From the NCBI GenBank assembly GCA_963748625.1, contig CAVVJT010000007.1, positions 128,001 through 192,000 of the forward strand: 64,000 bases of DNA, in the 5' to 3' direction. Shown here piece by piece: positions 1 through 64,000 of the stretch. Origin of the DNA: an uncultured Chloroflexia bacterium (lineage in GTDB: Bacteria; Chloroflexota; Limnocylindria; Limnocylindrales; CSP1-4). The notes under the pieces are model-generated. The model was given only the letters and a program-made list of their open reading frames with translations, was not told where the DNA came from and did not search any database. Both the position numbers and the translations under genes were made by a program. The stretch's first letter is position 1, and the number at the start of each line of letters is the position of its first letter.

Positions 1-456
1 GAAGGCGGCGAAGTTGACGGCGGCCGCCGGCCGTGCGGCCAGTGCCGCAGCGAGGTCATCGGGCACGACACCTGCCTCCGAGTCGTCGAGCACGGTCCAC
101 GAGCCGTCCGCCTTGGCGCGGTCGATCACCGCGCGCCCGGCCGGCTGCATGCGGCCAGCCGCCTCGAGCCTGGCAACCCGCGCCTTGTTGGTGGCAGCCC
201 ACACGGAGCCCGCCTTGCGCGGCGCGAAATAGAGCTTCGTGCGCTGCTCGTCCACGCGGCCCGCCGTGCTGTCCACCCAGCCGACGCACAGGGCCTCCTC
301 GATGGCGGCCTCGTAGGGCAGCACCTCGTGGCCGGATCCCTTGCGCCACGTCACCAGCCACGCGCACGCCGCGGTCGCGTGGTTGGCCTGCAGCCAGGCC
401 CGCCACTCCTCACGCGTCTCACACTGCACGAGCGGCGCGTCGTCGAGCTTGCCCAT
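1..456 (-). CDS. YdeI/OmpD-associated family protein (3' end outside window)
   Basis: Manual translation from ATG at 456: MGKLDDAPLVQCETREEWRAWLQANH...YEAAIEEALCVGWVDS...FAPRKAGSVWAATNKARVARLEAAGRMQPAG, typical of YdeI. Confidence 0.85.
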   Translation of the reverse strand, partial: MGKLDDAPLVQCETREEWRAWLQANHATAACAWLVTWRKGSGHEVLPYEAAIEEALCVGWVDSTAGRVDEQRTKLYFAPRKAGSVWAATNKARVARLEAAGRMQPAGRAVIDRAKADGSWTVLDDSEAGVVPDDLAAALAARPAAAVNFAAF

Positions 457-472
457 GGGCGAAGGGTAGTCG

Positions 473-2164
473 CTACGCCCGCTCGCGGTCCTTGACGATC
501 CGCTGGGCAGCGAACTTGCCGGGCGCCCCTGTCACGCAGCCACCCGGATGCGTCCCGGAGCCGCACTGGTAGTAGCCGTCGATGGGGGTGCGGTAGTCGG
601 CATATCCGGGTGCCGGGCGGAACGAGAACATCTGCGAGGCGAACAACTCGCCGTGGTAGATGTTCCCCTCCGTGAGGCCTGCGACGTGCTCGATGTCGAG
701 GGGCGTCACGACCTCGCGCTGGAGCACGAGGTCGGAGAAGCCGGGGAAGAACGACTCGAGCGTCCGCTGCGCGACGTCGCCCAGGTTCTGGCGCTCCGTC
801 TCCCAGTCCGAGCCCTTGAGCTCGTACGGGGTGTACTGGGTGAAGCAGGACATGACGTGCTGGCCGGGAGGCGCCATGTCGGGGTCAACGACGCTCTGGA
901 TGCACGTGTCGAGATAGGGCCTGCTGCTGTACCAGCCGTACTTGCCCTCGTCGAAGGCGTGCTCGAGGTAATCCATGGAGGGCGCGATGTTGACGAAGCC
1001 CCGCAGGTGGTCATCACGACCCGGGAACGACGGGTGCTCCGGCAGGCCCGAGAGGGCGAAGTTCACCTTGGAGGAGACGCCCTGGAAGCGGTAGCGACGG
1101 ATGGCATCCACGAGATCGGTGGGCAGCTCGCGCGGATCCACGAGCTCCATGAACGTGCGCCGCGGGTCCAGCGCGGACACCACGATGGGCGCGTGCAGCT
1201 CGGTGCCGTCGGCGAGCGCGACGCCCACCGCCTGGCCGTGCCTCGTGATCACGCTGTCCACGGGCGCCTCGGTGCGGATCTCCGCGCCGAAGGAGCGGGC
1301 CGCGCGGGCCAGGACCTGGGTGAAGCCGCCGTTGCCGCCCTTGTGGAACGACCACGTGCCCAGGGCCCCGTCGTGCTCGCCGAGCATCAGGTAGAGCAGC
1401 GCAAGGCCCGACCCCGCCGAGCGCGGACCGACCTTGGTGCCGACCGTGCCCGACGAGGAGAGCCAGCCCTTGAGGAGCTCGTTCTCGAAGTAGTCGTCGA
1501 GGAAATCCGCGGCGGAGCCCGTGAGCAACCGCACCGCGTTGTGCAGGACGTCCTTCGGCAGCGCCTTGAAGCGTGCGCCCAGCCCCGCGAGGGCGAGGAG
1601 CTCCTCGGGGTCGTCGGTGAAGAGGTTCGGGGCAGGGGCGTCCATCAGTGGCTTGAACGCCTGGAGGATCTTGCCGATGTCCGAGTCGTACCGGTCATAG
1701 GCGTCGGCGTCGTGCTTGGACAGCCGCCGGATCTCCTGCTGGTTGACCGCGTGGTCCTGCGTCATCAGCAGGTACTCACCGTTCTCGCCCGGGCAGAACG
1801 TCGAGGCCATCAGCAGCGGCATGAAGCCGTGCTTGACGAGGTCCAGCTCCTGGACGATGTCGGGGCGGAACAGCGAGAGCGCGTACGAGAAGGTCGTGAA
1901 GGAGAACCCTGGGCGCAGCTCCTCGGTGATGGCCGCGCCGCCGACGATGTGCCGGCGCTCCAGCACAAGCGTCTTCAAGCCGGACTTCGCGAGGTAGGCG
2001 CCGTTGACGAGGCCGTTGTGCCCACCGCCGACGACGATCGCGTCCCAGGTCTCGTCCTTCGCGTGCCGGGCCGGGGTCGTGGTGGCTTTCGGGGCCGCCT
2101 TCGTGGAGGCCTTCGCGGGCTTGACGGCCTCGGCCTTCTTGTCGGTCTTCTTCGTCGTCGCCAT
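473..2164 (-). CDS. FAD-dependent oxidoreductase, phytoene dehydrogenase/PYROXD2-like
   Basis: DAIVVGGGHNGLV dinucleotide motif, LERRHIVGGA, C-terminal YQCGSGTHPGGCVTGAPG; start overlaps the upstream stop codon. Confidence 0.85.
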   Translation of the reverse strand: MATTKKTDKKAEAVKPAKASTKAAPKATTTPARHAKDETWDAIVVGGGHNGLVNGAYLAKSGLKTLVLERRHIVGGAAITEELRPGFSFTTFSYALSLFRPDIVQELDLVKHGFMPLLMASTFCPGENGEYLLMTQDHAVNQQEIRRLSKHDADAYDRYDSDIGKILQAFKPLMDAPAPNLFTDDPEELLALAGLGARFKALPKDVLHNAVRLLTGSAADFLDDYFENELLKGWLSSSGTVGTKVGPRSAGSGLALLYLMLGEHDGALGTWSFHKGGNGGFTQVLARAARSFGAEIRTEAPVDSVITRHGQAVGVALADGTELHAPIVVSALDPRRTFMELVDPRELPTDLVDAIRRYRFQGVSSKVNFALSGLPEHPSFPGRDDHLRGFVNIAPSMDYLEHAFDEGKYGWYSSRPYLDTCIQSVVDPDMAPPGQHVMSCFTQYTPYELKGSDWETERQNLGDVAQRTLESFFPGFSDLVLQREVVTPLDIEHVAGLTEGNIYHGELFASQMFSFRPAPGYADYRTPIDGYYQCGSGTHPGGCVTGAPGKFAAQRIVKDRERA

Positions 2165-3363
2165 CACGCCGTCTTCCGCTGGGGGTTGTAGAGGGGCAGC
2201 CGCGCGGTCTCCGCAGCCACGTGGACGTAGCGGTGGTTGATGGGGATCTCCAGGTTGACCTTCGATCCCGGGGCGGCCAGGCCGACTGGGACGCGAGCGA
2301 TGCCGATGTGGCGCTGGAGGACCGGCGAGTACATGAAGCTGGTCACGAAGCCCACCTGCTCGCCCGCCTGGTCGTACAGGTACTGCTCGGCCTGGACGGG
2401 CACGTGGTTCATCTGGGGCAGATGGCCCGCCTCCTCGTGGACGCGGTTCCAATCCTCGTAGTCCACCAGGATGCCCGTGGTCCGGAAGCGCGAGGTCCCC
2501 TGGTCGCGCTCACGACGGAGGGCGTTGCGGCCGATGAAGATTCGGTCGTCGTCGAGGCCCTTGAGCGTCCAGCCGAGGCCCAGCTCGAAGGGGGTCGCGC
2601 GGTCGTGGTCGGTCCAGGCGAAGCGGCTGGAGACGAAGTCCACGTCGAGCAGGAGGAGGCCCGCCTCGATCCGTGTCATGTAGAGCGCCTGCAGGCCGTA
2701 GGGGATCACGCCGTACCCGCGGGTCCCGTCCCAGACGGCGTCCCAGACCGCGAGTGCGTCGTCCGTGCGGCACCAGATCTCGTAGCCGAGGTCACCGGTG
2801 TACCCGGTGCGCGACACGTTCACCGCGCGCCCGCCGATGGTGGCCGGGCCGTGGCCGAAGTACGGGAGCGCGCCGATGGCGGGGTCGAGGCGCTCCAGGA
2901 GCATCCGGGACCGGGGACCCTGGAGGGCGAGCACCGCCCAGTCGTCGGAGACGTCCTCGATCTCGACCTGGTCGCGCGGCCCCCGCAGGTCGGCGAAGTA
3001 GGCGAGGTTCGGCTCGGCCGCGGTCAGGGTGAATTCGTCCTCGGCATGGCGCAGGAGCACGCCGTCCTCCACGACGAAGCCGCGGTCGTCGCACCAGATC
3101 GCGTAGTGGGCCTCGCCCGGCTTGAGGGTCCGGGGGTCGCGGGCCATCACGCCCGCGAGGAACCGCTCCGCGCCAGGGCCGCTGAAGCGGTACTTGAACA
3201 GCGGCGACACGTCGAAGATGCCGGCCGCGTTGCGGACCGAGACGTACTCGGCCTTCTCGGAGAGCTGGTACCGGTCCGCGGCCAGCCGGCCTGACCAGTG
3301 GCTCCACAGGCCGGTCGTGTTGAGCGCCGCCGTGCGCTCGTGGAAGGGGGTGGTTCCGATCAT
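2164..3363 (-). CDS. Aminomethyltransferase (GcvT/DmdA-like folate-binding) family protein
   Basis: RNAAGIFDVSPL, ALQGPRS, SRTGYTGDLGYEIW, TRIEAG motifs. Confidence 0.9.
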   Translation of the reverse strand: MIGTTPFHERTAALNTTGLWSHWSGRLAADRYQLSEKAEYVSVRNAAGIFDVSPLFKYRFSGPGAERFLAGVMARDPRTLKPGEAHYAIWCDDRGFVVEDGVLLRHAEDEFTLTAAEPNLAYFADLRGPRDQVEIEDVSDDWAVLALQGPRSRMLLERLDPAIGALPYFGHGPATIGGRAVNVSRTGYTGDLGYEIWCRTDDALAVWDAVWDGTRGYGVIPYGLQALYMTRIEAGLLLLDVDFVSSRFAWTDHDRATPFELGLGWTLKGLDDDRIFIGRNALRRERDQGTSRFRTTGILVDYEDWNRVHEEAGHLPQMNHVPVQAEQYLYDQAGEQVGFVTSFMYSPVLQRHIGIARVPVGLAAPGSKVNLEIPINHRYVHVAAETARLPLYNPQRKTA

Positions 3364-3512
3364 GGGGCGCGCGGGTCCTCCTCCGGGCGGGGTCAGAGCA
3401 CGCTACCGGGTCCGGGGTCTCGTGGCCAGCCCTTGTTGCCCACGATGGGCCGGCGTTCGCTGGGGTGCGGGGCCGCGGCCGGGCCTGCGCCCGGACCAGG
3501 GACATCAGGGCG

Positions 3513-4037
3513 TCAAGCGCCGGCTGCATCCTCCGTGGCCGCGCGCGCCTCGGCGAGTCCGCCCTCCTCCTCGATAAGCGGTGCGGTCGTGATGTTCCAC
3601 CCGCCGAAGACGGCCACGCCATCCAGGCGGAGCGTGGGCGCACCGACGGCAGGGTTGCCGTGTGGCCGGCTGTCGCTCACGCCGCCCGGGACACACAGCA
3701 CGGCCGACTCGACCCGCCAGTCATCGGGCACCACAAGGTTGCCGCCGCCGAACAGCGCCTGCACCCGGAGGGTGGCGCCATCGGGCGCAAGCCGGGTCCG
3801 CAGCAGGTCCAGCGTGCCGCCGCCGAACCACGTCGTCACCGCCCCGCCGCGGAACGCCTGCGCCGTGGCCTCGTGCTCGAGCGGGCCGAAGGTGGCAACG
3901 AGATCCACCTCGTCGGCGTCGGGCTCCTGGCGCACGGATGCACGGCCGAACAGCTTCGCGTAGGCGACGGCGCCGAACACGAAGACGAACCAGCCGAAGA
4001 GGAGGATGGCGAGGAGCTTGAGCAGGCGGCCGGGCAT
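3513..4037 (-). CDS. LiaF-like cell-envelope stress membrane protein
   Basis: N-terminal TM helix followed by FGGGTLDL, ALFGGGNLVVPDDWRV, AVFGG beta-repeat motifs. Confidence 0.65.
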   Translation of the reverse strand: MPGRLLKLLAILLFGWFVFVFGAVAYAKLFGRASVRQEPDADEVDLVATFGPLEHEATAQAFRGGAVTTWFGGGTLDLLRTRLAPDGATLRVQALFGGGNLVVPDDWRVESAVLCVPGGVSDSRPHGNPAVGAPTLRLDGVAVFGGWNITTAPLIEEEGGLAEARAATEDAAGA

Positions 4038-4315
4038 CGTGAGACTCCCAGGAGGCAGGTCTGGCGCAGTCGGCACCAGGGTCGAGCGAAGGGTCCGCCA
4101 CAGGGGGCAATGGGACAAGGTCCCTGTGGACCACGAAGGCCGGTGATTCGCGCCCGCTCCCGATCGCGGGTATGGTTCAGCCTTCGTTCGTGTTCTACGG
4201 GTGCCCCCGGTCGGCGCCCCGGTCATACCCAGACCGCAGGATCCCGACACCCAATCAGCGCCCCGGACCGGGCCCCGCACGTGCGGGACGTGGGCCCTCC
4301 AGGAGCCGCTACACC

Positions 4316-6067
4316 GTGACCTTCGACGGTCTCGGGCTGTCGCCCGAGTTGCTGCGCGCCGTGGATGACGAGGGCTATACCCAGCCCACGCCGGTCCAGC
4401 TCGCCGCCATCCCCCTTGTCCTTGCCGGCCGCGACGTGCTCGCAGGTGCCCAGACGGGCACCGGCAAGACGGCTGCCTTCGTGCTGCCGATCATCAACAT
4501 GCTCCACGCCACGCGACGTGACGGCACAGGACGCCACCCCGTTCGCGTCCTCGTCGTCGTGCCCACGCGCGAGCTCGCGATCCAGGTGGAGGAGTCCGTG
4601 CGCACGTACGGCGTCCACCGGCCGATCCGCTCGGCGACCATCTACGGTGGGGTGGGCTTCGGTCCCCAGCTCACCAAGCTGCGCGCTGGCCCCGAGATCG
4701 TGGTCGCGACGCCCGGGCGCCTGCTCGACCACATCGGACGCGGGACCGTCGACCTCTCGCGCGTCGAGATTCTCGTCCTCGACGAGGCCGACCGGATGCT
4801 CGACATGGGCTTCATCCGCGACATCCGCAAGATCCTCGCCCTGCTCCCGAAACGCCGCCAGAACCTGCTGTTCTCGGCGACCTTCTCGGACGACATCCGC
4901 GGGCTCGCCGACGGCCTGCTGGACAACCCGGCCCTGGTCCAGGTGACGCCGCGGAACACCACGACCGAGCTTGTCGACCAGCTGGTGATCCCGGTGGACC
5001 GCGAGCGCAAGCGCGACCTGCTGCGCGAGCTCGTGGCCCTCGGCCGGGTCCGCCAGGCCCTCGTCTTCACGCGGACCAAGCACGGCGCGAACCGGCTGGC
5101 ATTGCAGCTGCAGAAGGACGGCATCAGCACGGCCGCCATCCACGGCAACCGCAGCCAGGGCCAGCGGGTCAAGGCGCTCGACGACTTCAAGGCCGGGCGT
5201 GTCTCCATGCTGGTCGCGACCGACATCGCCGCCCGCGGCCTCGACATCGAGCAGCTGCCGACGGTGGTCAACTACGAGCTGCCGATGGTGGCCGAGGATT
5301 ACGTCCACCGGATCGGCCGGACCGGGCGGGCTGGCGAGACGGGCCAGGCGATCAGCCTCGTCTGCGTCGACGAGGCACCGCTGCTGCGCCAGATCCAGGG
5401 CCTGCTCAAGCGCCAGGTCCCGTCCGAGGTGATCGCCGGCTTCGAGCCCGACAGCCGCGCGAGGCCGGAGCCGATCCGCCTGCGGTCCACGCCCGCCGAG
5501 CGGGAGGAGACGCGCGCGAACCGGGCTGCAGCGAGTGCGGTCGCCGTCGGGGCCGCCAGGGCTGCCGGCGGACCGGGTCACCAGCAGCGGAACCGGGGCG
5601 AGGACGGGGTCGCGCGCGGCCGGCGTCCCGGACCGGCAGGCGAGGAGCGCGTCACCGAGGCACATCCGCGTGCCGCCGGCGGCCGGCCGGCCGACCAGGC
5701 TCGCGGGCCGCGTCACGCTCGTGGCGCGGGTGGCCGGACGGCTGCACGCTCCGATCGGAGCGGTGCCTCCATCGGCCAGCCACCGGCCCAGGGCTGGTCG
5801 CAGGGTGAGCGCCAGGCGGAATCGGCGGGTCGTCCCCAGGCCCATCCGCATGCGCAGGGCGGCCGCGGCCGCGGTGCCCGGAGCGGGCGTCCGGCATCGG
5901 GCTCGGGTCGTCCGGGTTCCGCTTCCGGGCGGCCTGGTTCCGCATCCGGCCGGCCCGACGCCGCCCGGACCTCCGGGTCCACGTCGGGCCACGGACCGCA
6001 GGGCGCTGACGGTCGTTCGCGGGCGCTGCCCGGGGAGCGTATCCGCCGCCTCGACGGTCCTCGCTGA
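4316..6067 (+). CDS. DEAD-box RNA helicase, RhlE-like, with long Gly/Arg-rich tail
   Basis: [29 protein letters not shown] motifs; GTG start after AGGAG RBS. Confidence 0.95.
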
Positions 6068-6115
6068 CACCCGTTCCCCGCTGACACCCAGCCCCTGCAC
6101 CCGTAGACTCCGCAC

Positions 6116-6961
6116 ATGCCCTCCTTCTACCGCCTCGAGGATCCCCTGCCGCCGCTCGACGCGCCGGTGGTCGTGGCCGCCTTCGACGGTTGGGTCGACG
6201 CGGGCGCCGCGGCGACCACCGTGCTCGACCTCCTCGGTGACGGCGCACCGGTCGTCGCCACGTGGGACCCCGACGAGCTGTTCGACTACCGCGCGCGACG
6301 CCCCACGCTCGAGATCCGCGATGGCGTGCTCACCCGGCTCACCTGGCCTGCCATCACCCTTCGGGCTGCGCGGTTCGGCGGGCGGGACGTGCTGCTGCTC
6401 TCGGGCGCCGAGCCTGACGACCAGTGGCGGCGGTTCGCGTCGAGCGTGGTCGAGGTGCTGACCCGGCTCGGCGTGCAGGAGTGGGTGAGCCTTGGCTCCA
6501 TCCCCGCCGCTGTCGCGCACACGCGCCCGGTCCCGGTCATGGGCACAGCCTCTCCCAGGGGTGTCTTGCGCGGGGGCGTCCAGCCCGGTCCCACCGGCCT
6601 GCTCAAGGTTCCCGCCGCCGCGCTGTCCATGCTCGAGATGGCCGTCTCGGAGGCGGACGTCCCGACGGTCGGGTACTTCGCCCAGATCCCCCACTACGTC
6701 AGCGGGCCCTACTCGCTGGCCTCCCTGGAGCTGCTGGTGAGCCTGGAGCTGCACCTGGGAGTCCCGCTGCCGCGGGGGGACCTCGTCGAGGAGGGCCGCC
6801 AGCTCCGCCAGCGCCTGGATGCAGCTGCAGCGGCGGACGAGGCCACGCGAGCCTACGTCGAGCGGCTGGAGTCGATGGTGGACGAGTCACGCCGCCCGGA
6901 GGGCGACGACCTCATCGCCGAGATCGAGCGCTTCCTGCGCAACGGCGGCGATCCCGCCTGA
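6116..6961 (+). CDS. PAC2 family (proteasome assembly chaperone-like) protein
   Basis: AFDGWVDAG, DELFDYRARRP, GAEPDDQW, HTRP, QIPHYV motifs. Confidence 0.85.
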   Translation: MPSFYRLEDPLPPLDAPVVVAAFDGWVDAGAAATTVLDLLGDGAPVVATWDPDELFDYRARRPTLEIRDGVLTRLTWPAITLRAARFGGRDVLLLSGAEPDDQWRRFASSVVEVLTRLGVQEWVSLGSIPAAVAHTRPVPVMGTASPRGVLRGGVQPGPTGLLKVPAAALSMLEMAVSEADVPTVGYFAQIPHYVSGPYSLASLELLVSLELHLGVPLPRGDLVEEGRQLRQRLDAAAAADEATRAYVERLESMVDESRRPEGDDLIAEIERFLRNGGDPA

Positions 6962-7048
6962 CGGCAGGGGCACGCCGGTCGGGCCGACGACGCGGGTCGC
7001 CGGCGTGGGCTGGCGAGCGTAGGAAAGACGGGCTCCCCCGGTGACCGG

Positions 7049-9312
7049 CTAGAAGCGCTCCCGCCGCACCGTCACCACCTGGCCGCGGATCGTCGCCCCG
7101 CGGAGCCTCTGGATCACGTGATCCGCGGCATCCGCCGGCACCTCCACGAGCGAGAACCCGTCAGCGATCTGGATCGCACCGATGTCCCCGCCACGAAGCC
7201 CCGCCTCGTTGGTGATGGCACCCACCAGGTCCCCTGGCCGGACCCCGGCCGCGCGTCCGGCGCCCACGAAGAGGCGCGTCACGCCGCCGGGTCCACCGGA
7301 GCCTGCATTGGGTGCGCGCAGCACCGGCCGTCCCTCAAGGTCGCGCCAGCCGCTCGCGCGGTAGCCACGTCGCGGACCGGCCGGGACGGGTCCCGACGCG
7401 GGGCCGGCACCGGCGGGGCGGACGGGCCGGACAGGACCGCCGGGGCCGCCTGGGCCGCGGTCGCCATAACTGCCGGGTCCACCGGGGCCTCCGGGGCCGC
7501 CGGGACCGCCTTGTCCGCGGTCACCGTGGAACTCCTGGCCGCCGTCGGGCGGCGGGGCTCCCGTCGGGCGCGGGCGGGGTCCCTGACCGGCGTGCGGTGC
7601 CTCCGGCTGCCCGAAGCGTTGCGGGCCGTCGAAGCGCGCGGGCCGTCGAAGCGCGGCGGGCCGTCGAAGCGCGGCGGGCCGTCGAAGCGCGGCGGGCGGG
7701 GCCTGCCCGCGTAGGCCGCGGAGCGGTCATCGCCATACCGGGGCCGCCGGGGGGGACCGCCCCTCGAGCGGTCGTAGGGCTGCGGCAGCATCGCCGGCGC
7801 GAGCTCGGTGGTGTCCTCGTCGCCGCGGGCCTCGGCATCGGCCATGGCCACGGCGGCGAGCGCGATGTCCACGAGATCGAACTCTCCCGTGAGCGCCTCC
7901 ACAACGCCGCGATAGCGCTCCGTTCCACCACCGACGAGGGCCTCGCGCAGCGAGCCGCGCAGCAGGTCCAGGCGATGCTCGCGCATGTCGGAGACCGTGG
8001 GCAGGCCGGCGATCTCGAGCGGCGCCCCCACGACGCGCTCGATGTTCCGCAGCAGGTTGTGCTCGCGGGGCTCGAGGAGCGTGATCGCCACGCCATCGCG
8101 GCCCGCCCGGCCGGTGCGCCCGATCCGGTGCACGTACGTGTCGGCAGACGAGGGAACGTCGTAGTTCACCACGTGGGTGATGATCCCGATGTCCAGGCCC
8201 CGCGCGGCGACGTCCGTCGCGACGAGCACGTCCAGCGCCCCGTCACGGAACCGCTGCATGATCCGGTCGCGCTGCTCCTGGGCAAGGCCACCATGGAGCG
8301 CCGCCGCGTCGCGACCGCGCCCGCTCAGGGCCTCGGCAAGGTCATCGACCTCACCGCGTGTCCGGGCGAACACCAGGGTTGCGGCGCCGTCCTCGAGGTC
8401 CAGGATCCGGCCCAGGGCCGCCAGCTTGTCGGCACGCCGGACCACGTACGCGACCTGGCGGACGCGGGCGTCCTCGCCCTGCAGGGGCTTCTCGCCCTCG
8501 ACGCGGACGCGGGCAGGGTTGCGCAGGTGGCTCTCGGCGAGCCTCGCGATGGGGCCCGAGATGGTGGCCGAGAACAGCGCCGTCTGGCGTTGCAGCGGGA
8601 GCGCCGAGAGGATGCGCTCGAGGTCGTCCGCGAAGCCCATGTCGAGCATCTCGTCGGCCTCGTCGAGCACGACCGTCTCGACGTGGTCGAAGCGCAGGGT
8701 GCCCCGGTCGAGGTGATCGACGGCGCGTCCGGGCGTTGCCACCACCACGTCCACGCCACGGGCGAGCCGGTGGAGCTGCGTGGTGATCGGCTGCCCACCG
8801 TACACGGGGACCACGCGCACGCCGAGGTCGCGACCGTACCGGTGCACGGCCTCCGCGACCTGCATGGCGAGCTCGCGGGTGGGGGCGAGCACGAGCGCGG
8901 AAGGGCGGCTGCCGCGACCGTCCGCGGGCACGCCCCGGTTGTCCGCGGGCTGGCCGGCGGCACGAGCCTCGTCGAGGCGCACGATCAGCCGGGCAAGGAT
9001 CGGGAGGGCGAAGGCGGCGGTCTTCCCGGTGCCTGTCGGCGCCTCGGCCAGCAGGTCGGAACCGCGCAGGAGCGGCGGGATCGCCGCCTCCTGGACGGGG
9101 GTGGGCTCCTCGTACCCGAGGGCCACCAGGGTGCGCAGGATGCGGGGGTCGAGGCCGAGCGCCGCGAAGCCTGCGGCGGGCGCGGTGGCCTCGGCAGCAT
9201 CGGCGGGCAGGCCAGAGCCGGAGGCGGTGGTGGGGGTGGCGTCGGCGGAGTCGGCGGGGGCGTTGGTGGGGGTGCCCGCGTCCGCGGACGCGTCGGGCGA
9301 GTCTTCGTTCAC
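7049..9312 (-). CDS. deaD: DEAD-box helicase DeaD/CsdA-like with C-terminal DbpA RNA-binding domain; 1-bp frameshift near 7638
   Basis: Helicase motifs in ORF 7279-9312; DbpA-type domain (RLFVGAGRAAGVRPGDLVGAITNEAG) in ORF 7049-7324; the frames join if one base is restored in an 18-bp tandem repeat. Confidence 0.85.
7621..7691. repeat. 18-bp coding tandem repeat (PPRFDG) x4, one copy 17 bp
   Basis: Unit gcgggccgtcgaagcgcg repeated; the copy at 7621 lacks one G. Confidence 0.9.
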
Positions 9313-9376
9313 CTCTAGATGCTACGCCCGATCGCGCTGCTGGCCCTGCCCGGCCGCGCGGGGGATACTGGGTCCG

Positions 9377-9826
9377 ATGCGAATGGTGGAAGCGGAGGCC
9401 CTCGTCGGCGCATCGCTTGACGAGGTCTGGGATCTCTACGACGACATCACGGGTGCACCACGGTGGATGCCCGCGGTGCGCGCGATCCTCTATGTCTCCG
9501 GGCCGACGCGCGCGGGCACGATCTACCGGGAGCGGACGTCCCTGCTCGGGATTCCGTCAACCGCCCAGTGGGAGGTGGTCGAGCACCGTCGGCCGAAGGT
9601 CCAGATCCGCACCACCGACGACGCGTGGATCCAGCGGGTCCTCACGCTCTCGTTCGAGGGACGCGGGTCCGGCGTGCGGGTGCACCACGTCGTGGAGCTG
9701 CGCTCGCACCTCTGGGGGCCGTTGGGCTGGCTGCACGAACAGGTGGCAGCGGTGATCGTCGCCGCGGAGCTCCGGGGGACCGCAGCGGGCGCCAAGCGGG
9801 CCTTCGAGGGTCGCCCGACGCGCTGA
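9377..9826 (+). CDS. SRPBCC family protein
   Basis: ASLDEVWDLYDDITGAPRWMP polyketide-cyclase/START-like pattern, about 150 aa. Confidence 0.75.
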   Translation: MRMVEAEALVGASLDEVWDLYDDITGAPRWMPAVRAILYVSGPTRAGTIYRERTSLLGIPSTAQWEVVEHRRPKVQIRTTDDAWIQRVLTLSFEGRGSGVRVHHVVELRSHLWGPLGWLHEQVAAVIVAAELRGTAAGAKRAFEGRPTR

Positions 9827-9839
9827 TCGCGACCCGGGC

Positions 9840-11078
9840 TCAGCCGAAGGCGCGCTCGATCGCCCGTACCGCGGATCCGACACCGTCCTCCGCCCGGATG
9901 ACACCACCGAGCGCGGCCGCGGCATCACGCATCGCCTGGTCGTGCACGGCTTGGTCGAGAGCGCCCGCCAGCGATTCCCGGGTGAGCCTGCCTCGCGGCA
10001 GCGGCACCGGTCCCGCGCCCGCCGCCCGGACCCGTGACGCCCAGAACGGCTGGTCCACACCGAAGGGCACCACGACGTTCGGCACGCCGGCGCGCAGGCC
10101 CGCCCCCGTCGTCCCGGCGCCTCCGTGGTGCACGATCGCGTCGACGCGGGGGAAGAGCCAGTCGTGCGGCACGGACGTCGCAACGAAGACGTCGTCGGAG
10201 GCGCTGGGAGCGTCGGCCAGGCCGCCCCAACCGGTGAGCATGACGGCCCGGACACCGGCATCGCGCGCCGCCCCGACGACCAACGAGGTGAGTCCTCCCG
10301 GGTCGCCGCCGACCATGCTCCCGAAGCCGATGCTCACGACCGGCCGGCGCCGGTCCGCAAGGAACGCCTCGAGCTCCGCGGGAGGCGTCCACGGACCTGC
10401 GTCGAGGAACCACCAGCCCGTGACGATCCGCGGGCGCGGGCCATTGTCCGGCACCGGTACGACCGCCGGGCTGAAGCCGTACAGGATCGGGCCGTCACCC
10501 TGGAGACGGAACGGCCCATCCAGCCCGAGCTCGGCGCGACGCACCTTCGCCATCGACCCCTTGAACGGCATCCACAGTGCCAGCTCCGTCGCACGGTGGC
10601 TCAGCCGTCGCCCGAGCCCGCCGAGGATTGCCGGTGGTGAGGCGAAGAGCGCCCCGGGGTAGCGATCCGTCGGCGCCCCGACCGGCTGCAGGTGGGCTTC
10701 CAGGAACGGGATCCCGGCCGCCTCTGCGGCGGCGCGCGCGACGACCATCCCGCCGATCCCGCCCACGGCGAGGTCGATGTCGTCCATGGCGGCACGCGCC
10801 GTGCGGGTCCACTCGGCAAGGCGGCCCTCCATCTCCCGTGCGGTGGCGCGGAGTCCGCGCACGCCGCCCGACGGCATGCCGCCGCCAAGCGCGCGCGCGG
10901 CGTCCTCGACGCTGCCGCCGAGGGCGTGGAAGCCGAGGGCGTGGTCGCCCGCCATGTCCGCGGCGTTGTCGGGCGCCAGCAGCACCACCTCGTGGCCGGC
11001 GGCCTGGAGTCCAGCGCCGAGCGCCACATACGGCTGGACGCCGCCGCGGGTGTCGTTCGCGATGATCAGGACGCGCAT
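9840..11078 (-). CDS. GT1/GT28-type glycosyltransferase (sterol glucosyltransferase-like)
   Basis: TRGGVQPYVALG, GFGSM, VPHDWLFP, HHGGAGTT, PFGVDQPFW. Confidence 0.9.
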   Translation of the reverse strand: MRVLIIANDTRGGVQPYVALGAGLQAAGHEVVLLAPDNAADMAGDHALGFHALGGSVEDAARALGGGMPSGGVRGLRATAREMEGRLAEWTRTARAAMDDIDLAVGGIGGMVVARAAAEAAGIPFLEAHLQPVGAPTDRYPGALFASPPAILGGLGRRLSHRATELALWMPFKGSMAKVRRAELGLDGPFRLQGDGPILYGFSPAVVPVPDNGPRPRIVTGWWFLDAGPWTPPAELEAFLADRRRPVVSIGFGSMVGGDPGGLTSLVVGAARDAGVRAVMLTGWGGLADAPSASDDVFVATSVPHDWLFPRVDAIVHHGGAGTTGAGLRAGVPNVVVPFGVDQPFWASRVRAAGAGPVPLPRGRLTRESLAGALDQAVHDQAMRDAAAALGGVIRAEDGVGSAVRAIERAFG

Positions 11079-11094
11079 GCTCGGGTGAACCTCG

Positions 11095-11148
11095 CTCGTA
11101 CAGTGTTCGAGTGGCAGGTCCGCCACAGTACTCGTACACTGTTCGAGT
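11095..11148. promoter_or_regulatory. Two near-palindromic TetR-type operators between divergent glycosyltransferase and tetR
   Basis: ctcgtacagtgttcgag (11095-11111) and actcgtacactgttcgagt (11130-11148). Confidence 0.75.
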
Positions 11149-11177
11149 CGTCAAGCCCACCCACCGTGTCCGGTCCG

Positions 11178-11882
11178 ATGCCCCGCGAGACCCTCACCCG
11201 CGACCAGGTCGTTGCCGCTGCCATCGCCATCCTCGACGAGGAGGGCTTCGACGCGTTGTCGATGCGCCACCTGGCCGGGCGCCTGGGCACGGCGGCGCCA
11301 ACCCTGTACTGGCACGTGCGCAACCGTGACCAGCTGCTCGACCTCGTGGCCGACGAGATCGTCGGCGAGGTCGTCGTGGCCCTCGGGAACCCCAACGGCT
11401 GGCGGGCGTGGATGACGGGCCTCGCGGTGTCCCTGCGCGAGGTGCTGGCCCGACACCCGGGGGTGGGGCCGGTCATCGGGCTACGGCCGCTTACTGGCGC
11501 CAATGCCCAGATCGCCCAGGGGGGTCTCTTGCAGGCACTTCGCGAGGATGGCTTCGACGATGCCGACGCCGCCCTGGCCGCGATGACGCTGACGCAGTGG
11601 GCGTCCGGCTTCGCGGTGTTCGAGGCGCGCGATCGGCCTGGCCCAGCGGTGCCACCCGGACTGCCGGACCCGGACGCCCGTTTCGTGTATGGACTGACCG
11701 TGCTGCTCGACGGGATCGAGGTCGACATGCTGCGCCGGCGGGACGAGGACCAGCACGGCGGGGACGGGCAGGACAAGGACCGGCCAAAGGGCAAGCGCCT
11801 CCGCAAGGACGAGGATCGGCCAAAGGGCAAGCGCCTCCGCAAGGACGAGGACCGGCCAAAGGGCGATCACCGGCCGCGCTGA
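11178..11882 (+). CDS. TetR/AcrR family regulator with TetR_C domain and charged repeat tail
   Basis: LSMRHLAGRLGTAAPTLYWHVRNRDQLLD HTH; FVYGLTVLLDG C-terminal motif; 36-bp tandem repeat encoding KDEDRPKGKRLR. Confidence 0.9.
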   Translation: MPRETLTRDQVVAAAIAILDEEGFDALSMRHLAGRLGTAAPTLYWHVRNRDQLLDLVADEIVGEVVVALGNPNGWRAWMTGLAVSLREVLARHPGVGPVIGLRPLTGANAQIAQGGLLQALREDGFDDADAALAAMTLTQWASGFAVFEARDRPGPAVPPGLPDPDARFVYGLTVLLDGIEVDMLRRRDEDQHGGDGQDKDRPKGKRLRKDEDRPKGKRLRKDEDRPKGDHRPR

Positions 11883-11907
11883 CCGGACCGGCGATACCCT
11901 TGGGCCG

Positions 11908-12630
11908 ATGAGCGCCGACAACCTGCCCCGCCACCTGCCCTACGAGGGCACCCGCAATGTCCGTGACACAGGCGGTTATCCCGCCGGCGATGGCCGCATC
12001 ACCCGCTGGCGCACCCTCCTCCGCTCCGATGAGCTGACCCGTATCCCGGCCGACGTGGCCGATGAGCTGGTCGGCCTGGGCCTGCGGCGGGTGATCGACC
12101 TGCGCTGGCCGGAGGAGCTGGAGCTGAGCCCCAACGTCTTCGCGGACTCCGAGCGGATCCGCTACTCCAGCATCCCGCTGCTGGCCGACGACCCGACCCC
12201 GCACGCGGGCCTGGCCGGGATGTACCGGCACGTGCTCGACGCCCGCGGGACACAGCTGGCGGAGGTGGTCCGCGCCCTGCTCGACGAGGATGGCCTGCCG
12301 GCCGTGATCGGCTGCGCTGCGGGCAAGGACCGCACGGGGGTCACGATCGCGCTGCTCCTCGACCTGTGCGGCGTGCCGCGCGATGTGATCGTGGAGGACT
12401 ACGCGCTCTCGGCGCAGTACTTCGCGTCACCTCGCGCCCACATCGAACCCGATGACTGGCGCTCCCGCAGCCTTGTGGTGGACAGCCCGCCGGAGTTCAT
12501 GCAGAGCGCGCTCGCCCACTTGGACAACCGTCACGGAGGCGCCCGCGAGCTGCTCCGCCGCCACGGCGTGACCGATGCGGAGATGGACCGCCTCGTGGAC
12601 CTGCTCACGGAGCCCGCGCCGGGCGCCTGA
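11908..12630 (+). CDS. Protein-tyrosine phosphatase (Y_phosphatase3/IphP-like)
   Basis: NVRDTGG, VIDLR, CAAGKDRTG P-loop, EDYALS. Confidence 0.9.
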   Translation: MSADNLPRHLPYEGTRNVRDTGGYPAGDGRITRWRTLLRSDELTRIPADVADELVGLGLRRVIDLRWPEELELSPNVFADSERIRYSSIPLLADDPTPHAGLAGMYRHVLDARGTQLAEVVRALLDEDGLPAVIGCAAGKDRTGVTIALLLDLCGVPRDVIVEDYALSAQYFASPRAHIEPDDWRSRSLVVDSPPEFMQSALAHLDNRHGGARELLRRHGVTDAEMDRLVDLLTEPAPGA

Positions 12631-12651
12631 GGGCAGGAATGCTATCCGCCC

Positions 12652-12772
12652 CTGGCATGCAGGGGTCATGCACCGGACCCCGGGTTCACGGTCCGAGCCC
12701 TGCACGGACTCCCCGGATTCCATTCCTCCACGGATAGTTCCGCCAAACCATCCTTGTGCGGATGAGGTCCGC
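12652..12772 (+). repeat. Dispersed REP/BIME-like intergenic element, copy A
   Basis: gtccgagccctgcacggactccccggattcca is identical at 12691-12722 and 33090-33121; right arm matches the reverse complement of 31773-31833. Confidence 0.85.
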
Positions 12773-12939
12773 TGACGGCCCGCGCCCAGGGCAGGAGCGT
12801 CGTTCGCGCCCATCGGCTCGGCAGGATGGGGCCGTCCGCCGCTCGCGCGTGTGCGCGTGACCGCACACGATCGCCGTACCGGGCGCACGATCGCCGTACC
12901 GGCGCACGCCGGCACTCCGCCCGCGCGAGGGTCACCACG

Positions 12940-15393
12940 ATGATCGCTCCGCTTGCCGCCGACCGGCTCACCCGCCGCTGCGACCGCTCTGCCTTCCCTT
13001 TCACCACGACCGCCGACCTGCCCGAGCTCGACGGCATGGTTGGCCAGGACCGTGCCGTGGAGGCTGTCGCGTTCGGCATGGCCATCCGCCAGCCGGGCTA
13101 CAACCTCTACGCGATGGGACCCGAGGGCATCGGCAAGATGACGCTGGTCCGGAGCGTGCTCGCGAGCCGCGCCGCTGCCGAGCCCGTGCCGCCGGACTGG
13201 TGCTACGTCCACGACTTCGCCGACCCGCGCCGGCCGCGTGCCATCCGCCTGCCCGCCGGCGAGGGCCGGCGCTTCCGCGACCGCATGGTCCGGCTGGAAC
13301 GCGAGCTTCGTGCCGCCATCCCGGCGGCCTTCGAGTCGGACGAGTACCGGAACCAGCGCGAGGCCATCGAAGGGGGCCTCAAGAAGCGCCGTGATGACGC
13401 CATCGAGGCCTTCGAGACCCTGGCGTCGCAAGCAGGACTCGCCGTCCTCCGCACGCCCATCGGCATCGGCCTGGCGCCATACAAGGACGGCAAGGTCCTC
13501 GAGCGCGATGTCGTCGAGAAGCTGCCCGAAGAGGAGAAGGGCCGTCTGCTGGAAGCCTCGGAACGACTCGAGGCGCAGCTGGGCGAGATGGTGAACCGGT
13601 CGTTCCCCGCCTGGGAACGCGAGGCGCGCGCCGCCGTCCGCAAGCTCGGCGAGGACGTGACGAGGCGTGCCGCCGGGCACCTGCTCGAGGAGATCCGTGC
13701 AGGGCACGCGGAGCATCCTGCCGTGATCGCGCACCTGGCGGCGCTCGAGCTGGACGTGATCGCCAACGCCGAGGAGTTCCTCGCGGCAGCCTCGCCCAAG
13801 GAGCTGCCGGCGATGCTCGCGGCCCGCCTCGAGGACGGCGCACTGTTCCGCCGGTACGGGGTCAACCTGCTCGTGGATCACGCCGACGCGACCGGCGCGC
13901 CGGTCGTCTTCGAGGACCTGCCCACCATGGCCAACCTGCTTGGCCGGGTGGAGCACACGACCTCGATGGGTGCCCTGGTCACGGACTTCACGCTCATCCG
14001 GGGCGGCGCCCTCCACCGGGCGAACGGTGGCTATCTCGTGCTCGATGCAAGACGTGTCCTGACCCAGCCCTTTGCCTGGGAGGAGCTCAAGCGGGCGTTG
14101 CGCGCGGGCGAGCTGCGGATCGAGTCGCTCGGTGATCGACTGGGGCTCGCGACGGTCTCCCTCGAGCCCGAGCCGGTGCCCCTCGACACCAAGATCGTGC
14201 TGGTCGGCGACCGGCAGGTGTACTACCTGCTGGCCGAGCTGGACGCGGACTTCCTCGAGCTCTTCAAGGTCCAGGTGGACTTCGAGGAGGAGGTGGAGCG
14301 CACGCCGGAGACCGAGGCGGCGTACGCACGTCTTGCCGGCACCATCGCACGCCGGGGCGGGCTGCGGCCGCTCGACCCGGAGGCCACCTGTGCCGTGATC
14401 GAGCGGGCGGCCCGCATCGCGGGCGACGCGGAACGGCTGTCCACCCACATGCGGCGGATCACGGACCTGCTGCGCGAAGCCGACGACCACGCGGACAAGG
14501 CGGGACGTGACGTTGTGGCCGCCGCCGACATCTCCGCCGCGGTGGACGCCGGGTGGCGGCGGTCGGGGCGGATCCATGAGCGCTCATTGGCTGAGATCGC
14601 CCGGGGCACCGTGCTCATCCCCACCACCGGTGATGCCGTGGGCACGGTGAACGGGCTCTCGGTGATCAACCTGGGCGAGGTCATGTTCGGGCGGCCGTCG
14701 CGGATCACCGTGTCGGTGCGCCTGGGCGACGGCGACGTGGTGGACATCGAGCGCGAGGTCAGCCTCGGTGGACCGCTCCACAGCAAGGGGGTGCTGATCC
14801 TGGGCGGGTTCCTGGGCGCCCGCTTCGGGCGGACGCGCCCGCTGTCCCTGCACGCGAGCCTGACGTTCGAGCAGAGCTACGGCGGCGTGGAGGGCGACTC
14901 GGCTTCGCTGGCGGAGCTGTGCGCGCTGCTGTCGGCGATCGGTGGCATTCCGCTCAACCAGGGCCTGGCGATGACCGGCTCGCTGAGCCAGCGCGGCGAC
15001 GTGCAGCCGATTGGCGGGGTGAATGAGAAGATCGAAGGCTTCTTCGACGTCTGCTCCGCTCGCGGGCTCGACGGGACGCAGGGCGTGATCGTGCCCGCGC
15101 TCAACATGCCCAACCTGATGCTGCGCGACGACGTCGTGGAGGCGTGCGCCGGCGGGCGCTTCGCGGTCTACGCCGTGCGCACCGTGGACGAGGCGATGGA
15201 GGTGCTCTCGGGGTTCCCGGCCGGGGAGGCGGACCTCGACGGTACATGGCCGGAAGGATCCGTCAACGGGCTGGTGGCTGCGGGCCTCGACACCCTCGCC
15301 GCCCAGACGCTCGCGTACATGGCGATCGCCGGGGGCAACGCGGCGGACGGGGGAAGGAACCGGCGTCGGCGCAGGAAGGCTCGCGCGACGTAG
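12940..15393 (+). CDS. Lon-like protease, LonC-type (AAA-like plus S16 protease domain)
   Basis: GQDRAVEA, GPEGIGKMT, GGALHRANGGYLVLDA, EGDSASL and GGVNEKIEG Ser-Lys dyad. Confidence 0.9.
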   Translation: MIAPLAADRLTRRCDRSAFPFTTTADLPELDGMVGQDRAVEAVAFGMAIRQPGYNLYAMGPEGIGKMTLVRSVLASRAAAEPVPPDWCYVHDFADPRRPRAIRLPAGEGRRFRDRMVRLERELRAAIPAAFESDEYRNQREAIEGGLKKRRDDAIEAFETLASQAGLAVLRTPIGIGLAPYKDGKVLERDVVEKLPEEEKGRLLEASERLEAQLGEMVNRSFPAWEREARAAVRKLGEDVTRRAAGHLLEEIRAGHAEHPAVIAHLAALELDVIANAEEFLAAASPKELPAMLAARLEDGALFRRYGVNLLVDHADATGAPVVFEDLPTMANLLGRVEHTTSMGALVTDFTLIRGGALHRANGGYLVLDARRVLTQPFAWEELKRALRAGELRIESLGDRLGLATVSLEPEPVPLDTKIVLVGDRQVYYLLAELDADFLELFKVQVDFEEEVERTPETEAAYARLAGTIARRGGLRPLDPEATCAVIERAARIAGDAERLSTHMRRITDLLREADDHADKAGRDVVAAADISAAVDAGWRRSGRIHERSLAEIARGTVLIPTTGDAVGTVNGLSVINLGEVMFGRPSRITVSVRLGDGDVVDIEREVSLGGPLHSKGVLILGGFLGARFGRTRPLSLHASLTFEQSYGGVEGDSASLAELCALLSAIGGIPLNQGLAMTGSLSQRGDVQPIGGVNEKIEGFFDVCSARGLDGTQGVIVPALNMPNLMLRDDVVEACAGGRFAVYAVRTVDEAMEVLSGFPAGEADLDGTWPEGSVNGLVAAGLDTLAAQTLAYMAIAGGNAADGGRNRRRRRKARAT

Positions 15394-15402
15394 CATGCGC
15401 GC

Positions 15403-15843
15403 ATGGGCAGAACCTCCGCCGCCATCGATCTCCCCTACCCCGTCGCGACCGTGTTCCGGGTGGCGACCCGCGTACCCGACCTGCCACGCTGGCTGCCCGA
15501 GGTGGTCGAGGCGGAGCTGCTTGATGCGGAGCTCGTGACCGGCAGCGGAGTGCGGCTGCGGCTTGGCCCCGCCGCCGGTGGCGCGGTCATCACGGGCACC
15601 GTGGCGGAGTTGCGCGCGCCCGAGTCGATCACGATCACGGGTTCCGGAGGGCCGGTCGGGGTGGAGGTGCGGGTCCGCCTGGTCGCCACAACGCAGGCGT
15701 CCACGCGCGTGGACCTCACGCTGGAGCTCAAGACGCCGGCGTTCCTCGGCTTCATTGCCAAGGAGGCGGAGCGGCGCATCGCGGCCGAGTTGCCGGGCTC
15801 GCTCGAGCGGTTCCGTGCCCTGGTGGACGCCGAACCCGCCTGA
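15403..15843 (+). CDS. SRPBCC/CoxG-like protein
   Basis: PVATVFRVATRVPDLPRWLPEV...LERFRALVD pattern. Confidence 0.7.
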   Translation: MGRTSAAIDLPYPVATVFRVATRVPDLPRWLPEVVEAELLDAELVTGSGVRLRLGPAAGGAVITGTVAELRAPESITITGSGGPVGVEVRVRLVATTQASTRVDLTLELKTPAFLGFIAKEAERRIAAELPGSLERFRALVDAEPA

Positions 15844-15892
15844 TCCTCCGCATGGCACGGGCGGCGGCGGCCCGCCTGCCCGGCGCCGTGGA

Positions 15893-16273
15893 TCAGCCCG
15901 GGTAGCCCTCCACGGACACCTCGATCAGCGGGCTGTGCAGGACCATCTCGTCCAGGTCGGTCCGGTTCCAGTTCCGGGCAACCTCCTGGAGCAGCATCCG
16001 CCGCTCCAGCGGATCGGTGACGATCCGCGCGGTCGCCGGCACGTCGGCCTGGGCCAGGGCTCCCTTGAGGTGCAACGTCAGGCTGGGATCGGCCTCGAGG
16101 TTGTGCATCCAGGCGCGGGTCTTGCCCGGGCTCGGCATGCCGCTGATCACGAGGCGGCCGCCGATGTTGTGCATGTAGATCTCGATACGCCGCTGCTCGC
16201 CGGACCGACGGCCCGTGGTGGTGATGTCGAGGACCTGGTTCTGGTCGAGGGCATGACGGACCTGGTCGTCCAT
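15893..16273 (-). CDS. Deazaflavin (F420)-dependent nitroreductase-like protein
   Basis: DITTTGRRSGEQRRIEI, AWMHNLEADP motifs. Confidence 0.8.
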   Translation of the reverse strand: MDDQVRHALDQNQVLDITTTGRRSGEQRRIEIYMHNIGGRLVISGMPSPGKTRAWMHNLEADPSLTLHLKGALAQADVPATARIVTDPLERRMLLQEVARNWNRTDLDEMVLHSPLIEVSVEGYPG

Positions 16274-16385
16274 GGCGTGCTCCGGGGAAGGCCGGACATT
16301 CCGGGCAAGGATAGTTGACACCTCAACGATACGCCTGACTGCCGCGGGCCACAACCCACACCGGCCGGGCCTACACTCGATGCTG

Positions 16386-17162
16386 ATGCTCCGCATGGTC
16401 ACGGCCACCCGCTACGTCACGCCCCTGCGCGAGGGCGGCTCCGTCCCAGCGCTCGTCGAGGCGGACGACGACGGCCTCTATGTCGTCAAGCTGCTCGGCG
16501 CAGGCCACGGCCGCAAGGCGCTGATCGCCGAGGTCCTCGCCGGCCTGCTCGGCCACCGGCTCGGGCTCCCGGTCCCGGACCTCGTCCTCGTCCATCTCGA
16601 TGCCGCGCTTGCCAAGGCCGAGCCCGACCCGGAGCTCCACGACCTGCTCGAGCGGTCTGCCGGTCTGAACATGGGCCTGGACTTCCTGCCCGGGGCGCTG
16701 CCGTTCGTGTCCGCCGTCGGACCGGAGCCCGACCCCGAGCTCGCCGCGGACACCGTCTGGTTCGATGCGTTCACCACCAACGTGGACCGCACGCCGCGGA
16801 ACCCCAACCTGCTCACCTGGCACCGGCGCCTGCACCTCATCGACCATGGATCGGCGCTGTACATCCACCACAGCTGGAAGGACCCCGACGCGCACGCGCG
16901 CCGGCCTTTCACCCAGGTCCGCGATCACGTCCTGCTGCCGTTCGCGGGGTCAATCGAGGAGGCCGACCGCCGCCTCGCGCCGCGCGTGACGCCGGGCGTG
17001 ATCGAGGAGCTCATCGCGAGCCTGCCGGACGACTGGCTGCAGCCCGAGCCGGGCCTCCCGGACGCCGAAGCCCACCGGCGCGCCTACGCCCGCTACCTGG
17101 AGACGCGCCTCGCCGCGCCCCGGGCCTTCGTCGAGGAGGCGGAACGTGCCCGAACCGCGTGA
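16386..17162 (+). CDS. HipA-like (HipA_2) kinase
   Basis: TRYVTPLREGGSVP, YVVKL, NVDRTPRNPNLL catalytic loop, LIDHG. Confidence 0.85.
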   Translation: MLRMVTATRYVTPLREGGSVPALVEADDDGLYVVKLLGAGHGRKALIAEVLAGLLGHRLGLPVPDLVLVHLDAALAKAEPDPELHDLLERSAGLNMGLDFLPGALPFVSAVGPEPDPELAADTVWFDAFTTNVDRTPRNPNLLTWHRRLHLIDHGSALYIHHSWKDPDAHARRPFTQVRDHVLLPFAGSIEEADRRLAPRVTPGVIEELIASLPDDWLQPEPGLPDAEAHRRAYARYLETRLAAPRAFVEEAERARTA

Positions 17163-17550
17163 GATGGCGGGCCGCAGCCCGTTCGAGTACGCCATCGTCC
17201 GCGTGATCCCCCGCGTGGAGCGCGGCGAGGGCTTCAACGCCGGCATCGTCCTGATGTGCCGCCCGAGGCGCTACCTCGGCGCCCGGACGTATCTCGACGA
17301 GCGCCTGCTGGTGGCGATGCGTCCCGACTGCGACCCGGAGATCGTGCGCGCCCACCTGGGCGTGATCGACGCGATCGCGCGCGGGGACGCCGACGCCGGG
17401 CCGATCGGCAAGCTGTCCATGCCGGAGCGGTTCCACTGGCTGGTATCGCCCTCGTCCACGATCATCGCCACGTCGCCCGTCCACACCGGGCTCACCGCCG
17501 ACCCTGGCGCAACGCTCGACCACCTGTTCCGCACGCTCGTGGAGCGCTAG
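17146..17550 (+). CDS. DUF3037 domain protein
   Basis: FEYAIVRVIPRVERGEGFNAG, ERFHWLVSPSSTIIATSPVHTG; overlaps the kinase 3' end. Confidence 0.85.
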   Translation: MPEPREMAGRSPFEYAIVRVIPRVERGEGFNAGIVLMCRPRRYLGARTYLDERLLVAMRPDCDPEIVRAHLGVIDAIARGDADAGPIGKLSMPERFHWLVSPSSTIIATSPVHTGLTADPGATLDHLFRTLVER

Positions 17551-17552
17551 GC

Positions 17553-19133
17553 GTGTCCCTCGCCCGAGTGGCCGTCGCCGTACTCGTCCTGCTGCTCGTG
17601 GCAGCCTGCGGGGACGGTCCGCCCTCGGCCACACCCGCCGCCCCCGGTGCGCCGCCCATCGCGACCTTCACACCGCCCGAGGAGCTGCCGCTCCCCGACG
17701 AGGACGCGACGCTCGAGCAGATCCTGCTCCGCAACACGGACGGGCGCTTCGACCGGTACGGCTCCATCGGCCAGCTCCAGGGCGCGTCCTCGATCTGCAC
17801 CGCGGTCCTGCTGGACGCGGGCGCCGGCGACAGCGCGCCTGCCTACGCCCTGACCAACGGCCACTGCGTGGGCGTCTTCGGAGCCAACGAGACCCTCGTG
17901 GACGCTCCGGCGGAGGGCATCGCAGTGGCCTTCAACTGGTTCGTGGACGTGGCGGAGCACCGGGTGGTCCCGGTCACCCGGATCGCCTGGGCGACCATGC
18001 GCGACACGGATCTCGCGCTGCTGGAGCTCGGAGCGACGGTGGGCGACCTGGGCGCACTGGGCCTGCGCGGCTGGCATCCCGAGAACGTCCCGTCGGTCGG
18101 CGGGAGCCGCGATGTGGTGATGGTGGGGATCCCGGTCGGCCTGCCGCTGGTGGACATCCCGGAGGCCGAGCGGTACCTGCGCCTGGGCATCTGCAGCCTG
18201 GACACGGAGCCCGTCCGCGTGAACGAGCGCCAGTGGCTGTGGACGAGCACCCTGCGCAATGACTGCCCGCAGGTGCTGCCCGGCAACTCCGGCTCGGCGG
18301 TCCTCGATGCGGGCACCGGCCGCCTGGTCGGCCTGGTCAACACCACCACCTACCTGGGCGAGAACGGTGCCGAGTGCTGGCTGGGCCGGCCATGTGAGAG
18401 CAGCGAGGATGGCGAGGTGACCCTCCCGGACACCTCGTACGCCCAGCCGGTTGGTGGCATCGAGCGCTGTTTCGTGGCCGACGGGGTGTTTGCGCTCGGC
18501 GGCGAGTGCCCGCTGCAGCCAGGCGGGGACGCCACGATCGACGGAGCTCCGCTGGCCGTGAACCCCACGCTTGAGCCGGTCCTGCCTGACCTGCCTCCGT
18601 CCCAGGCCACATGGGCGACCACGATCGGCGGCGAGGGCGTGACCCACTTCCGCTGGAAGACGGGGCCGTTGGGCACGCTCGACTGCGCCGCAGACGAGGG
18701 CTACTCGGCGCCGCAGCCGGTGGCGACAATGATCGACGACGCTCTGCCGACCACCGAGCAGCGCCTGCTGCTGTGCGTGGTCGGCGGCCCGTCGGCCACC
18801 CCGGACGCCGGCTGGCAGGCACCCGCGAACGCCTCGATCGCGGTCACCTACATCGACACGACACCCCCGCTCGCCCCCGTGCGCTTCCACGTGATCGGCG
18901 ACGCGACGTCGGGCTGGCGCATCGAGCCGGTGTTCAACCCGCCCGAGCTCTCCAACTACTTCATCAAGGGCGGCCCGGCCAGGGCCACGGACTGCGGCGA
19001 CACCGACGGCTACAGGCCCTACCGGCGCATCCCGACCGACGTGGCCGCGGAGGACGCTCCGTACCGCTTCTGCGCCATCGGCACCGACGACGCGGGCAAC
19101 GCGGCGCCGCCCGCCTCGAAGGTGCTCAAGTAG
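17553..19133 (+). CDS. Lipoprotein trypsin-like serine protease
   Basis: Lipobox LVAAC; triad motifs TNGHC, DTDLALL, PGNSGS. Confidence 0.75.
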   Translation: MSLARVAVAVLVLLLVAACGDGPPSATPAAPGAPPIATFTPPEELPLPDEDATLEQILLRNTDGRFDRYGSIGQLQGASSICTAVLLDAGAGDSAPAYALTNGHCVGVFGANETLVDAPAEGIAVAFNWFVDVAEHRVVPVTRIAWATMRDTDLALLELGATVGDLGALGLRGWHPENVPSVGGSRDVVMVGIPVGLPLVDIPEAERYLRLGICSLDTEPVRVNERQWLWTSTLRNDCPQVLPGNSGSAVLDAGTGRLVGLVNTTTYLGENGAECWLGRPCESSEDGEVTLPDTSYAQPVGGIERCFVADGVFALGGECPLQPGGDATIDGAPLAVNPTLEPVLPDLPPSQATWATTIGGEGVTHFRWKTGPLGTLDCAADEGYSAPQPVATMIDDALPTTEQRLLLCVVGGPSATPDAGWQAPANASIAVTYIDTTPPLAPVRFHVIGDATSGWRIEPVFNPPELSNYFIKGGPARATDCGDTDGYRPYRRIPTDVAAEDAPYRFCAIGTDDAGNAAPPASKVLK

Positions 19134-19146
19134 GCGAGGTCAGCGG

Positions 19147-19425
19147 TCAGGCCGCGTCGGCCCGCCGGAAGTGCAGCGCCACGCCGATGGTCAGCAGCAT
19201 GAAGGTGAGCGAGGCGACGTTCGAGATCATCATCGGCGGGTTCCAGATCGAGATCCCGTAGGCCAGCCACAGGACGAACCCGGCCGACAGCAGCGCCGGG
19301 TAGCCCAGCGAGAAGTCCCGGCTGGAGCGGGTGTGGAGCATGCGCCGGATCTGGAGCGCGGGTGCCACGGCCATCAGCAGGCCCGCGATCAGTGCTGCCA
19401 CGCCGAGCATGTCGGGGACCGTCAC
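19147..19425 (-). CDS. SemiSWEET/PQ-loop family transporter
   Basis: 92 aa, three TM helices, TRSSRDFS and LWLAYG motifs. Confidence 0.75.
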   Translation of the reverse strand: MTVPDMLGVAALIAGLLMAVAPALQIRRMLHTRSSRDFSLGYPALLSAGFVLWLAYGISIWNPPMMISNVASLTFMLLTIGVALHFRRADAA

Positions 19426-20003
19426 GCGCGCTTCCCCTGGGCCCGCAGCTCCGCCTTCATCGCCCGCTTGCCCGCCTGGTACTCGGCGAGCGCCTCAGGC
19501 GAGTCCACGTCGCCCAGCGTGGGATGGTCGGGTACCAGCGCCTCCCAGCCCGCAGGCCGGACACCCAGCTGCTTGCCAAGCAGGCTCACGATCGTGCCCG
19601 CCTTCATCTCACCGATGCCCGGCAGCGCGATGAGGCGCGCGTGGAGGTCCCGCGCATCGGCGGCGCCGGTCCAGATGCCCGATGCATCGCCGCCGTAGGT
19701 CGTGGCGACCACGGCGCACAGGTCGCGCACCCGCTTCGCCATGCTGCCCGGGAAGCGATGGAGCGCGGGTGGCGTGCGGAAGGCGGTGTCGAGCGCCTCG
19801 GGATCCATCGCGGCGATCGCGGCGGCGTCGAGGCCGCCGATCCGACGGCGCAGCTCATGCGGCCCGGCGAAGGCCTTCTGGACGGTCACCTGCTGGTCGA
19901 GCGCGAAGCCGATGAGCAGCGCGAGCGGGTCGGTGACGAGCAGTCGGTCGGCCTCGTCGATGCCGGTGAAGGGGAGGCGGGAGGGTCGGTTGGGCACGCT
20001 CAT
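19422..20003 (-). CDS. HhH-GPD-type base excision repair family protein
   Basis: LLIGFALDQQV, PALHRFPGSMAKR, ALPGIGEMKA HhH. Confidence 0.85.
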   Translation of the reverse strand: MSVPNRPSRLPFTGIDEADRLLVTDPLALLIGFALDQQVTVQKAFAGPHELRRRIGGLDAAAIAAMDPEALDTAFRTPPALHRFPGSMAKRVRDLCAVVATTYGGDASGIWTGAADARDLHARLIALPGIGEMKAGTIVSLLGKQLGVRPAGWEALVPDHPTLGDVDSPEALAEYQAGKRAMKAELRAQGKRA

Positions 20004-20062
20004 CCGCCCATCGTACGCGCCCGGGGCCTCCAGCCCGGATCACCGCCGACTACGATCGCCCC

Positions 20063-21325
20063 ATGACACAGCCCGCACCCTTCGCCGATGCCGCCGGCCG
20101 CCTCGCGATCATGGCCGGTGCCCTCCTGGACGTGGAGACCGGCGCCACGCTCCCCGATCGCGTGCTCCACATCGAGGACGGCCGGGTCGCCGCGGTAGGC
20201 AGCCTGGCCGACGGCCTGCCCGACGGCGTGCCCGTCATCGACCTTGCCGGCCTCACCGTGCTGCCCGGCTTCATCGACACCCACAGCCACCTCGTGGGCG
20301 AGGTGCAGACCGCGGGCGTGCCCGCCACGACGACCACCGGGGCGCAGGATGCGCTCCTCTCCGTGCGCAACGCCCGGGTCACCCTCGAGGCCGGCGTCAC
20401 CACCGTCCGGGACCTGGGGCCGTTCCGCGCCTTCGTGGACTGCGCACTGCGCGACACGATCAACCACGGGGAGCTCGAAGGGCCGCGGATGCAGGCCGCG
20501 GGGGCGTTCATCACCGTGCCCTGGGGCGGCGGCGACGTCGTGGGCCTGGCGCCCGACATCCGCCTCCCCGAGGAGCTCCGTTTCGGCGTGGTCCGCTCGG
20601 TGGACGATGTGCGCGAGCGCGTGCGCCGCCTGCTGATCGGGGGCGCGGACGTCATCAAGTGCATCGGCACGGGCGCGGTGCTCACGCGTGGCGGCGTCCC
20701 GGGCGCGCCCGAGCTGACCGAGGCGGAGATGCGCGCCGCCGTCGAGGAGGCGGCGCTCTACGGCGCCTACACGGCGATCCACGCCCACTCGTCCGAGGGC
20801 GCGCAGCGGGCCATCCGCGCCGGCGCCCGCTCAGTGGAGCACGGCTCGCTGATCGACGACACGACGATCGAGATGCTCGCCGACACGGGCACGTACCTGG
20901 GCGTTGACCTCTACGACGGCGAGTGGAGCCTGGAACACGGTTGGGACGAGGGCTGGCCGGCAGCCACCATGCGCAAGATGCAGATGAGCCAGGAATCGGG
21001 CGTGGAGGTGTTCCGCAAGGCGGTCGCGCGCGGCGTCCGCATCACCTACACCACCGACAGCGGCGTCTACCCGCACGAGCTGGTGGCGAAGCAGTTCGAG
21101 GTCTACGTCCGGCTGGGGATGGCGCCCCTCGCGGCGATCCGCTCTGCCACGGTGGTGGCGGCGGAGTGCCTGGGCTGGGAGGACCGCGTGGGGACCCTGG
21201 CGCCGGGACGGTTCGCCGACCTGGTGGCGGTCGAGGGTGACCCGCTGGCCGACATCACGACCCTCGAGCGGCCGGTGGTCGTGGCCAAGGGCGGCCGGCT
21301 TGCGCTGGACCTGCGGGCAACGTGA
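20063..21325 (+). CDS. Amidohydrolase (Xaa-Pro dipeptidase-like)
   Basis: LPGFIDTHSH, GADVIK, AIHAH, SVEHG, TDSG, GRFADLVAV. Confidence 0.9.
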   Translation: MTQPAPFADAAGRLAIMAGALLDVETGATLPDRVLHIEDGRVAAVGSLADGLPDGVPVIDLAGLTVLPGFIDTHSHLVGEVQTAGVPATTTTGAQDALLSVRNARVTLEAGVTTVRDLGPFRAFVDCALRDTINHGELEGPRMQAAGAFITVPWGGGDVVGLAPDIRLPEELRFGVVRSVDDVRERVRRLLIGGADVIKCIGTGAVLTRGGVPGAPELTEAEMRAAVEEAALYGAYTAIHAHSSEGAQRAIRAGARSVEHGSLIDDTTIEMLADTGTYLGVDLYDGEWSLEHGWDEGWPAATMRKMQMSQESGVEVFRKAVARGVRITYTTDSGVYPHELVAKQFEVYVRLGMAPLAAIRSATVVAAECLGWEDRVGTLAPGRFADLVAVEGDPLADITTLERPVVVAKGGRLALDLRAT

Positions 21326-21563
21326 AGGGTTCGTCCCCCGGTGCGGGTGCGCCGTGCATGGAACGCAATACATCGGCGGTGTCGCGTCGCCAGGTTGTCG
21401 CGCAAGCACGGATACAACGCGAGCGAGGACCTGACCGGACCTCTCGGGCTGCTCCGATGTCGTCGCACTGCACCTTGTGCAGCGTCTCCGCAATCCGCGC
21501 CCGATCTATTGCTTTGTCCGCATGCCCGCTGGGCCACGCCAGCGCCGTGTGGGTCTGACGCGG

Positions 21564-22319
21564 ATGCTGCTCGGGATCGACCACCTCGTCCTCGCCGTTC
21601 GGGACGTCGCAGCGGCGGAGGAGACGCTCGCGCGCAGCATCGGCCTGGCCTGCACCGGCGGCGGCCGGCACGAGGCGATGGGCACGTACAACCGCCTCGC
21701 GTTCCTGGGCGACACCTACCTCGAGCTGATCGGCGTCTTCGACCGGGCGCTGGTGGTCTCGTCCACCACGTTTGCCGTGGGCAATGCCTCGCTGGCGTTC
21801 CTGGAGTCCGGGCGGGAGGGCCTGGCCACGTTCGCGCTCGCCAGCGACGACATCGTGGCTGACGTGACCGCGCTCCGGGCGGCCGGCTCCCCGATCGGCT
21901 CACCAGTGCCCGGGTTCCGGGTCCGTCCCGATGGCGGGATCGTCCGCTGGATCACCGCCTTCCCCGAGCTGGGTCCGGGGCGCCCGCCGTTCCTCATCGA
22001 GCACGCGTACGAGGGCGCCGAGTGGGGCGCCGACGCCCGCGCGGCCCGGGCGGCGTTCCAGCACCCGGCAGGCGGCCGCGTCCGGCTGCGCGCCATGGAG
22101 CTGCCGGTGGCCGATGTGGCAGCCGCCGTGCGGGAGCACGCCGCGGTCCTGGGCCTGGACTTCGCAGGCGGGACGACACGGGTGGGCGACCAGGTCGTGG
22201 CGCTGCGGGAGGCGGGGCCAGGATCACTGCCGGTTGTGCGGCTGGCCGGCGAGGCGGGCACGCCCGCCCTGGACGAGGAGCTGCTCGGGGTCCGCTGGAT
22301 CCGCGAGGCGCGCCAGTGA
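21564..22319 (+). CDS. VOC/glyoxalase-like (Glyoxalase_3) protein
   Basis: IDHLVLAV, GGRHEAMGTYNRL, YLELI, PFLIEH. Confidence 0.8.
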   Translation: MLLGIDHLVLAVRDVAAAEETLARSIGLACTGGGRHEAMGTYNRLAFLGDTYLELIGVFDRALVVSSTTFAVGNASLAFLESGREGLATFALASDDIVADVTALRAAGSPIGSPVPGFRVRPDGGIVRWITAFPELGPGRPPFLIEHAYEGAEWGADARAARAAFQHPAGGRVRLRAMELPVADVAAAVREHAAVLGLDFAGGTTRVGDQVVALREAGPGSLPVVRLAGEAGTPALDEELLGVRWIREARQ

Positions 22320-22341
22320 CCGGGCGGGTACGCTGCGCTCC

Positions 22342-23094
22342 ATGAGCACCGGTCGCGACATCACGATGCGGACGCCGTCGGGCCGCCGCCTCACCGCCTT
22401 CCTGGCCACGCCCGACGCCCCCGAGGACGTGCCGCAGCCGGCTGTGCTCGTCGTGCACGAGATCATGGGCCTCAACGACGACATCCGGCGCATCACGCAG
22501 GTCTTCGCCGACAAGGGATACGTGGCGCTTGCCCCGGACCTCGTGGGGGCGGGGTTCAAGCCGCTGTGCATCGCACGCTTCGTGCAGGGCATGAGCAAGG
22601 CCGCCACCGGCCTCCCCTACCGCGAGATGGCCGCGTTCCAGGACTGGCTGGGCCGCCAACCCTACGTGGATGCCGACCGGATCGGGATGGCGGGCTTCTG
22701 TGCGGGCGGCGGCTTCGCGATCCTCTACGCGTCCAAGGGCGACCTGCCGCTGCGGGCGATCGCGCCGTTCTACGGGATGCTGCCGGCCGACGAGTCGATC
22801 ATCCCGGCCCTCTGCCCGACAGTCGCCTCGTACGGTGGCCGGGACGGGACCACCGCGGGCGTCCCCGAGCGCCTGGAGGCCGGCCTGGCCGACGCCGGCA
22901 TCGCGCACGATGTCAAGGTCTACCCCGATGCCGGGCACTCCTTCATGAGCCCGCACGGCGGCCTGCTCGGCGCGGTCGGCCCCCGCACGCCCATGCACGC
23001 GGGCTTCAACGACGCCGCGTCCGCCGACGCCTGGCGCCGGGTCCTCGCGTTCTTCGGCGAGCACCTCGCGCCGCGGGCGGCCAGCGAGGCTTGA
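22342..23094 (+). CDS. Dienelactone hydrolase family protein
   Basis: VHEIMGLN, GFCAGG nucleophile elbow, YPDAGHSF. Confidence 0.9.
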   Translation: MSTGRDITMRTPSGRRLTAFLATPDAPEDVPQPAVLVVHEIMGLNDDIRRITQVFADKGYVALAPDLVGAGFKPLCIARFVQGMSKAATGLPYREMAAFQDWLGRQPYVDADRIGMAGFCAGGGFAILYASKGDLPLRAIAPFYGMLPADESIIPALCPTVASYGGRDGTTAGVPERLEAGLADAGIAHDVKVYPDAGHSFMSPHGGLLGAVGPRTPMHAGFNDAASADAWRRVLAFFGEHLAPRAASEA

Positions 23095-23121
23095 AGCCGG
23101 CGGCCCTCCGCCCTCGTCTCC

Positions 23122-23814
23122 CTAGGCGACCTTGCGCACGCGCACCGCACCCGGTCGTGTGGCCACGGCCACGAGGATGCGGTAGGCCAGCAGGAACGTC
23201 ACGGTGACGGCCGCGCCCAGGTAGAGCGCCTGGGCCCATGGCTCCGAGGCATCGGAGCCGGCGGCCAGCCCGTGCGCGGTGGCGCCCACGAACGCGAGGA
23301 AGGTCGTGTAGTGGAGCGCACGCCAGGCCCGCTGGCCGAGATGCCGGCGCACGTAGAACGACCCGATCACCAGCGCCGCGAGGTAGAAGGCGACTTGCCC
23401 GGCGGCCACCGCGAGTGGTGCGTGGGGCGCCAGCCCGGGCACCAGGACCTGCGCGATCGTGAAGGGCACCGTGTGGTCGAGCACGAGGATGACGCCGTGG
23501 ACCGCCGCCAGGGCGACCCCGATCGCCGCGAGGTCCTGGTGGAGGCTGAACGTGATCGGGCGGTGGGCGATGACATCGAGGATCCTCGTGGACAGCAGCA
23601 GCCCGTACACGACCGAGCCCGTCAGCGCGAGATAGGCCCCGAACCCGAGCACGCGCTCAACGAGCCACACCAGCGCCTGGCGGTTGGCGTCCCAGGCGGC
23701 GGCCAGGTCCGCGATCGCCGCGGGCGCCGTCGCGCCGATCACCATGCCGACAGCGATCGCGGCCAGTCCCCACCGCGCCACCGATGTGCGCGGATTCAGG
23801 CCGCGAAAGATCAT
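23122..23814 (-). CDS. Ferric reductase-like / MsrQ-like heme b membrane protein
   Basis: Multiple TM helices; His pairs LHQDL...AVH and WRALHY...TAH. Confidence 0.8.
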   Translation of the reverse strand: MIFRGLNPRTSVARWGLAAIAVGMVIGATAPAAIADLAAAWDANRQALVWLVERVLGFGAYLALTGSVVYGLLLSTRILDVIAHRPITFSLHQDLAAIGVALAAVHGVILVLDHTVPFTIAQVLVPGLAPHAPLAVAAGQVAFYLAALVIGSFYVRRHLGQRAWRALHYTTFLAFVGATAHGLAAGSDASEPWAQALYLGAAVTVTFLLAYRILVAVATRPGAVRVRKVA

Positions 23815-24731
23815 CCCAGCCACTGCAGCAACCCCGGGGTGGCGCGGATCTCACCGTCCGCTGTGACGAGGACGGCGCCGTGGACGCCGGCCCGATCGAG
23901 AAGCTCGAAGGCGCGCTCCGAGCCCGCGATGACAGCGGCCTTGGCCCACACCTCGGCCGTGCGCGCGGAGTCGGCGAGCACGGTGGCCTGGACCACGTCC
24001 GTCGCGGCCGGGCGTGCGGTCGCAGGGTCGATCAGGTGATGGGCGACGTCCTCGCCGTGCCGCCAGCGGTGGACCGTGGTGCCTGACGTGGCCAGGCCGA
24101 GGACGCGGGCCGCTCCCTCACCTCCGCTCAGGTGGATCACCAGCAGGTCGTTGTCGGGCGATCGGGGATCCGCCACGCCAACCCCGAAGGCGTCGCCCGG
24201 CGCGACGCGGACGGCGATGTCGCCGTCCCCGTCCACCAGCACTGAGCGTCCCGGCGTCATGGCCAGGGCCCTGTCCGCGAGCCAGCCCTTGGCGACGCCA
24301 TCGAGGTCGAGCCGGACGCCCGGCGTCCTGTGGACCTCAGCCCCGCGTGCGCTGCGGGTCATCGACCACCGCCGCGCTGCCGCGACGCGTGGTGCGGGAT
24401 CGGTGCCCTCCTCCGCCGCCAGCCGGGCGTCGAGCAACGCGACATCCACCAGGCCGTCCGTGGCCGACTCGGCCGCGCGGGCCCAGTCGAGCACCGCTGA
24501 CAGCGTGGGTCGCACGGTGACCGCCTCGCCGGGATCGGCGTTGAGCCGGGCCAGCTCGGAGTCCGGATCGAACCGCGTGAGGATCTGCGCCCACGCCCCG
24601 ATCCTGTCGAGCGTCCGCTCCGCTGCCGCCTCGAGACGGCCGGCCGGCGCGTCGTCGGTGAGGTGGACGGACACCCGGCCCCCCAGCATCGTCCGGGTGG
24701 CGCCGGCGGTGCTCGCCATGGCCTGGGTCAC
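23811..24731 (-). CDS. apbE: FAD:protein FMN transferase (ApbE family)
   Basis: LTRFDPDSELARLN, LDLDGVAKGWLAD, DGDGDI, ATSG, HHLIDPAT; no signal peptide visible. Confidence 0.88.
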   Translation of the reverse strand: MTQAMASTAGATRTMLGGRVSVHLTDDAPAGRLEAAAERTLDRIGAWAQILTRFDPDSELARLNADPGEAVTVRPTLSAVLDWARAAESATDGLVDVALLDARLAAEEGTDPAPRVAAARRWSMTRSARGAEVHRTPGVRLDLDGVAKGWLADRALAMTPGRSVLVDGDGDIAVRVAPGDAFGVGVADPRSPDNDLLVIHLSGGEGAARVLGLATSGTTVHRWRHGEDVAHHLIDPATARPAATDVVQATVLADSARTAEVWAKAAVIAGSERAFELLDRAGVHGAVLVTADGEIRATPGLLQWLG

Positions 24732-25138
24732 GGCTTTCCGCCTGACTGGCGGGTGCGGGTGACCACCTTCGTCTTGACGATGGGCGTCGGCTGCGGCTGG
24801 GCCTGCGTCGCGGCGCCGGGGGGCGGTGTCTGGCCGGGCTCCAGCACGACATACCGGGTCACCTTGCGCACGGGAGCCGTCACGACGGGCAGCGCCTCGC
24901 CGGGCAGCGCCGCCGCGGTGGTCACGATGCCACCCGGGGCCGCGGCGGCCTGCGGGACGATCGACGGGGCCATCGCGGCGGTGAGCGCGGACACGGTCGC
25001 GATGCCGGCCATCCCCAGCATCAGGCGCATCGGGTTGGCGTTCGGGCGCGTGCGCGTCGTCACGGGGGTGGAGGGCCTGGCGGCGGTGGAAGGCCTGGCG
25101 GCGGAGGACCGGGCGGCGGTGTCGTGCGGGCGGCGCAT
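24728..25138 (-). CDS. Hypothetical membrane-anchored protein, Pro/Thr-rich, ending TRTRQSGGKP
   Basis: Translationally coupled to both neighbours; single hydrophobic segment. Confidence 0.65.
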   Translation of the reverse strand: MRRPHDTAARSSAARPSTAARPSTPVTTRTRPNANPMRLMLGMAGIATVSALTAAMAPSIVPQAAAAPGGIVTTAAALPGEALPVVTAPVRKVTRYVVLEPGQTPPPGAATQAQPQPTPIVKTKVVTRTRQSGGKP

Positions 25139-25440
25139 CAGTCGTCGTCCCCCTCGTGCTCACCCTCGTGCTCGTCGTCGTCGCCCCCGGCGGACGAACC
25201 GCCGACCACCGTGTTCACGATCACTTCCGGCGTCGCCTGCGGGCTGAGGTAGACGGTGTCGACCTGGACCGGGTCTGTGGCGGCCGGCGTATCCGTCGCA
25301 GCTGCTGACTCGAGCGGCAGGTCCACAGCCTGGGCGTCGGCAGCGGGCCCGGCAGGCCCGAAGCCGGCGACCGTGAGGCCCGCGGCCAGCACAAGCGCGG
25401 CGACGAGCGAGGCCGCGAGGAGCGCAATGCGGTTGATCAT
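25138..25440 (-). CDS. Small secreted protein with acidic His-containing tail (DDDEHEGEHEGDDD)
   Basis: Signal-like N-terminus MINRIALLAASLVAALVL; stop overlaps the next start. Confidence 0.65.
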   Translation of the reverse strand: MINRIALLAASLVAALVLAAGLTVAGFGPAGPAADAQAVDLPLESAAATDTPAATDPVQVDTVYLSPQATPEVIVNTVVGGSSAGGDDDEHEGEHEGDDD

Positions 25441-25581
25441 GGGGGGAGGTCTCCGAGGCGGTGGTGATACCGCGATGCTCGGATGGCAGCCCCCTGCACG
25501 CCCTATGGCGAACATGAGAAGTTCCACAGACGATGCCCGCGGCCCTATCCACGCGAGCGGGACCACCGCACAATCGCCGCC

Positions 25582-26256
25582 ATGCGCGTCCTCGTGGTGG
25601 AAGACGAACCGAAGATGGCGGCCCTCGTCCGCCGGGTCCTGGTGGCCGAGCGCCACGTGGTCGAGATCGCCCCGGACGGCGTGACGGCTGTGGCCCTCGC
25701 GGCCGACGGCGGGTTCGACGTGATCGTGCTGGACCGCATGCTGCCGGACATCGACGGGCTCACCGTGGTGCGCCTGCTGCGGGCGAAGCAGGTCGCGACG
25801 CCGGTCCTCATGCTGACGGCGCTCGGTGGCGTCGACGACCGGGTGGGCGGCCTTGACGCGGGGGCGGACGACTACCTCGCAAAGCCGTTCGCATTCTCGG
25901 AGCTCCTCGCCCGGATCCGGGCCCTGGGCCGGCGCCCGGCGCCGCAGGGCGACGCACGCATGGCCGCTGGCGACCTCGTCCTCGACGAGCTCCGCCACGT
26001 CGCCCAGGTCGGCGAGCACACCGTGGACCTCTCGGCGCGCGAGTTCGCCCTCCTCGGCTTCTTCATCCGGCACGCCAACCAGGTCGTCACCCGCCAGCAG
26101 ATCCTGGACCAGGTGTGGGGCGCCGAGCCTGACGTGTACTCCAACGTGGTGGACCTGTACGTGTCCTACCTGCGGCGCAAGCTCGGGGAGCTGGACCGGG
26201 CAGGCCGCCTCAAGACGGTGCGCGGCGTCGGTTACACGCTCAAGAGCGAGGGCTGA
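25582..26256 (+). CDS. OmpR-family response regulator
   Basis: VVEDE, LDRMLP, GADDYLAKPF, KTVRGVGY. Confidence 0.95.
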   Translation: MRVLVVEDEPKMAALVRRVLVAERHVVEIAPDGVTAVALAADGGFDVIVLDRMLPDIDGLTVVRLLRAKQVATPVLMLTALGGVDDRVGGLDAGADDYLAKPFAFSELLARIRALGRRPAPQGDARMAAGDLVLDELRHVAQVGEHTVDLSAREFALLGFFIRHANQVVTRQQILDQVWGAEPDVYSNVVDLYVSYLRRKLGELDRAGRLKTVRGVGYTLKSEG

Positions 26257-26258
26257 GG

Positions 26259-27539
26259 GTGGCGCTGACATCCACCGATCGCCTGCTGCGGACGACCCAG
26301 CGCCGCCTGTTCGCGGTCACGCTGCTGCTCCTTGCCCTGCTGGTCGTGGGGGTCGGGGCGGCGACCCTGGTGGTCGGCACCTCCGCGCTCGACGCGAACG
26401 TGGATGCCGCCCTGGAGACCGCAGTGGCTGCCCAGGTGGCGGCGCTCGGGGGCGAGCTGCCCGAGGGCGACGACGACGGCGAGCACCCCGACGAGGGTCC
26501 GGCCGTCGCGGACACGATCCTTCTGGTGCTCGACGCCGCGGGCAGCACCGTGCAGGTCCGCGGCACGCTGCCACCGGGCCTGCCGGTCACCGATGCCATT
26601 GCCGCATCCACCGACGGCGACGACTGGCGGACGGTCGAGGCGGGTGGCTCCGACCTGCGCCTGCTCACGGTGCCCCTGCTCCATGACGACGAGATCGTGG
26701 GCTACATCCAGGCCGGCTTCGACCTCGGCCTCCACGAGGCGCAGACGCGCAGCCTGACGATCGCCGTGCTCACCATCGGAGGGCTCGGGCTGCTCGCGGC
26801 AGCGCTGATCACGCTCCTTGTCACGTCGCGTGCGCTGGTCCCGATCCGCGAGGGGTTCGAGGCCCAGCGGCGCTTCGTCGCCGACGCCTCCCACGAGCTG
26901 CGGACCCCGGCCGCGCTGATCCGGGCCAATGCCGAGGTCCTCGAACGCGAGGGCCTGGTCGCGGGGGACGGCCGGGAGCTCGTGGCCGACATCATCGGCG
27001 AGGCCGACCGGCTCGGCGGCCTTGTCGGCGACATGCTCCAGCTCGCCGCCTGGGACGACACGTCGATGGCGATCACACCTGTCGACCTTGACGTGGCCGA
27101 GGTCGCCCGCGACACGGCCAGGGGTGCGAGCGCCCTTGCCGCGGAGCGCGGCGTGCGGATGGCGGTCGATGCGCCGGGGCCGGCGACCGCCAGCGCCGAT
27201 CGCGCGAGGCTCGTGCAGCTCCTGCTCATCCTGGTCGACAACGCCATCGACCACTCGCCCGCCGGCGGGACGGTGCGGGTCGCCGTCCGGCCCTCCGGCC
27301 AGGCCGTGGTGGTCACGGTCGAGGACGACGGGCCGGGCATCCCCGAGGCGGATCGGGCGCGCGTGTTCGAGCCGTTCACGCGGCTGCCGGGCACGACGCG
27401 GCACGGCTCGGGAGGGACGGGGCTGGGGCTGGCGATCGCGCGGCGGATCACCGACGCGCACGGGGCCCGGATCGAGGCCGGCGCATCGCCGGGGGGAGGG
27501 GCCCGCATGACGGTGACCCTGACGGCCCGGGGCGCGTGA
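26259..27539 (+). CDS. Membrane sensor histidine kinase
   Basis: Two TM helices, DASHELRTP H-box, DNAIDH, DDGPG, GTGLGLAI. Confidence 0.95.
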   Translation: MALTSTDRLLRTTQRRLFAVTLLLLALLVVGVGAATLVVGTSALDANVDAALETAVAAQVAALGGELPEGDDDGEHPDEGPAVADTILLVLDAAGSTVQVRGTLPPGLPVTDAIAASTDGDDWRTVEAGGSDLRLLTVPLLHDDEIVGYIQAGFDLGLHEAQTRSLTIAVLTIGGLGLLAAALITLLVTSRALVPIREGFEAQRRFVADASHELRTPAALIRANAEVLEREGLVAGDGRELVADIIGEADRLGGLVGDMLQLAAWDDTSMAITPVDLDVAEVARDTARGASALAAERGVRMAVDAPGPATASADRARLVQLLLILVDNAIDHSPAGGTVRVAVRPSGQAVVVTVEDDGPGIPEADRARVFEPFTRLPGTTRHGSGGTGLGLAIARRITDAHGARIEAGASPGGGARMTVTLTARGA

Positions 27540-27842
27540 TCTAGTGTCCCGATTCGCTGGTCGCTGGCGGCGTGCGGACCGCCGCTCCGGGTCCTGTCTC
27601 CGTCCGGGTCCTGGCGCCGTCCGGCTGCGCGCCGGACGGCCACACGGTGCGGCCGGAGCGCTCGATGCGCGGCTGGTGCGCAGGTCGTGCCCTCGGGACC
27701 CTGGCGGAGCGCACGGGCGGAGCACGGGGCGCACATCCCGCGACGTCACCGCTCCGTGTGCGCGCCGGATGCGCACGGCAGCAGCCGTCGTGGGCGACGC
27801 CCGGCACGGCGGGGTGTCCGCCGGGCATTGGCGGCACGCGAA

Positions 27843-28247
27843 CTAGTCGACGACGATCCGGACGCTGTTCGAGCCGTCGTCCACCTCGAGGATCGGACCC
27901 TTCATCCCGGAGCGCAACGCGTCCTTGACGCTGTCCACCTGGTCGGCCGACAGGCCTGGCACACGGTCGAGGGCGTACCGCCCGATGGAGACGGGCAGCC
28001 GGAGCTGCACGACCTGGCGGCCTGCCTCCCGGATCTCCAGGCGCAGCGAGCCGCCCGATCCCTCGGCGGCCCTGGAGGCGGGGTCCGGGGCCTCACCCGA
28101 TGCGGTGCGAGGGCCGCCCTGCGCAGCAGGGGCGCCCTTCCGCACCGGTGCGTCCTCGAGCGCGGCCAGGATGGGTGCCGCCTCCTCGGCCGTGAGGCGG
28201 CCCTCGGCCACGAGGCGCAGGACCTCGTCGAGCGGATCAGCGGCCAT
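27843..28247 (-). CDS. Hypothetical protein with N-terminal SHOCT-like helix
   Basis: EVLRLVAEGRLTAEEAAPILAAL; coupled to the upstream gene. Confidence 0.7.
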   Translation of the reverse strand: MAADPLDEVLRLVAEGRLTAEEAAPILAALEDAPVRKGAPAAQGGPRTASGEAPDPASRAAEGSGGSLRLEIREAGRQVVQLRLPVSIGRYALDRVPGLSADQVDSVKDALRSGMKGPILEVDDGSNSVRIVVD

Positions 28248-29391
28248 CAGCACCACCCCCGGAAGGCACGCGGTCCCGCGTCCTCGAGGATCTCGAGGCG
28301 GTGCGACGCCGTCTCGACGTCCATCTCGCCACGCTCGAGGGCGCGGAGCACCTCCAGGCGGGCGGCCTCGCGCCGGTCCGACACGGGGGTCTCGCCGTCA
28401 TGGGCGGGCGCCGTGGCACGGACGAGGTTCGGGACCGCCTCCGCCTCGGCGACGACGACCGGAGGCGCAGGCGCAACCGGCGGTATGACGGGCGCCACCG
28501 CCGCGACGGCCTTGGGCGCAGGCGCCCGGCCTCGGCGATGACGGCCTTGGGCGCAGGCGCCCCGGCCTCGGCGATGACGGCCTTGGGCGCAGGCGCCCCG
28601 GCCTCGGCAACGAGCGACCACACGCGGACATCGCCCGATGTCGTGCTCACGGCAAGGACGGCCGCTCCGTCGCCCACGATCACCGTGCGGCTGCCCCGCC
28701 CGCCCTCGGTCCGGTGCGGCCCCTCCACCTTGACGTCACCGGTGATCGAGTGGGTCTCGACCCGGACGGACGAGTCCGTCTCGATGTCCACGTCGCCGGA
28801 CACGTTCGAGACGGTGTGCCGGGCACCCGCCGCGAGCGCCGCGACCAGGTGCACGTCGCCGCTGGTGGTCGTGATGGCCGAGCCCTCGAGTCGGGGAGCC
28901 CGCACCCGGACATCGCCGGAGACCGTCCGCACGGTGAGGCCCAGCGGGACCGAGGCGCGCACGGTGGCATCGCCGGACATGGTGTCGATCGCCACGGGGC
29001 CCGCGTCCACCGCGACCGTGATGTCACCGCTGGCGGAGTTCCAGCGGCTGGCGCCGCCGATCCCCTCGGCGACAACGTCGCCCGACAACGTCCGGCACAC
29101 GATCGCGATGCTGCGTGGCACGTCGATGTCGAGGCCGGAGACACCTCGCAGGCGCAGGTGCACCGGGCCGAGCCTGAACGAGCCTTCACCGTCCCGGATC
29201 CGGACGCGGCCGGGCTCCGTCTCGATGGTGACCTCGTCGTCGATCGGGCGCCCGTTGCGGGTCCGCAGGACGACCTGGTCCGCGTCGGTGCCGCGAATCC
29301 TGAGGTCCGAGCTGGACAGCAGGACCTCCACGGTTCCGCCCACCTCGATGGGGATCTCGCGGACGTCAAGGGCGCGGGCGATATCGGTCAT
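28247..29391 (-). CDS. DUF4097 beta-strand repeat (adhesin-like) protein with SHOCT-like C-terminus; 1-bp frameshift near 28526
   Basis: Repeated T/S-x-SGD-V/I motifs; C-terminal RLEVLRALERGEMDVETASHRL lies in another frame (ORF 28247-28621). Confidence 0.8.
28505..28608. repeat. 36-bp coding tandem repeat (AEAGAPAPKAVI) x3, one copy missing a C
   Basis: gcctcggcgatgacggccttgggcgcaggcgccccg repeated; ggcgcccgg versus ggcgccccgg. Confidence 0.9.
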
Positions 29392-29810
29392 CGGATCCTC
29401 CCCAGTGCGCGGATGGCCTCAGCGGCCTCCTCGGCGCTCAGCTCGTGACGGGCCAGCCGCTCGAGGACATCCCGGCGGGCGGCGGTGATCTCCTCTGGCG
29501 AGGCGGGCGTGCTGGTGGCTCCGGGCGCCTCTGCCTCGTCGCGCGGGCCGAAGCCCAGGGCGCGGACCAGGGCCTCCACCCGCACCCTGACGGTCGGGTA
29601 GCTGATCGCGAGCTCCCGCTCCATGTCGCGCAGGTTGCCGCGACTCCGCAGGAAGCTCTCGAGCACGACGGTCTGCTCCCGGGTGAGCCGGGCGAACCGC
29701 CCGACCCCGAACTCGCCCTCGATGGTGGTGCCGCAGTCGCCGCAGCGCAGCCGGGTGACCGCAAGCTCGCCCGTGCAGACCGGGCAGGTGGCGATGACGT
29801 CATGTGGCAT
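29388..29810 (-). CDS. DUF2089 Zn-ribbon/HTH protein
   Basis: CPVC...CGDC, RSRGNLRDMERELAISYPTVR. Confidence 0.88.
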   Translation of the reverse strand: MPHDVIATCPVCTGELAVTRLRCGDCGTTIEGEFGVGRFARLTREQTVVLESFLRSRGNLRDMERELAISYPTVRVRVEALVRALGFGPRDEAEAPGATSTPASPEEITAARRDVLERLARHELSAEEAAEAIRALGRIR

Positions 29811-29819
29811 GAGGGCAAT

Positions 29820-29885
29820 CCTCGTATGTAGCAAAGTGACTTTCGTATTTCTAAACTGCTCTTTCTCTTTTGTCAACCCTTTTCT
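29820..29885 (-). promoter_or_regulatory. AT-rich putative sigma70 promoter and operator for the DUF2089 operon
   Basis: TTGACA on minus strand (tgtcaa near 29870), TAGAAA 17 bp downstream, palindrome aaagtgacttt 29833-29843. Confidence 0.55.
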
Positions 29886-29958
29886 TGAGCCTAACGGCCG
29901 GTGCCCTGTCCACCGGGCTGCGGTACGCTGGCCTCCGCCACCCGAAGGAGTGCCCACG

Positions 29959-30510
29959 ATGACTGTTCTCGATCCCTCCCGGCTCAACCTCCACATGCCC
30001 GACATCGATCCGTCCGCTGCCGCAGAGTCCGCCCGGACATCGCTCGACCGTGTCGCCGAGCTCGCGCGCGATGCCGTCGCCGGGCTGGAGCTCGACCGGC
30101 ACGCGGACGACATCGGCCAGCGGGTTCGCGGCGTGGTCCAGACGACCGCGGTCCGGGCCGCCATCGCTCGCCTGGAGCGCGAGCTGCCGGAGGGCGAGCG
30201 CAACCGCTACAACCGCGCCTACCTCCGGGGCCGCACGCAGGCCCGCTCGATCTGGCTGACGGTGGGCATCGCGGCGGGTGTGAGCGTCGGCATCGCCGGG
30301 GCCCTGCTCCTGGACCCCAAGAACGGCAAGGCCCGGCGTGAGGCGCTCAAGGCCCGCGCACGCTCGCTCGCCGACCGCTCCACGACCACCATCCGTGACG
30401 CCGTCCGGCGCGACGGTGCGTTCACCCCGTCATCGGCCGCCGACGAGGAGCAGCCCGTCACGGTGACCGCGTCCGTCACGGAGGAGGGCTCGCCGGTCGA
30501 GGCCGGGTGA
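29959..30510 (+). CDS. Hypothetical membrane protein, YtxH-like C-terminal part
   Basis: GAAGGAG RBS; TM helix followed by LLDPKNGKARREAL. Confidence 0.6.
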   Translation: MTVLDPSRLNLHMPDIDPSAAAESARTSLDRVAELARDAVAGLELDRHADDIGQRVRGVVQTTAVRAAIARLERELPEGERNRYNRAYLRGRTQARSIWLTVGIAAGVSVGIAGALLLDPKNGKARREALKARARSLADRSTTTIRDAVRRDGAFTPSSAADEEQPVTVTASVTEEGSPVEAG

Positions 30511-31736
30511 TCCGGTCTGCCGTGGATCCCGCCCGTTCCGCGGACCGCCGCCTCTACCGCGACGGGGCGCTCGCCGACGGCCGCTCCGACCGGCTGGAGG
30601 TCGGCGTGTCAATCCTGTGCGAGGGTGGGCGGATCACCTGGATCCGCCCGTCCGATGACGAGGGCCCGGTCATCGATCCCGGCGGCGTGGAGGTCGTGGA
30701 CGCCTCCGGCTCCGCGATCGTGCCGGGCATGGTCGACGCCCACAGCCACCTCACGATGCCCGGGGGTGCGCACTGGATCGACCGCGGGTCGGACCCCACC
30801 GACACCCTGCTCGCCACGGCCGAGTCGAACGCCCGCCTGCTCACCGGCGCCGGGGTGCGCTGGGCGCGCGACGTGGGCTCGGTGACACGACGCGATCCCG
30901 ACGACGGGGGTCGCTCGCGAGCGGTCGCCATCCGGGTGCGCGACCGCTGGTCGGACCTGCCCGGCTACCCGCGCGTCAAGGCGGCCGGCACCTGGATCAT
31001 GCACCGCGGCCTCATGCCGGAGCTCTCCGTGCAGGCAGGCGACGGCGACGAGCTGCTTGGCGCGGCGATGACGCAGCTCGACGACGGCGCGGACATCGTG
31101 AAGCTCTACCTCGACGGCGCGGACCCGGCTGCCAGCCCCTGGACCCCTGCCGAGATCCGGCGCGTGGTGGACGCTGCGCATGCGCGGACGTGTCGCGTCA
31201 CCGCCCACAGCGGAACGGGGGCCGGGGCCCGGGCAGGGGCCGAAGCCGGCGTGGATGCGCTGGAGCACGGCTTCGAGCTCGATGCGGACACGGCCGCGAT
31301 CATGGTCGCCAACGGGGTGCGCCTGGTGTCGACATTGTCGGTGCTCGCATCGTGGCAGACGTTCGGGCGGACGACCCGGCTGCCGCGGTTCGCGTCCGAC
31401 GAGGGTCGCGCCCGGGTGGAGGCGCGCCGGGAGCGGGCGGTCGAGAGCATCCGCATCGCGCACTCGGCAGGCGTGTCCATCGCCACGGGGACCGACTTCG
31501 GCGGTGGCTCGACCCGCGCCAACCAGCTGGCGTGGGAGGTTGAGCAGCTGGTGACCGCCGGACTTGAGCCCTGGGAGGCACTTGGCTGCGCCACCTGGCG
31601 CGGCGGCGAGCTCCTGGGCGAGCCCGATGCCGGCGTCATCCGTGAGGGCGGACCGGCCGACCTGGTGCTCGTCCACGGTGACCCGCTGTCCGACCCGAGG
31701 GCCCTCTGGCGCGCCTGGCACAGCTCCTGGGCATGA
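30507..31736 (+). CDS. Amidohydrolase family protein
   Basis: VPGMVDAHSH, GADIVK, TAH, LEHG, GTDFG, ADLVLVHGDP. Confidence 0.9.
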   Translation: MIRSAVDPARSADRRLYRDGALADGRSDRLEVGVSILCEGGRITWIRPSDDEGPVIDPGGVEVVDASGSAIVPGMVDAHSHLTMPGGAHWIDRGSDPTDTLLATAESNARLLTGAGVRWARDVGSVTRRDPDDGGRSRAVAIRVRDRWSDLPGYPRVKAAGTWIMHRGLMPELSVQAGDGDELLGAAMTQLDDGADIVKLYLDGADPAASPWTPAEIRRVVDAAHARTCRVTAHSGTGAGARAGAEAGVDALEHGFELDADTAAIMVANGVRLVSTLSVLASWQTFGRTTRLPRFASDEGRARVEARRERAVESIRIAHSAGVSIATGTDFGGGSTRANQLAWEVEQLVTAGLEPWEALGCATWRGGELLGEPDAGVIREGGPADLVLVHGDPLSDPRALWRAWHSSWA

Positions 31737-31772
31737 GCCGCAGCTGAACCGGCGCCGGACCCTCGCGCCGGA

Positions 31773-31833
31773 GGCGGATCTCATCCGCATAGGGATGGTT
31801 TGGCGGATCCACCCACGGGGATAGGAATCCGGC
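31773..31833 (-). repeat. Dispersed REP/BIME-like element, copy D (arm only)
   Basis: Reverse complement ccggattcc...ccgccaaaccatccctatgcggatgagatccgc matches the right arm of copy A. Confidence 0.75.
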
Positions 31834-31940
31834 TGAAGGGTGCCGAGCCGTGCCCGCTGGGCCGCCGCGCGCCCAGGGGCCGTCGCGCCCGCCGCGCAGG
31901 CGCGTCACATGCGGCCGCCCCCAGTCGTTCTGGGACGGTG

Positions 31941-32951
31941 ATGCACCGCCTTCCGCTCGTCCTGCTTCTCGTTGCCGCACTGACCTCCCTCGCCGTGGTC
32001 GCGCAGTCGATCCTCCAAGCCCCGACCGGCCCCCTTCCGCTCGCGGGGGTCTTCGAGATCCACCTCCTGGCAGCGGCCACGATCCTCGCGCTGGTCGCGC
32101 TGCCATGGGCGCTCAGGGGTGGGCGCAGCCGCGCATGGGCGACCCTCGTGGTGGTGGCCGTGGTGGGCGTGACGATCGCGAGGGCCGGCGGGGAGCTCTT
32201 CTCGCTCCAGCCGGCTGCGGCGACAGATGGCGGCGCAACCACGCTCACCGTCCTCACCTGGAACCTGGAGATGGGGTCGAAGGCTGCGGGAGCAAGCGTC
32301 GAGGGGATCGCCGGGATGGACGCCGACGTGGTCGCGCTCCAGGAGCTCACGCAGGACGTCGCCGCGGCGATCGAAGCCGACGGAACGCTGGCGTCGAGGT
32401 ACCCGTACCGCATCCTCGAACCGCGGGAGGGCGTCGACGGGATGGGCATCCTCTCGCGCCTGCCACTGGCGGCCATCGACTCCCAGCAGGAGCCGCTCAT
32501 CCTGCGGGCCGGGTTGCAGCTCCCCGACGGGCGCACGATCGAGGTGCTCAACGTGCATCCGTACCCGCCCGGAATCTCACTTGTGCGCCGGTTCCCTGTG
32601 GGCCTCGACACGCGACGCCTGGACGAGGACCTGGCCATGGTCGCGTCCCGGGCCGACGGGGTCCCGGTTGGGGCGGTGCTCGTGGTGGGCGACCTCAACA
32701 CCACGCCGACGGAACCCGGGTTCGCCGCCCTGACCCAAGGCCTGACCGATGCTCACGCGTCCGTGGGGACCGGTCCGGGGTTCACGTGGCGACCCAGCTC
32801 GCTGGAGGGTCTAGGGGTCGGGTTCCTGCGCCTCGACCACGTCCTGGCCGGATCGATGCTGACGCCCGTGGCCGCGGTGACGGACTGCTCGATCCCCGGC
32901 GACCACTGCCGGCTCCTCGTCACGCTGCGGGTGGCAGACGCCGCCGACTGA
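31941..32951 (+). CDS. Endonuclease/exonuclease/phosphatase family membrane protein
   Basis: LTWNL, VALQE, VHPYPP, GDLN, RLDHVL, GDH. Confidence 0.88.
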   Translation: MHRLPLVLLLVAALTSLAVVAQSILQAPTGPLPLAGVFEIHLLAAATILALVALPWALRGGRSRAWATLVVVAVVGVTIARAGGELFSLQPAAATDGGATTLTVLTWNLEMGSKAAGASVEGIAGMDADVVALQELTQDVAAAIEADGTLASRYPYRILEPREGVDGMGILSRLPLAAIDSQQEPLILRAGLQLPDGRTIEVLNVHPYPPGISLVRRFPVGLDTRRLDEDLAMVASRADGVPVGAVLVVGDLNTTPTEPGFAALTQGLTDAHASVGTGPGFTWRPSSLEGLGVGFLRLDHVLAGSMLTPVAAVTDCSIPGDHCRLLVTLRVADAAD

Positions 32952-32994
32952 TCCGTTCGCGCCGGGGCGTGCCAGGCCTGCGCCCGCCCGCGAT

Positions 32995-33149
32995 TTCATC
33001 CCCACGCGCATGGATTCGGCCAACAACACCCGTGGGGATCAGATCCGCCCGGACCGTGCGGAGGTCACGCACCGCACCCCGGGTTCACCGTCCGAGCCCT
33101 GCACGGACTCCCCGGATTCCACTCCGCGGATTGTTGGCCAATTCGATCC
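32995..33149 (+). repeat. Dispersed REP/BIME-like element, copy B, truncated by the IS110 end
   Basis: Shares core with 12652-12772 and arms (ggattgttggcc.attcgatcc) with 58469-58650. Confidence 0.8.
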
Positions 33150-33151
33150 AA

Positions 33152-33540
33152 GCTCCTATAACGTCAAGGGGCAATCTGCGCGGGTTCCGCTCCAGCCAGC
33201 AGCGCCGCGAAGACGTGCCGGACGAGGTGCCGCTTGAGGCATCGCAGGGCCTCCCGGTACGACTTGCCCTCCTCGCGCTTGCGCGCCAGGTAGGCCCGCG
33301 CCCGCGGGTCGGACCTCGCCTGCCAGACCGCGATCGTCCAGAACGCCCGGTTGACCCGCCGGTTGCCGCGCCGGTTGTGCCGGACCCGGCTGGTCCGGCC
33401 CGAGCTGGCCGGCAGCGGGGCGATGCCCGCGAACATCGCGAAGGCGTCGTCGTCGCGGAACCGGGCCACGTCGCCCGCCTCGCCCCGGATGACCGCGGCG
33501 CTGATGATCCCGAGCCCCGGGATCGCGAGCAGCCTGAACG
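33152..33540 (-). mobile_element. IS110-family element remnant (C-terminal transposase domain plus right end)
   Basis: LLAIPGLGIISAAVIRGEAGDVARF...AGIAPLPASSG...RRGNRRVNRA...REALRCLKRHL; stop overlaps TTGAC followed by ATAGGAGC; N-terminal DEDD domain absent. Confidence 0.85.
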
Positions 33541-33573
33541 GAGCCCGGCTGGGACGGCCCGCGAGCGCCTGCC

Positions 33574-34407
33574 TCAGTCGACGAGGTCGATCGACTCCCC
33601 CGGGCTGAGGATCTGCACCGGCACGTCGGGTGCGAGCCGTGCTGCGGCATCCGCGAAGAGACGGCCCGGCCGCTCGAACGGCTTGGGGACCACGGACCGC
33701 AGCAGGGCCGGGTAGAACGTCCCCCAGTGGATGGGCACCGCCAGCTTCGGCCGGAGCAGCGCCGCCGCCTGGGCCGCGCGCTCCGGGTCCATGTGGCCAG
33801 GGCCGATGTTGGGACCCCAGCCCCAGACCGGGAGGAGGGCCACATCGAGCGTCCCCGCCATGTCGGCCATCGCCGGGAAGATGTCGGTGTCACCCGGGAA
33901 GTAGATGGTCTTCGAGCCCTCGATGACGCAGCCGATGGGCGGCCCTTCCGGCCCGAACGGCTCCCGGCGCCGTGAGTGCAGCGCCTCGGTGACGGTGAAG
34001 TGCACGCGGTCGATCGTGAGCCGGTCGCCGGGCTCCACCTCCTCCACCGGGCCCAGGTCGAACTTGCGGACCATGTCGCCGAACCCCTTGGGCACGATGA
34101 CCGTGGGTCGCCCGGGGATCTGGCGCAGGGACGGGATGTCGAGGTGGTCGTGGTGCCCGTGGCTGATGAACACGGCGTCGAGGTCGGCGAACAGCTCGGG
34201 GAGCACGGCCTGCACCTGGCGCCGAACCGGTCCCAGGCCGTCCCGCAGCACGGGGTCGGTCAGGATGCGCAGGTCGTCCACCTCGATCAGGAGGGTCGCA
34301 TGCCCGAGGAAGGTGAGACGGGCGCGCTCCGGCCCGGACGCCCTGGCGGGCGCGGCGGCGCGGACGGATCGCCACGTGGCATCGACGGCGGCGGGGCGGG
34401 GCGGCAT
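33574..34407 (-). CDS. MBL-fold metallo-hydrolase
   Basis: FLGHAT, LTDP, SHGHHDHLD, GDT, PIHWGT. Confidence 0.9.
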   Translation of the reverse strand: MPPRPAAVDATWRSVRAAAPARASGPERARLTFLGHATLLIEVDDLRILTDPVLRDGLGPVRRQVQAVLPELFADLDAVFISHGHHDHLDIPSLRQIPGRPTVIVPKGFGDMVRKFDLGPVEEVEPGDRLTIDRVHFTVTEALHSRRREPFGPEGPPIGCVIEGSKTIYFPGDTDIFPAMADMAGTLDVALLPVWGWGPNIGPGHMDPERAAQAAALLRPKLAVPIHWGTFYPALLRSVVPKPFERPGRLFADAAARLAPDVPVQILSPGESIDLVD

Positions 34408-34591
34408 GACGTCATGGTGCCGTAAAAGGTGGACGGCCGCCCGAGCAGACCACAATCCGCCGCCGCAACGTGAAACCTTGGACCGCAAACATGTATCAAA
34501 GGGGTGGGCCACACATAGCACTAACGGCCTCTTGTGTCCTGCGTCCTGACCACTGACGCTGTCGCCCAACGTCTGCCCGAGGTGTCCCCCG

Positions 34592-34867
34592 TTGCTCTCC
34601 CAGATGCTCGGACGCGATCGCGCCAAACGCGAGGCCCTCGTGTCCGGGCGCGTGGTGGCCGAGGCCTCCCGGTGCGTGGAGTGCGGGATCTGCGCCTACA
34701 ACTGCCCGCTGGGCATCGACGTGCGCAGCCACGCCCGCCAGGGCATCCCGGTGGCGGACAACCGCTGCCTCACGTGCGGTGAGTGCGTCGCCCGGTGTCC
34801 ACGCGGCACGCTTCGCTTCGAGACATCGGCGGTGTTCACGGGAGACCTCGAGGTCGTGGGCCGATGA
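34592..34867 (+). CDS. 2x[4Fe-4S] ferredoxin
   Basis: CVECGICAYNCP and CLTCGECVARCP. Confidence 0.9.
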   Translation: MLSQMLGRDRAKREALVSGRVVAEASRCVECGICAYNCPLGIDVRSHARQGIPVADNRCLTCGECVARCPRGTLRFETSAVFTGDLEVVGR

Positions 34868-36180
34868 GCGCCAGGTACGTGGTCGTGGGCAACGGCGCGG
34901 CCGGGGCATCAGCGGCATGGGCCCTCCGGGCCCGCGATCCCGAGGCCGACATCACCATCGTGGGCGACGAGAAGGTCCCGTTCTACTCGCGGCCCGGGCT
35001 CGCCTACATGCTGCTGGGCGTGATCCCGGACAAGCAGGTGTTCTCGCGTCCCGACAAGCGCTACCAGGAGGCCCGCATCAACCGGGTGACTGCCAGGGTG
35101 GCCGCGATCGAGCCCGCGCCCCACAGGCTGCTCACCGAGGACGGCAGGGTGCTCCGCTACGACCGTCTGCTGCTCGCACTGGGCGCCGGCGCCACCTTGC
35201 CCTCCATCCCCGGCATCGATCTCGAGGGCGTGGTCACGCTCGATGACTACGAGGGCACCAAGGAGATCATCAAGCTCGCCTCCAAGGCGAAGCGGGCCGT
35301 CGTCGTGGGTGGTGGCATCACCGCCCTCGAGCTCGCGGAGGGCCTGGTGGCCCGCGGTGTCGAGACGCACTACCTCATGCGCGGAGAGCGCTACTGGGCG
35401 AACGTGCTCGACCCGTCCGAGTCCGCCCTGGTCGAGGAGCACCTCGTCGCGGGCGGCATGCGGCTCCACAAGGGCGTGGAGCTCGCCGAGGTCATCGGGC
35501 GCAAGGGCAAGGTCAGCGGCGTCCTCACCAAGGACGGGCGCGAGATCGCCTGCGACATGGTCGGCGTGGCGATCGGCGTGCAGCCGCGCACGGGCCTCGC
35601 CTCCGCGATCGGCCTGCGGACCGGCCGCGGGATCTTCGTGTCGGAGTCGTTCGAGACCGACCTTCCGGACATCTACGCCGCGGGCGACTGTGCCGAGGTC
35701 TTCGACCCCGCGACCGGGAGGCGCTCCGTGGACGCGCTCTGGTCGATCGCCAACGAGCAGGGCCGCGTGGCCGCCGACAACATGGCGGGCCACCGCACCA
35801 CCTACCTGCGCCCTGCCCCGTTCAACGTGACCAAGATCGGGGGCATCACCACCACCGTCATCGGCGCGGTGGGCACCGGCGCCAAGGACGACGACCTCGT
35901 GTCGCTCTCGCGCGGCGACACCTTCGTCTGGCGCGAGCAGCTCGCCGACTTCACCACGGTCACCACGCACGGCACCAACCGCCTGCGCCTTGTCGTGGGC
36001 CATGACCGCATCGCCGGTGCGGTGGTCATGGGCGACCAGGCCCTCTCGCGCCGCCTCCAGCACATCGTGCGCGCACCAATCGACATCTCCCACGTCCGCG
36101 AGCACCTGCTCGACGGCTCCAACGACCTGCGCTCGGTCCTTGCGTCCCTGGCCGAGGGGAGCGCCATGGGTGTCACGTAA
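34864..36180 (+). CDS. NAD(P)H/FAD-dependent oxidoreductase (NirB N-terminal / rubredoxin reductase-like)
   Basis: GNGAAG (FAD), YSRPGL, GGGITALE (NAD), IYAAGDCAE; overlaps the ferredoxin stop. Confidence 0.9.
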   Translation: MSARYVVVGNGAAGASAAWALRARDPEADITIVGDEKVPFYSRPGLAYMLLGVIPDKQVFSRPDKRYQEARINRVTARVAAIEPAPHRLLTEDGRVLRYDRLLLALGAGATLPSIPGIDLEGVVTLDDYEGTKEIIKLASKAKRAVVVGGGITALELAEGLVARGVETHYLMRGERYWANVLDPSESALVEEHLVAGGMRLHKGVELAEVIGRKGKVSGVLTKDGREIACDMVGVAIGVQPRTGLASAIGLRTGRGIFVSESFETDLPDIYAAGDCAEVFDPATGRRSVDALWSIANEQGRVAADNMAGHRTTYLRPAPFNVTKIGGITTTVIGAVGTGAKDDDLVSLSRGDTFVWREQLADFTTVTTHGTNRLRLVVGHDRIAGAVVMGDQALSRRLQHIVRAPIDISHVREHLLDGSNDLRSVLASLAEGSAMGVT

Positions 36181-36844
36181 TCAGGAACTCGTCGCCGCGC
36201 TGATCACGGTCATCGTGGTCTCGGCGCTCTATATCGGCCTCTCGGCGTACTGGGGCGTGCCGCCCTCCTCTGGCCCCCTCGGCCACGGCATTGGCGTCAT
36301 CGGGTTCGGCCTGATGCTCCTGACCGAGGTCGGCTACTCGAGCCGCAAGCGCTCCACCGGCCGGCCCCGGGGCACGATGGCCTCGTGGCTGGGCTTCCAC
36401 ATCTACACGGGGATCGTGGGGCCGTATCTCGTGCTGCTGCACACCGCGTGGCACTTCAACGGCCTGGCCGGGCTGCTCACGCTGATGATGGCCATGGTCG
36501 TGATCTCCGGGTTCATCGGGCGCTACATCTACACCGCGGTGCCGCGGACTGCTGACGGCGCCATCCTCGAGGCGGCGGAGATCAGCCGGCTGCTCGACGA
36601 GGCCCGCGCCGAGGCCGAGGCCGCCCACGCCGCAGGAGCGACGCGCGACCAGGCCGCCCTCAAGCGCGAGAAGGCCGCCACGAAGCGCCTGCGCACGCTC
36701 GAGCGCCAGATGGCCTCGCTGCGCTGGGCACGGCGGGCGCTCGCGACCTGGCACACCCTCCACATCCCGCTCGGCATGGCCATGTTCGTGACCGCGTTCG
36801 CGCACATCGCCGGCGCCCTCTACTTCGCAACGCTCTCCTGGTGA
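36170..36844 (+). CDS. Putative diheme cytochrome b-like membrane protein
   Basis: About 5 TM helices; two His pairs 14 residues apart (FHIYTGIVGPYLVLLH and LHIPLGMAMFVTAFAH). Confidence 0.7.
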   Translation: MSRNQELVAALITVIVVSALYIGLSAYWGVPPSSGPLGHGIGVIGFGLMLLTEVGYSSRKRSTGRPRGTMASWLGFHIYTGIVGPYLVLLHTAWHFNGLAGLLTLMMAMVVISGFIGRYIYTAVPRTADGAILEAAEISRLLDEARAEAEAAHAAGATRDQAALKREKAATKRLRTLERQMASLRWARRALATWHTLHIPLGMAMFVTAFAHIAGALYFATLSW

Positions 36845-36848
36845 TGCC

Positions 36849-39065
36849 ATGACGATGCAGCGACGACCGTTCGGATGCCTCACCGGGATCGCCCTGGTGT
36901 TCGGCACGCTGACCGTGATCCTGCTCGTGGCGGCGGCCCTCGCGACCGCCAACGGCATCTTCGCGCCCGGTCCCCTCAACGCGGAGAAGGCGGAGACCGC
37001 CCTGCACGGGATCAGCTCCCACGCGGACCTCGCCGGCCGGTGCGACGCGTGCCACGCCCAGGCCTGGTCGGCTGAGCGGATGGCTGACAAGTGCCTCGCC
37101 TGCCATGAGAGCGTCGGTGACGAGCTTGCCGCCGGCACGGGCCTCCACGGCCGGTTCGCAACGTCAGGGCAGTGCCGCGGCTGCCACACGGAGCACGGCG
37201 GAACCACGGCCTCGCTCACGGTCGCGAACCCGGCCACCTTCCCGCACGCCAAGACCGGCTTCTGGCTGGATGCGCATCCCGTCGCCCAGCGGCTCGACGC
37301 GTTCACGTGCGCGGACTGCCACCAGGACTCGGTGAGCAAGTTCACGGCCTCCTCCTGCCAGACCTGCCACACCGAGGAGGACCCCGCCTACATGGCGGAG
37401 CACGTGGATGCGTTCGGCACCGGGTGTCGCAACTGCCACGATGGCATCGACACCTACGGCGCGGACTTCGCCCACGCGAGCTGGAAGCTCGAGGGCAAGC
37501 ACGCGGACACGTCGTGCGCGATGTGCCACGCGGGCGACACGACCATCCTCGAGCTCCAGGACACCTCGACCGCCTGCATCTCCTGCCATGCCAAGGAGGA
37601 CATCCACGAGCGGCGCCTGGGCTCGGACTGCGCCAGCTGCCACACGGCTGCCACGTGGGAGGAAGCGCCCGACGACTTCGACCATGACCAGACGACGTTC
37701 GCGCTCAAGGGCGGTCACACCGAGGTCGAGTGCCTCGGGTGCCACGTGGACCGGGCGTGGACCGGCATCGGGACGACCTGCGAGTCCTGCCACGCCGCGG
37801 ACGACCCGCACAACGGGCAGTTCGACCAGCCGTGCGCCTCGTGCCACACCGAGTCGGACTGGAAGGAGACGACGTTCGACCACGCGACGACGCGCTTTGC
37901 GCTGGTTGACGCGCATGCGAAGCCGGAGTGCTCCGCCTGCCATGCGGACGGGAAGTTCACGGGCACCCCGATGACCTGCTATGCCTGCCACAAGGCGGAT
38001 GACGAGCACAAGGGCAACGTCGGCAAGCAGTGCGAGGAGTGCCACGTCGCCACGACCTGGGCGGACACCACCTTCACCCACGCCCAGTCCGACTTCCACC
38101 TCACCGGCGCCCACACGGATGCGCTCTGCGTGAAGTGTCACGCGACGCTGACCGAGTACCGCGGCACACCCACCACGTGCTTCGCCTGCCACAAGGACGA
38201 CGATGAGCACAAGGGCGAGTTCGGGACGGACTGTGCCTCCTGCCACAACACCCGCGACTGGGACGACGTGACGTTCGACCATGCGAAGACCGACTTCCCG
38301 CTCACGGGTGCCCATCGCTCGGCGACGTGCTCCAAGTGCCACACGGACTCGACGTTCAAGAACACACCAACCTCGTGCGTGTCCTGCCACCGCGCCGACG
38401 ACGCCCACAACGGGTCGCTGGGCACGAACTGCGCGAAGTGCCACTCCACCCGGGCTTGGGAGCCGGCCACGTTCGACCACGCCACCACCGGTTTCAAGCT
38501 GACCGGCGCCCACGTGAGCACCACCTGCCGGAAGTGCCACACGAGCACGACCTACGCGAACGTCCCGAGCACCTGCTACGGCTGCCACAAGCAGGACGAC
38601 GAGCACAACGGCGGTTTCGGGACCAAGTGCAACGCCTGCCACACGACCCGCAGCTGGTCCGGGGCGACGGTTGATCACAGCAAGACGGACTTCCCGCTCA
38701 CGGGCGCCCACAAGTCCGTGAGCTGCGCGAAGTGCCACAAGAACAACGTGTACTCGGGCACGCCCACGGCCTGCAATGCCTGCCACAGCAAGCCGAGCAC
38801 GCACCAGCCGGATTCGTTCTCCGCCTGCAGGAGCTGCCACACAACCGGGGCGTGGAAGCCCGCCGACTTCAACCAGGCGCACTCGTTCCCGATGGGACAC
38901 CGCAACGCCGACGGCGTCTGCAGCAAATGCCACACGGGTTCGTGGGCGGTCTACACGTGCTCGCGGTGCCACTCGGACACGAAGATGAACGAGAAGCACA
39001 GGGAGGTCTCAGGCTTCTCGCTGAACACGTGTGCGAAGTGCCACCCCAAGGGCGAGGGAGACTGA
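36849..39065 (+). CDS. Membrane-anchored multiheme cytochrome c with 30 CxxCH motifs
   Basis: 30 CxxCH counted in 738 aa; repeating about 66-aa triheme unit FDH..T.F.L.G.H...CxxCH...CxxCH..DD.H....CxxCH...W; N-terminal TM/signal. Confidence 0.95.
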   Translation: MTMQRRPFGCLTGIALVFGTLTVILLVAAALATANGIFAPGPLNAEKAETALHGISSHADLAGRCDACHAQAWSAERMADKCLACHESVGDELAAGTGLHGRFATSGQCRGCHTEHGGTTASLTVANPATFPHAKTGFWLDAHPVAQRLDAFTCADCHQDSVSKFTASSCQTCHTEEDPAYMAEHVDAFGTGCRNCHDGIDTYGADFAHASWKLEGKHADTSCAMCHAGDTTILELQDTSTACISCHAKEDIHERRLGSDCASCHTAATWEEAPDDFDHDQTTFALKGGHTEVECLGCHVDRAWTGIGTTCESCHAADDPHNGQFDQPCASCHTESDWKETTFDHATTRFALVDAHAKPECSACHADGKFTGTPMTCYACHKADDEHKGNVGKQCEECHVATTWADTTFTHAQSDFHLTGAHTDALCVKCHATLTEYRGTPTTCFACHKDDDEHKGEFGTDCASCHNTRDWDDVTFDHAKTDFPLTGAHRSATCSKCHTDSTFKNTPTSCVSCHRADDAHNGSLGTNCAKCHSTRAWEPATFDHATTGFKLTGAHVSTTCRKCHTSTTYANVPSTCYGCHKQDDEHNGGFGTKCNACHTTRSWSGATVDHSKTDFPLTGAHKSVSCAKCHKNNVYSGTPTACNACHSKPSTHQPDSFSACRSCHTTGAWKPADFNQAHSFPMGHRNADGVCSKCHTGSWAVYTCSRCHSDTKMNEKHREVSGFSLNTCAKCHPKGEGD

Positions 39066-39070
39066 CCTCG

Positions 39071-39135
39071 GGCGGTGGCGCGCCCGCACTCTCGGCGGCG
39101 CAGCGCCCGCACTCGCGGCGGTGGCGCGCCCGCAC
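39071..39135. repeat. Short imperfect direct repeats downstream of the cytochrome gene
   Basis: ggcggtggcgcgcccgcac-like unit, three times. Confidence 0.5.
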
Positions 39136-39322
39136 GACTTGATCAGGCTCGCGCCGGGTGGGAGCCATCCGGCGCGACGTGCGCATACCACACCTGGGGT
39201 GCGCCAACGGACCCGACGCGGCCTTCGGACCGCCATACGCCCACCAGGCAGGAGCAAACGCATCTCCCGGCCCGGTGACATCCGCTACGTCCCACCTGGC
39301 GGGAGATTGGCAACGCGGGGGG

Positions 39323-39377
39323 TTGACATTCAGCATTCATCATGCATCCTAACGTTCAGCAATTGCTGAATGGTTAG
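39323..39377 (+). promoter_or_regulatory. Promoter with palindromic operator upstream of the HTH-MFS operon
   Basis: TTGACA at 39323; perfect palindrome ttcagcaattgctgaa 39355-39370, flanked by ctaac/gttag. Confidence 0.7.
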
Positions 39378-39390
39378 TGGAGCACAAACG

Positions 39391-40056
39391 TTGACCCCCG
39401 ACGGAACACCCGCCCAGGAGCGCGATCTCGACCCCGGCTTCGAGCCGGAGGAGGTCCGGTACATCCGCGACGTCGAGACGCTCAAGGCGCTCTCCGACCC
39501 CACCCGGGTGCGGATCCTGGAGGTCATGGTCCAGCGCCGGTCCCCGGCCTGGTCGGTCAAGGAGATCGCGGCAGCCCTCGGCGTGCCGCCGACGCGCCTC
39601 TACCACCACGTGGACCTGCTGTTGGCTCAGGATCTCCTGCGGCCGGTGGAGCGCCGCGTGGTGTCCGGGATCATCGAGACCCGGTACGTCCCGGCCGCCC
39701 GGTCCTTCCAGCTCGACCGCTCGCTGTTCGCGGGCGATGGAGCCGAAGGCCTGGCGGTCCTCCACGAGACGATGGTCGCGGTGTTCGACACCGCGCGCTC
39801 GGAGGTCGAGCGAGCGATCCGAGCCGGTGCCGCCGATCCGGGTGACACCGGCGACGAGAGCCGGCGCCTCCTCGTCTCGCGCGGCCTCACCCACCTCACG
39901 CCCGCCCGTGCCGCTGAGCTTCGTGCCCGCCTGCAAGCCCTCGCCGATGAGTTCGGGGGCGAGCAGGACCCGGTGGATGCGCCCGGCGCCCTGACCTACG
40001 GACTGGTCGTGGCGGTCTATCCCCTCCTCGATCCCCAGGAGTCCCCCGATGACTGA
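39391..40056 (+). CDS. ArsR-like winged-helix transcriptional regulator
   Basis: ETLKALSDPTRVRIL, SVKEIAAALG...RLYHHVDLL, GIIETRY; TTG start after GGAG. Confidence 0.85.
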   Translation: MTPDGTPAQERDLDPGFEPEEVRYIRDVETLKALSDPTRVRILEVMVQRRSPAWSVKEIAAALGVPPTRLYHHVDLLLAQDLLRPVERRVVSGIIETRYVPAARSFQLDRSLFAGDGAEGLAVLHETMVAVFDTARSEVERAIRAGAADPGDTGDESRRLLVSRGLTHLTPARAAELRARLQALADEFGGEQDPVDAPGALTYGLVVAVYPLLDPQESPDD

Positions 40057-41404
40057 CGTCCCCAGCGCGGCCGACACCGCTGCACGCGATCCCGGCGTGC
40101 GCGATCCCGGCGTGCGCGACCTTCTGCGCCTGCCCGACTTCCGGCGCCTGTACCTCGCCCAGGCGATCAGCGACCTCGGCGACGCGATGACCTACATCGC
40201 GCTGTTCCTGCTGGTGTTCGCCCTGACGGGCTCCGCCGGTGCGGTGGCGGTGATGTCGATCCTGGTGGCGCTGCCTCCAGTGGTCGTGGGCCTGTTCGCC
40301 GGCGCCTACGCGGACCGGCACGACCGGCGCCGCATCATGATCGCGTCCGACACGGCACGGGCGCTGGTCGTCGCGATCATGGCGCTCGCCGCCGCTGCCG
40401 GCTCCGTCCCCCTGCTCTTCGTCCTCGCGACCGTCCAGGCGGTGGTTGGCACGTTCTTCGGGCCGGCTCGCATCGCGCTGGTCCCGCGTGCGGTCCCCGA
40501 GGCCGGCCTGCTCGCCGCCAACTCCCTCGGCCAGGCGACGCGCATGGTGATGAGCGTGGTCGGGGCCGGGATCGCCGGCGTCGTCGCGGGCGTGCTCGGG
40601 TTCGCATGGCCCGTGCTGGTGCTCGATGCCGCCACGTTCATGGTCTCTGTGATCCTCGTCCTCCGCGTGACGCCGGCGCTTGGCCTTCCGCAGGCGGCGA
40701 GGGCCGGCGCATCTGCCGCCCGGGAGGGCATCGGCACCGCGGTGATGGAGGGCCTGCGCATCGTGGCCCGCTCACGCACGCTGGTCGCCGCCCTGGGCGG
40801 CGTGGCCGTCACCATGCTGGGCGTCGGTGCGATCAACGTCCTGTTCATCCCATTCCTGGTCCGCGACCTTGGTGCCAGCCCCGCCTGGGCCGGGCCCCTC
40901 GAGGCAGCCCAGACCGTGTCGATGATCCTCGCGGGCTCGATGGTGACGACGCTGGCGGCCCGCCTGCAGCTGCCCCGGCTGTTCACCGGCGGCATCGCGG
41001 GGATGGCCGTGTGCGTGGCGCTGCTGGCCTTCGCGCCCGGCCCATGGGCCCTGCTGCTGATCATGTTCGCGGTCGGCTGGTTCGTGATGCCGGTCCAGGC
41101 TGCAACCATGACGCTGGTCCAGCGGGCGACGACGGACGCCACGCGGGGACGCGTCGGCGGGGCGCTGAACGCGGCCATCCAGGCGGCCTCGATCGGGTCG
41201 ATGGCGCTGGCCGGGATCCTCGCGGACATGGTCGGGATCCGCGCCGTGTTCCTGGGTGGAGCGGCGATTGCGGGCCTGGCGGCCGTCCTTGCCTGGCTCC
41301 TGTTCCGCGGCGCCGACCCGGCAGAGCTCGGGCTGGTCAGACCAGCGGCAAGCGCGGAGGAGGCGAGCCCGGAGGCGGCGAGCCCGGAGGCGGCCGCCGC
41401 CTGA
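40049..41404 (+). CDS. MFS transporter (macrolide efflux/EntS-like)
   Basis: About 12 TM helices, GAYADRHDRRRIMIASD motif A, TRGRVGG. Confidence 0.9.
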   Translation: MTDVPSAADTAARDPGVRDPGVRDLLRLPDFRRLYLAQAISDLGDAMTYIALFLLVFALTGSAGAVAVMSILVALPPVVVGLFAGAYADRHDRRRIMIASDTARALVVAIMALAAAAGSVPLLFVLATVQAVVGTFFGPARIALVPRAVPEAGLLAANSLGQATRMVMSVVGAGIAGVVAGVLGFAWPVLVLDAATFMVSVILVLRVTPALGLPQAARAGASAAREGIGTAVMEGLRIVARSRTLVAALGGVAVTMLGVGAINVLFIPFLVRDLGASPAWAGPLEAAQTVSMILAGSMVTTLAARLQLPRLFTGGIAGMAVCVALLAFAPGPWALLLIMFAVGWFVMPVQAATMTLVQRATTDATRGRVGGALNAAIQAASIGSMALAGILADMVGIRAVFLGGAAIAGLAAVLAWLLFRGADPAELGLVRPAASAEEASPEAASPEAAAA

Positions 41405-41487
41405 GCCCCGCATGGCCCGGATACAGCGAGCCCGCCAGGCAGGTGCCAGGCGGGCTCGTTCGTGTGCGGTGGCCGGGAGCGGCCGTG

Positions 41488-42333
41488 TCAGCCCCCGCGC
41501 CACTCCCCAACTGTGGAGTCGAGGAACCCGATCACCGAGCGGTAGTAGCGGCCGGGGGCGTACGGGTCCATGATCGCCGAGGCGTCCTTGGTCCGGGTCG
41601 AGGTGAACCCGAACTTGCGGTCGCCGGTCTTTGCGGGATCCGTCCAGAACACCCGGGACAGGGTCCAGTCCTTGTTGCCGGTGAACAGCGCCTTGAGCAC
41701 GTAGCCCACCCGCGTGATCCCGCTGGCGTAGACGGCCTTGGCGCCGCCCGCGAGGAACCCGTAGCCGTAGTTGTCCACGCGCTTGATCGCGGTGGACTTG
41801 GTCGGGTTGCCCAGGCCCCACTCGTTGTTGCCCGAGGCGTAGCACAGCCGGTTCAGCACCACGATCGCGCCCGAGGCGACCTGCAGGCGCGCCATGTAGA
41901 ACTCGCCGTAGTACTTGGTGTTGGAGTTGCCGTTGCCGGAGGTCGCGTTGAGCCCCATCCCGTCCTTGGACATCACGGAGTAGGGGGCATGGGAGCTGGG
42001 CCAGCCGTTGCCGTGCCCGAGGTAGACCAGCACGTTGGCACCCACGGCGGCGTCCTTCACGCGGGCCCACGTGGCGTAGGGCGAGTAGACGGTGACGACG
42101 TTCGCGCCGTAGCTTCGAGCCTGGTCGGCGAGCGTACGGGCGCTGTCCTTGTAGTTCTTCGTGGCTGAACCCACCGGGCCCACCACGATGACGACCTTCT
42201 TGCCGGCGGCCTGGGCATGCGGGGCCGAAGCCGTGAGGGCCGTCACGACGATCAGTGCGGCGAAGATGCCGGTCAACAGCGACCGGATCCTCCTGTAGGA
42301 CGCCCTCTGGGCGCCACTATGTGTCTCGGGCAA
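41488..42333 (-). CDS. Secreted protein with possible caspase/CHAT-like His-Cys dyad
   Basis: Signal peptide ending AQA-A; VLVYLGHGNG and VVLNRLCYASG motifs. Confidence 0.6.
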   Translation of the reverse strand: MPETHSGAQRASYRRIRSLLTGIFAALIVVTALTASAPHAQAAGKKVVIVVGPVGSATKNYKDSARTLADQARSYGANVVTVYSPYATWARVKDAAVGANVLVYLGHGNGWPSSHAPYSVMSKDGMGLNATSGNGNSNTKYYGEFYMARLQVASGAIVVLNRLCYASGNNEWGLGNPTKSTAIKRVDNYGYGFLAGGAKAVYASGITRVGYVLKALFTGNKDWTLSRVFWTDPAKTGDRKFGFTSTRTKDASAIMDPYAPGRYYRSVIGFLDSTVGEWRGG

Positions 42334-42648
42334 CAGTCTTGCCTCCCCTCTGCCGGAACGTCACGCATGGGGCGTGGCGACGGTGGGATGTGGTGCCGTC
42401 GACGGCGCAGCGGGTGGGCGCACATGCCTCCGGGAGCTCGACAGGATGCCTGCCGGTGCGACGGCGTGGGTTCAGTTAGGCCTGTCTGCGGTGACGATTG
42501 TCCGACCCGGAGGGTCTGGGGCAGTATGCCAGAGCAGCGCAAGTGCGACGCTTGGGCCAAAGGTCCCGAACTACGTGGGCGCTATCGTGTGCACGAGGCT
42601 CGTCATCCGACGGGACCCGAGGCTAGCCGGGGTGGATGTGTGTCGGTG

Positions 42649-43656
42649 ATGGGAGCGGCGTCAGGCGGGGTCGCCCTCGCCACGGAAGGGCTGGCGAAGC
42701 GGTACGGGCGCCGGATCGCGCTCGACGGCCTGGACCTGCGCGTCCCCACCGGGGTGGTCTACGGGTTCCTGGGCCCCAACGGCGCCGGCAAGACCACCAC
42801 GATGCGGATCCTCACCGGCCTCGTGCGGGCGGACGCGGGACGCGTGGAGCTGCTGGGCCGTCCCTTCGGCCGCGGTGACCGGCGACGGCTCCACGAGGTT
42901 GGCGCGCTGATCGAGGCGCCCTCGTTCTACCCGTTCCTCTCCGGGCGCGAGAACCTGCGCGCGCTTGCCGCCTCGGGCGCCAAGGTGCCGGCCGGCCGGA
43001 TCGAGGAGCTGCTCGGGCTGGTCAACCTCGGCGACCGGGCATCCGACAAGGTGTCCGGCTACTCGCTTGGGATGAAGCAGCGGCTCGGCATCGCGGGTGC
43101 CCTGCTCTCTTCACCCCGCCTGCTGCTCCTCGACGAGCCGGCCAACGGACTCGATCCGGCGGGGATCGCCGGCATGCGCGACACGCTTCGGGCGCTCGCG
43201 GCAGGCGGCACCACGGTGTTCGTGTCCAGCCACATCCTCTCCGAGATCCAGCAGCTCGCCGACGTCGTGGGGATCGTGGCCCGCGGGCGCCTGGTCCGCG
43301 AGGGCGCGGTCGAGGCCCTCCTGCGTGAGGCGGGCACGGTCCGGGTGCGCGTGGGACCCGCGGAGATCCCGATCGCCGGGGCCGCGCTCGAGGCGTTCTC
43401 CGGACCCGGAACCGTGATGCTCGTCACCGGCCCGGAGGCGGGCTGGCTGGAGGTGCGGGTCGATCCGTCGCGATCGGGGGACCTCAACCGGGCGCTCGTG
43501 GCGAGCGGGGTGTTCGCCACGCGGATCGAGGTGGGCACGACGCTCGAGGCGCTGTTCCTGGAGGTCACGGGATCCAGTCCCGACGTCGGGGCGGCGGTGG
43601 GCGCAGGGCCTGCGCCGGGCAGTGGGCCGGGCGGCGTCCCCGGGTGGCCGGCATGA
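42649..43656 (+). CDS. ABC transporter ATP-binding protein (BcrA-like)
   Basis: GPNGAGKTT, YSLGMKQR, LLLDEP, SSH. Confidence 0.93.
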   Translation: MGAASGGVALATEGLAKRYGRRIALDGLDLRVPTGVVYGFLGPNGAGKTTTMRILTGLVRADAGRVELLGRPFGRGDRRRLHEVGALIEAPSFYPFLSGRENLRALAASGAKVPAGRIEELLGLVNLGDRASDKVSGYSLGMKQRLGIAGALLSSPRLLLLDEPANGLDPAGIAGMRDTLRALAAGGTTVFVSSHILSEIQQLADVVGIVARGRLVREGAVEALLREAGTVRVRVGPAEIPIAGAALEAFSGPGTVMLVTGPEAGWLEVRVDPSRSGDLNRALVASGVFATRIEVGTTLEALFLEVTGSSPDVGAAVGAGPAPGSGPGGVPGWPA

Positions 43657-44465
43657 GGCAGTTCCGGTCCAGCCTGCGCAAGCTGCGCCGGCGGCCCGCG
43701 TCGTGGGTGACGTTCCTGCTGCTGGTCGGCATGCTCCTGCTGCTCATCTTCTTCATCGTGGTGGCGACGCAGCAGGTCGTCGATCCAACAAGCTCGCTGG
43801 GCGCGCGCCAGTTCCTCACGTTCCCAGCGGCATACGAGCTCACGCTGCAGCTGGTGCTCGGCCTGGGCGGGCTGCTCGCGGTCACATATGGGGCGGCCAT
43901 CGCCGGCTCCGAGTGGACATGGGGGACGCTGAAGGCCGCCGTCGCGCGGGGCGAGAGCCGGACCCGCTATACGCTGGCCGGATACGCGGGCGTGGCGGTC
44001 TACACCTGGATCGGCACGGTCGGGGCGTTTGTCGCCGGTGTCGCCGCGATCGCCCTCGGCGCGCTCGTGGTCAATGCCCCGCTGAGCGGGATGGGCGATC
44101 TCGAGGCGCTGGCGCGCATGCCCGAGCTGTTCGCCCGCGCGTTCCTGGGCCTGGCGATGAACGCGGCCATCGGCTTCGCGATCGCCACCGTGGCCCGCAG
44201 CCAGCTCGCGGGCATCGGCGTGGGCATCGGCCTGTTCTTCCTGGAGGGTGTCGCGAGCGTGTTCCTGCCCGAGGTCCTTCGCTGGTTCCCGTTCTCGGCA
44301 TCGGGGGCGGTCGCCGGTGGCACGTTCGGCCAGGGGGCGGCGATCGAGAGCGGCCTGGGCGCGCAGCTCAGCCCGGACGTCGCGATCCCGGTGGTCATCG
44401 CCTGGCTCGCGGGCTCGCTCGCGGTGGCGTGCGTGTTCACGGAGCGGGCGGAGATCTCCGGGTAG
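43653..44465 (+). CDS. ABC-2 type permease
   Basis: About 6 TM helices, GSEWTWGTLK motif; coupled to the ATPase. Confidence 0.88.
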   Translation: MRQFRSSLRKLRRRPASWVTFLLLVGMLLLLIFFIVVATQQVVDPTSSLGARQFLTFPAAYELTLQLVLGLGGLLAVTYGAAIAGSEWTWGTLKAAVARGESRTRYTLAGYAGVAVYTWIGTVGAFVAGVAAIALGALVVNAPLSGMGDLEALARMPELFARAFLGLAMNAAIGFAIATVARSQLAGIGVGIGLFFLEGVASVFLPEVLRWFPFSASGAVAGGTFGQGAAIESGLGAQLSPDVAIPVVIAWLAGSLAVACVFTERAEISG

Positions 44466-44692
44466 GCGCTCGCGGGAGCGTCGCCGTGGCCCGCGCACAG
44501 CTCGACGAGTGCGTCAGGGTCAACGAAACGGCGCACCCGTCGCTCGAGGACGGCCGCAACTGGTCGGTTTGCGGGCGTCCGTTGCCTGGCAGTCCTCGGA
44601 TGCCCGCCTTCGGTGGCGTTCCGTACGCTGCTGCGGGGATTCGTCGCCTGCCACGCGCCAGCGGGCCGAGGCTTGACTGGCCCCGCAGACGC

Positions 44693-45193
44693 TCAGCCCC
44701 GGCGGGCGACCGGCGCGAACGATCCCCTCGCGACCGCGACCATGTCTGCGGCTGCCAGCTCGATCTCCAGGCCGCGCCGGCCCGCTGACACGTGGATCGT
44801 CGGATAGCCGAGCGCGGAGGTATCCACGACAACCGGCAGCGGGCGTCTCGTCCCCAGGGGTGAGATCCCGCCCAGCACGTAACCCGTGGCCTTCTCGGCC
44901 TCGGCGGCCTGGGCGATCACCGCCCTGCGAGCCCCCAGCGCACCGGCAGCGGCCTTGAGGTCCACCTCCGCATCGGCCGGGACCACGCACAGGCCCAGGC
45001 GCCCGTCGGCGCTCACTACGATCGTCTTGAAGACCCGCCCGGCCTCGATCCCGAGGGCGTCGACCGCCTCGAGCGCATAGCCGCGGCCACCCTTGTCGAG
45101 CGATGCCCGGGCGTCGTGTGCATATTCATGCACCGTATACGCAATGCCGGCATGCCGCGCCGCATCGACCGCGCGCGTCCCCTGTGCGCTCAT
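44693..45193 (-). CDS. ybaK: Cys-tRNA(Pro) deacylase YbaK
   Basis: VFKTIV, DLKAAA, AEKATGYVLGGISPLG, SAGRRGLEIEL. Confidence 0.9.
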   Translation of the reverse strand: MSAQGTRAVDAARHAGIAYTVHEYAHDARASLDKGGRGYALEAVDALGIEAGRVFKTIVVSADGRLGLCVVPADAEVDLKAAAGALGARRAVIAQAAEAEKATGYVLGGISPLGTRRPLPVVVDTSALGYPTIHVSAGRRGLEIELAAADMVAVARGSFAPVARRG

Positions 45194-45322
45194 GGTCCCA
45201 TTGTCGGGTATGCTCCGGCGGTCCGGCGTCGCCGCGGCCCTCGGGTTGACCGAGGGCGCCACATCGGACGATCACATCAGCGGCCGCCGCCCAGCGGCCA
45301 GGACCGGAGACCACGACCCACC

Positions 45323-46579
45323 TTGCGATTCGAAGAGCTAGGGCTCTCTGCCGACCTCCTGAGCACCGTCGTCGAAGAAGGCTACGAAGAGCCAACGCCC
45401 GTCCAGGAACGGGCAATCCCACTGGTGCTCCAGGGCAAGGATGTCCTTGCCGCCGCCCAGACGGGTACCGGCAAGACCGCCGCGTTCACCCTCCCCATCC
45501 TCGACCGTCTTCGGCCGTACGCGAACACCTCGTTCTCACCTGCACGGCACCCCGTGCGCTGCCTCGTGCTGACGCCAACCCGGGAGCTGGCGGTCCAGGT
45601 CTCCGAGGCCATCCAGGTCTACGGCCGGAAGGTTCCGCTCCGCGCCTCCGTGGTGTACGGCGGGGTGCCCCTCGATCCGCAGATCAAGGAGCTGCGCGAC
45701 GGCGTCGAGATCCTGGTCGCCACGCCGGGGCGGCTCCTTGATCTCGTGGGCCAGCGCGCCGCGAACCTGACCCAGGTGGAGATCCTCGTCCTGGACGAGG
45801 CGGACCGGATGCTGGACATGGGGTTCATGCCCGACATCCGCCGGATCCTGGACCTGCTGCCCAACCGCAAGCAGACGCTGCTGTTCTCGGCCACGTTCTC
45901 CGACGACATCAAGCGACTTGCGGGCTCCATCCTCAAGGACCCTGAGACCATCGAGGTCTCGCGGCATGGGACCGCCGCTGAAACCGTCCGCCAGCTCGTC
46001 TACCCGGTGGACCGGGACCGCAAGGAGGAGCTGCTGGCTCACCTCATCCTCGAGGGCGACTGGCACCAGGTCCTGGTCTTCACGCGCACCAAGATCGCGG
46101 CGTCCCGCCTGGCGTCCTGGCTGGACCGTCATGGCGTGGCCGCCACGGCCATCCATTCCGACCGCGCCCAGTCCGACCGCACCAAGGCCCTCGACGGGTT
46201 CAAGGCAGGCGAGATCCGGGTGCTGGTCGCGACGGACGTCGCGGCTCGCGGCCTGGACATCGACGCCCTGCCGCACGTCGTCAACTTCGAGCTCCCGTGG
46301 AACCCCGAGGACTACGTGCACCGGATCGGGCGCACCGGTCGCGCCGGCGCGACGGGCGATGCCATCAGTCTCGTCTGCATCGACGAGGCCGATCTGCTCC
46401 GCGGCGTGCAGCGTCTCCTCCAGCGGGCGATCCCGTGGGAGGTCGCGGACGGGTTCACCCCACGTCGGGAGGATGCCCAGCCGCTAAGGGCGCCGCGTGG
46501 CGCAGGCGGCTCAGGAGGCGGATCACGCGGCGGCTCACGCGGCGGATCCAGCGGTGGGCGGGGTCGCAGCCGGGGCTGA
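45323..46579 (+). CDS. DEAD-box RNA helicase, RhlE-like
   Basis: [35 protein letters not shown]; TTG start after GGAGA. Confidence 0.93.
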   Translation: MRFEELGLSADLLSTVVEEGYEEPTPVQERAIPLVLQGKDVLAAAQTGTGKTAAFTLPILDRLRPYANTSFSPARHPVRCLVLTPTRELAVQVSEAIQVYGRKVPLRASVVYGGVPLDPQIKELRDGVEILVATPGRLLDLVGQRAANLTQVEILVLDEADRMLDMGFMPDIRRILDLLPNRKQTLLFSATFSDDIKRLAGSILKDPETIEVSRHGTAAETVRQLVYPVDRDRKEELLAHLILEGDWHQVLVFTRTKIAASRLASWLDRHGVAATAIHSDRAQSDRTKALDGFKAGEIRVLVATDVAARGLDIDALPHVVNFELPWNPEDYVHRIGRTGRAGATGDAISLVCIDEADLLRGVQRLLQRAIPWEVADGFTPRREDAQPLRAPRGAGGSGGGSRGGSRGGSSGGRGRSRG

Positions 46580-46649
46580 TCCCCGGGCAGCGGATGCGAC
46601 GGGCTCGCGGACGCGACGGGCTCGCAGACGCTGACGAGTTCTGGGAAGC

Positions 46650-48104
46650 CTACGGGTTCGCGGACGCGGACGGATCCGCCGACGGCTCCGCCTTGGGCAG
46701 CACGATCTTGAGCAGCGCCCGCTCGAACCGCCCCGGATCCCACACGCCCTGGTTGGTGAGGACCGCGATCGCGATCCCGTCGTCGGGCAGGTAGCGGACC
46801 TCGTTGCGGAACCCCAGGAACCGGCCGGAATGCCCGAGCGCCCTGTGGCCGAGAACCGGGACCGCCTGGATGCCGAGGCCGTACGGGATGCGGGCGCCCA
46901 GCTTGCGGGTGACCGCGACATCGGCCAGCTGCGCCCGGCGGGTGGCCGCCGAGAGGACATCGCCGCCCGCGTACGCCTGCATCCACCGGGCCGCGTCCAG
47001 GGCCGTCGCGGCGATCGACCCCGCTCCGTCGGCTGCGGTCACCACCGAGCGGAAGGGCATGACGTCCGATGGCGGGGCCACGGCCACGAACCGCACGCCG
47101 CCGCCCGCCCTGGGCACGATGCGATACCCGACGGCACCCTCCACGCGAGGCTCCTCGGCCGCCTGGTACCACGAGGTCTCGAGACCGAGCGGGTCGAGCA
47201 GGCGCTTGCGGACCTCCTTGGCCAGGGGCCTTCCGGTGACCTTCTCCACCAGCTCGCCGAGCAGGAGGTAGTTGGCGTTGGAGTACATCCACAGGTTGCC
47301 CGGATCGGGGTGCCGCTTCCTGACGTACTTCCAGGTCTGCTCCGCGGTCCAGGTCGCATCGGGCGTCGCCTGGAGGGGCCTGTCGATCCTCGCGTTGAGG
47401 AAGTAGTCCGGCAGGCCACTCGTGTGATCGAGCAGCTGGCCGACGGTCATGCGCGGGTGCAGGTTGTAGGCGGGCAGCAGCGAGGCGACATTGGTGTCGA
47501 GCGAGAGCTTCCCCTCCTCCACCAGCTGCAGGACGACGGCCGCTGTGAACGTCTTCGACACCGACGCGAGCGCGAACGCGGTGCCCGTGGTCATCGGCTC
47601 CTTCGCCTGGACGTCGGCCCAGCCCGAGGCGCCCAGCCACTGGCGCCCGTCGTCCCACACGATCGCGACCGAGACACCCGGAATGCCCATCTGCTTGCGC
47701 AGCGCGTCGAGCTTGCGCTGGAGCCGCGCGGCCGGGATGCCGTCGGGGTCCTCGGGGGCCTCGGGCGTGGCAGTTGCCCCCGGCGTGGGGCTGGCTGCCG
47801 GCGCGGTGGCCGGAGCGGAGGGCGAGGGCGTCACCGGCTCGACCGGCTCGCCGGTGCCCGCGGGCTCCACCGACGCGACCGGACCAGCCAACGCCGTCGG
47901 GCTCGGGCCGCCGAGCTGGGTGGAGGCGACCGGACTCGCGGCTGCGGCGATGTCGGCCGGGGCGGCGGGACGACCGAGGATGCTGCCCAGGAGGACGGCG
48001 ACCACGGCCAGCACCACCGCGCCCCCCAGGAGCCACGGCGTCAGGCCACGGGACGAGCCCGCCTGTTGGGAGCCGGGCACGCGCCCGGCCGGATTGTTCG
48101 GCAT
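46650..48104 (-). CDS. Serine hydrolase (beta-lactamase/AmpC-like family), membrane-anchored
   Basis: ASVSK (SxxK), LLDHTSG, YSNANY, GHSG; N-terminal TM and Pro-rich linker. Confidence 0.88.
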   Translation of the reverse strand: MPNNPAGRVPGSQQAGSSRGLTPWLLGGAVVLAVVAVLLGSILGRPAAPADIAAAASPVASTQLGGPSPTALAGPVASVEPAGTGEPVEPVTPSPSAPATAPAASPTPGATATPEAPEDPDGIPAARLQRKLDALRKQMGIPGVSVAIVWDDGRQWLGASGWADVQAKEPMTTGTAFALASVSKTFTAAVVLQLVEEGKLSLDTNVASLLPAYNLHPRMTVGQLLDHTSGLPDYFLNARIDRPLQATPDATWTAEQTWKYVRKRHPDPGNLWMYSNANYLLLGELVEKVTGRPLAKEVRKRLLDPLGLETSWYQAAEEPRVEGAVGYRIVPRAGGGVRFVAVAPPSDVMPFRSVVTAADGAGSIAATALDAARWMQAYAGGDVLSAATRRAQLADVAVTRKLGARIPYGLGIQAVPVLGHRALGHSGRFLGFRNEVRYLPDDGIAIAVLTNQGVWDPGRFERALLKIVLPKAEPSADPSASANP

Positions 48105-48200
48105 GATGGTGAGACGATACGATGGGTTCGCCGAACCGTCCCCCAGCAGCCGATCCCGGGGCTCCACCGGCCACCGTCCACCACCGGAGACCGTTGCCCC

Positions 48201-49430
48201 ATGGCCATCGATCGAAGCGCTTCCGCCCTCCTGCGAGAGGTCGGTCTCATGGCCGACGGCCCGGCCGAGTGGGGCCGGCCCATCCGGTACGACGGGCCGG
48301 GCGTGTTCATCGTGGAGCTCGCGGCTCCCGTGGCCTCCCCGGCGATGGATCTTGCGCCCGTCGGCAAGTGGCTCGAGCGGGTCCCCGAGCTGCGCCTCGA
48401 CGGCATCCGCCCGACCTCGCGCGATCTCGCCGAGCGCCTGCGCTCGTTCTGGCTGCCGTCCCAGCCGGTCCTCCTGATCAGCTCGACCGAGCGCAGCGTC
48501 GGCGGCCGCCTGGCCGCGATCTCCAAGACCGTGCCGGGCGACCGAAGGCCCGCGTGGACCGGGTTCTGGCTGCACTTCCTGCGCAACGCGGCCGAGCTGC
48601 GGATCTGGTGGGCCACGACCCCCGATGCAGATTCCACCATGCTTGCCGAGCTGGAGCTGCTGGAGGCGTTCGCGAAGGGCGTGCCGGCCGAGGAGGCCGC
48701 CGGGCTCCGCGCAGGCTCCGCGGTGCTGCCGTGGGGCGTGCTGCAGACCAAGGATGCGGGGCGCAAGCTGACCGGGATCTCGAACCCGCTCCTGCCAGAG
48801 GTCGAGGCGCCGAAGGCCAAGCCCGTGTCGCGGATCGTGGAGCTGCCTACCGGCGAGGCGGACGGCGCGCAGGACGAGGCGAAGCGCGGACGACGTCCGG
48901 CCCCGGGCCGTGGGACCGGCAGGATCGCGTCGGCCGCGGCCTACGCCGCCCAGGGATCGCCGCGCAAGGCGCGCCCGGCCCCGGTGCTGCTCTCGCCCGA
49001 AGGCCACGAACGCTTGCTCGCCGAGATGGCTGAGCTGGTCGCGCAGCGCCCCGATGTCATCAAGCGGATTGCGACGGCGCGCGAGCACGGCGATCTCAAG
49101 GAGAACGCGGAGTACCACGCGGCGCGCGAGGAACAGGGGTTCCTGGAGGGCCGCATCAAGACGCTCGATGCCAAGCTCAAGGTGGCCCAGGTGGTCGCGC
49201 CGACGGTGCGCGGCCAGCACGTGGAGCTGGGATCCAAGGTCCGCGTTGAGGTGGATGGGGACGAGAGCACGCTCCAGGTGGTCAACGGCGCCGAGGCGAA
49301 CTCCCGCGACGGCCGGATCTCGAACGTGTCGCCGGTGGGCGCCGCCCTCATGGGGCGCCAGGTTGGCGACGTGGTGATCATCGTCACGCCGGGCGGCGAG
49401 ATCCGCTACGAGATCCTCGAGATCAGCTAG
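48201..49430 (+). CDS. greA: GreA transcription elongation factor with about 250-aa N-terminal extension
   Basis: C-terminal AREHGDLKENAEYHAAREEQ and ISNVSPVGAALMG; N-terminal domain in frame with no stop. Confidence 0.85.
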   Translation: MAIDRSASALLREVGLMADGPAEWGRPIRYDGPGVFIVELAAPVASPAMDLAPVGKWLERVPELRLDGIRPTSRDLAERLRSFWLPSQPVLLISSTERSVGGRLAAISKTVPGDRRPAWTGFWLHFLRNAAELRIWWATTPDADSTMLAELELLEAFAKGVPAEEAAGLRAGSAVLPWGVLQTKDAGRKLTGISNPLLPEVEAPKAKPVSRIVELPTGEADGAQDEAKRGRRPAPGRGTGRIASAAAYAAQGSPRKARPAPVLLSPEGHERLLAEMAELVAQRPDVIKRIATAREHGDLKENAEYHAAREEQGFLEGRIKTLDAKLKVAQVVAPTVRGQHVELGSKVRVEVDGDESTLQVVNGAEANSRDGRISNVSPVGAALMGRQVGDVVIIVTPGGEIRYEILEIS

Positions 49431-49721
49431 TCACCCGGCGCCCGGCGGATGCCGGGGGCCGGCGGGTGCCGGCACGCCTGGTGGCACGCCCGGTGGCGCC
49501 ACGGCGCCCCAGCCCCTCGCCGGCGCCCCAGGCAGGGGGGATCGGGGGCCTCCACCCTGGGCTCAACCCCCCGTTTGCCGATCCGGGGGTTGATCCACGA
49601 GGGCCGCAGCGCGTTTCGCCCCATGTGCGGTTGGGGGGGTTCACCCCGACGGGGCAGCCGCGGACAGCGCAGGGACGTCTGGCGCGCCGTCCTCGTCCAG
49701 CAGCCCGCGAGCGAAGTGCGC

Positions 49722-50462
49722 TCAGGCCTTGGCGTCGCCGCCCTTTCCCCGGCGCCCGCCGATAAACGAGGCCACGACCAGGAACACTCCGAAGCCCAGC
49801 ACGAGGTACGGCAGCGCCTGGTCGAGGTTGGCGATGGCGTAGCCGTTGAGGCCGATGACGCCCTCGAAGAACAGGGCGAAGCTGCCGAACAGGATGAGAC
49901 CCACCGCCGTCGTCCGAAGTCCGTCGGCCGCAAGGTCACCGTCGCGCCGTGCCAGGCCGTAGACGAGCATGGCGACGCCCACGGACGTCGGCGCCACAAG
50001 GGCCCACGCGTACGCCCACGTCGAGTACAGCCCGAAGGCCTCCTGGACGCCCAGGATGGCGCCGACGGTGGCGAGGATGGCCCCGGGGATCGCCAGGCCG
50101 AGGCCGCCTCGGGGCGGGATGAACAGGGAGCCCGCAACCATCGCGAGACCCGGCACGATCAGCCACACGGGCCAGGCAGTCGAGAGGTCCGTGACCTGTC
50201 CGACGAGCAGGGCGCCTCCGACCACGATCAGGATCACGCCGAGCACGAGGCCGGGCTGCACGTGCCGGACGGGAGCGGGAGGGGCGGTCCACGACGGCGT
50301 CTGCGAGGCGGGCTGGGGCCCGATCTGCGGGGCGGGCTGAGGTCCGGGACCCGTCCAGCCGCCGGACACGGCGGGCCACGTGCCACCGGGCGGGCTGGCG
50401 GGCGCGGGTGGGGGCGGGAGACCGGGGCCGGGCGCGTTCGGGTCCCCTGTGGGGCTGGTCAT
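49722..50462 (-). CDS. Membrane protein (LiaI/LiaF-like TM region)
   Basis: Pro-rich N-terminus then about 6 TM helices, GVILIVVG...WPVWLIVPG. Confidence 0.65.
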   Translation of the reverse strand: MTSPTGDPNAPGPGLPPPPAPASPPGGTWPAVSGGWTGPGPQPAPQIGPQPASQTPSWTAPPAPVRHVQPGLVLGVILIVVGGALLVGQVTDLSTAWPVWLIVPGLAMVAGSLFIPPRGGLGLAIPGAILATVGAILGVQEAFGLYSTWAYAWALVAPTSVGVAMLVYGLARRDGDLAADGLRTTAVGLILFGSFALFFEGVIGLNGYAIANLDQALPYLVLGFGVFLVVASFIGGRRGKGGDAKA

Positions 50463-50546
50463 GCGGGCAACCTCCCTGTACTGCCCGGAATCTACGCGGT
50501 CAGGCACTTCGCCGGATGTGCCGATCGGTCCCCGCAAGGACGAGGG

Positions 50547-51035
50547 TCAGGCTGATCCTCGATCGGGCTCGTCCGGGTCGGCCGGGCTGGTCGGAGCACC
50601 ATGGGCGACCACGTCGGCCAGCTCCGCGACGGCCGGCGCCAGGCAGCGGGTGATGGCTCCCGACAGGTCGCTCGGCCGGAACGACTTGCGCACGAAACAG
50701 TCGGCCCCTGCGGCGAGCGCGTCGCGCTCCATCTCGGGCGACCAGCCGACGGCCAGGATCCGCGCCTCAGGGTGGATGGCCCGCAGTCGCCGGATCAGCG
50801 CGATGCCGTCGCGGGCGTCAGGGAGGCGCGGATCCACGATCACGACGTCCGGATGGTGGCGGTCGGCCAGGGTCAACGCGGCACCCGGCTGCCCGGCGCT
50901 GCCGACCACGTCATAGCGGTGGCTGATGCCCAGGATGCCCACGATGCTCTCGCGCGTGCGCTCGTCCGCGTCGACGACGAGGAGGCGGGGGGAGGGCGCG
51001 GCGGCCGCGTCGCCAGCGCCGGTGGCATCCGGCAT
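50547..51035 (-). CDS. Single-domain response regulator receiver
   Basis: LLVVDAD, HPDVVIVDPRLP, GADCFVRK. Confidence 0.8.
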   Translation of the reverse strand: MPDATGAGDAAAAPSPRLLVVDADERTRESIVGILGISHRYDVVGSAGQPGAALTLADRHHPDVVIVDPRLPDARDGIALIRRLRAIHPEARILAVGWSPEMERDALAAGADCFVRKSFRPSDLSGAITRCLAPAVAELADVVAHGAPTSPADPDEPDRGSA

Positions 51036-51144
51036 GGCGTCATCGTGCGCCCGTCGCGAAGGCCTGCACAGGGACCCCTGCCGGGTGCACCCCGCGGCAA
51101 ACGACGTAGACCAGGAACCGGGCGTCCTGCGGGTCGCCGGACGC

Positions 51145-54100
51145 TCAGCCTGTCGCCGCGGTGCCGGACTCGTCCGGGGTCCCGGACTCGTCCAGGGCGC
51201 TGGCGACCTCCGTCGCCGTGGGGGCGCCGGTGGTCTCGGGCAGCACCACTTCGATCGTCGTGCCCTGGCCGGGCCCCGTGCGGACGTCCATCGTCCCGGC
51301 GAGGCGCTCGGTGCGCGCACGCATCCCGGCGATGCCCAGGTGGCCGTCGGGCACCGCTGCCGGATCGAACCCACGCCCATCGTCCGTGACGACCATGCGG
51401 ACGCCGTCGGGCACCCGGCCGATCCCGATCCGGACCTCCCGAGCGCCTGCATGCTTGACGACGTTGTGGAGTGCCTCCTGGGCGATCCGGTAGAGCGCCT
51501 CCTCGAGCTCGATCGGCGGACGGTCGACCGCGAGGTCGGCATCGGCCTCCACGACCACCGGCAGCCCGATCCGCCCGGAGAGTGACGCGCCGTGGGTGCG
51601 CAGCGCCTGGATCAGCCCGTACTCCTCGATGTTGCCGGGCCGGAGCTCGAAGATCAGCGCCCGCATCTCGGCGAGCGCGTCGCGCTGGAGCTCACGCAGG
51701 GACGCGAGCCGTTGGGGCACCTGGGCCGGATCCCGATCGAGCAGGATCTCGATGCTCCTCGAGACCAGGGTCATCGAGAACAGCGCCTGGGTCACCGAAT
51801 CGTGCAGCTCGCGGGCCAGGTGCGCCCGCTCCTCGGATGCCGCGATCTCGGCCGCCTGGCGGCGCAGGTCCATCTCGAGGCGCTCGAGATCGCTGACGTC
51901 GCGGGCGACGCCGTGCGCGCCGATGAACCGGCCCCCAGCGACCATCCCGATCGCCGTCACCTCCATCGAGCGCTCCCGGCCGTCCCGCCTGAGCACGCGG
52001 AACCGGGTCCGGTGGGTCTCGGCGGGCCGGCGCTGGAGCATCCGGAAGCGGGCGATCGTGCCCCGCAAGGCCAACGGTGGTGCAAGGTCCTCGAAGCGCC
52101 GGCCAACCAGCTCGGTGGCTGGCCACCCCAGGATCCGCGTCGCCTGGTCGGAGACGAAGGTGAAGCGGCCGTCGGCGTCGGTCATCCAGATCAGGTCGGG
52201 CGAGGACTGCACCAGGAAGCGGTAGCGCTCCTCGGATTCACGGAGCTCCCGTTCCAGGCGCTCCCGGTCGCGAATGTCGCGCGCGGCGCCGTGGACGCCG
52301 GCGAACACGCCGTCCATGCGCATGGCGGATGCGGTCACCTCGAACGGGATGTACTCCCCGCTCGCGCCGAGCAGGTCCATCCGTGAGGTGAGCGAGTTGC
52401 GGCCGACCACCATCTCGGCGAACCGCCGGCCGGCCGGGACGCCATCGGGCGTGCGCACGATCTCGCGGAAGTGCAGGCCCACCAACTCCGAGGCCGACCG
52501 ACCGAGCGCCTGCTCGACCGACTCGGAGAAGTAGGTGACCCGGCCATCGGCGTCGGTCGCGTAGATGATGTCGGGCGAGTTCTCGACCAGGAAGCGGTAG
52601 CGCTGCTCTGACGCCTCGAGCCGGGCGAGGAGATCCGAGTTGGAGATGGCGATCGCTGCGTGATCGGCCAGCGCCTGGAGGGTGGCGAGGCGGTCCTCGG
52701 CGATGGGCTGGGGACGCTGGTAGCTCACCGCGAGCGTGCCGATGACCTCGCCACCGGGCTCCCGGAGGGGGGCGGCGGCCATCGCGCCGAGGCCCATGAT
52801 CCGGGCTACCTCCACGTCGTCCGCGCCATGGGGGATCCGCGGATCGGCGGCGTAGTCGGGCGTCCAGGTCACATGGCCAGTGGACGCCGCGAGGCCGTTG
52901 AGCCCCCCGTCGAGCGCGAACGACTGGCTCCCGAGCCAGCGCCGGGTCGCGTCGTCCAGGCGGCCCGCGATGACCGCCGGGCGCAGGGCGGCACGGTCCT
53001 CGCTCATGCGCGTCAGGTGCGCCCCGTCGGACCCGAGCACCCGGCGAGCCTCCTCCACGACGTCCTGGAGCAGCGTCGCGGGATCCTGGAGGGTCATCAT
53101 GCGGCGCGCGATCTCGCGCAGGGCGCGTTCGGCGTCGGCCGTGCGCTCCAGCGCCGTCTGCGAGGCTGTCAGGCGGTCCGCGAGGCGGGCGTTGGCCACG
53201 GCGATCGACACCTGGCCCGCGAGCGCGTCGATCAGCCGGAGAGCATCCGCCCCGAAGGCATCCACGTCGCGATGGCCCGCCTGGAGCACGCCCAGCAGGC
53301 CGTCCTCACCCACGACCGGGGCCGCCACCACCGCGCGCAGGCCGACGTCCCGGACCCCCGCGTCGCCCTCCTCGTAGTGCGTGAAGCGGGTGTCGGCAAG
53401 ATAGTCACGAGCCACCACGGCCCGGCCCTCGCGGATGGCGAGCCCGGCGAGACCCACCGGTGGCTGCCCGTCCGGCATGTCCAGTCGAAGGGCGTCGGGG
53501 AACGGGGTGTCGGCCGGAAAGCCCAGCAGGTGTGACCCGGACACCGGCTCCACGAGGTCCAACCGCGCCCGCTCGGCGCCGAGGAGACGCGCCGCCTCGT
53601 GGACGATGCGGTCGAGCGTGGCCGCTGGATCCTCACCCAGGCGGCCCAGTCGGCCGGCGATCTCGCGCAGCGCCTGCTCCTCGTCCGCGCGCCGGGCGAG
53701 CGTCTCGCGTGACCGCCCCAGCTCCTCGATGAGACGTGCGCGACCCAGGGCGACGGCCGCCTGGCCGGCGATCGTCTCCAGCAGCGCGGCATCGGCCGCA
53801 TCGAATGCGTCGGGCTCCGTGGACCAGACCGTGATGGCCCCGAATGGTCCCGTCTCGCCGAGCAGGGGCGAGGCGATCACTCCACGGATCCCCTTGCTGC
53901 TGGCATAGGTGTCCGGGCCGAACCCATGGACGAGTTGAGGATCGCTGAGGTAGTCGGGGCTGATGTACGTCAGGCCGGTGGTGACGGCGCGACCCGACGC
54001 TCCCACCTCCAGGGTGTCGTTGGGGTCCCGCGGCCACTCGGTCTCGAGGATCTCCTCCTCGCCCGACGAGTAGGCTCCACGCAGCAGGTTGACCTCCGGG

Positions 54101-54861
54101 TCGACCAGGTCGATGCGGGCGCCCTCACCGTGGAGCAGGCGGCGTGCCTCGTCGATGGTGTGCTGGACGACCGCCTCCGGGTCACGCGCGCCCGAGATCC
54201 GCGTGCCGAGCTCCCGCAGCGACCGCTCCACGAGCGCCGTGCGGGCCAGCGCTTCGCGCGACCGGTCGAGCTCCTCGATCAGGCGGGCGTTGGCCATGGC
54301 GAGTGCCGCGTGGTCGGCGAGGGCCCGCACCAAACCGATCTGGGGAGCGTTGAAGAAGTCCTCGTCGGCCGAGAAGGTGCCCAGCGCCCCGAACACCTCG
54401 TCGCCCGCGATCATCGGCGCCGCCACGAGCGAGCGGAGGCCGACCTCCTTCGCGAACCGGTCCGACTCCGCATTGTGGATGAACGTGCCGTCGCGAAGGT
54501 AGTCCCCGGTGACGACCACCCGCCGCGTGGCGACGGCGCGCCCGAACAGCCCGACGCCCGCCGGCAGCTCGAGACTGCGCATGAAGTGATCCGCGGGCAG
54601 CTCGGCGATCCCTGCGTGGTACCGGAAGCGGAGGCGGTCTACGGCAGGGTCGTAGAGGTAGGCGAAGGCGCCGTCGGCGCCGAGCAGGCGGCGGACCTCG
54701 TCGCACGCGCTGCGCAGGAGCGCGTCCACGCCGGGCGCGAGGTGGCCGTCACCGGGCGCGGGCTGGCGGCCGGGCTGGAGGCCGACGGCGGGCACGGGCT
54801 GGAGGCCGGGCTGGCCGGCGGCGGGAACGGTCACGGGACGGGCATCTGCCTCACGGTGCAC
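51145..54861 (-). CDS. Cytoplasmic multi-GAF/PAS sensor histidine kinase (HisKA_3, NarX-like)
   Basis: Four GAF-like repeats, two PAS (SPDIIYATDADG, SPDLIWMTDADG), ARELHDSVTQ H-box, QEALHNVVKHA, DDGRGF. Confidence 0.9.
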   Translation of the reverse strand: MHREADARPVTVPAAGQPGLQPVPAVGLQPGRQPAPGDGHLAPGVDALLRSACDEVRRLLGADGAFAYLYDPAVDRLRFRYHAGIAELPADHFMRSLELPAGVGLFGRAVATRRVVVTGDYLRDGTFIHNAESDRFAKEVGLRSLVAAPMIAGDEVFGALGTFSADEDFFNAPQIGLVRALADHAALAMANARLIEELDRSREALARTALVERSLRELGTRISGARDPEAVVQHTIDEARRLLHGEGARIDLVDPEVNLLRGAYSSGEEEILETEWPRDPNDTLEVGASGRAVTTGLTYISPDYLSDPQLVHGFGPDTYASSKGIRGVIASPLLGETGPFGAITVWSTEPDAFDAADAALLETIAGQAAVALGRARLIEELGRSRETLARRADEEQALREIAGRLGRLGEDPAATLDRIVHEAARLLGAERARLDLVEPVSGSHLLGFPADTPFPDALRLDMPDGQPPVGLAGLAIREGRAVVARDYLADTRFTHYEEGDAGVRDVGLRAVVAAPVVGEDGLLGVLQAGHRDVDAFGADALRLIDALAGQVSIAVANARLADRLTASQTALERTADAERALREIARRMMTLQDPATLLQDVVEEARRVLGSDGAHLTRMSEDRAALRPAVIAGRLDDATRRWLGSQSFALDGGLNGLAASTGHVTWTPDYAADPRIPHGADDVEVARIMGLGAMAAAPLREPGGEVIGTLAVSYQRPQPIAEDRLATLQALADHAAIAISNSDLLARLEASEQRYRFLVENSPDIIYATDADGRVTYFSESVEQALGRSASELVGLHFREIVRTPDGVPAGRRFAEMVVGRNSLTSRMDLLGASGEYIPFEVTASAMRMDGVFAGVHGAARDIRDRERLERELRESEERYRFLVQSSPDLIWMTDADGRFTFVSDQATRILGWPATELVGRRFEDLAPPLALRGTIARFRMLQRRPAETHRTRFRVLRRDGRERSMEVTAIGMVAGGRFIGAHGVARDVSDLERLEMDLRRQAAEIAASEERAHLARELHDSVTQALFSMTLVSRSIEILLDRDPAQVPQRLASLRELQRDALAEMRALIFELRPGNIEEYGLIQALRTHGASLSGRIGLPVVVEADADLAVDRPPIELEEALYRIAQEALHNVVKHAGAREVRIGIGRVPDGVRMVVTDDGRGFDPAAVPDGHLGIAGMRARTERLAGTMDVRTGPGQGTTIEVVLPETTGAPTATEVASALDESGTPDESGTAATG

Positions 54862-54965
54862 GGAGTCTAGCCGTGGCGCCGGTCTGCGGCGCTACGTCAT
54901 GCGTCCCGTGGGTCGCGCGACGGCGGTGCGACGGCAACGGCGGACACTCGCGGGATACTGCAGCC

Positions 54966-55604
54966 ATGACCAATGCCGCCAGCCGGACCTGTGCCTGGGC
55001 CGCGGGCTCGGACCCGCTCTACCTCGCCTACCACGACACCGAGTGGGGTGTCCCTGTCGACGATGAGCGGCACATGTTCGAGATGCTCACGCTCGAGGGG
55101 GCGCAGGCGGGCCTGTCATGGTCCACGATCCTGCGCAAGCGGGAGGGCTATCGGCGGGCGTTCGCAGGCTTCGATCCCGAGGTGGTGGCAGGGTTCGGCG
55201 AGGTGGACCGGGAGCGGCTTCTCGCCGATGCGGCGATCGTGCGCAACCGGGCGAAGATCGCCTCCGCCATCGGGAACGCCCAGGCGGTGCTCGCGCTGCG
55301 GGAGAACGGTACGACCCTCGTGGACCACCTGTGGTCGTTCGTGGACGGCGCGCCCATCGTCAACCGCTTCGCGTCCCTCGCGGAGATCCCGGCCGAGACC
55401 CCGGCCTCCCGGGCCATGAGCAAGGACCTGCTCCGGCGCGGGTTCCGGTTCGTCGGCCCAACGATCTGCTATGCGCTGATGCAGGCCACGGGCCTCGTGA
55501 ACGACCACGAGACGACATGTCCGCGGTGGGTCGAGGTCCAGGGCGTCGGCGGGCGGCGCAGGTCCATGCAGGCACCATCCGACCGCGTGCCAGCGACCCG
55601 GTAG
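54966..55604 (+). CDS. tag: DNA-3-methyladenine glycosylase I
   Basis: YHDTEWG, LEGAQAGLSW, IVRNRAKI, GFRFVGPT, NDHETTC. Confidence 0.95.
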   Translation: MTNAASRTCAWAAGSDPLYLAYHDTEWGVPVDDERHMFEMLTLEGAQAGLSWSTILRKREGYRRAFAGFDPEVVAGFGEVDRERLLADAAIVRNRAKIASAIGNAQAVLALRENGTTLVDHLWSFVDGAPIVNRFASLAEIPAETPASRAMSKDLLRRGFRFVGPTICYALMQATGLVNDHETTCPRWVEVQGVGGRRRSMQAPSDRVPATR

Positions 55605-55719
55605 TCCCCTCACGGGGGGGGCGCCAAATGGCGTTGTTGCGCGTATGATCCGGCGCACGACGCCGCCGGAGGGCGCCGGCCCACAGCCTGCTTGGCGTCG
55701 ATGCAGGGGGTAGGCTCGC

Positions 55720-56217
55720 GTGGCTGATCGCGATCCGTACGCCATTCTCGGCGTGGCGCCTGTGGCCGACGGCGAGGAGATCGTCCTCGCATGCCGCTCG
55801 CTCGCGCGCCGCTACCACCCCGACGTCTCCTCCGACCCCGGCGCGCAGGACCACATGGCCGCCATCAACGGTGCCTGCGCGATCCTGCGCGACCCGGTCA
55901 AGCGCGCGGAGTGGGACCGCGAGCACCGTCGCGAAGGGCACGGCGCCGGTCACACGGTCTGGCGCCGCGGGCCTGACGGCGAAGGCGCCGCCGGACCCCC
56001 GCCGGGCCCGCGCATGGGCACGGTGCTGCCATTCGGGCGGCACATCGGCTGGTCGATTGGTGAGATCGCCCGGGCCGATCCCGGCTACCTCGTCTGGCTC
56101 ATGGACCGGCGAGAGGCCGCGCCGTACAGGGCCGAGATCGAGCGCGTCCTGGGCGCGATGCCCAATTCGCCGCTTCGGCCGCCGCAGGCGCCTCCCCGGC
56201 AGTCGAGGTGGGGCTAG
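55720..56217 (+). CDS. J-domain protein with C-terminal DUF3820-like motif
   Basis: DPYAILGV...RRYHPD; C-terminal LPFGRHIGWSIGEIARADPGYLVWL. Confidence 0.75.
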   Translation: MADRDPYAILGVAPVADGEEIVLACRSLARRYHPDVSSDPGAQDHMAAINGACAILRDPVKRAEWDREHRREGHGAGHTVWRRGPDGEGAAGPPPGPRMGTVLPFGRHIGWSIGEIARADPGYLVWLMDRREAAPYRAEIERVLGAMPNSPLRPPQAPPRQSRWG

Positions 56218-56235
56218 AACAGGTCCGGGGATCCG

Positions 56236-56793
56236 CTAGCCGCTCGCCCGTTCGACCTCCAGGAGGAACGCTGCGATGCGGTCGAGGACATCGGCGCGGA
56301 CGGTCAGCAGGCCGTGCCCCAGCCTCTCGTACGTCACCAGGCGTCCGTCCGGCAGCGCCTGGATCGCCGCCTCCAGCAGGTCGAGTGAGGCAAACGGATC
56401 GCGCGTTCCCGACAGCAGGAGCGCCGGGCAGCCGATCCGCGGCCAGTGCGCGGTCCGCGATGCCGTCGTCTCCGGCCCGCCCGGCCGGTGGAGCGGGTAG
56501 CTCAGGCAGACGAGCGCGGCGTAGCGTCGAGCGGGCCCGCCGAGCCAGCCGCCTTCCTCGTGGCCGATCCCCGCGGCCGACAGGGAGGCAACCCGCCCGC
56601 CGAAGGAGTGGCCGCCCACCACGACGTCCCGCGCATCGGGGACCTGCTCCTCGAACGCGGCAAGGGCGAGCTCCGCCTTGCGCCGCGGAAGGGTGAGGGC
56701 GTGTGCCTCGAACCCGTGCTCGCGGAGGCCGTCGACCCAGGGTGCCATGCTCGCCGCGCTGCCGGCCGCTCCATGGCCCAAGTAGATGCGCAT
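56236..56793 (-). CDS. Alpha/beta hydrolase (KANL3/Tex30-like)
   Basis: LGHGAAG, GGHSFGGR, SYPLH, GTRDPF, GH. Confidence 0.85.
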   Translation of the reverse strand: MRIYLGHGAAGSAASMAPWVDGLREHGFEAHALTLPRRKAELALAAFEEQVPDARDVVVGGHSFGGRVASLSAAGIGHEEGGWLGGPARRYAALVCLSYPLHRPGGPETTASRTAHWPRIGCPALLLSGTRDPFASLDLLEAAIQALPDGRLVTYERLGHGLLTVRADVLDRIAAFLLEVERASG

Positions 56794-56899
56794 CGTGGAA
56801 CGGTAGCGCCCGGCGTGGCATGCTGGTACTCCAGTCCCAGGCGCTGATCCCCCGGAAGCGCCATGGCCGGTGCGTCGCCGCACCTCCAGACTCCGGAGC

Positions 56900-58462
56900 A
56901 TGACCATCGATACCCGCGCCCGTCGGACGCCAGGAGCGGACACGTCCGCCCGCTGGCTGACCGCCGTCCTGCTGGCGGCGGGCGTCCTCGTGATCCTCGT
57001 GGTGCCGGCATTCGCCGCCGGTCCGCGAGTGGAGGCGGACGCCGCCGTGGCGGCCAGTGGCTCCACAGGCGCATCGGGGTCGCCCGCGCCGGACCCCTCC
57101 GCATCCACCACACCAGACCCTTCGGCATCGGTGTCGCCTGATCCGTCGGCATCGGTGTCGCCTGATCCGTCGGCGTCGGCGAGCGCATCGCCCACCGTTC
57201 CGCCCTCGCCCACGCCGACGCCTTGGCCAACTCCCTCCTACCCGGTGAGCGCCACGACGCTGGGCGACAGCGTGAGGTTCTACGGCAAGGGCTACGGGCA
57301 CGGCGTCGGCCTCAACCAGTACGGGGCAAAGGGACGTGCGCAGGCAGGCGAGTCCGCGGAGCAGATCCTCGCCGCGTACTTCAAGGGCGCCGTCCCCGAC
57401 ACCATCAGCCCCAGCCGCCAGGTGCGCGTCCTGCTCATGGCCGGCTACCCGGCCTCATCGTCCGCCCCGCTCGTCATCAAGGGCAAGGGCGGCGCGTGGG
57501 GCATCTCCACCACCTCGACCATCTTCCCGGCAGGCGCCTCCCTGCGGGCCTGGCGGACCACGACGAAGGTTGACGGCACGTCGACCACGGTCTGGAAGAT
57601 CAAGGTGCTCCATGCTGACGGCACCACCGTGCTCCACACCGGCACGGTCTCGGGCAAGCCCGTGGTCCGACCGCTCGAGGCCGGCACCACGCTGCGGCTG
57701 GACTCCAAGCCATCCACGTACGACACCTTCCGCGGGACGCTCACCCTGGTGCTCAAGGCAAGCACCGTCTCAGTGGTCAACACGCTGGGCATGGACGCCT
57801 ACCTGCGGGGTGCGATCCCCGTGGAGATGCCCGCGACCTGGCCGAGGCAGGCGCTGCGCGCACAGGCCATCGCCAGCCGGAGCTACGCCGCCAGGCGCCT
57901 CCATCCGGACAAGGGCACGTTCGACGTCTACGACGACACGCGGTCGCAGCTCTACCGCGGCCTCGAGGCGGAGAAGGCGTCCACAGATGCCGTGATCGCC
58001 GCCGACCCCGGCGCCGTCATCCGCGTCGACGGCAGCATCGTCAACGCCTTCTACTTCTCCACCGGCGGCGGCAGCACCGAGAGCAACGAGTACGTGTTCG
58101 TGGGCTCGAAGGGGACACTCGGCTCACCCGTGGCGTACCTGCGCGCGGTCACCGACCGTTCCGTCTACGGGATCCCGTACGACGCGGATGCGCCGTACTA
58201 CTCGTGGGCGACGAGCTCGCTCACCCGTGCGCAGCTGACCGCGATCTTCAAGGGCGACAGCCGCACGAACGTGGGCGCCCTGCAGAAGCTGGACCTGCGC
58301 AAGCGGGGTCCCGGTGGCCGCCTGCGGGCCGTGGTGCTGATCGGGTCAGCGGGCTCGAAGACCGTGTCGGCGGATGTGTTCCGATCCGTCTACAACGCTC
58401 GCAAGCCCGCGGGCGCGCTGCCCCTGCGGAGCAACCTGTTCGCCACGTGGCGCCTTCCCTGA
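56900..58462 (+). CDS. SpoIID/LytB domain protein (lytic transglycosylase-like)
   Basis: GKGYGHGVGLNQYGA, YLRGAIPVEMP, ALRAQAIASRSY, DDTRSQLYRG; PDPSASVS repeat linker. Confidence 0.88.
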   Translation: MTIDTRARRTPGADTSARWLTAVLLAAGVLVILVVPAFAAGPRVEADAAVAASGSTGASGSPAPDPSASTTPDPSASVSPDPSASVSPDPSASASASPTVPPSPTPTPWPTPSYPVSATTLGDSVRFYGKGYGHGVGLNQYGAKGRAQAGESAEQILAAYFKGAVPDTISPSRQVRVLLMAGYPASSSAPLVIKGKGGAWGISTTSTIFPAGASLRAWRTTTKVDGTSTTVWKIKVLHADGTTVLHTGTVSGKPVVRPLEAGTTLRLDSKPSTYDTFRGTLTLVLKASTVSVVNTLGMDAYLRGAIPVEMPATWPRQALRAQAIASRSYAARRLHPDKGTFDVYDDTRSQLYRGLEAEKASTDAVIAADPGAVIRVDGSIVNAFYFSTGGGSTESNEYVFVGSKGTLGSPVAYLRAVTDRSVYGIPYDADAPYYSWATSSLTRAQLTAIFKGDSRTNVGALQKLDLRKRGPGGRLRAVVLIGSAGSKTVSADVFRSVYNARKPAGALPLRSNLFATWRLP

Positions 58463-58468
58463 CCGGGG

Positions 58469-58650
58469 CCGGATTCCATCCCCAGGGGGATCAAACGGAA
58501 GAACTATCCGTGTGGGGATGGACCCGGCGGTGACCGTGCAGGGCTCGGAGCCTGAACCCAGAGTCCGGTGCATGACCGCTGCACGCCGTGGGCGATTCTC
58601 AGCACGGGGATTGTTGGCCGATTCGATCCGCGTAGGAATGGATCGGGGAA
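58469..58650 (-). repeat. Dispersed REP/BIME-like element, copy C (arm-core-arm), between convergent genes
   Basis: Reverse complement contains ggtcatgcaccggactctgggttcaggctccgagccctgcacgg, matching copies A and B. Confidence 0.85.
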
Positions 58651-58805
58651 TCTATCCACGCGCAGGGATGAGACGGCGTTCCTAGCCCTGCAGGGAGTAG
58701 GGCAGGGCCAGGGACCGGGCGGGTCGTGCGCCCACGGGACCGGGCGGGTCAGGGCGGAGCAGGGGCGGATCGTGCGGCCAGGGGCCGTGGCTTGGCTCAG
58801 CCCGC

Positions 58806-59672
58806 CTACAGCTCCCGCCGGCGGAAGGCCAGGGCGCCCACGACCAGCACAAGCACCACCCAGACGATCGCCCACGCCGTGAACGCCAGCGGCGGGGGCG
58901 CATCGGCGAAGAACGGGTTCGCCGACATCATCCCCCCGCCGGCCGCGGCGGCCGCGAGGATCACCATCGGTGGCTCCAGGCCGTACACGACGCCCCGCCA
59001 CAGGCCGTCGGTGGGGATCAGGAGCCGGGTGACGTCGCTGATCGCGGCCAGCGGCGCCGCCTCGAGCGCGACGGCGATCGCACCGAGCACGCCCGCGAAC
59101 CAGCCCAGACCGAACAGGACGACGGTGATCGCCCCTGCGGCCATGGTCGGCAGGCGGGTGCCCAGCGCCAGCGCGAGGGTCAGCACGGTGACGGACTGGA
59201 AGGCGAGGAAGCCGACCGCCACCAGCGGCGTCGGGGGCTGGTGGCCGGAGACGAACCCCACGACGGCGATCGCGAGCAGGCCCGACAGCCCCGCGTAGCC
59301 GGCCACCACGATCGCCAGGCCGAGCCAGCGGCCGACGAGCAGCTCCGCGCGCTGGAGCGGTCGGGCGAGCATCGCGTGCACCGTGCCACCCTCCACGTCC
59401 GACGCGATCGCCGGTGCGCCGAGGAACGCGGCCGACATCGCCAGCACGAAGCTGAACATGAACGCGATCATGATCAGGATCTGCGAGACGGCGATCCGGA
59501 TCTCGAGCTCTTCAACACCTTCGGCGCGGGCCATGCCCACGATCCCGCTCACGCCCCAGCCGACGAGCGCGACACTCGCGACCGAGAGCACGAGCAGCAC
59601 CCACAGGACACGGCGGCGGGCGATCTCGCGCAAGGTCAGGCCCGCGATGATGAGGACCAGTCGCGGGCTCAT
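58806..59672 (-). CDS. ABC-2 type permease
   Basis: TLREIARRR, IASDVEGGTVHAMLARPLQR, about 6 TM helices. Confidence 0.88.
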   Translation of the reverse strand: MSPRLVLIIAGLTLREIARRRVLWVLLVLSVASVALVGWGVSGIVGMARAEGVEELEIRIAVSQILIMIAFMFSFVLAMSAAFLGAPAIASDVEGGTVHAMLARPLQRAELLVGRWLGLAIVVAGYAGLSGLLAIAVVGFVSGHQPPTPLVAVGFLAFQSVTVLTLALALGTRLPTMAAGAITVVLFGLGWFAGVLGAIAVALEAAPLAAISDVTRLLIPTDGLWRGVVYGLEPPMVILAAAAAGGGMMSANPFFADAPPPLAFTAWAIVWVVLVLVVGALAFRRREL

Positions 59673-60592
59673 CGGGCGCCCTCCAGCTCGGGCTGGGGAG
59701 CCCTGACGAGGTCGAGGAAGAGCTCCTCCAAGGTCTGCCGGCCAGGATCCACCGCGTGGATGCGCCCGCCGGCGGCCACGACGGCCGCGACAAGGTCTGG
59801 GACGCGCTCGGGATCGATCGGGCGGATCACCGTCCAGCCTTCCTCCTCGTACGCCCGGCCGAAGGCGGCGAACGGGTCGGCGCCGGGCGGGAGGTCGCTC
59901 ACCCGGATCCGGACGGCCTGCTCGCCCAGGAGGCTGGTGAGCGAGCCCGCGGCCACCACGCGGCCCTTGTTGACGATCGCCACCCGGTCGCACAGGCGCT
60001 CGACCTCGCCAAGGAGGTGGGAGTTGAGGAGCACGGCCGACCCGCGTTCGCGGGCGTGGCGGATGATGGCGCGCACGTCGTCACGGCCCACCGGGTCCAG
60101 CGCAGACGTGGGCTCGTCGAGGATGACCAGCGCCGGGTCGCCCAGGAGCGCCGCGGCCAGGCCCAGGCGTTGCTGCATGCCCTTGGAGAAGCCGCCCGTC
60201 CGGTCGCCTGCCCTTGCCGCAAGGCCCACCAGGTCCAGCACCCGGTCGATCTCAGCCTGGCGCGCCGCACCGGGGATGCCCGCGAGCGACACGTGGAGCT
60301 TGAGCACCTCGCGTGCGGTGAGCCAGGCCTGGTAGCGGAAGAGCTCGGGCAGATAGCCGATCCGCCGGCGCGCGTCCCGGTCGCCGAGGGGGCGGCCGAG
60401 CACGGTGCCTGCACCCCCGCTGGCGCGGGTCAGGCCGAGCAGGAGCTTGACCGAGGTGGTCTTGCCGGCCCCGTTCGGGCCGAGGAAGCCGAAGACCTCG
60501 CCCGGCTCGACGTGGAGGTCGAGTGACTCGAGGGCGACGGTGGAGCCGTAGACCTTGCGCAGGCCGGTGGTCTCGATGGCGGGGGTGCTCAC
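59669..60592 (-). CDS. ABC transporter ATP-binding protein
   Basis: GPNGAGKTT, FSKGMQQR, ILDEP, NSH. Confidence 0.93.
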   Translation of the reverse strand: MSTPAIETTGLRKVYGSTVALESLDLHVEPGEVFGFLGPNGAGKTTSVKLLLGLTRASGGAGTVLGRPLGDRDARRRIGYLPELFRYQAWLTAREVLKLHVSLAGIPGAARQAEIDRVLDLVGLAARAGDRTGGFSKGMQQRLGLAAALLGDPALVILDEPTSALDPVGRDDVRAIIRHARERGSAVLLNSHLLGEVERLCDRVAIVNKGRVVAAGSLTSLLGEQAVRIRVSDLPPGADPFAAFGRAYEEEGWTVIRPIDPERVPDLVAAVVAAGGRIHAVDPGRQTLEELFLDLVRAPQPELEGAR

Positions 60593-60717
60593 GACACCAT
60601 TCTGCGGTGGACGGCGGAATCCGGCCGCGCACGGTCGACGGCGTACCTCAGGGGCGTCGCCGCGAACGAGCCCTCCGACCCTTGTCACGCGCTCGTTGTG
60701 GGACTGGAATACCGGTC

Positions 60718-61728
60718 GTGCACGAACTCGCGCCGGAGACCCTGGCCTGGCTGCTGGAACCGGACGCACCCGCTGTGCGCCACGTCACCCTCCGCCGCCT
60801 GCTCGACCGGCCTGCTGACGACCCGGAGGTGGTGGCCGCGAGGCACGCTGCGATGGCGGCCGAGCCGATTGCCGCGATCCTCGCCGCGCAGCAGCCCGCG
60901 GGCTTCTGGGAGAAGGAGGGTCCCGGGTACGCGACGAAGTACCGCGGGACCGTGTGGCAGCTGGTGTTCCTCGACCAGCTCGGGGCGGACCCGGCCGACG
61001 GACGGATCGCACGGGCATGTGACTACGTGCTCGGGCACTCCCTCGGGTCGAATGGCGGCTTCGGGGCGTCGGGCGCGCTGGCAGGTCCCCCGCCCTCGTC
61101 GTCCGTGATCCACTGCCTCAACGGCAACCTCGTGCGGGCGCTCATCGGCTTCGGGCGGCTGGCCGACGAGCGGGTCCAGATGGCGATCGAGTGGCAGGCG
61201 CGGGCGATCACCGGCGAGGGCGTCGCCCACTGGTTCGCATCGGGCACATCGGGTCCAGGCTTCGCCTGCGGGCCGAACCAGGGGTTGCCCTGCGGTTGGG
61301 GGGCCGCCAAGGCGATGCTGGCGCTGGCCCGGGTCCCGCCCGCCGCACGGTCACCCCTGGTCGACCGGGCGATCAAGGTCGGCATCGGGTTCCTCCTCGC
61401 CTGCGATCCATCCACCGCGGCCTACCCGATGGGCTGGGGAAACGCCCGGCCGAGTGGCTCGTGGTTCAGGCTCGGTTTCCCGTCGGGCTACGTGGCCGAC
61501 GTCCTGCAGGTGGTCGAGGCACTGAGCGAGCTGGGATGTGCCGGGGACGAGCGCCTTGGGAACGCATTCACGTGGCTGGCCGCCAAGCGCGACGCACGTG
61601 GCCGCTGGCGCAACGAGCACGCGTACAACGGCAAGACCTGGGTCGACATCGAGCGCCAGGGCCAGCCGAGCAAATGGGTGACCCTCCGGGCGGCAGTGGT
61701 CCTCCGGGCCGCGGCGAAGACGGGGTAG
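60718..61728 (+). CDS. Alpha/alpha-barrel (prenyltransferase/squalene cyclase repeat-like) protein; start uncertain
   Basis: WLLEPDAPAVR, ILAAQQPAGFW, PSKWVTLRA conserved pattern. Confidence 0.65.
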   Translation: MHELAPETLAWLLEPDAPAVRHVTLRRLLDRPADDPEVVAARHAAMAAEPIAAILAAQQPAGFWEKEGPGYATKYRGTVWQLVFLDQLGADPADGRIARACDYVLGHSLGSNGGFGASGALAGPPPSSSVIHCLNGNLVRALIGFGRLADERVQMAIEWQARAITGEGVAHWFASGTSGPGFACGPNQGLPCGWGAAKAMLALARVPPAARSPLVDRAIKVGIGFLLACDPSTAAYPMGWGNARPSGSWFRLGFPSGYVADVLQVVEALSELGCAGDERLGNAFTWLAAKRDARGRWRNEHAYNGKTWVDIERQGQPSKWVTLRAAVVLRAAAKTG

Positions 61729-61783
61729 GTCCAGTTCGGGCTGTGACAGCAGAGGTGGCACAGGCGGGAGGCACGCTCCGGGC

Positions 61784-61957
61784 ATGACGAACGCGACCGC
61801 ACCGGAGGCCGGCCCCATGCTCTTCGCGGACTGCCCGTTCTGCGACGCCCCGGCAATCGTGGACGAGGCCACGGGCGCGCTCGCCTGCGAGCCGTGCGCG
61901 CTCACGCTCCCGATCGAGGACGTACCGGCGTCCAGGGAGCTCCCGGCAGCCGCCTGA
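61784..61957 (+). CDS. Small putative Zn-ribbon protein (57 aa, not in ORF track)
   Basis: MTNATAPEAGPMLFADCPFCDAPAIVDEATGALACEPCALTLPIEDVPASRELPAAA; two CxxC pairs; GGAGG upstream of both candidate starts. Confidence 0.6.
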   Translation: MTNATAPEAGPMLFADCPFCDAPAIVDEATGALACEPCALTLPIEDVPASRELPAAA

Positions 61958-61981
61958 TCACCGGAACCCGCAGGGGCTCCC

Positions 61982-63031
61982 TCAGCCGGCGGGTGTGACC
62001 GGCCTGCCGGGCAGCTCCTCGCGCAGGAGCCAGCAGGCGGCCTCGTGCCCCTCGCCCACCATGAGGAGCGGCGGCTCCTCCTCGCGACACCGGTCGAAGG
62101 CGGCGGGGCACCGTGGGTGGAACCGGCAGCCCTTCGGGATGTGGGCGGCGTCAGGGGTCTCGCCAACCAGGATCGTCCGCTCCTGGTGCGTGCCCTCTCC
62201 GGGCGGATCGGGCGACGGTGAGACCGAGACCAGCGCCTGGGTGTACGGGTTGCGGGGCGACCGGATCACGGCTTCCGCAGGACCGATCTCCATGATCCGG
62301 CCCAGGTACATCACCGCGATCCTGTCCGCGATGACCCAGGCGATGGAGAGATCGTGCGTGATGAAGAGGTAGGTCAGGCCGCGCTCGCGTCGCAGCTCCA
62401 GCATCAGGCGGAGCAGCTCGGTGCGGATGGAGACGTCCAGCATCGAGACCGGCTCGTCGGCGACGACGAGGTCAGGATCCATGACCAGGGCGCCAGCGAT
62501 CACCGCTCGCTGGCGCTGGCCCCCGGACAGCTCGTGGGGATAGCGCGCCGCATAGTCCGCGGCGGGGCGCAGGCCCGCGGCTTCGAGCGCGTCGTAGACC
62601 CGCCGATCGCGCTCGTCGCGGGACATCCGCTTGCCCGACACCACGAGGGGCTCCGCCACGAAGTCGCCGATGGTGTGCTTGGGATTGAGCGTCTCGTACG
62701 GATCCTGGAAGATCAGCTGGACGCGACGGCGGTACGCACGCAGCCTGCGCGTGCCCCAGAGGGTGCTGACGTCGGTTCCGTCGAACACAATCCGTCCGGC
62801 GGTCTGCTTGGTGAGCTTGACGACCACGCGCCCGGTGGTGGTCTTGCCGGAGCCGGACTCCCCCACCAGCGCCAGGATCTCGCCCCGGCGGATCGTGAGG
62901 TCGATCCCATCCACGGCCCGCACATAGTTGGCGGCCTTGCCCGTGAGCGTCGCGCCGAGGCTGCGGCGCACCGGGAAATGGACCTTCAGGCCCTCGAGGC
63001 GGAGGAGCTCCTTGCCGTCCGACGCGCTCAT
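61982..63031 (-). CDS. Oligopeptide/dipeptide ABC ATPase (OppF/DppF-like)
   Basis: [36 protein letters not shown]. Confidence 0.93.
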   Translation of the reverse strand: MSASDGKELLRLEGLKVHFPVRRSLGATLTGKAANYVRAVDGIDLTIRRGEILALVGESGSGKTTTGRVVVKLTKQTAGRIVFDGTDVSTLWGTRRLRAYRRRVQLIFQDPYETLNPKHTIGDFVAEPLVVSGKRMSRDERDRRVYDALEAAGLRPAADYAARYPHELSGGQRQRAVIAGALVMDPDLVVADEPVSMLDVSIRTELLRLMLELRRERGLTYLFITHDLSIAWVIADRIAVMYLGRIMEIGPAEAVIRSPRNPYTQALVSVSPSPDPPGEGTHQERTILVGETPDAAHIPKGCRFHPRCPAAFDRCREEEPPLLMVGEGHEAACWLLREELPGRPVTPAG

Positions 63032-64000
63032 GCGGTCCCCTCCTTCGGCACCCTGGCTGACGGAGGCACCCAGACCGGTGGCGTGGGCAGGGCGATGGCG
63101 TCACCGCCAGCCGGGTAGAGGTGGCAGGCAACCCGCACGCCGTCGGGGTAGCGGACCTCGGTGGGCACCTCGGCCCGGCAGACATCCATCGCCTCCTCGC
63201 AGCGGGGCGCGAAGCGGCAGCCCGGCGGCGGGGTGCGCAGGTCGGGCGGGGACCCGGGGATCACATCCAGGGTCCGGCGGTCGGCGTGGATGTTCGGGAA
63301 GGCCGCCAGCAGCTTGCGCGTGTAGGGATGGCGCGGCTGGCTGAAGACGCGCCGGACCGGGCCCTCCTCCGCGACCCGCCCGGCGTACATGACCAGGACC
63401 TTGTCGCAGGTCTCCGCGATCACGGACAGGTCGTGGGTGATGAGCATCAGCGAGAGCCCCAGGTCCCGCCGGAGCTGCTCCAGAAGCTGGAGGATCTGGG
63501 CCTGGACCATCACGTCGAGCGCGGTGGTGGGCTCGTCGCCGATGACCACGGCCGGGTCGCAGGCGAGGGCCATCGCGATCATCGCCCGCTGGCGCATGCC
63601 GCCCGACAGCTCGTGCGGGTAGGCCGCCGCCCGCTTCTTCGGGATGCCCACGAGCTCGAGCAGCTCGCCTGCACGCTTCTGGGACGCTTCGCGGGTCTGG
63701 CCCAGGCGCACCTCCACCGGCTCGGCGATCTGGTCGCCGATCCGCTGCACCGGGTTGAGCGCATTCATCGCGCCCTGGAACACGATGGCGATCTCGCGCC
63801 ACCGGTAGCGGGCGAGCTGGGTCTCGGTCTTCGGCACCAGGTCGATGCCGAAGAGCTCCACCGACCCTGCCTTGATCGCGCCGTTGGCCGGAAGGAGGCC
63901 CACGAGCGAGAGGGCGGTCGTGGTCTTGCCGCAGCCCGACTCTCCGGCGATCCCGAGCGCCTCCCCATCGTCCAGGCGGAAGTTGACGCCGTCCACGGCC
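63028..64000 (-). CDS. Oligopeptide/dipeptide ABC ATPase (OppD/DppD-like), 5' end outside window
   Basis: [37 protein letters not shown]. Confidence 0.93.

Follow-up and report, generated by a model that had tools for sequence, protein, structure and literature searches.

Four adjoining genes on the plus strand (positions 34604-39065) of a 64,000-nucleotide stretch of Chloroflexota DNA, hereafter the window, encode a ferredoxin, a flavoprotein, a membrane protein and a cytochrome c. We propose, with the case for and against in about even balance, that their products work as a single module for electron transfer across the membrane, organised like a split NADPH oxidase, which would lead from NAD(P)H to a wire of c-type haems.

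The original prediction described four co-oriented genes with overlapping or 4-bp junctions, and all are present on the plus strand where it put them, joined in order by overlaps of 4 and 11 nt and a spacer of 4 nt. The ferredoxin gene (34604-34867, +; 87 aa) starts with ATG, with an alternative TTG at 34592, and its stop is overlapped by the ATG of the flavoprotein gene (34864-36180, +; 438 aa) as ATGA. The membrane protein gene (36170-36844, +; 224 aa), which overlaps the flavoprotein gene by 11 nt, has a GTG start with GGGGAG 8 nt upstream, and the cytochrome gene (36849-39065, +; 738 aa) starts 4 nt past the membrane gene stop. Genes for an MBL-fold hydrolase, an ArsR-type regulator and an MFS transporter flank the operon (Pfam). 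As had been stated, no porin, NapC/CymA or NrfD gene is found in the operon, nor in its conserved neighbourhood (Pfam; 80 related loci), although the genome does carry a NapC/NirT-family cytochrome elsewhere.

The two predicted cytoplasmic proteins would form a flavin-to-iron–sulfur relay. The ferredoxin scores above the Pfam cut-off for Fer4_9, Fer4_7 and Fer4_10 and belongs, by its two CxxCxxCxxxCP motifs, to the 2x[4Fe-4S] bacterial-type class; C24, C27, C30, C34, C55, C58, C61 and C65, as well as P35 and P66, are invariant in 59 sequences. The flavoprotein matches Pyr_redox_2 (Pfam, 182 bits, E 2e-53) and lies far below the cut-off of all NCBIfam equivalogs. Across 60 sequences neither of its Rossmann motifs (GxGxxG, residue 9; GGGxxA, residue 149) varies, nor does R173, after the NAD(P) beta2 strand. 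It has no conserved Cys pair, its two Cys being kept in 54 and 3 of the 60 sequences; a YSRPG stretch (Y41, S42 and P44 invariant, R43 and G45 in 59) occupies what we take to be the place of the active-site Cys in related disulfide reductases. FAD and NAD(P)H Rossmann motifs together with the lack of a redox-active disulfide place the protein in the ferredoxin/rubredoxin-reductase-like class of Pyr_redox_2. Its closest solved relative, 8c0z_E (E 4e-45), carries the PDB title of FAD/NAD subunit of a complex, in which it is presumably wired to a polyferredoxin, and provides a precedent for flavoprotein-to-FeS wiring.

The sequence of the membrane protein makes it a candidate di-haem b cytochrome with five transmembrane (TM) helices. 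An AF2 model built on a 90-row alignment (pLDDT 94.5) has helices at residues 2-28, 36-61, 70-91, 98-122 and 161-222; the fifth helix finishes with a hydrophobic segment at about 193-222. The two predicted His pairs 14 residues apart were found as H77/H91 and H198/H212, within the motifs W73-x3-H77-x13-H91 on TM3 and W194-x3-H198-x13-H212 on TM5; TM4 bears S113-G-x-x-G117, spelled S113-G114-F-I-G117. Conservation of the four His, a check set by the original prediction, is high: they are kept in 120/120 close relatives and, among representatives at 50%, in 139/140, 143/144, 115/127 and 109/121. Each of the W/H and SGxxG signature residues is likewise present in 120/120 close relatives, and between 109 and 143 of the 121-145 distant representatives have it. 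No Pfam family reaches its gathering cut-off with this protein, the only match being DUF4405 (16.9 bits versus 26.7). Sub-threshold matches among 90 members were to Ni_hydr_CYTB (PF01292; 35 members), DUF4405 (PF14358; 18) and Ferric_reduct (PF01794; 13). A Foldseek search with the model gave no solved di-haem cytochrome b member at E <= 0.001. In VIA-align, the model matched CybB (5oc0, Z 9.2), STEAP4 (6hcy, Z 8.3), b561 (4o6y, Z 8.1) and Dcytb (5zlg, Z 7.9), values within the noise range for helical proteins, since coiled coils reach Z 9-10.

The cytochrome contains exactly 30 CxxCH motifs, as predicted, among 61 Cys and 62 His. This number is far beyond chance, because the next most CxxCH-rich open frame in the 4.6-Mb genome holds 7. 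The motifs are arranged in ten trihaem units, six of them regular 66-aa repeats (residues 264-668), and the 32 His outside the motifs, about three per unit, would be enough for bis-His ligation. Pfam Cytochrome_C7 matches in 8 stretches (125.5 bits versus a cut-off of 24.8), NCBIfam TIGR04257 scores 30.5 bits, under its cut-off of 40, and a PDB sequence search returned no match at E <= 0.001. The protein is probably anchored in the membrane through a single hydrophobic stretch at residues 11-32, whose flanks, RPLGC before and GNGIFSPG after, recur in 69 listed orthologues. The small residues ahead of GNG would permit signal-peptidase cleavage, and residues 11-32 may, less probably, be a cleaved signal peptide. 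Haem attachment outside the cytoplasm is possible in this organism, given that the maturation genes asked for by the original prediction exist in the form of System II (ResB twice, CcsA-type twice).

The four genes are conserved as a unit. A sample of 401 genomes from the phylum contained the membrane gene in 56 cases, and all four genes stand in order in 10 of 20 wide loci, from four families. Gene order was counted in the best 80 of 445 species-level loci, 63 of them untruncated. Synteny, a check set by the original prediction, is conserved: 53 of the 63 keep the window order of ferredoxin, flavoprotein, membrane protein and cytochrome, 5 begin with the cytochrome and 5 show other rearrangements. 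A cytochrome of at least 5 haems directly follows the membrane gene or precedes the ferredoxin gene in 58/63, and haem numbers across loci run from 15 to 39. Of the 66 loci with room upstream, 62 have the ferredoxin and flavoprotein genes adjoining the membrane gene there in the same orientation. Any additional gene family was seen in at most 10 of the 80 loci.

Fusions join the same parts. One relative combines Pyr_redox_2, Fer4 and cNMP-binding domains in a single 1085-aa protein, adjoining a membrane homologue that matches Ferric_reduct (E 4e-5); an 824-aa protein fuses a membrane homologue to a 5-haem cytochrome. In P0227 the membrane domain is followed by c7/c3 domains, and in P0246 it is preceded by a 2Fe-2S domain. 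Seven loci of distant families (L048-L054; tblastn) lack the cytochrome and keep the flavoprotein and the membrane protein; a ferredoxin-type ORF lies between the two genes in the 4 of these with ORFs listed, L053 having it joined to the flavoprotein in a fusion. Both cNMP-binding and FHA domains occur on the cytoplasmic subunits of relatives.

The proposed arrangement follows the logic of NOX, ferric reductases and STEAP, and of E. coli MsrQ with its flavin reductase Fre, where cytoplasmic NAD(P)H reduces a flavin, two His-paired haems b on two TM helices carry the electrons and the acceptor lies outside; haem b is predicted here. Likeness to the ferric reductase superfamily extends to the Ferric_reduct match of the relative's membrane protein and to STEAP4, aligned over 151 residues at a Z in the noise range. 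Unlike NOX/FRE, the operon encodes no fused FNR-type FAD/NADPH domain, the 224-aa protein ending after TM5 and the flavoprotein being a separate Pyr_redox_2 protein; it also has a 2x[4Fe-4S] ferredoxin and a haem c wire as the proposed acceptor, and its membrane protein has 5 TM rather than 6 and lies below every Pfam cut-off. The operon's cytochrome resembles the poly-c7 'nanowire' cytochromes of Geobacter (GSU1996 type; TIGR04257), which are built of tandem trihaem c7-type units, but differs in its N-terminal anchor or signal and in having dedicated feeders, in the membrane and in the cytoplasm, encoded in the same operon. For Tmc and Hmc of sulfate reducers, too, one operon encodes a multihaem cytochrome of the c3 family outside the membrane, a cytochrome b within it and an FeS protein on the cytoplasmic side. 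Their membrane subunit, however, is of another family, their cytoplasmic partner is HdrD-like rather than an NAD(P)H flavoprotein, and they carry electrons inward; the HmcA model gives the window cytochrome 55 bits against a cut-off of 400. Geobacter CbcL, CbcBA and ImcH and Shewanella CymA also provide inner-membrane entry to multihaem wires, and CbcL, a di-haem b domain fused to a multihaem c domain, resembles the fused relatives. These are quinol oxidases without a dedicated NAD(P)H dehydrogenase, and the window operon contains no NapC/NirT domain; it also lacks the porin gene of Mtr/Pcc conduits.

The nearest description concerns predicted clusters. He et al. 2017 (PMC5566968, in the portion available) report, beside multihaem cytochromes, uncharacterised inner membrane proteins (IMPs) with five TM, SGxxG on TM4 and Wx3Hx13H on TM3 and TM5. 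The window protein has the same five TM, SGxxG and both Wx3Hx13H motifs, with a multihaem cytochrome gene adjacent across the 4-nt spacer, a likeness at the level of signature. Supplementary Table 6 of that paper lists porin-less clusters of a multihaem cytochrome, a 5-TM two-Hx13H protein and, often, 'another redox protein' of 412-805 aa, whose type the available text does not name. Those clusters come from Proteobacteria and Chlorobium and have 7-18 haems, whereas ours is from Chloroflexota, has 30 and encodes ferredoxin and flavoprotein as separate genes. The original prediction knew of no characterised system of this composition; none was found in the literature searched, nor was an experiment on any family member, and the kind of cluster had already been tabulated in the Supplementary Table of PMC5566968. 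The four-gene cassette belongs to a predicted, uncharacterised kind of cluster.

From the four genes and their joint conservation, the motifs for cofactor binding, the fused relatives and a model compatible with the topology, all of them observed, we infer bound cofactors, NAD(P)H as donor, outward flow, independence of quinone and an acceptor beyond the membrane. The flavoprotein would oxidise NAD(P)H, possibly NADPH, in the cytoplasm and pass single electrons to the 2x[4Fe-4S] ferredoxin, which would reduce an inner haem held by H77/H198 of the 5-TM protein. Electrons would then cross the membrane to an outer haem at H91/H212 and enter a chain of 30 c-type haems with bis-His ligation, tethered to the membrane and reaching away from it. 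The final acceptor may be external or in the cell wall, such as Fe(III), humics, other cytochromes or O2. This is the NAD(P)H to FAD to FeS to haem b to haem c chain first suggested; synteny, the four His, the fusions and the maturation genes fit it, and it stands as a prediction from genes. Established bioenergetics point to the outward direction: with NAD(P)H at about -320 mV, export would be downhill and the membrane potential would aid it, as it does in NOX, cytochrome b561 and MsrQ. Export as drawn conserves no energy, which counts against an exporter. So do the haem-copper oxidase of this genome and its separate NapC/NirT-linked multihaem cluster, with which the organism does not depend on the four-gene module for respiration.

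A rather unlikely alternative is a quinone-linked conduit, with the membrane protein acting as a quinol:cytochrome c (or cytochrome c:quinone) oxidoreductase like CbcL/CymA, and the flavoprotein and ferredoxin either feeding the quinone pool through it or having an accessory or regulatory role. Ni_hydr_CYTB, whose members are quinone-reactive, is the commonest sub-threshold Pfam match (35/90). Proteins with the same signature were read by He et al. 2017 as a quinone-active cytochrome b, and for porin-less clusters those authors thought extracellular transfer less likely; the 'other redox protein' is absent from 5 of 15 rows of their Supplementary Table 6 (PMC5566968). Against this stand the 62/66 loci in which the ferredoxin and flavoprotein genes are co-oriented upstream neighbours, the relative in which the two are fused, and the seven distant cytochrome-less loci, in which the flavoprotein–membrane pair persists with the ferredoxin between or fused wherever ORFs are listed, as expected if the cytoplasmic pair partners the membrane protein.

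Improbable, in our view, is a non-respiratory supply of electrons outside the cytoplasm: a ferric reductase for iron acquisition, cell-surface redox repair or detoxification, NOX-like regulated superoxide or an electron capacitor. The cytochrome-less core of distant families would mean that the exporter can serve other acceptors, the cNMP-binding and FHA domains recall signal-regulated NOX enzymes, and a language-model neighbour cluster was auto-named 'Iron reductase' (score 0.89), a lead only. The genome is also aerobic-capable, encoding a haem-copper oxidase. Yet a wire of 15-39 haems would be costly for reducing a soluble chelate, and siderophore, Msr and Dsb genes are not conserved nearby in the 80 loci.

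We consider least probable an inward uptake, in which the 30-haem wire would take electrons from Fe(II), reduced humics, a partner cell or, via another enzyme, H2, and deliver them to NAD(P)+ or ferredoxin; all-bis-His c7-type haems are usually low-potential and reversible, which would suit it. Clusters with the same membrane-protein signature occur in iron oxidisers (PMC5566968, available portion), and the PCC3 inner-membrane-protein gene is up in iron-oxidising Sideroxydans (10.1101/2025.02.27.639646, available portion), which indicates inward flow for that other family. However, such flow would oppose the membrane potential and, on bioenergetic grounds, need a donor well below -320 mV for NAD(P)+ reduction, the cluster has no proton- or ion-coupling subunit, and PCC3 and PCC4 proteins, without significant sequence homology even to each other (PMC5566968, same portion), are at best analogues of the window membrane protein.

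Returning to the split NADPH oxidase reading, the contig also carries a gene for a TpsB-type beta-barrel, which allows for an outer membrane; should the cell have one, the operon offers no route through it. A fuller version, which we put forward tentatively and think doubtful as a whole, is a quinone-independent, NAD(P)H-driven split NOX whose 5-TM di-haem core is completed by the cytochrome N-terminal helix, with RPLGC inside and GNGIFSPG outside. It would supply the missing inner-membrane step of extracellular electron transfer in Chloroflexota and pass electrons straight into a modular wire, which each lineage would adapt to its cell envelope by adding or losing trihaem units (range 15 to 39 haems), and the wire-less core with cNMP/FHA sensors would be a signal-regulated exporter in other Chloroflexota.

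For bacteria without Mtr, Pcc or CymA machinery, the step that takes electrons out of the cytoplasmic membrane is unsettled. Large cytochromes with variable haem numbers are described in Anaerolineales, and the text searched names no membrane feeder (PMC7399161). The four-protein module is small enough for expression and reconstitution, which opens two questions: whether NAD(P)H can be wired to an outside haem chain free of quinone, and how the number of haem repeats relates to envelope thickness. If true as drawn, the module would be a compact part for coupling cell metabolism with electrodes.

The original observation of four co-oriented genes with a 30-CxxCH cytochrome was confirmed, on the plus strand at 34604-39065, by open reading frames and motif counts. 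The first gene, for a ferredoxin (34604-34867, +, 87 aa), could also start at a TTG at 34592. Its stop codon shares the sequence ATGA with the ATG of the second, a flavoprotein gene (34864-36180, +, 438 aa). The membrane protein gene (36170-36844, +, 224 aa) has a GTG start 8 nt past GGGGAG and overlaps the flavoprotein gene by 11 nt, and the cytochrome gene (36849-39065, +, 738 aa) starts 4 nt past the membrane gene. The window has a G+C content of 72%. A promoter/terminator scan of 34200-39500 gave no promoter-like site and a single terminator-like one, within the cytochrome gene on the minus strand; these numbers do not exceed those in shuffles. In a search of sequencing runs, the best DNA run shared 0.16 of words and no RNA run was among those listed.

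Upstream lies a divergent MBL-fold hydrolase ORF (33574-34626, minus strand), whose listed extent runs into the ferredoxin start. It probably starts further in, because its Pfam domain begins only at residue 103; this would give ∼200 nt of divergent intergenic DNA, where the scan revealed no sigma-70-like promoter. An ApbE flavin transferase gene (23811-25163, minus strand; PF02424, E 5e-38), which stands 10 kb away and may have no connection with the operon, is followed by an unannotated 233-aa ORF (23122-23823, minus strand). ApbE is a marker of extracytosolic flavinylated electron-transfer proteins.

The cassette is widely conserved in Chloroflexota. A scan of species-representative genomes, run with the narrower of two alignments (the wide one had no conserved stretch), revealed 445 loci encoding a relative of the membrane protein. 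By title, the best 80 of these 445 are all from Chloroflexota-type metagenome-assembled genomes (MAGs), assigned to Limnocylindrales, Anaerolineales/-ae, Caldilineales, Ca. Aquidulcis or simply 'Chloroflexia/Chloroflexi/Chloroflexota'. Gene order was counted in 63 of the best 80, the other 17 being cut off and left out. The synteny anticipated for the four genes is conserved, the order ferredoxin-flavoprotein-membrane-cytochrome being found in 53 of the 63 intact loci. Five others show the order cytochrome(s)-ferredoxin-flavoprotein-membrane, three have a cytochrome past the membrane gene and differ in the arrangement or detection of the cytoplasmic genes, and two are otherwise rearranged. Downstream cytochromes carry 5-39 haems (some are cut by locus ends); 18 and 21 are the most frequent numbers, with 15 loci apiece, and many counts are divisible by three. 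No further gene family occurs in more than 10 of the best 80 loci; other frequent 'families' come from the antisense strand or alternative frames of the four genes, and we take them to be shadow frames of G+C-rich DNA. Twenty wide loci were fetched, and in 10 of them, which come from four families, the four genes are complete and ordered as in the window.

In the phylum, 401 genomes were sampled and 56 of them carry the membrane gene, with a patchy distribution among families: 14/24, 5/25, 28/28 and 4/11 genomes in the sampled families f10, f14, f24 and f28, respectively, and only 1 of the 23 others in the organism's own family. The operon is preceded, at a distance of 1.1 kb, by a fragment of an IS110/IS116/IS902-family transposase (33164-33469, minus strand, 101 aa; PF02371, E 1e-13). 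This fragment and the patchy distribution together hint that the cassette arrived horizontally.

For the 224-aa membrane protein, no Pfam or NCBIfam family scored above cut-off, the single match being DUF4405 (16.9 versus 26.7 bits). A word-indexed search assembled a family of 2,840 proteins at E ≤ 0.001 (2,336 representatives at 50% identity). Its named sources are Chloroflexi and Candidatus Limnocylindrales MAGs, and its named members are nearly all 'hypothetical', apart from one record each of cytochrome b561 and V-ATPase subunit I. The four histidines singled out at the outset as putative haem ligands proved to be conserved in 120 of 120 close relatives and, among the 50% representatives with a residue at the column, in 139/140, 143/144, 115/127 and 109/121. 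W73, S113, G114, G117 and W194 are conserved to an equal degree, while H95 and H153, also checked, are not conserved. When 90 members were scanned singly, matches to Ni_hydr_CYTB (35), DUF4405 (18) and Ferric_reduct (13) were obtained, all below cut-off; we take these families to form one Pfam clan of di-haem membrane cytochromes.

An AlphaFold2 model from the single sequence was poor (pLDDT 67) and was replaced by one built on a 90-row alignment (pLDDT 94.5), with helices at 2-28, 36-61, 70-91, 98-122, 135-158 and 161-222. By the positive-inside rule, the N-terminus and the YSxRKR loop would be cytoplasmic. TM3 and TM5 would run from inside to outside, thus placing H77/H198 near the inner face and H91/H212 near the outer face, with residues 127-190 as a cytoplasmic helical hairpin and the C-terminus outside. 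Foldseek gave no match of the model to the PDB at E ≤ 0.001, and a profile search of PDB sequences with the family alignment returned chance-level coiled-coil matches (best E 0.3). VIA-align ranked CybB (Z 9.2, 133 residues), STEAP4 (8.3, 151 residues), cytochrome b561 (8.1) and Dcytb (7.9), with coiled coils scoring equally; the structural link to di-haem cytochromes is only suggestive. Haem b binding by DUF4405 has been demonstrated for a protein from a Firmicute (PMC11334425).

The ferredoxin belongs to the Fer4 dicluster families of Pfam and has two CxxCxxCxxxCP motifs, with all eight cysteines invariant (n=59 sequences). The flavoprotein matches Pyr_redox_2 (182 bits); NCBIfam equivalogs, including NirB N-terminal, PadH and CoA-disulfide reductase, all scored far below cut-off. 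Both of its Rossmann motifs are invariant (n=60 sequences). A YSRPG stretch (Y41, S42 and P44 in 60/60; R43 and G45 in 59/60) presumably sits at the active-site cysteine stretch of related disulfide reductases. No cysteine pair is conserved across the 60 sequences, for which reason a disulfide-reductase role was rejected and the predicted enzyme is placed with the electron-transferase type. Past the NAD(P) β2 strand, the orthologues have L/M and then R173 (60/60) where the aligned solved relative has Glu, which hints at NADPH as the substrate. The best solved relative, 8c0z_E (E 4e-45), is an aldehyde oxidoreductase subunit whose title calls it ferredoxin:NADH-oxidoreductase-like; we take it to be wired to a polyferredoxin in that complex. 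Complex prediction for the membrane protein with the ferredoxin, run without controls, gave scores of 0.09 and 0.17 against a mark of 0.32.

The cytochrome contains exactly 30 CxxCH motifs, 61 cysteines and 62 histidines; the next richest open frame genome-wide has 7 CxxCH. Pfam Cytochrome_C7 matches it in 8 stretches (125.5 bits), the HmcA and nanowire_3heme models fall below cut-off, and phmmer found no PDB sequence match. The protein is built of ten trihaem units, six of which (residues 264-668) form a regular 66-aa repeat. Each regular repeat has three extra histidines (FDH, GAH, DDxH), so that bis-His ligation is possible for all haems. A 12-haem Geobacter protein is roughly 12 nm long, and 30 haems, if similarly extended, would span ∼30 nm.

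The sole hydrophobic segment of the cytochrome is residues 11-32. In most rows of the 69 orthologues listed, R-P-L-G-C stands before it and G-N-G-I-F-S-P-G after it. A lipoprotein reading of the conserved Cys10 was ruled out, the cysteine standing before the hydrophobic segment and not after it. Signal-peptide cleavage before GNG is possible; the sequence suggests instead a retained signal anchor. Within residues 1-37 (window 36849-36960), R-P-L-G-C would face the cytoplasm and G-N-G-I-F-S-P-G would lie just outside the helix; the conserved cysteine may be where the cytochrome touches the membrane subunit.

Gene fusions and cytochrome-less loci extend the picture. In seven loci from more distant families (L048-L054), the flavoprotein gene adjoins the membrane gene without a cytochrome (tblastn). 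The four with ORFs listed (L048-L051) show the order 510-632-aa flavoprotein, 90-140-aa ferredoxin-type ORF and 320-334-aa membrane protein, the L048 set being confirmed by Pfam. Locus L053 (G138:C1) encodes a 1085-aa fusion of Pyr_redox_2, Fer4 dicluster, two cNMP-binding and further Fer4 domains, adjoining a membrane homologue that matches Ferric_reduct (E 4e-5). In L055 (G298:C59), the flavoprotein carries four FHA domains, the ferredoxin carries cNMP-binding domains and the membrane domain is fused to a 5-haem cytochrome (824 aa). Sequence features of these FHA- and cNMP-bearing lineages suggest an exporter switched by phosphorylation or cyclic nucleotides. Among membrane-family representatives, P0227 has the membrane domain and then c7/c3 domains, and P0246 has 2Fe-2S before the membrane domain; the N-in, C-out topology is consistent with FeS being fused N-terminally and haem c C-terminally. 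A word-index search for longer fused forms returned one protein at E ≤ 0.001 among 8,000 candidates scored, without a Pfam domain.

He et al. 2017 (PMC5566968) described inner membrane proteins (IMPs) with five TM helices, of which TM4 bears SGxxG and TM3 and TM5 each bear Wx3Hx13H; the window's membrane protein matches this signature exactly. They saw a resemblance of the IMPs to the ferric reductase domain and suggested a di-haem b protein active with quinones; the text and tables consulted do not name their 'other redox protein' (412-805 aa). In a 2025 preprint, the PCC3 membrane protein is still a predicted component and is upregulated in iron-oxidising cells. Arbour et al. 2020 (PMC7399161) noted large cytochromes with variable haem numbers in Anaerolineales, Hug et al. 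2013 noted a 24-haem cytochrome, and a Chloroflexi supergroup preprint also mentions such proteins; the text searched of these three makes no mention of feeder genes. The parts are of known kinds, and a published prediction already covers both the signature of the membrane protein and its association with multihaem cytochromes. The claim that no characterised system has this four-gene composition held in a search of literature open without subscription, which found no description of it in Chloroflexota and no test of its members. The Chloroflexota cassette lacks a porin, keeps the ferredoxin and the predicted NAD(P)H flavoprotein as separate genes and is widely conserved.

The proposed NAD(P)H → FAD → FeS → haem b → haem c chain is partly supported, by the parts, synteny, fusions and maturation genes. 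As anticipated, the genome (4.6 Mb, 10 contigs, completeness 98.3%, contamination 7.7%; window at C7:128001-192000) has cytochrome c maturation genes, two ResB and two CcsA-type, so that haem c attachment outside the cytoplasm is possible. A ShlB/FhaC-type two-partner-secretion β-barrel gene (C7:1332442-1334053, L137:1372-2982, minus strand, 536 aa; POTRA_2, ShlB and Omp85) lies near the end of the contig that holds the window, in this genome with its 7.7% contamination, and is unexpected if the lineage is single-membraned.

Judged from sequence, the most economical reading is a split exporter with the logic of NADPH oxidase. Electrons would pass from NAD(P)H to FAD in the flavoprotein and on to the 2x[4Fe-4S] ferredoxin, then through the inside and outside haems b of the membrane protein to the 30 haems c of the cytochrome. 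A quinone site in the membrane protein is possible. The genome also encodes a haem-copper oxidase and a second multihaem cluster (C7:632000-652000, L140; ORFs with 7, 6, 6, 3, 3, 2 and 2 CxxCH), both of which count against the exporter reading or qualify it. Paired_CXXCH/MtrC-like domains occur in that cluster, as does a NapC/NirT-family cytochrome (L140:7301-8167, E 2e-13), and ResB and CcsA maturation genes adjoin the cluster. Bioenergetics argues for outward electron flow: starting from ∼-320 mV, export would follow the redox slope with help from the membrane potential, and both would oppose import to NAD(P)+. As drawn, the NOX-like module conserves no energy, and it would act as an electron sink, reduce substrates outside the cell or feed other cytochromes at the surface.
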